Source: Halobacteriaceae archaeon (lineage in GTDB: Archaea > Halobacteriota > Halobacteria > Halobacteriales > Halobacteriaceae). Taken from it: DNA of 17,428 bases. Below the pieces are notes generated by a model. The model did not search any database. It was not told where the DNA came from and saw nothing but the letters and a program-made list of their open reading frames with translations. The stretch spans positions 1-17,428 of the forward strand of contig JBDGTS010000053.1 of NCBI GenBank assembly GCA_042216675.1, written 5' to 3'. Shown here in pieces: positions 1 through 17,428 of the stretch (positions within the stretch are counted from its first letter, which is position 1; each line of letters starts with the position of its first letter). The position numbers were made by a program, and so were the translations under genes.

Positions 1-1347
1 GGCGTCTCGGTACTGCCGGCCGATTCTGTTCCCGGCGAACTGAATCACGTCCTCGTACATGCCGACGACTTCGTCACCGACGGCGGCGGCCCCGGCGTCC
101 CTGCCGGTCCCGAGGAACGTCGCGAACTCCCGTGCCGTGGCCTCGAACGTGGCGAGTGTCCGGGCGCTCGCGATGGAGGCCGCAGTGACCGGGACCGACA
201 CCCCGCCGTCCGCCGTCCTCACCGTCGCCGGCCCCTCGACGGCCGAGACGATACCGGCCGTCGGCGCGGTGAACGACACCGTCACCGTCGTCTCGCCGTT
301 CGCGCCCACGTCGAAAGGCGGCGTCGGGTCACAGCCGTACTCGACGAACCAGTAGTTCACCTCGCAGTCCGGCACCACCGCGAGGCCGGTCGGCGTGTCG
401 ATTTCGGAGACGCGGACCGACTCGTCCGCGCGGTTCTCGACGCTCAGCGACGTCGTCCGCGTCGTCCCGGCGACGGTCGTCCCGAAGTCGAGCGTCGAGG
501 GCGTCGTCGTCAGGGGAGACGGTTCCCGCACCGTGACCGTCTTCGTCACGTCGTCCGTGAGCGGGACGGTGACGGTCCGCCCGCGGACGGTCCGCGTGAT
601 TCGCTCGGTGACACGGAGCGACACAGGGTGGTCGCCGCCCTCGTCGAACGTGACGGTGGCGACGTCGCCCGTCGCGTCGACGGTGCCGTCGTCGCCGACG
701 TCCCAGTCGAAGGCCTCGATGGGAGCGTCCATCGGCGCGGACGCACGGGCGTCGAGCGTGACAGTCTCGCCGACGGCGGGATTCGTCGGCGAGTAGGAGA
801 ACGCCGCCGAGAGCGACGTCCCCGCGGCCGGAATCGGGACCGACGCGCTGGCGAACGGGTCGAGGCCCTCGACGTCACAGAGCGACGGTGCCGCCGCACC
901 GAACGACAGGTCCTCGGCGCCAGCCGGCAGTTCCGACGGGAGCGTGAACGTGACCGTGACGCGACGCTCCGAACCGGCAGGGAGCGAGTCCCATTCCCAC
1001 GAGACGGGGTCGTAGGCCGCGCCCGCGTCGGAGTGGTCGACGACGTTCTCGGTCGGGATGGGCGGCGGCGGGAGCATCCGCGAGCAGTCCCCCTGAACGT
1101 GACAGCAGGACGACGCGGCGTCGTGGTAGTCGAGGACGACCCGGAGCGACCGGTCGGTCTCGTTTCGCACCGTCACCGCGAGCGTCGCCTCCTCGCCCGG
1201 TCCGGACGGCACCTCGCCAACGAGCGACACGTCGAGCGAGAGCGCCTCGGCGGCGGCGCTCACCGTGGTCGTGGCGAGGGCACCGGCGCCGAGTGTGCCG
1301 GCAGACCCGCGAAGCAAGGCTCGGCGACGGAGCGACAGGTCCGACAT
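1..1347 (-). CDS. Tat-exported multidomain protein (PKD domain plus Ig-like/ASH-type domain), 3'-truncated by the window edge
   Basis: Hand-translated from ATG at 1347: MSDLSLRRRALLRGSAGTLGAGALATTTVSA (twin-arginine signal). No in-frame stop down to base 1 (449 codons). PKD-like segment AAFSYSPTNPAVGETVTLDARAS..IEAFDWDVGDDGTVDATG..TFDEGGDHPVSLRVT, then PSTLDFGTTVAGTTRTTSLSVEN..TVTVSFTAP. Absent from the ORF track because there is no stop in the window. Confidence 0.85.
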   Translation of the reverse strand, partial: MSDLSLRRRALLRGSAGTLGAGALATTTVSAAAEALSLDVSLVGEVPSGPGEEATLAVTVRNETDRSLRVVLDYHDAASSCCHVQGDCSRMLPPPPIPTENVVDHSDAGAAYDPVSWEWDSLPAGSERRVTVTFTLPSELPAGAEDLSFGAAAPSLCDVEGLDPFASASVPIPAAGTSLSAAFSYSPTNPAVGETVTLDARASAPMDAPIEAFDWDVGDDGTVDATGDVATVTFDEGGDHPVSLRVTERITRTVRGRTVTVPLTDDVTKTVTVREPSPLTTTPSTLDFGTTVAGTTRTTSLSVENRADESVRVSEIDTPTGLAVVPDCEVNYWFVEYGCDPTPPFDVGANGETTVTVSFTAPTAGIVSAVEGPATVRTADGGVSVPVTAASIASARTLATFEATAREFATFLGTGRDAGAAAVGDEVVGMYEDVIQFAGNRIGRQYRDA

Positions 1348-1433
1348 GTCGCAGCGGTGGCAGACGCGATCCTAAAGCGTGGCGTTCGCGAGCGACCGGC
1401 ACCCTTAATCGGGCACCGGCCCCACCGTCGCGC

Positions 1434-2732
1434 ATGGTTCTCATCGCCGACGCGACGCTCCCGGACGGGCGGACGCGGGACGTGCGCGTCGCCGACGGGC
1501 GCATCGACGCCGTGGGCGAGTCGCTCGACGGCGCCCCGGTGGTGGACGCGGCGGGCAGGCACCTCCTCCCCGGGATGATAGACGTCCACGTCCACTTCCG
1601 GCAACCCGGCGCCGCGCACAAGGAGACGTGGGCCACGGGGTCCCGGAGCGCCGCGGCCGGCGGCGTGACGACGGTGGTCGACCAGCCGAACACCGACCCG
1701 CCGACGGTGTCGGGCGCCGCCTACGACGAGAAGGCGGCCCTCGCGGCGGACTCGCTCGTGGACTACGGGCTGAACGGCGGCGTCACCGCCGACTGGGACC
1801 CCGACTCGCTGTTCGAGCGACCGCTGTTCGCACTCGGCGAGGTGTTCCTCGCGGACTCCACCGGCGACATGGGCATCGAGGCGGACCTGTTCCGCGCGGC
1901 CGCCGACCGCGCGGGCGAGGAGGACGTGCCGGTGACGGTCCACGCCGAGGACGCGGCCCTGTTCGACGAGGGCGCCCGGGACCGCGACGACGCCGACGCG
2001 TGGAGCGCTTATCGCACCGCCACCGCCGAGGCCGAAGCGGTCGAACGAGCACTCGACGTGGGCGAGGCGACGGACGCCCAGATTCACGTCGCACACACGA
2101 GCACCCCCGAAGGCATCGACGCCGCCGCCGCGGCGGGCGCGACGTGCGAGGTGACGCCCCACCACCTGTTCCTCTCGCGCGAGGACCTCTCGGAGTTGGG
2201 CACGTTCGGTCGGATGAACCCGCCGCTCCGGTCGGCGGAGCGCCGGGAGGCGGTGTTCGACCGGGTGGTCGACGGCACGGTGGACGTCATCGCGACGGAC
2301 CACGCGCCCCACACCCGCGCCGAGAAGGACGCGGACATCTGGGACGCGCCGAGCGGCGTGCCCGGCGTCGAGACGGCGCTCCCCCTCCTGCTTGCGGCCG
2401 TCGCGGACGGATCGCTCACTCTCAAACGGGTGCGGGACCTCACCGCCGCGAACCCCGCGACCATCTTCGATTTGCCGTCGAAGGGGCGCATCGAGGAAGG
2501 CCGCGACGCGGACCTCGTGCTGGTGGACCTCGATTCGACGCGTCCGATTCGGGGCGACGACCTGCACTCGAAGTGCGGGTGGACCCCCTTCGAGGGGTGG
2601 GACGGCGTCTTCCCGACGTGGACGATGCGCCGCGGGGACGTGGTGTACGCCGACGCGGACACGGCGCTCCCCGACGAGATTGCGCCCGAGGGGACCTTCG
2701 GCGCCCCGAACGGCGAGAACGTGCGCGACTAG
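1434..2732 (+). CDS. pyrC: Dihydroorotase (amidohydrolase superfamily)
   Basis: PGMIDVHVHFRQPG, AAAGGVTTVVDQPNT, VHAED, CEVTPHHL, MNPPLR, IATDHAPH, SGVPGVET, KGRIEEGRDADLV. ATG at 1434 with TATA-like CTTAAT about 27 bp upstream. Confidence 0.9.
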   Translation: MVLIADATLPDGRTRDVRVADGRIDAVGESLDGAPVVDAAGRHLLPGMIDVHVHFRQPGAAHKETWATGSRSAAAGGVTTVVDQPNTDPPTVSGAAYDEKAALAADSLVDYGLNGGVTADWDPDSLFERPLFALGEVFLADSTGDMGIEADLFRAAADRAGEEDVPVTVHAEDAALFDEGARDRDDADAWSAYRTATAEAEAVERALDVGEATDAQIHVAHTSTPEGIDAAAAAGATCEVTPHHLFLSREDLSELGTFGRMNPPLRSAERREAVFDRVVDGTVDVIATDHAPHTRAEKDADIWDAPSGVPGVETALPLLLAAVADGSLTLKRVRDLTAANPATIFDLPSKGRIEEGRDADLVLVDLDSTRPIRGDDLHSKCGWTPFEGWDGVFPTWTMRRGDVVYADADTALPDEIAPEGTFGAPNGENVRD

Positions 2733-3322
2733 TCGGACGGTTCGAACGCCGTGCCACAGTGGGGGCACTCCACGTCGCCGCCGTGGTCGTGGCGCAAGTC
2801 GTCGCTGGACTGGCGCACCTCCCGCATCACCTGCGAGATGCGCTCCTCGGCTTCGAGTTCCTCCTCGACGGAGAGGTCCACGCCCTCGACTTCCAGCAGG
2901 AACTTCGCGATTTCCGTCACCTCGTACATCAGGTCGTCGAGTTCGTCGGCGGTGAAGAAGTCCGACATCGCGCCGTAGAGGAAGGTGGCGCCGGCCTTCG
3001 TCACCTTGTCCTCGAAGGACGCGCGGGCCTGATTGACCGCCTGCGGCGTGTAGGTGTCGGTCATGAACGGCACCAACTCGGGGAGGTTCTCCCCGATTTT
3101 CGTCATCTCGACGCCCGTCTCCGTGCGGAAGTCCGCACAGAGGCGCGCGATGGCCCACTCACGAGCGGTGATGTACGTCCGGTCGCGCAGGAACTCGTTC
3201 ACCCGGTCGTACTGCGCGCCGTCCATCTTGGTGAAGCGCTCGTACTTCTGGACGTCCTCGGGGACCCCCGGTTGGGGGCCGTCGTCGGGCGGCGCGCCGC
3301 GTTCCGGCGTCTCGTCGGTCAT
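2729..3322 (-). CDS. Conserved haloarchaeal hypothetical protein (DUF5806-like, from memory) with C-terminal CPxCG motif
   Basis: Acidic ORF starting MTDETPERG at 3322 and ending VECPHCGTAFEPSD. The upstream extension in the ORF track runs through a repeat cluster and is not credible. Confidence 0.8.
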   Translation of the reverse strand: MTDETPERGAPPDDGPQPGVPEDVQKYERFTKMDGAQYDRVNEFLRDRTYITAREWAIARLCADFRTETGVEMTKIGENLPELVPFMTDTYTPQAVNQARASFEDKVTKAGATFLYGAMSDFFTADELDDLMYEVTEIAKFLLEVEGVDLSVEEELEAEERISQVMREVRQSSDDLRHDHGGDVECPHCGTAFEPSD

Positions 3323-3365
3323 ACCGCCGTCTTTTCGATGGGTGCGCAAAAGCGTGTCGGGGGCG

Positions 3366-3570
3366 CGGTTCGAAGTGAGCGTCAGCGAGCAAGAACCGGG
3401 AGAAGTGAGCGGGGAACGAAGTGACCCGCGAACAGGCCGTGGCCGAGCGAACGGAGTGAGTGAGACCACGTTACGCGAACGGGGAGCGTTGCGAGGCGCG
3501 AACGACGTGAGCGCCTCGATAGTGCGAGCAGGGAGCGATAGTGACCCGCGAGCGACAGCGACCCGTGAGC
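3366..3570. repeat. Cluster of short palindromic REP-like units with core GA(A/G)CG-N(2-3)-G(C/T)GA
   Basis: Cores at 3377 (GAGCGTCAGCGA), 3414 (GAACGAAGTGA), 3449 (GAACGGAGTGA), 3500 (GAACGACGTGA), 3533 (GAGCGATAGTGA) and 3550 (GAGCGACAGCGA). Several are flanked by inverted repeats, e.g. GCGGG/CCCGC and CGAGGCGC/GCGCCTCG (3492-3518). Confidence 0.75.
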
Positions 3571-3660
3571 GGGGGCGCGGTTCGGGGCGCCCCTGTCGCC
3601 GCGTCGCACACTCGGCGCCACCCCCAAACGCTTTTGCCGGCCAGCAATCACCCACCGAGC

Positions 3661-4017
3661 ATGAAGGTGCTCGTGGGCGTGGACGAAAGCGAGAACGCCG
3701 TCCGGGCGCTCGACTGGGCGCTCGACAGGGCGGCGGCCGCCGGCGACGAAGTCGCCGTCGTGGTCGTCGAGGACGGCGAGGAGGCCATCGAAGAGGAGGT
3801 CCGCGAGCGAATCGCGTCCGTCAACCGCGAAGTCGACGTGCGGACCGTCGGCGCGGCGGAGGCGGGGAGCACGCTGGTCGGCATCGCCGAACGGGAGGCG
3901 TTCGACGAAGTCGTGCTCGGCGGCGGGGAACGGAGCCCGATGGGGAAGATACGGCTCGGCGACATGCGCGAGTTCGTCATCCTGAACGCCGACGTGACGG
4001 TGACACTGGTCCGATGA
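3661..4017 (+). CDS. Universal stress protein (short USP)
   Basis: MKVLVGVDESENAVRALDWA; C-terminal VVLGGGERSPMGKIRLGD..VILNADVTVTLVR. Confidence 0.85.
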   Translation: MKVLVGVDESENAVRALDWALDRAAAAGDEVAVVVVEDGEEAIEEEVRERIASVNREVDVRTVGAAEAGSTLVGIAEREAFDEVVLGGGERSPMGKIRLGDMREFVILNADVTVTLVR

Positions 4018-4523
4018 GCGACGAGTCGCTCCCGCGGCCGCCCCGGACGTTCGAGGACCGCGAGGGGCGGGACATCACCATCCGAGCGCTGGCGGACGAC
4101 CCCACGGAACTGGAGGCGCTGGTGGCGATGTACGACGACTTCGACCCGGCCGACCGGGCGCAGGGGATTCCCCCCGTCGGCGAGAGCGCCGTGTGCGACT
4201 GGCTGGACACCCTGCTCGACGGCGAGAGCTACAACCTCGTCGCGTGGCACGGCGACGAGGCCGTCGGACACGCGACGCTCGTCGCCGACGGGGACCGGGG
4301 CTACGAACTCGCCATCTTCGTGTATCAGCCGTATCAGGGCGCCGGCATCGGGACGCGCCTGCTCCGCACGCTGTTGGGCCACGGCGAGGCGAACGGTGTC
4401 GAGACGGTGTGGCTCACCGTCGAGCGGTGGAACCGCCCTGCCATCGCGCTCTACGAGAAGGTGGGCTTCGAGACGAAGTCCAGCGAGAGCTTCGAGTTGG
4501 AGATGGAGCGCTCCTTAGACTGA
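4014..4523 (+). CDS. GNAT family N-acetyltransferase
   Basis: ATGA overlap with the upstream USP; acetyl-CoA motif YQGAGIG, plus WLTVERWNRPAIALYEKVGF. Confidence 0.88.
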   Translation: MSDESLPRPPRTFEDREGRDITIRALADDPTELEALVAMYDDFDPADRAQGIPPVGESAVCDWLDTLLDGESYNLVAWHGDEAVGHATLVADGDRGYELAIFVYQPYQGAGIGTRLLRTLLGHGEANGVETVWLTVERWNRPAIALYEKVGFETKSSESFELEMERSLD

Positions 4524-4964
4524 GAGGACCGGCTGCGAGGCGTACAGCAGGACGTACTCGGCGGCTTTCTCCAGCACGTCCGGGGTGCCACTCTCGGACG
4601 GTTCGCGCGGGATAACGATGAAGTCGGCTTCGAGGTCGTCGGCAACGTCGAGGATGACGCTCCCCGGATGCTGGGTCTTGCGACTGGTCGAGAAGCCGTA
4701 GGCCGTCGACCCGGTGGCCGTGACGCCCGCGTCGCTCGCCCGCTCTGCGACTTCCTCGACGAAGACGCGGTGGTCCGCGGCCACGTCGTCGCCGTCCACG
4801 TCGCCGGACTCGATGGCCCGGGTGACGCGCTCGCCCAGAACGTCGAGGACGTGGAGGTCCGCGTCGTAGCGATCCGCGACGGCGACTGCGTACTCGGTGG
4901 CCGCCCACGACTCGTCTGTCGCGTCGATGGGGGCCAGCACCGTCTCCACCTCGAAGGCGTCCAT
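4515..4964 (-). CDS. Universal stress protein
   Basis: VLAPIDATDESWAATEYAV..ADLHVLDV..PGSVILDVADDLEADFIVI..AEYVLLYASQPVLSV. Confidence 0.85.
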   Translation of the reverse strand: MDAFEVETVLAPIDATDESWAATEYAVAVADRYDADLHVLDVLGERVTRAIESGDVDGDDVAADHRVFVEEVAERASDAGVTATGSTAYGFSTSRKTQHPGSVILDVADDLEADFIVIPREPSESGTPDVLEKAAEYVLLYASQPVLSV

Positions 4965-5045
4965 ACTGGTCGCTACTGCGCGGGGAGGTGAAAAACCCGC
5001 GGGTCATCCCGTGGAGTTTTGTCCCCGCTGGGCGAATCCCGCGGT

Positions 5046-5477
5046 ATGTTCGACACGCTGGTCATCGCCACCGACGGCTCCGAGAGCGTGCGCCGGGCCG
5101 TCGAGGTCGCGCTGGACATCGCCGAGCGATTCGACGCGTCGGTCCACGCGCTCTACGTCGTCGACGAGGGCGAGGTGGAGTCGTCGCCGTCGGAACTTCG
5201 GGCGGACCTCGAGGACGCGCTTCGGGAGCGGGGCGAGACGGCGACGGCGCGCGTCCGGGACCGGGCCGAGCGGGACGTGGAGACGGCCGTGCGAGAGGGG
5301 CGACCCGCGAGCGCCATCTCGGGGTACGCTCGCGAGGTGGACGCCGACGTGGTGGCCGTCGGGACCCGGGGCCGCCACGGCGAAAACCGCTTTCTCGTGG
5401 GGAGCGTCGCCGAGCGCGTCGTGCGCTCCTGTCCGGTGCCGGTGTTGACGGTGCGCCAACTCGACGAATCGGAGTGA
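5046..5477 (+). CDS. Universal stress protein
   Basis: MFDTLVIATDGSES; GRPASAI..DADVVAVGTRGRHG..VGSVAERVVRSCPVPVLTV (ATP-binding-type USP motif). Confidence 0.92.
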   Translation: MFDTLVIATDGSESVRRAVEVALDIAERFDASVHALYVVDEGEVESSPSELRADLEDALRERGETATARVRDRAERDVETAVREGRPASAISGYAREVDADVVAVGTRGRHGENRFLVGSVAERVVRSCPVPVLTVRQLDESE

Positions 5478-5517
5478 GGACCACGGGCTTCTTTGCGGTT
5501 CGCGGCGAGGAGGGGCT

Positions 5518-6576
5518 ATGGACGCCGACGTCATCGACGACAGCGACCTGTCGCTGGAGCGGAAGTCACTGCTCCCCGGCACGGGATTCTTTCTGCCCGA
5601 CGAGGTAGCGGACGAGCGGAAAGACGAAGAAGTCGCCGAGCGAGCGGCGGGGGCGGGCGTCCTCGTCGTCGCTGACCCCGACGCCGACGGGTTGGCTTGC
5701 GCGGCCATCATCCGCGAGCAGTTCGGAGAGGGCGCGCTGATTCCGACCGGGCCACACGAACTCGCGGACGGCATCGCCCGCGCCGTCGAGTACGGCGAAC
5801 CCGGCGCTCGGGTGTTCGTCTGTGACCTCGCACCCGACGACTTCGGGCGCATCGAGGCGGACCTCGACGCCGCCGTCGAGAGCGCGAGCGAGGTGCGGTG
5901 GTTCGACCACCACCAGTGGGACGACGACGTGGCCCAGTCCGTCCGGGACGCGGGCGTGGACCTCCACGTCGGCGGCGAAGACGTCTGTACCGCCGACGTG
6001 GCCGCCGAGGCCTTCGAGGAGGTCCCCCGGCATCTGCTCGAACTCGCCGCAGTGACGCGGGACCACGACCTCTGGATCAAGGAGGACGCGCGGAGCGACG
6101 ACCTCGCGGACTACGCCATCTGGGTCGACGACGACGAGGAGTACGTCGAGACGGTCCGCGAACACGGCCCGGACCTCCCCGAGGACGTTCAGGAGTTCCT
6201 CGCGGAGCGCCGCATCGAGAAACAGCAACTCATCGACCGCGCGGTGGACAGAGCCGACATGGAGTCCGTCGGTGACCTCACGGTCGGGGTCACGTACGGC
6301 CGCTGTTCGCAGAACGAAGTCGCAGAAGCCCTCCGAGAACAGGGCGCCGACGCGGCCGTCATCGTGAAGCCGGCGGGGAGCGCCAGCATCCGCGGCACGG
6401 AGGACTTCGAGCGGTGTCACGAGGTGGCCGACCAAGTGAACGGCGGCGGGCATCCCAAGGCCGCCGGCTGTAAGCCCGACATCTACGACGACATGCTCGA
6501 CTACGCACAGCACTGGACGTCACAGGGCGCCGTCGCGAAGCGGGAGATTCTGCGCGCCTTCGAGAATCTGGACTAG
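5518..6576 (+). CDS. DHH family phosphoesterase with DHHA1 domain
   Basis: DHH motifs DPDADG, VCDL, FDHH; DHHA1 motif GGGHPKAAG. Confidence 0.9.
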   Translation: MDADVIDDSDLSLERKSLLPGTGFFLPDEVADERKDEEVAERAAGAGVLVVADPDADGLACAAIIREQFGEGALIPTGPHELADGIARAVEYGEPGARVFVCDLAPDDFGRIEADLDAAVESASEVRWFDHHQWDDDVAQSVRDAGVDLHVGGEDVCTADVAAEAFEEVPRHLLELAAVTRDHDLWIKEDARSDDLADYAIWVDDDEEYVETVREHGPDLPEDVQEFLAERRIEKQQLIDRAVDRADMESVGDLTVGVTYGRCSQNEVAEALREQGADAAVIVKPAGSASIRGTEDFERCHEVADQVNGGGHPKAAGCKPDIYDDMLDYAQHWTSQGAVAKREILRAFENLD

Positions 6577-6986
6577 TCGCCGGCGACCCAGCGCTCGGAG
6601 TAGTCGGTACCACACTCGCAGTGCGCGTAGGCGTGGACGACCGGCCCCTCGGCGTAGAGGCCGCCCACGTCCTCGTTTTGGGCTTCGACGAACGCGAAGA
6701 CGTACTCGGGCGTGTGCTCGGTATCCACGGGGCACTCGCCGTCGATCAGGTCACGCGACACGCTCGTCCGATTGTCGCCCGCCTGTCGCGCGAAGGCCAT
6801 CGGGTCGACGCCCGCGAGACGCTGGAACACCGAGCGACCGCTCTCGCCGTCGACGACGAGGAGCCACCCCTCGTCTGTGCGCTCGGCGGCGTCGCTCAGG
6901 TCGCCCTCGACGACAGCATCGTCGATGAAAATCGCCACGTCGTCGGGACGCTCGCCGGCGAGGAACGCCTCGCGGCGGGCCGACAT
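6573..6986 (-). CDS. Conserved haloarchaeal hypothetical protein (DUF5807-like, from memory), possible Zn-binding
   Basis: Acidic 137-aa ORF 2 bp downstream of rpS6e on the same strand; CP..H and HAYAHCECG Cys/His motifs. Confidence 0.8.
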   Translation of the reverse strand: MSARREAFLAGERPDDVAIFIDDAVVEGDLSDAAERTDEGWLLVVDGESGRSVFQRLAGVDPMAFARQAGDNRTSVSRDLIDGECPVDTEHTPEYVFAFVEAQNEDVGGLYAEGPVVHAYAHCECGTDYSERWVAGD

Positions 6987-6988
6987 CG

Positions 6989-7393
6989 TTACTCCTCGTC
7001 GGCGTCCTCGTCACCCTCGCCGAGGAGGGACTCGACGTCCTCCTCGCCGCGCTCGGAGATGGCGACGTTGAGTTGGGCGATTTCCTCGCTGACCTCGCGG
7101 CCGCGGACCGTGACGCGGCGGCGCTCGCCGTCACGCTGAGGGTTGAAGCCGGTGCCGCCGTCGAGAAGCACGTCGGTGAGGTCCGGACCGCTCACGTCGC
7201 CGCGCATCGGTCGGCCCGCCGTGTCGGAGCCGCCCGTGATTTCGACGGTGTAGCCGGGGAGACCGACGGCGTCGCCGTCGACCTCGTCGCCGACGTCGCG
7301 GCCGAGGAAGCGGTTCGCGTCCTGTCCGTCGATCTCGAACTGGTGCGAGGCCCCCGTCTCGGGGTCCGAGACGACGACTGCGAAGGTTGCCAT
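6989..7393 (-). CDS. rps6e: 30S ribosomal protein S6e
   Basis: [44 protein letters not shown], with acidic tail. Confidence 0.95.
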
Positions 7394-7481
7394 GCGTGTG
7401 TTGAGCGCCGCGTGCCTCTAAAGAGCATCGAAACGCCGGCTCCGCCGTGGACTTAACCCCGACGCGCCCCGTAGGACGGCC

Positions 7482-7766
7482 GTGAACCGCGAGGTCCTGA
7501 TGTTGCTCCTCCGGCAGTCGTTCCCCGACAGCGACCCCGACCAGCGGCGGGTCGTGGCGCGACAGGCCGGGGACCTCGCCGATTCGGGCACCTACGACGC
7601 CGACGCGGGCGTGGCGCTGACGCCACAGACCATCGTGAAGAACCTCGCCGACGCGCCCGACGACCACGGCCTCGTCGAGCGCTGGAACTGGTGGATGGGG
7701 GCGTTAGACCTCGCTCACGACGGCTACGAGCGGTTCCGGGTGCGGCGCTGGGGACAGGAGTCTTAG
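7482..7766 (+). CDS. Small hypothetical protein
   Basis: GTG start with CTTAAC TATA-like box about 28 bp upstream; acidic, host-like codon usage; ERWNWWMGAL motif. Confidence 0.7.
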   Translation: MNREVLMLLLRQSFPDSDPDQRRVVARQAGDLADSGTYDADAGVALTPQTIVKNLADAPDDHGLVERWNWWMGALDLAHDGYERFRVRRWGQES

Positions 7767-7799
7767 GCCCCCGGCACCTCCGTCGAAGGGATGGCGCCG

Positions 7800-8750
7800 A
7801 TGCCGACAGTCGAACTCGGACGGACCGACACAGACGTGAGCGCACTCTGTCTGGGGACGATGTACTTCGGGAGCCGAATCGACCGCGCGGACGCGTTCGC
7901 GATGCTCGACCGCTACTACGAGGCGGGTGGGCGCTTCCTCGACACCGCCAACAACTACGCGACGTGGGTCGAAGGGTACGACGACCCCCGGAGCGAGCGG
8001 GTGGTCGGGGACTGGCTCGCGGACCGGGGCGTGCGCGACGAGATGGTCGTCGCGACGAAGATGGGGTACAATCCCGGCGACACGCCCCCGAGCCTCGCGC
8101 CGACGGACATCGAGCGGGAGGTGTCGGGGAGTCTCGACAGACTCGGCCTCGACACCGTCGACCTGCTGTACGCCCACGTGGACGACAGGGAGACGCCACA
8201 GACCGACACGATGCGGAAACTGGACGAACTCGTCGCCGACGGGCGCGTCCGCCACCTCGGCGCGAGCAACTGGACCGCGTGGCGGCTGGCGCGGGCGAAC
8301 CGCATCGCCGACGCCGAGGGACTGACCCGGTTCGAGTGCGTCCAGCCGCGCTTCTCGTATCTCATCCCGCACCGGGACGCCGACTTCGGCGCGCAGGTGC
8401 CGGCGACGGACGAACTCGTCGACTACTGCGAGGCGGCCGACCTCACACTGCTTCCCTACTCGCCGACGCTGCAGGGGCAGTACGGCCGCGACGACCGGTC
8501 GATTCCCGACGAGTACGTGACCAGCGAGAACCGAGTCAAGAACGCCATCGTCGACGACATCGCGGCCGAGAAGGGCGTCGGTGGCAATCAAGTCGTCCTC
8601 GCGTGGCTGTTGGGCCGCGACGCGCCGACGGTGCCCGTCGTCGGCTTCAGCACGATGGCACAGTTGGAGGCGAACCTCGCGAGCCTCGACGTCGACTTGA
8701 GCGGGGCGGAGCGCGAGCGACTGGACAGCGTCGAGTCTTACGGCGTCTGA
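7800..8750 (+). CDS. Aldo/keto reductase
   Basis: VSALCLGTMYFG, FLDTANNY, VVATK, DLLYAH, VRHLGASN, LLPYSPT, QLEANL. Start at 7800 (MPTVELG) or 7791. Confidence 0.92.
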   Translation: MPTVELGRTDTDVSALCLGTMYFGSRIDRADAFAMLDRYYEAGGRFLDTANNYATWVEGYDDPRSERVVGDWLADRGVRDEMVVATKMGYNPGDTPPSLAPTDIEREVSGSLDRLGLDTVDLLYAHVDDRETPQTDTMRKLDELVADGRVRHLGASNWTAWRLARANRIADAEGLTRFECVQPRFSYLIPHRDADFGAQVPATDELVDYCEAADLTLLPYSPTLQGQYGRDDRSIPDEYVTSENRVKNAIVDDIAAEKGVGGNQVVLAWLLGRDAPTVPVVGFSTMAQLEANLASLDVDLSGAERERLDSVESYGV

Positions 8751-8751
8751 G

Positions 8752-9276
8752 TCAGGCGAACTGCTCTCGCACCGTCTCGACTTTGGGCGCGGCGTGGAAC
8801 TGGCAGTAGGCGTCGTTCGGGTTCTTCGCGAAGTAGTCCTGATGGTACTCCTCGGCCTCGTAGAAGGCGTCGAGGGGTTCGATTTCCGTTACGATGGGGT
8901 CGTCGTAGGCGTCCGACGCGTCGAGGTTCTCGACGAACGCCGCCGCGGCCCGCCGCTGTGCGTCGTCGTGGTGGTAGATGGCCGAACGGTACTGCGACCC
9001 CACGTCGGGACCCTGCCGGTCCTCCGTCGTCGGGTCGTGGATCGTGAAGAAGACGGCGAGCACGTCCTCGTAGGTGAGTTCGGTCGGGTCGTAGTCGACC
9101 TGAACCACCTCCGCGTGGCCGGTGTCGCCGCTACACACCGCCTCGTAGGTCGGATTCTCGACGTGGCCGCCAGCGTAGCCGGACGTGGTGTCGACGACGC
9201 CGTCGAGTGCCTCGAAGGCGGCCTCGACGCACCAGAAACAGCCGCCGCCGACAGTCGCGGTTTCGGTGTCAGTCAT
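8752..9276 (-). CDS. msrA: Peptide-methionine (S)-S-oxide reductase
   Basis: GGGCFWC, SGYAGG, TGHAEVVQV, HDPT..RQGPDVGSQYRSAI, AEEYHQDY. Confidence 0.96.
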   Translation of the reverse strand: MTDTETATVGGGCFWCVEAAFEALDGVVDTTSGYAGGHVENPTYEAVCSGDTGHAEVVQVDYDPTELTYEDVLAVFFTIHDPTTEDRQGPDVGSQYRSAIYHHDDAQRRAAAAFVENLDASDAYDDPIVTEIEPLDAFYEAEEYHQDYFAKNPNDAYCQFHAAPKVETVREQFA

Positions 9277-9511
9277 CGTCTCTCCGTAGGCGCCGCGACC
9301 TCAAAGACTCAGGGGTGCCAACGGGAAACCGGCGGTGATTGCAGGTATCTCGGGTCTGAGGGTGGACCCAACCCCGCGAGAGGCGGGCATGGCCGGCCTG
9401 TGGGGGAGAGTGCAACCGAGGTAGCGGCAGAAATTGGCAGGACCCGGAAGCAGAGGCGTCATTCCCGGGGTATGGGCGGGTTTATACGAGGCAGTCACGT
9501 ACAGAGAGTCG

Positions 9512-9637
9512 ATGAGTGCGAACCGAACTGAAGAGGCAGAGGTCACAGACGAGGAGACAGCCCACCTGGACGGCGTCGACGCCGGGGCTGGTTGCACGGA
9601 AATCTGGGAGCAGCTCTCCGAGCAGCGAGAGGAGTGA
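9512..9637 (+). CDS. Small acidic protein (41 aa) with GAGCTEIWE motif
   Basis: MSANRTEEAEVTDEETAHLDGVDAGAGCTEIWEQLSEQREE; TTTATA at 9481, 31 bp upstream of the ATG (leaderless-type spacing). Confidence 0.6.
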   Translation: MSANRTEEAEVTDEETAHLDGVDAGAGCTEIWEQLSEQREE

Positions 9638-9671
9638 GAACCCTTTTGGCCGCTACGTTCTAGGCAATCAC

Positions 9672-10340
9672 ATGGCCGACGGCCCCGAGGAACTTCCCCC
9701 AACTGACCGCGAGTCCCCAGTCGGACGACCCGTCATCCGCGGCGACGAGTCCGTCACGGGCCAGCGCGCGTCCGAAGCGGTCGAGTTCGACCCCGACGAC
9801 CCGGAGAGCGTCGCGCAAGCCGCGGAGACGGCACGCACCTTCGCCGGGCAGACGACGGGCGCCGAAGACACCATCTACATGCTCCGCGGGGCCGCCGCCT
9901 GCGCGGCGTTGGTGCGGGCCGAGGGGTCGTACAAGGCGGCCGCCGAGCGCGCCGGCGGCGAGGCGACGGTGCCGTTCATCCGGAAGTGGGCGCGGGTCCA
10001 CGACTTGCCGCGCCCTGTCCGTCGTCACGTCGCACTCGGGGACATTCCCCCGACGGCGGCCAAGCACATCGCGCGCGTCGGCGGCGACGCGCGCTACCAG
10101 CTCGCGTGGGCCGTCCTCGATGGGGACCTGACGGTGCGGGAGGTGCGCTCTATCGCGAGCGACGTGAACGACGGTACCCCCGTCGAGGACGCCCTCCGAA
10201 AGCACGGCGTCACCCCGGGCGAACTCTCCATGGTGTTGCCCACCGACGCGTATCGGGAGCTCCGCCGCCGCGCGGCACTCGAAGACGACACCCCCGGGGA
10301 CATCGTCGCCGACGCCCTGCGGGAGTCGTTCGACCTGTGA
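9672..10340 (+). CDS. Hypothetical DNA-binding protein (ParB/Spo0J-like HTH region plus C-terminal ribbon-helix-helix-like segment)
   Basis: Start MADGPEELPP at 9672; SYKAAAERAGG..FIRKWARVHDLPRPVRRHVALGDIPPTAAKHIA..GDLTVREVRSI; C-terminal LSMVLPTDAYRELRRRAALEDDTPGDIVADAL. The CDS is well supported; the fold call is inference. Confidence 0.75.
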   Translation: MADGPEELPPTDRESPVGRPVIRGDESVTGQRASEAVEFDPDDPESVAQAAETARTFAGQTTGAEDTIYMLRGAAACAALVRAEGSYKAAAERAGGEATVPFIRKWARVHDLPRPVRRHVALGDIPPTAAKHIARVGGDARYQLAWAVLDGDLTVREVRSIASDVNDGTPVEDALRKHGVTPGELSMVLPTDAYRELRRRAALEDDTPGDIVADALRESFDL

Positions 10341-10370
10341 GGCGAAACCGGCCGACGGAGAACCCGCAAG

Positions 10371-10378
10371 TATTTATT
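10371..10378 (+). promoter_or_regulatory. Probable TATA box of the tRNA-Lys gene
   Basis: AT-rich TATTTATT in GC-rich DNA, 24-31 bp upstream of the mature tRNA 5' end. Confidence 0.55.
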
Positions 10379-10401
10379 TCGGCGGCCGGATTTTCCCGAT
10401 A

Positions 10402-10507
10402 GGGCCGATAGCTCAGACTGGCAGAGCGTCTGGCTTTTAGCGCGGTTACCCACTGGGTGACGGCGGAAGACACCAGACGGTCGGGGGTTCAAATCCCTCT
10501 CGGCCCG
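10402..10507 (+). tRNA. tRNA-Lys(UUU) with a 32-nt intron at position 37/38 (10440-10471)
   Basis: Acceptor stem GGGCCGA/TCGGCCC plus discriminator G; D arm GCTC..GAGC; anticodon stem TCTGG/CCAGA with CT-TTT-A|intron|A; T loop GTTCAAATC. BHB motif: bulges TA^G and AC^A around helix CTTT/GAAG. CCA not encoded. Confidence 0.93.
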
Positions 10508-10736
10508 CTCATACTCGGCGACGCTGGCTCGGCAGCGTCGTCTCCGTTCGGGACGTGGGATTTGAAGCAGGGAGCGGTAGCGACCGGGGTTCAAATCCCT
10601 CTCGGCCCGCTTTCTGACGAACGAAGTGAGTCGAACGCGGCGCGTGAGGATTGAACGAGACGACGGCTCTGCCGTCGGCGTCGTTCAAATCCCTCTCGGC
10701 CCGCTCATACTCGGCGACGCTGGCTCGGCAGCGTCG
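10484..10736 (+). repeat. Triplicated tRNA-Lys 3' end with intervening hairpin modules
   Basis: GTTCAAATCCCTCTCGGCCCGCT starts at 10487, 10589 and 10683. 10487-10540 and 10683-10736 are identical over 54 bp; 10586-10611 equals 10484-10509 (26 bp). Confidence 0.92.
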
Positions 10737-10790
10737 CCGTCGGGCAGACGGACCGTTACTGTTAGGACGCGGGCATGCGAGGCGACGGAC

Positions 10791-10991
10791 ATGGACACCG
10801 CAGTCTTCGACGACGAACTGAGCATCATCGGGACGGGCGTCGGCGTCTACCTCGCCCTCGCGGGCGTCGCGTCGCTCGTCGGGATGCCGTGGCAGTACGG
10901 AACCAGTAGCGTCGCGGCGGCAGGACAGATCGTCGGCGCACTCGCGCTCATCGCCCTCGGAGTCGGGCTGGCGCGCCTCGTGACTCAGTAG
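10791..10991 (+). CDS. Small membrane protein (two hydrophobic segments, 66 aa)
   Basis: MDTAVFDDELSIIGTGVGVYLALAGVASLVGMPWQY..IVGALALIALGVGLARLVTQ. Confidence 0.7.
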   Translation: MDTAVFDDELSIIGTGVGVYLALAGVASLVGMPWQYGTSSVAAAGQIVGALALIALGVGLARLVTQ

Positions 10992-11791
10992 CGCGACGGG
11001 AGATACGCCATCCCGAGGAGGAGGATGGCCGTGAGACCGCTGAGGATGCTGACGCCCCAGAGGCCGTTGACCCGTTCGGTGAAGTACTGGTTGCGGTCCA
11101 CCGACTCCTGATACTCGTGGAAGTTCGTGGAGAGGACGACTTCGCTCCCGGAGGGGAAGTGCGCGAGATAGGTGGTGTCGCCCAGCGTGACGTTCGCCCC
11201 CTCGGCGGCGGAGACGGACTTGTCACGCGGCGCGGTCCACGTCAGCACCGCCCGCTCGCGGGTGAGGTTCGACACGGTAGTTTGGTTGCCGCGGAAGTCC
11301 CACGTCTGGCCCTCCTCGAAGTCGACGGTACTCGGTTCGGGGAGGTACTCCGAGAGCGGCACGTAGGAGTTGTTCTCCGAGTAAACGACCTGTCGTTCGC
11401 CCTCGATGGTGACCGTCTCGTTCTCCACGTCGGAGTCCTGTTCGAGAATTGCGGTCACGTTGAGGTCCTCGCGGAGCGTGAACTGCTGTGGGTCGCTCTC
11501 GTTCGGGATGACGACGAGGTAGGACTCGTTCCCGTACTCGACGGTGGTGTTGTTGGCCCACTGCTGGGTGTACGTGGCCGCCTCGACGGTCCACGCGAAC
11601 GTCGCGCGCCCGTCACTGAGCGAGGAGACTGTGTAGGTGGTGCCGCCGACCTCGAGCGTCTCACTCTGACTCAGCGTGTGGTCACCCTCGACTGTAATCT
11701 CCGGTTCCTCCGCCATCCCGATGTAGGCGTAGGAGCCGGCGGTGATCAGGAGGAGGACCACGGCGGAGACCGCCGCAGCACGTCGTTGCAT
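10985..11791 (-). CDS. Membrane-anchored extracellular (probably glycosylated) hypothetical protein
   Basis: MQRRAAAVSAVVLLLITAGSYAYI signal/anchor; C-terminal TM GLWGVSILSGLTAILLLGMAYLPSRY; many N-x-S/T sequons. Confidence 0.82.
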   Translation of the reverse strand: MQRRAAAVSAVVLLLITAGSYAYIGMAEEPEITVEGDHTLSQSETLEVGGTTYTVSSLSDGRATFAWTVEAATYTQQWANNTTVEYGNESYLVVIPNESDPQQFTLREDLNVTAILEQDSDVENETVTIEGERQVVYSENNSYVPLSEYLPEPSTVDFEEGQTWDFRGNQTTVSNLTRERAVLTWTAPRDKSVSAAEGANVTLGDTTYLAHFPSGSEVVLSTNFHEYQESVDRNQYFTERVNGLWGVSILSGLTAILLLGMAYLPSRY

Positions 11792-11924
11792 ATCTGGGGT
11801 GTGGACGGCGCGTCGTATAACGGTTACTAACTCCGGGTCGAGCGGGCCGGAGGGGTCGGGACTTAAGTGGTATGAGTGGTATCGTCCCCACCATGACGCT
11901 GTCAGCGGGGAGGGCAACGAGGCC

Positions 11925-12494
11925 ATGACCGAAACCCCGACGGTCCTCGTGGTCGACGACGAGACGGAGATCACGGCACTCTACGGGGAGTGGCTCTCGG
12001 ACTCCTACGACGTGCGTCGAGCGTACAACGGCGAAGAGGCGCTCGAGAAGGTGGACGAGAGCGTCGCCGTCGTCCTCCTCGACCGCCGCATGCCGGACCT
12101 CTCGGGCGACGAGGTCCTGACCGAAATCCGGGAGCGGGGCCTCGACTGCCGCGTCGCCCTCGTCACCGCCGTCGACCCCGACTTCGACATCCTCGAGTTG
12201 GGATTCGACGACTATCTCGTGAAACCGGTGTCGCGCGACGATCTTCACGAAACCGTGGAGCGACTGCTCCGGCGCGCCTCCTACGACGAAGAGCTCCAAC
12301 GCTACTTCTCGCTCGCGTCCCGAAAAGCCACGCTCGAAGCGGAGAAGCCCGCGTCCGAACTCGAAGCCAGCGAGGAGTACGCCGAACTGGAGGGGGAACT
12401 CGACGAACTCGGTGACGCCCTCACGGACACCTTCGCGCAACTCGACGACGAGGACTTCCGGGCGGCGTTCGAGGCACTCGACACCGACGGCTGA
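11925..12494 (+). CDS. Response regulator with C-terminal HalX domain
   Basis: Receiver motifs VLVVDDE, VVLLDRRMPDLSG, LVTAV, DDYLVKPV; HalX-type tail YDEELQRYFSLASRKATLEAEK..LEASEEY. Confidence 0.9.
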   Translation: MTETPTVLVVDDETEITALYGEWLSDSYDVRRAYNGEEALEKVDESVAVVLLDRRMPDLSGDEVLTEIRERGLDCRVALVTAVDPDFDILELGFDDYLVKPVSRDDLHETVERLLRRASYDEELQRYFSLASRKATLEAEKPASELEASEEYAELEGELDELGDALTDTFAQLDDEDFRAAFEALDTDG

Positions 12495-12509
12495 CGGCCG
12501 TCGGACGGA

Positions 12510-12531
12510 CGTGCGCTTCGTTTCGTGTGGA
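12510..12531 (+). repeat. 22-bp direct repeat, copy 1 (CGTGCGCTTCGTTTCGTGTGGA)
   Basis: 21/22 identical to 15753-15774. Confidence 0.8.
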
Positions 12532-12585
12532 GCGCCCCGCTCGTCGTGCGTCACGTATAAATCCTCGTGTGAGAATGTGTGTGTA

Positions 12586-14322
12586 ATGGCTTCCGACACG
12601 CCCGTCAAGGTCGGCGTCGCCGTCGCCGGCCTCGTCGTTCTCGCCGGCATCGCGGCCGGGTTCGGCCTCGTGGCTGGACTCGACCCCATGGGTGACCAGA
12701 AGCCCAGCGAGGCCGCGGTGAGCGACACGCCGACCACGACGGCGAACGAAACCACGTCGGACTGGCCGGCGGGCTACACGCCGCCCGAAGACCGATGGTT
12801 CCAGGACGTGGCGAGCGAGAAGGGTATCAACTACACGGTCACCGGCCGGCAACTCGGCAACGGCGACGGGTCCGTGCTGGTGACGGACTACAACAACGAC
12901 CATCGGATGGACGTCCTCCTCGTCGGCGGCCCGAAGCCGGTCCTCTTCGAGAACACCGGCGGTGAGTTCGAGCGCTCGGGCGAAATCCCGGCGCTCCCCT
13001 TCGAGGACAACAGGCAGGTGAAGGGGGCGCTGTTCCTCGACTACGACAACGACGGCTGGGACGACCTCATCCTCTTTCCGCTGGACGCCGAGCCCGTCTT
13101 CCTCGAGAACGACGGCGGGTCCTTCAGCGTGACCGACGTCGGCTTCGATGAGGAACTCGCGTGGGCGACGGGAGCGTCCGCGGGCGACTACGACGGCGAC
13201 GGCTGTCTCGACCTGTTCGTCACGCAGAACGGGAACTGGACCGCAGGCATCCCGGACCGCTCGGCGAACCGCCCGTACTTGGACGATGACAACGGGAACC
13301 CGAACTACCTCTACTGGGGGAACTGTAGCGGCTTCGAGCGAGCGACGGACGCGGGCATCAACGGGACCCGCTGGAGTCTCGCGTCGAGTTCCGCCGACTT
13401 CACCGGCGACGGCCTCCCCGACATCCACGTCGCGAACGACTTCAACCGCGACAAGATCTACGTGAATCAGGGCAACGGCACATTCGAGGGCCACGACATC
13501 CCGAACACGGACCGCAACGGGATGGCCTCCGACGTCGAGGACCTGAACGGCGACGGCCTGATGGACATCTTCGTGACGAACGTCCGGTATCCGAACCCCG
13601 ACGAGATCTGGGTGACCACCCAGTCGACCAACGTCTCGAACAAGGGGAACAACGTCCTCATCAATCAGGGCAACGGCACGTTCGTGGACCGCGGTGAGGA
13701 GTACGGCGTCCGGCAGGGTCTCTGGGGATGGTCAGGCAACGTCGTCGACCTCAACAACGACGGCCGCCTCGACATCATCCACGCCACGAAGTATCACATC
13801 AGGGTCACGAAGCGGAACCCGGACGAGCGCATCCCGACGCGCCCGGCCTTCTGGGTCCAGAACGCCTCCGGGGAGTTCGTGAAGCAAGACAGCGAAGCGG
13901 CCGGACTGCTGGTGCAGGACGCGCGCGGCCTCGCTGCCTTCGACTTCGACGGCGACGGCGACCGGGACGTCCTCGTCTCGAACATCGTGGGCGACTTCCG
14001 CCTCTACGAGAATCAGAGAGCAGACGAGACCGGAAACAGTTGGCTCCGGGTCCACGCGGCGGGCACCCGGAGCCAGACTGACATCGGGACGACGGTGACC
14101 GTCACCACCGCGAACGGGACGACGAAGAAGATTCAGAACAGCAAGTCGAACTACTTCTCTCAGAACCCGCGGGTCCTCGGGTTCGGCCTCGGGGACGCCG
14201 ACGTCGTCGAGACGCTCCGGGTGACTTACCCCGACGGAACGGAACACGTGTTCCACGACGTCGCCGTCAACGGAACCGTGACCGTCCACTACGACGGCGA
14301 CCTGAAACGGGTGTCGCGCTGA
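12586..14322 (+). CDS. CRTAC1-family protein (FG-GAP/VCBS beta-propeller plus ASPIC/UnbV domain), N-terminal membrane anchor
   Basis: Seven Ca-binding-type motifs: DYNNDHRMD, DYDNDGWDD, DYDGDGCLD, DFTGDGLPD, DLNGDGLMD, DLNNDGRLD, DFDGDGDRD. C-terminal NYFSQNPRVLGFGLG..LRVTYPDG. TATAAA at 12556. Confidence 0.9.
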   Translation: MASDTPVKVGVAVAGLVVLAGIAAGFGLVAGLDPMGDQKPSEAAVSDTPTTTANETTSDWPAGYTPPEDRWFQDVASEKGINYTVTGRQLGNGDGSVLVTDYNNDHRMDVLLVGGPKPVLFENTGGEFERSGEIPALPFEDNRQVKGALFLDYDNDGWDDLILFPLDAEPVFLENDGGSFSVTDVGFDEELAWATGASAGDYDGDGCLDLFVTQNGNWTAGIPDRSANRPYLDDDNGNPNYLYWGNCSGFERATDAGINGTRWSLASSSADFTGDGLPDIHVANDFNRDKIYVNQGNGTFEGHDIPNTDRNGMASDVEDLNGDGLMDIFVTNVRYPNPDEIWVTTQSTNVSNKGNNVLINQGNGTFVDRGEEYGVRQGLWGWSGNVVDLNNDGRLDIIHATKYHIRVTKRNPDERIPTRPAFWVQNASGEFVKQDSEAAGLLVQDARGLAAFDFDGDGDRDVLVSNIVGDFRLYENQRADETGNSWLRVHAAGTRSQTDIGTTVTVTTANGTTKKIQNSKSNYFSQNPRVLGFGLGDADVVETLRVTYPDGTEHVFHDVAVNGTVTVHYDGDLKRVSR

Positions 14323-14363
14323 GCGGCGAAAGGCGTTTTACTCTGCTTTCCCTTCTTCGTGCT

Positions 14364-15734
14364 ATGCCGTGTTCACATGCGTCTGGCGGGGACGAAGACG
14401 ACGGGGGTGACTCCCGCCGAGAGTTCTTGAAGGCCGCCGTGGCCATCGGGGGCACGAACGCCCTCTCTGCGTGTCTGAGTGCGGAATCCGACGAGAACGG
14501 CCAGCCGACCGACGGGGCGTTCACGAGCGTCCAACCGGACGACTCGCCGTCCGTCTCGGGCTTTCCGAAGGGACCCGACGACCTGTCGACGCTCCCCGAG
14601 CAACAGCACTACTGGCAGAACTACATGACCTCCTCGCGGTTTGGCAACCGACAGGTTCCGACTCACCAGATCCACCTGTACGCGGACTACGTCGGCGACG
14701 GCGCGCCGACCGAGGCAGAGCGGTCGACGGTGGAATCGGCGCTCCGGACCGTGGAGCGCGCGTTCCAACGCGGGACCGGCGGCGACCACAACACCCTGAC
14801 GGTGGAGGGGTTGCTCTTCGCCGTCGGCTACTCGCCGGCCTACTTCGACCGGTTCGACGAGTCGCTGCCCGACGACCTCGACCTGCAGACGCCGGAGCGC
14901 GTCGTGACGGCGGTCGGCGAGGAGGACGTGACCCTGAACACACACGACGCGTTCATCCACCTCCTCTCCGACAACGCGTCCGTCGTCCTCGCGACGGAAG
15001 CCGCGCTGTTCGGGGACCTCGACGAACTCAACGGGGTCGAGCTGGACGACGACCTCACGGGAATCCTCGAACCGGCCGCCCGCAAGACCGGGTTCTCGGG
15101 ACGGGGCCTCCCCGCGAAAAAGTACGAGGAGGAGCGCATCCACGAGGCCGCGCCCCTCTCGATGGGGTTCCGTGCCACGTTCCTGGACAACCTGCCCGCC
15201 GAGGAGACGATGACGATCGAATCCGGCCACTTCGCGGGCGGGACGACGGCGGTGGTGTCCGAAGTGCAGTCGCACGTCGACGAGTGGTACGACGACACCG
15301 ACCACAGCGACCGCGTCGAACTGATGTATTCGCCCGACCACACCGTCGACGAGGTCGGGGAGACCGGCGAAGCTCTCGCGGGCCACAGCGGCAAGACGCG
15401 CGAGACGGTCGAAAACATCCCTCACCACGTCGACACGGAGGGGCGCCTCGGCCACGGGCAGAAACTCGCCGCGGCCCGGGACGAGGACTTCCGCACGAAG
15501 ATTCTGCGGCGGGACTGCAATCGCTCCGGCGGGCCGGGCCTGCTCTTCACCTCCCACCAGACAGGGGTCGGTGACTTCCTCGACGTACGAGAAGCGATGG
15601 AGGGCGAGAAGTACGCCGACGAACTGCCCGAGGACCAGAACGGCATCATCCACTACCTCGACACCGAGATGCGGGGGACGTTCCTCATCCCGCCGCGGAC
15701 GCACCGGTCACTCCCCACGCCGACTCCGGAGTGA
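14364..15734 (+). CDS. Tat lipoprotein with DyP-type peroxidase-like fold
   Basis: SRREFLK twin-arginine signal and LSAC lipobox; DyP-like C-terminal motifs SMGF, LGHGQK, ILRRD, GLLFTSHQ, TFLIPP. Confidence 0.75.
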   Translation: MPCSHASGGDEDDGGDSRREFLKAAVAIGGTNALSACLSAESDENGQPTDGAFTSVQPDDSPSVSGFPKGPDDLSTLPEQQHYWQNYMTSSRFGNRQVPTHQIHLYADYVGDGAPTEAERSTVESALRTVERAFQRGTGGDHNTLTVEGLLFAVGYSPAYFDRFDESLPDDLDLQTPERVVTAVGEEDVTLNTHDAFIHLLSDNASVVLATEAALFGDLDELNGVELDDDLTGILEPAARKTGFSGRGLPAKKYEEERIHEAAPLSMGFRATFLDNLPAEETMTIESGHFAGGTTAVVSEVQSHVDEWYDDTDHSDRVELMYSPDHTVDEVGETGEALAGHSGKTRETVENIPHHVDTEGRLGHGQKLAAARDEDFRTKILRRDCNRSGGPGLLFTSHQTGVGDFLDVREAMEGEKYADELPEDQNGIIHYLDTEMRGTFLIPPRTHRSLPTPTPE

Positions 15735-15752
15735 GTGCGCGCGTCTGACGTG

Positions 15753-15774
15753 CGTGCGCTTCGTTTCGGGTGGA
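15753..15774 (+). repeat. 22-bp direct repeat, copy 2 (CGTGCGCTTCGTTTCGGGTGGA)
   Basis: 21/22 identical to 12510-12531. Confidence 0.8.
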
Positions 15775-15832
15775 ACTCGTTCACACACCGGGTAGGCCGT
15801 GGCCTTTTGGACTGTCTGGCCGTGTCGCCGCT

Positions 15833-16105
15833 ATGGCGACGATTCACTTCACGGACGGCGAGTCGGCAGAACACGACCGCGTGTTCGTCGCCGAGAACGG
15901 ATGGGTCGCGGTGACGGGCCCGGAGTCAGAGCCAGCGATGTACCCCCCACACCGCGTGCGGAAAGTCGAGGGCGACCACGACATCTTCTACGACACCGCC
16001 GTGGTCCAGACTGAGGTCGGGTCACGCCACGTCGACGACGCCGGCCGGCCGGTGCAGGAACCCGACATCGTGCGCCGCCTCGTGACCGAAGTCGAAGTCG
16101 ACTGA
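15833..16105 (+). CDS. Small hypothetical protein (90 aa)
   Basis: MATIHFTDGESAEHDRVFVAENGWV..MYPPHRVRKV; acidic; ends 1 bp before the next gene. Confidence 0.65.
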   Translation: MATIHFTDGESAEHDRVFVAENGWVAVTGPESEPAMYPPHRVRKVEGDHDIFYDTAVVQTEVGSRHVDDAGRPVQEPDIVRRLVTEVEVD

Positions 16106-16106
16106 C

Positions 16107-16553
16107 GTGCTCCTGCTCGTCTGTGGCCCGCCGGGCGTCGGCAAGACGACCGTCGCGACGATTCTCCACCAGCAGTTGGGCCGACGCGGGCGGAGTTTCC
16201 GCCTCGCACACTCGGACGCATTCAGCACGCGCACGTACGAGCGACTGTACGAGCAAGTGACGAGCGCCGCGGTGGACTGGATCGTCGACGGGACGTTCTA
16301 CAAGCGGCGGTGGCAAGAGCGCTTCCGCGGCGCGAACGATACGGTGTTGGTGTATCTGACCGCGAGTTTGGAGACGTGTCTCGCACGCAACCGCGCGCGG
16401 AACGACCCGATTAGCGAGCAAGGCGTCACCGTCGTGTGGAGGGAGTTCGACGAGCCGACGGCAGACGTGCGACTCGATACTGACGTGCTGTCACCCAGCG
16501 AGGCAGCGCGCGAAATCGTCGCGTACCTCGCGGAGACGGAACGGATACCGTAG
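16107..16553 (+). CDS. P-loop kinase (AAA_33 / PNK / PSTK-like)
   Basis: GTG start; Walker A GPPGVGKT, WIVDGTF, lid ETCLARNRAR. Confidence 0.85.
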   Translation: MLLLVCGPPGVGKTTVATILHQQLGRRGRSFRLAHSDAFSTRTYERLYEQVTSAAVDWIVDGTFYKRRWQERFRGANDTVLVYLTASLETCLARNRARNDPISEQGVTVVWREFDEPTADVRLDTDVLSPSEAAREIVAYLAETERIP

Positions 16554-16556
16554 AAA

Positions 16557-16632
16557 AGCCAAGGGCCGGATTTGAACCGGCGATGATCTGCTCTGCAGGC
16601 AGACGCGTTAGGCCGGACTCTGCCACCTTGGC
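16557..16632 (-). tRNA. tRNA-Cys(GCA)
   Basis: Reverse complement GCCAAGGTGGCAGAG..TCTGC-CT-GCA-GA-GCAGA..GGTTCAAATCC..CCTTGGC-T; usual distal gene of haloarchaeal rRNA operons. Confidence 0.96.
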
Positions 16633-16758
16633 GCAGTTAACCGTAGGGCCGGGTCGGCCCATAGACGTTTCGATGACGGCGCCGCGGCTACGCGGCGTGA
16701 AACGCTGAGGGCGACGAAAGGCGTCGCTCTCGAAGTGCGATGAATGAAGTATGAATGG

Positions 16759-16986
16759 AGGGCGGCGAACCACCAGTTGCGAGCCGTTGTAACGGACGGG
16801 TCTCGGCCTCCACCGGGACAGACCCTGCGTGTACTACCGATTGCCATCCTGGGCTCGTACTTGGCCTCCCTTGCGGGACAATTTTCCCAGGGGCTCGCGC
16901 ACCCCAGTACTCGTTGGAACGCAGGCGGGCTTATCTTCCGTGTTCGGGATGGGTACGGGAGTGTCCCCGCCGCTGTGGCCGCCCAA
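16759..16986 (-). rRNA. rrf: 5S rRNA, about 228 nt, with a 108-nt insertion (about 16771-16878)
   Basis: 5' part TTGGGCGGCCACAGCG..CCCGTACCCATCCCGAACACGGAAGATAAG..GAGTACTGGGGTGCGCGAGCCCCTGGGAAAATTG; 3' end GTTCGCCGCCCT found 108 nt further on. Ends are accurate to about 2 nt. Confidence 0.93.
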
Positions 16987-16994
16987 ACGCCGAC

Positions 16995-17013
16995 TCACGG
17001 ATTCGAACCGTGA
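16995..17013 (-). other. tRNA-like T-arm hairpin just 5' of 5S rRNA (probable processing signal)
   Basis: TCACGG-TTCGAAT-CCGTGA, 8 nt upstream of the 5S 5' end. tRNase Z processing of 5S via a tRNA-like element is known in Haloferax volcanii. Confidence 0.7.
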
Positions 17014-17121
17014 CGCTCTCGCGCCCGACCAGGGTTCGGTATCGTCTGGGTCGAGATTGATGAATGTAAGTGCGATCCAGTTAACGCCCGGACACGACTG
17101 CGGCAGTCATGCGGTATGATT

Positions 17122-17428
17122 GTGTGGCTTTGGCCTGTTAGTGCTCGCGGGCTGAGTATCTCGTTGCCTCGATACTTACACCCCGAGTCTATCGAACTCG
17201 TCTTCTACGAGTGGCCTCAACGGTGATTCTTTTTCAGGTGGGTTTCGGGCTTAGATGCGTTCAGCCCTTACCCCGCGGGACGTAGCTGCCCGGCACTTGC
17301 CCTAACGGACAACCGGTACACCAGTGGTCCCCGTCCGTAGTTCCTCTCGTACTATACGGACGTTCCTGTCAATCACCAAACACCCCCAATAGATAGCAGC
17401 CGACCTGTCTCACGACGGTCTAAACCCA
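17122..17428 (-). rRNA. rrl: 23S rRNA, 3'-terminal part
   Basis: Reverse complement contains TGGGTTTAGACCGTCGTGAGACAGGTC, the sarcin-ricin loop AGTACGAGAGGAAC, GCTGAACGCATCTAAG and CTAACAGGCCAAAGCCAC. The 3' end is approximate. Confidence 0.97.

Follow-up and report, generated by a model that had tools for sequence, protein, structure and literature searches.

What occupies the DNA behind the tRNA-Lys gene in the 17,428-nt window, the whole stretch of a Halobacteriaceae genome analysed here? tRNA genes are classic landing sites of mobile DNA, and their known occupants are kilobase elements carrying their own integrase. At this locus the T-loop-to-3'-end segment of tRNA-Lys recurs 102 and 196 nt downstream, and each extra copy is accompanied by an antisense arm of its own. 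The earlier note, which described this arrangement, proposed non-autonomous elements of about 100 bp or an array yielding small RNAs from the pre-tRNA trailer; sequence comparison reproduced the coordinates that it gave for the repeats, the arms and the cargo hairpins. The units may be mobile cassettes, parts of the tRNA transcript, or remnants of other events.

The tRNA-Lys locus

The following features make up the locus.

10371..10379, + strand: AT-rich box TATTTATTT, 23-31 nt 5' of tRNA-Lys
10402..10507, + strand: tRNA-Lys(UUU) gene (Rfam RF00005, 56.9 bits, E 2.3e-11)
10487..10540, + strand: 3'-end copy 1 with 31 nt of native trailer including a hairpin; first copy of a perfect 54-nt repeat
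10549..10566, + strand: antisense arm of unit 1 (inverted repeat; predicted fold)
10567..10588, + strand: cargo of unit 1, type A, consisting of GCAGGGAG, a short apex hairpin and CGACCGGGG (motif search of relatives and of the genome collection)
10589..10611, + strand: 3'-end copy 2, 23 nt, exact (repeat comparison)
10612..10636, + strand: trailer of unit 2, pyrimidine-rich, with a small hairpin whose loop is GAACGAAGTGA (predicted fold)
10637..10658, + strand: antisense arm of unit 2 (sequence and predicted fold)
10659..10682, + strand: cargo of unit 2, type B, consisting of GAGAC, the hairpin CGACGGC-TCT-GCCGTCG and GCGTC (predicted fold)
10683..10736, + strand: 3'-end copy 3 with the native trailer hairpin; second copy of the perfect 54-nt repeat, on a unitig at double depth

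The tRNA-Lys gene contains an intron, a 33-nt insertion at about 10440-10472 in the Rfam alignment, located after the anticodon loop CUUUUA; ARAGORN calls tRNA-Lys (ttt) only if introns are allowed. Judging from its sequence, the AT-rich box is likely an archaeal TATA-type promoter of this gene, and no comparable box was found on reading the window sequence in the interior of the array. The first 3'-end copy comprises G53, the T-loop, the 3' strand of the T-stem, the 3' strand of the acceptor stem and the discriminator, and extends to 10509. The 23-mer that runs from G53 to the second base beyond the discriminator starts at 10487, 10589 and 10683, with a spacing of 102 and 94 nt, and the outer 54-nt repeats (10487-10540 and 10683-10736) are 100% identical, reaching 33 nt beyond the tRNA end. 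In unit 1, GGGATTTGAA (10557-10566) is the exact complement of 10590-10599, which contains the T-loop and three bases of the T-stem, and the part of the arm 5' of 10557 is a degenerate complement of the acceptor strand. In unit 2, GGATTGAACGA (10648-10658) lies opposite 10681-10692, including the T-loop, with one bulge, and the lower stem of the arm lies opposite the acceptor strand.

The ORFs of the window encode DUF7119, MsrA, FG-GAP, DUF7405 and GNAT proteins. As the earlier note stated, no integrase is encoded there: the window contains no PF00589 match, and the whole genome has only two (contigs C28 and C30). A t-element-like sequence in the window adjoins the 5' end of the 5S rRNA.

Mis-assembly, raised beforehand as a possible source of the array, is contradicted by unitigs from two metagenome runs that tile it. 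Depth on the unitig of the 54-nt repeat is roughly double that of the flanks (50 versus 21-23 in X1; 19.7 versus 10-12 in X2), and a relative found in a run of another study spans 10626-10838 with 9 differences. Some contig joints skip 73-79 nt, from 10499-10507 to 10579-10587; the proposal that they record excision was rejected, their sides being short and their loose ends unlike the window, and they are read as tRNA-Lys loci of other organisms or as repeat collapse.

A unit design shared across the order

Each unit comprises, in this order, a pyrimidine-rich trailer with a small hairpin, the antisense arm, a conserved cargo hairpin and the sense 3'-end copy. The arm copies the T-loop, T-stem and acceptor 3' strand of its own tRNA, and the sense copy begins at the first base of the T-loop. 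The units have a median length of 112 nt (range about 90-150 bp), contain no gene and number tens per genome; the direct repeats run from the T-loop through the discriminator, with identity to the tRNA that typically extends to 22-23 nt.

The earlier note had suggested looking for this design behind other tRNAs and in other genomes, and it was found in both. In this genome 16 of the 27 assessable tRNAs have their own last 20 nt repeated downstream, compared with 0/30 upstream, and the 3' end of a different tRNA was found downstream in 28 of 783 control pairings; chance is excluded as the origin of these copies. All of the units are located downstream of the tRNA and on its strand. Of 100 high-quality genomes from this order, 89 matched a cargo-independent pattern for the units, compared with 16 of 254 genomes from the rest of the phylum, the latter with one or two matches each. 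Of 41 relatives, 17 have the type A motif, and the genome collection contains it in at least 118 stretches, 80 of 80 among the matches listed belonging to Halobacteria. The type B frame (GAACGAGAC ... GGGCGTGG) also occurs behind tRNA-Ile on contig C24 of genome G000 and in other genomes. Hairpins with a GAACGAAGTGA-type loop number 19 in the genome and 0 in its reversed-sequence control, and a trailer hairpin module of this type opens units in other genomes too. Both units of the window, the type A one and the type B one, belong to an order-wide family of mirror units. A search of the main text of papers found no description of these units; RNAs at unit positions may be listed in supplements to published work on Haloferax sRNAs and 3' ends.

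The antisense arm co-varies with its own tRNA, a relationship that the earlier note had singled out for checking. Exact complementarity to the 4 nt that follow the T-loop is seen in 41% of own pairings and in 9% of foreign ones, and the arm score is 4.87 for own versus 3.41 for foreign tRNAs (p 3e-24; p 2e-15 after removal of duplicate 3' ends, n=80). Three tRNAs of genome G016 are followed by a near-identical trailer hairpin and cargo, yet the arms are specific to each tRNA.

Across the family, 93.8% of the cells of the hairpin are paired, compared with 85.9 +/- 0.6 in shuffles (0/500 as high) and 30-48% in slid controls. Changes on both sides occur in 69 cells, versus 27 +/- 3.7 in shuffles, with compensatory changes at 8 pairs. 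The sense strand is the better folder in 130 of 142 units, G:T is more frequent than A:C (68 versus 22), and the tandem G-A/G-A and U.G positions are invariant. On their own, the two window units have only a slight folding advantage over shuffles (z -1.84 and -3.15 for the sense strand, -1.26 and -2.54 for the antisense strand), so that the case for folding rests on the family. A kink-turn or bulge-helix-bulge, suggested by eye for the cargo, was dropped because the required 3-nt bulges are missing; the splicing endonuclease of Haloferax reportedly requires a strict motif (PMC7714728, in excerpt).

Signs of turnover at the tRNA 3' end

Direct repeats of a tRNA 3' segment are the classical footprint of integration (PMC8371274, in excerpt), examples of which are described in Halobacterium (PMC7002104, in excerpt). 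The units could accordingly be ordinary att scars, either deletion remnants or stacked attL/attR sites of integrase-bearing viruses or plasmids, and larger inserts do occur at the copies: a cassette of about 750 nt with a Fic/DOC gene occupies the cargo position in genome G003, and a 1.3-kb gene lies between the repeated copies at tRNA-Pro on contig C1 of G000. However, the two halves of the type A cargo are no more than 120 nt apart in 8/8 cases in G000 and in 121 of 123 fetched loci, of which only the G000 count is unbiased since the fetched loci were selected by a pattern requiring both halves. Seventeen fetched places that appeared to hold the left half only comprise 12 normal units with an altered second T-loop, 4 chance matches and 1 open case. 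The type A pattern had 0 matches in the viral contig collection, and BLAST of two unit sequences against phage records gave no unit-like match, the sole hit being the SSV1 integration site, which shares a tRNA-Arg-like sequence; plasmids gave one match, to pHG2 of Haloferax gibbonsii. At least 80 named Halobacteria records share this compact, structured module, a pattern that random deletions would not produce. A type A cargo that is self-contained, is not made up of the ends of some larger element and was not found in the virus collections makes a plain att scar or deletion remnant a poor fit, and we consider this origin quite improbable; the earlier note had already held that a simple att scar leaves the antisense arms unexplained.

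The sense-antisense-sense order would also be expected from two template switches. If the inverted repeat of the T-arm underwent fold-back or template switching independently at each tRNA, with no mobile element, this could also explain why at some loci the whole trailer is duplicated along with the 3' end (in the window, 54 nt; on the Haloferax gibbonsii plasmid, about 90 nt). Such local replication accidents are nevertheless very improbable, because what lies at the junctions is not random: a common trailer hairpin and common cargo motifs, which include invariant bases, are found again and again at many tRNAs from many genera and families.

The arrays contain one to three units, with nested insertions and with degenerate and orphan copies. 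The earlier note's proposal to compare unit numbers between strains was borne out, close relatives with 93-98% identity differing by whole units. A 332-nt block of units, with 3'-end copies at its borders, is present in G016 and not in G003. An apparent extra proximal unit at locus L048 proved on alignment to be a partial tandem duplication of the tRNA, with no new unit. The tRNA-Arg(TCT) gene of G016 has a new T-arm and 3' end, and the arm of the adjacent type A unit matches the new 3' end; the next two downstream copies are identical to the 3' end of the corresponding tRNA of the close relative G003, whose flanks show 93% identity. In this one clear case, a new 3' end, arm and cargo displaced the old 3' end downstream. 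The T-stem 5' strand is changed as well, which places the start of the exchange upstream of the T-loop, and homologous recombination with foreign DNA fits this event better than a crossover at the T-loop.

Among 145 units, 61 have unequal flanking copies; in 27 of these the arm resembles the upstream copy more, in 7 the downstream copy, and in 27 both equally, a bias that would also arise if unselected downstream copies decayed. Polarity of the arrays, in which distal copies would be more diverged, is no more than hinted at: when last and first copies are compared, the last is the more diverged one in 11 arrays and the less diverged one in 3, with no difference in 17 (p 0.057).

Conservation of one unit was followed in seven Halorubrum species, where the cargo scores 0.98 and the second copy 1.00 against 0.34-0.56 for the flanks, equal to the conservation of the tRNA. 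This makes a host function as much alive as selfish mobility, and near-identical cargo at different tRNAs may reflect constraint instead of recent transposition. The view of the units as non-autonomous elements of about 100 bp is therefore upheld in part: their spread, the co-variation of the arms, the differences in unit number and the compact cargo agree with it, and a unit as conserved as the tRNA points equally to a host function.

Two possible readings: recombining cassettes or parts of the tRNA transcript

The best explanation, to which we assign a rough probability of 0.4, is that the units are miniature, partly domesticated cassettes, non-autonomous and folding on one strand, for which the T-loop of the tRNA is the site of recombination. 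A block consisting of the 3'-end copy, trailer hairpin, antisense arm and cargo would enter at the T-loop of the tRNA gene and supply the working 3' end, pushing the old one downstream in the manner of tRNA-targeting integrative elements. Recombination at the repeated 3' ends would let the arrays shrink, swap and spread between strains. On one strand, the arm and the 3'-end copy could fold to rebuild a double-stranded image of the T-loop-to-end segment, and this image may serve as an attachment site similar to integron attC or CTX-phage attP. T-loop entry as a general rule, the single-strand fold as the active form, the involvement of an enzyme and a host benefit, such as a co-transcribed trailer structure, are parts of this reading that we infer. 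Counting against the cassettes, a double-stranded circle of about 100 bp is physically implausible and the contigs of the DNA runs revealed no excised form, and with no integrase in the window and two PF00589 matches in the genome, a candidate enzyme was not found.

Comparison with known systems gives a partial likeness in each case. In archaeal elements that target tRNA genes by means of a tyrosine recombinase, as in the units, a direct repeat of the T-loop-to-3'-end segment flanks the insert and the tRNA remains intact; the incoming copy becomes the working 3' end, which is seen for the units in one case (G016), and inserts can stack. Unlike these elements, the units are far smaller, at about 90-150 bp, and have neither gene nor integrase; they contain the att segment a second time in antisense, together with a conserved hairpin, and their cargo motif is unseen in the virus collections searched. 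The attC sites of integrons and the attP site of CTX phage are bulged imperfect inverted repeats that fold on one strand and mimic the target duplex, and integron cassettes stack beside a fixed site. The units likewise have imperfect inverted repeats predicted to fold into a duplex image of the target, but their stem is tRNA-specific and about 10-20 bp long and their hosts are archaea; single-strand recombination would hold for them by analogy. We know of no recombinase that matches the folded units.

REP/BIME sequences and MITEs are, like the units, short, abundant, intergenic, hairpin-forming and non-coding, with several sequence families per genome. In contrast to REP/BIME, the units have no link to Y1 (RAYT-type) transposases: in a co-occurrence profile that covered this enzyme family only, Y1 (HUH) transposases did not track the units, Y1_Tnp being present in 60 of 101 genomes, including at least 9 of the 11 unit-free ones, and missing in the unit-rich genomes G259, G298, G329 and G000. 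The units differ from MITEs in that their arms vary with the host tRNA and are not fixed terminal repeats, and in that their direct repeats measure 20-54+ nt, unlike a short target duplication.

An elaboration of the cassette reading, which we regard as doubtful, is a tRNA-anchored system resembling integrons. Here cassettes of about 100 nt would exist as single-stranded dumbbells, in which the trailer and cargo hairpins form the two loops and a tRNA-specific duplex image of the T-loop-to-3'-end segment forms the stem. Insertion at the T-loop would be the work of an order-wide host enzyme, with sense copy and arm alike rewritten from the target tRNA each time, which would explain the presence of one cargo family at nearly every tRNA species. 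The cargo position could also carry genes, as does the Fic/DOC cassette of G003.

The main rival to recombining cassettes, possible though somewhat unlikely on what the sequences suggest, is that the units belong to the host as RNA modules. They would be co-transcribed with the tRNA as its 3' trailer, the arm and the spare 3'-end copy forming a long hairpin on the sense strand. This hairpin could influence how the precursor folds, how its 3' end is processed, termination, or how stable the precursor is; alternatively it could be set free as a small RNA. The units would be old, vertically inherited with each tRNA and under selection, the arms following the tRNA by compensatory change. This agrees with conservation at the level of the tRNA in Halorubrum amid saturated flanks, with the strand-specific structure (tandem G-A, invariant U.G and the stability of the sense strand), with the constant position downstream of the tRNA and on its strand, with the near-universal occurrence in the order and with the lack of an AT-rich promoter box inside the window array. 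Among 151 copies that precede a unit, 77% are followed by no T run of four or more within 10 nt of the discriminator. tRNA-like 't-elements' are known processing signals in Haloferax (PMC4326828, in excerpt), and mapping of RNA 3' ends in Haloferax placed two of them downstream of a tRNA-Pro gene (PMC7237163, in excerpt).

Several observations speak against such a host module. Only 16 of 27 tRNAs have a unit, which shows that it is not required for tRNA maturation, and the variable arrays, the nested and orphan copies and the whole-unit differences look like turnover and not like a fixed part of a gene. Runs of four or more T open 23% of the units and may terminate transcription; the last copies are not followed by such runs more often (12% of 116, versus 23% of 151 inner copies), a count that tells neither for nor against co-transcription. 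The t-elements, namely the element upstream of the Haloferax 5S rRNA and those of plant mitochondria, resemble the units in placing an acceptor- and T-arm-like 3' part within precursors without being tRNAs. However, they keep a real T-arm with an open T-loop, whereas the T-loop of the units pairs with the antisense arm, so the units are not tRNA-like folds; the Rfam search of 10000-11200 at E up to 1 likewise detected no family except tRNA, and the tRNA model did not match the units themselves. In addition, Hoelzle et al. (2012) reportedly saw no in vitro cleavage of the 47 tRNA-like elements that they found in Haloferax, which also counts against RNA modules.

A whole archaeal order carries, in tens per genome, tiny gene-less structured units with arms tailored to each tRNA. 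If the units are mobile, they would represent an unrecognised route of recombination that copies or selects its target sequence in both orientations, and a new programmable way to mark tRNA loci. If they are RNA modules, they would add an unrecognised layer to the biology of tRNA precursors in models like Haloferax and Halorubrum. Under either reading they bear on tRNA annotation, on the prediction of prophages and att sites and on the assembly of haloarchaeal genomes, and mirror units are directly testable in genetically tractable species.

The tRNA-Lys(UUU) array and the anatomy of its units

The tRNA-Lys(UUU) gene of the window is followed by two mirror units, blocks of about 100 nt that each comprise a trailer, an antisense arm, a cargo hairpin and a sense copy of the tRNA 3' end.

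Features of the window array
10402-10507 (+), intron-bearing tRNA-Lys(UUU), Rfam 56.9 bits, 33 additional bases following the anticodon loop CUUUUA
10487, 10589 and 10683, 23-mer from G53 through the T-loop, T-stem 3' strand and acceptor 3' strand to the discriminator
10557-10566, antisense T-loop/T-stem before copy 2, exact
10648-10658, antisense T-loop/T-stem before copy 3, one bulge

The outer copies of the 23-mer lengthen to a perfect 54-nt repeat, and between the arm and the copy of each unit lies a small hairpin, different in the two units. The positions that the earlier note assigned to repeats, arms and hairpins agree with the re-read sequence. Its proviso of a mis-assembly is ruled out, the array being tiled by unitigs of two runs in which the 54-nt repeat has twice the flank depth; in a run of another study a relative spans 10626-10838 with 9 differences. 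The genes neighbouring the array are ordinary. Carriage by a local integrase was rejected, since the window indeed contains no integrase and the two PF00589 matches of the genome are both on other contigs.

The tRNA gene is missed by ARAGORN in default mode and called when introns are allowed. The intron (10440-10472, 33 nt) is at the canonical site, and this stretch is skipped in contigs of other community members. The tRNA-Arg(UCU) is also intron-bearing in the window's genome (G000 C18:15409-15512) and in the related genome G016, and another family member (locus L147) has an intron in tRNA-Lys(UUU). One study (PMC7714728) reports Haloferax volcanii tRNA introns in tRNA-Trp, -Met and -Gln only.

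Median length among the 145 distinct units of the fetched loci is 112 nt, with a 10-90% range of 94-151. There are two main cargo families among the units: type A, ..TTGAA-K-CAGGGAG, apex hairpin, CGACCGNGG-TTCAA.., which includes unit 1 of the window, and type B, ..TTGAAC-GAGAC, hairpin, GGGCGTGG-TTCAA.., which includes unit 2. The direct repeat starts at the T-loop; read leftwards, identity to the tRNA typically runs for 22-23 nt and then ends, the preceding bases being cargo that does not follow the T-stem 5' strand of the tRNA. An antisense T-loop with at most one mismatch is present in 131/145 units. Within the first 9 nt the gapless complementarity of the arm stands at 0.89-1.00; it then drops to 0.76, 0.53 and near background, with pairing past the gapless stretch involving bulges. 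The arm co-varies with its host tRNA, a point on which the earlier note had called for a check: an exact complement of the 4 nt that follow the T-loop is seen in 41% of own versus 9% of foreign pairings, the arm score is 4.87 versus 3.41 (p 3e-24; p 2e-15 when each distinct 3' end is counted once, n=80), and variant T-loops are mirrored in the antisense arm. At tRNAs with a G-U pair the arm is the strict complement of the 3' strand and extends past the discriminator, so it is an antisense copy rather than a duplicate of the tRNA 5' strand.

Two small perfect hairpins with the loop GAAC-NNN-GTGA are located in the window at 3408-3429 and 3491-3518 (+). The genome contains 19 of them, in several stem families, versus none in a reversed-sequence control; they form a REP-like repeat family of their own, and the same loop type occurs in trailer hairpins and cargo apexes of units.

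Occurrence within the genome and across the order

The genome of the window is 80% complete, in 58 contigs. In it, the last 18 nt are repeated exactly 91-132 nt downstream in 11 of 37 tRNAs called by ARAGORN, twice in five, and the first 18 nt in none of the 37. Under a relaxed count (Rfam tRNAs, up to 4 mismatches in 20), 16/27 assessable tRNAs have at least one downstream 3'-end copy, with 22 copies within 300 nt, and none of 30 has an upstream copy; a foreign tRNA 3' end lies downstream in 28/783 control pairings, mostly of isoacceptors. Side by side, these loci reveal a common plan of trailer, antisense arm, cargo and sense copy.

The type A pattern is present in 17/41 related genomes, with no match to the reversed pattern. 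A tRNA whose 3' end is repeated by the unit lies upstream in 11/12 fetched type A loci, and the twelfth starts within an array. Across one genome per species of Bacteria and Archaea at least 118 stretches match, and among the matches listed all 80 records are from Halobacteria, of many genera. A cargo-independent pattern, an inverted T-loop pair 15-80 nt apart, was found in 7/8 genomes of the family, 33/38 of the remaining order and 16/254 of other orders of the phylum, the last with one or two matches apiece; its reversed control matched three genomes once each. In a second draw of order genomes at least 95% complete it occurred in 89/100, with up to 42 matches per genome and none in the control, so that the architecture the earlier note predicted at other tRNAs and genomes does recur. 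The type A motif had no match in 2.9 million viral contigs, and BLAST of phage records with two unit sequences gave no unit-like match. Profiling against HUH transposases, also proposed in the earlier note, yielded no link: Y1 transposases are present in at least 9/11 unit-free genomes and absent from several unit-rich ones.

The tail of an rRNA operon lies at the contig end.

Features of the rRNA operon tail
16557-17428 (-), rRNA operon tail
17118-17428 (-), 23S 3' end
16868-16986 (-), 5S rRNA
16557-16632 (-), tRNA-Cys, without a mirror unit

Directly before the 5S 5' end (~16987-17015) is a true T-arm with an acceptor-like strand, of the 't-element' type; in Haloferax, according to one report, this tRNA-like element ahead of 5S rRNA is a processing signal (PMC4326828). 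For the units, tRNA-like folds were rejected, as their T-loop is paired and Rfam detects the true tRNA only. Hoelzle et al. in 2012 reportedly listed 47 further tRNA-like elements in Haloferax, uncleaved in vitro, some of which may be mirror units. Searches of openly accessible full texts turned up no account of antisense-armed units downstream of tRNA genes in haloarchaea.

Differences between relatives and conservation of units

The related genomes G003 and G016 belong to one genus and have flanks 93-98% identical. A 332-nt block behind tRNA-Arg(CCG) of G016, made up of one unit of each cargo type, A and B, plus a disrupted copy, and bounded by 3'-end copies, is absent in G003; unit number thus varies between close relatives, a comparison of the kind the earlier note had suggested for tRNA-Lys loci. 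The T-arm of tRNA-Arg(TCT) differs between the two, and G016 also has a different 3' end, followed by a type A unit with an arm matching this new end. Of three further 3'-end copies downstream, the first two reproduce the 3' end of the G003 tRNA exactly, and the last, a hybrid, is one base off it. A new 3' end with trailer hairpin, arm and cargo thus entered beside the tRNA and displaced the old 3' end downstream; since the 5' strand of the T-stem is altered as well, the exchange started upstream of the T-loop. At the corresponding place G003 shares the type of trailer hairpin and the imperfect arm, after which comes the ~750-nt Fic/DOC insert described below. In G016, a near-identical trailer hairpin and the same 32-nt cargo occur at three different tRNAs with tRNA-specific arms.

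The copies flanking a unit are unequal in 61/145 cases; in 27 of these the arm resembles the upstream one more, in 7 the downstream one, and in 27 both equally. Divergence of the final copy exceeds that of the first in 11 of 31 arrays, falls below it in 3 and matches it in 17 (p 0.057). Both tendencies fit entry beside the tRNA, and also a simple decay of unselected distal copies.

In G003 (L153, C1), a ~750-nt insert at ~797-1505 (-), in which a Fic/DOC-family gene (Pfam 35 bits, cut-off 24) is accompanied by a second, small ORF, takes the exact cargo position, with the antisense arm on one side and a partial tRNA-Arg 3'-end copy on the other. Behind tRNA-Pro(UGG) of the window's genome (G000 C1:58900-60977, -) a type A unit comes first, followed by a T-run hairpin element that includes a longer partial tRNA copy and by a 1.3-kb gene bearing a lipoprotein-like signal. 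Beyond the gene lie the same T-run element again, another tRNA-Pro 3'-end copy (2 mismatches) and a diverged repeat of the type A unit; the arrangement resembles a larger insertion, or a duplication, placed between 3'-end copies. Two further small element types at unit sites (L057, L066, L038, L138, L142; L070, L089) are a hairpin ACTCCC..GGGAGT within a perfect antisense/sense acceptor-strand pair, where the duplication begins at the T-stem 3' strand, and a two-hairpin insert inside the 3'-end copy with a 5-nt direct repeat, CCCGC or CCCGG. On Haloferax gibbonsii plasmid pHG2 (L135, 1348-1640, no annotated feature) a tRNA-Met precedes a unit whose duplication covers the 3' end plus ~66 nt of trailer, with 3 differences between the copies. 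In Haloferax larsenii (L096) a pyrimidine-rich tandem repeat (units like CTCTTCCCACATCTTCCCAC) starts downstream of the unit, immediately after its truncated second 3'-end copy.

One type A unit behind tRNA-Leu(CAA) is common to seven Halorubrum species.

Mean pairwise identity by region of the Halorubrum tRNA-Leu(CAA) locus, seven species
Upstream flank, 0.37
Promoter region, 0.56
tRNA-Leu(CAA), 0.99
Trailer hairpin, 0.96
Antisense acceptor part, 0.84
Antisense T-loop, 0.94
Cargo, 0.98
Second 3'-end copy, 1.00
Next 75 nt, 0.85
Beyond, 0.34

These values indicate that the unit is kept like the tRNA itself, either by purifying selection or through a recent sweep of the tRNA-plus-unit block. In Halorubrum xinjiangense (L048) the tRNA-Leu(CAA) is partially duplicated in tandem; the second copy lacks its 5' part, carries ~80 nt of inserted sequence in the variable arm and retains the conserved unit.

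Archaeal integrases favour tRNA 3' ends and use att sites that range from 8 to >100 bp (PMC8371274), and a Halobacterium study describes integrase-bearing inserts between 27-bp repeats of a tRNA-Lys 3' end (PMC7002104). Ordinary att scars are an improbable source of the units, and local replication accidents a slightly poorer one still, as neither accounts for a cargo that is conserved and compact. Deletion remnants of larger elements were rejected, in line with the earlier note's doubts about a plain scar: the type A cargo halves are at most 120 nt apart in 8/8 cases in G000 and in 121/123 at loci chosen by a pattern demanding both halves. Of 17 places in relatives with the left half only, 12 are ordinary units in which the second T-loop has a base added or altered, 4 match by chance and one is open.

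Folding and nature of the units

On 40 type A units of equal length, the hairpin model pairs 93.8% of cells versus 85.9 +/- 0.6 in shuffles (0/500 as high) and 30-48% when slid along the units, and both-side changes affect 69 cells versus 27 +/- 3.7. A G-A/G-A pair of positions and one U.G pair are invariant. The ratio of G:T to A:C is 68 to 22, or 33 to 22 with the invariant pair left out, and the sense strand is more stable than the antisense in 130/142 units, by a mean of 7 kcal/mol. This bias places the structure on the tRNA-sense strand, in the form of RNA or of single-stranded DNA, the data fitting either.

Our preferred, still tentative reading (probability about 0.4) is that the units are miniature non-autonomous cassettes on the T-loop-to-3'-end segment of tRNA genes. 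A cassette would enter beside the tRNA carrying a 3'-end copy, much as integrative elements bring one in, and would be lost or exchanged through recombination between repeated copies. Folding of one strand would let arm and copy rebuild the target duplex as a folded attachment site, and host benefit may be part of cassette persistence. The main rival, a host RNA module co-transcribed with the tRNA, is somewhat less probable: it explains conservation and strand bias equally well, but less well the arrays, nesting and turnover, or the absence of units at 11/27 assessable tRNAs. The cassette and RNA-module readings are not mutually exclusive. Something further removed from tRNA-anchored integrative DNA, namely a tRNA-anchored, single-strand cassette system, is unlikely.
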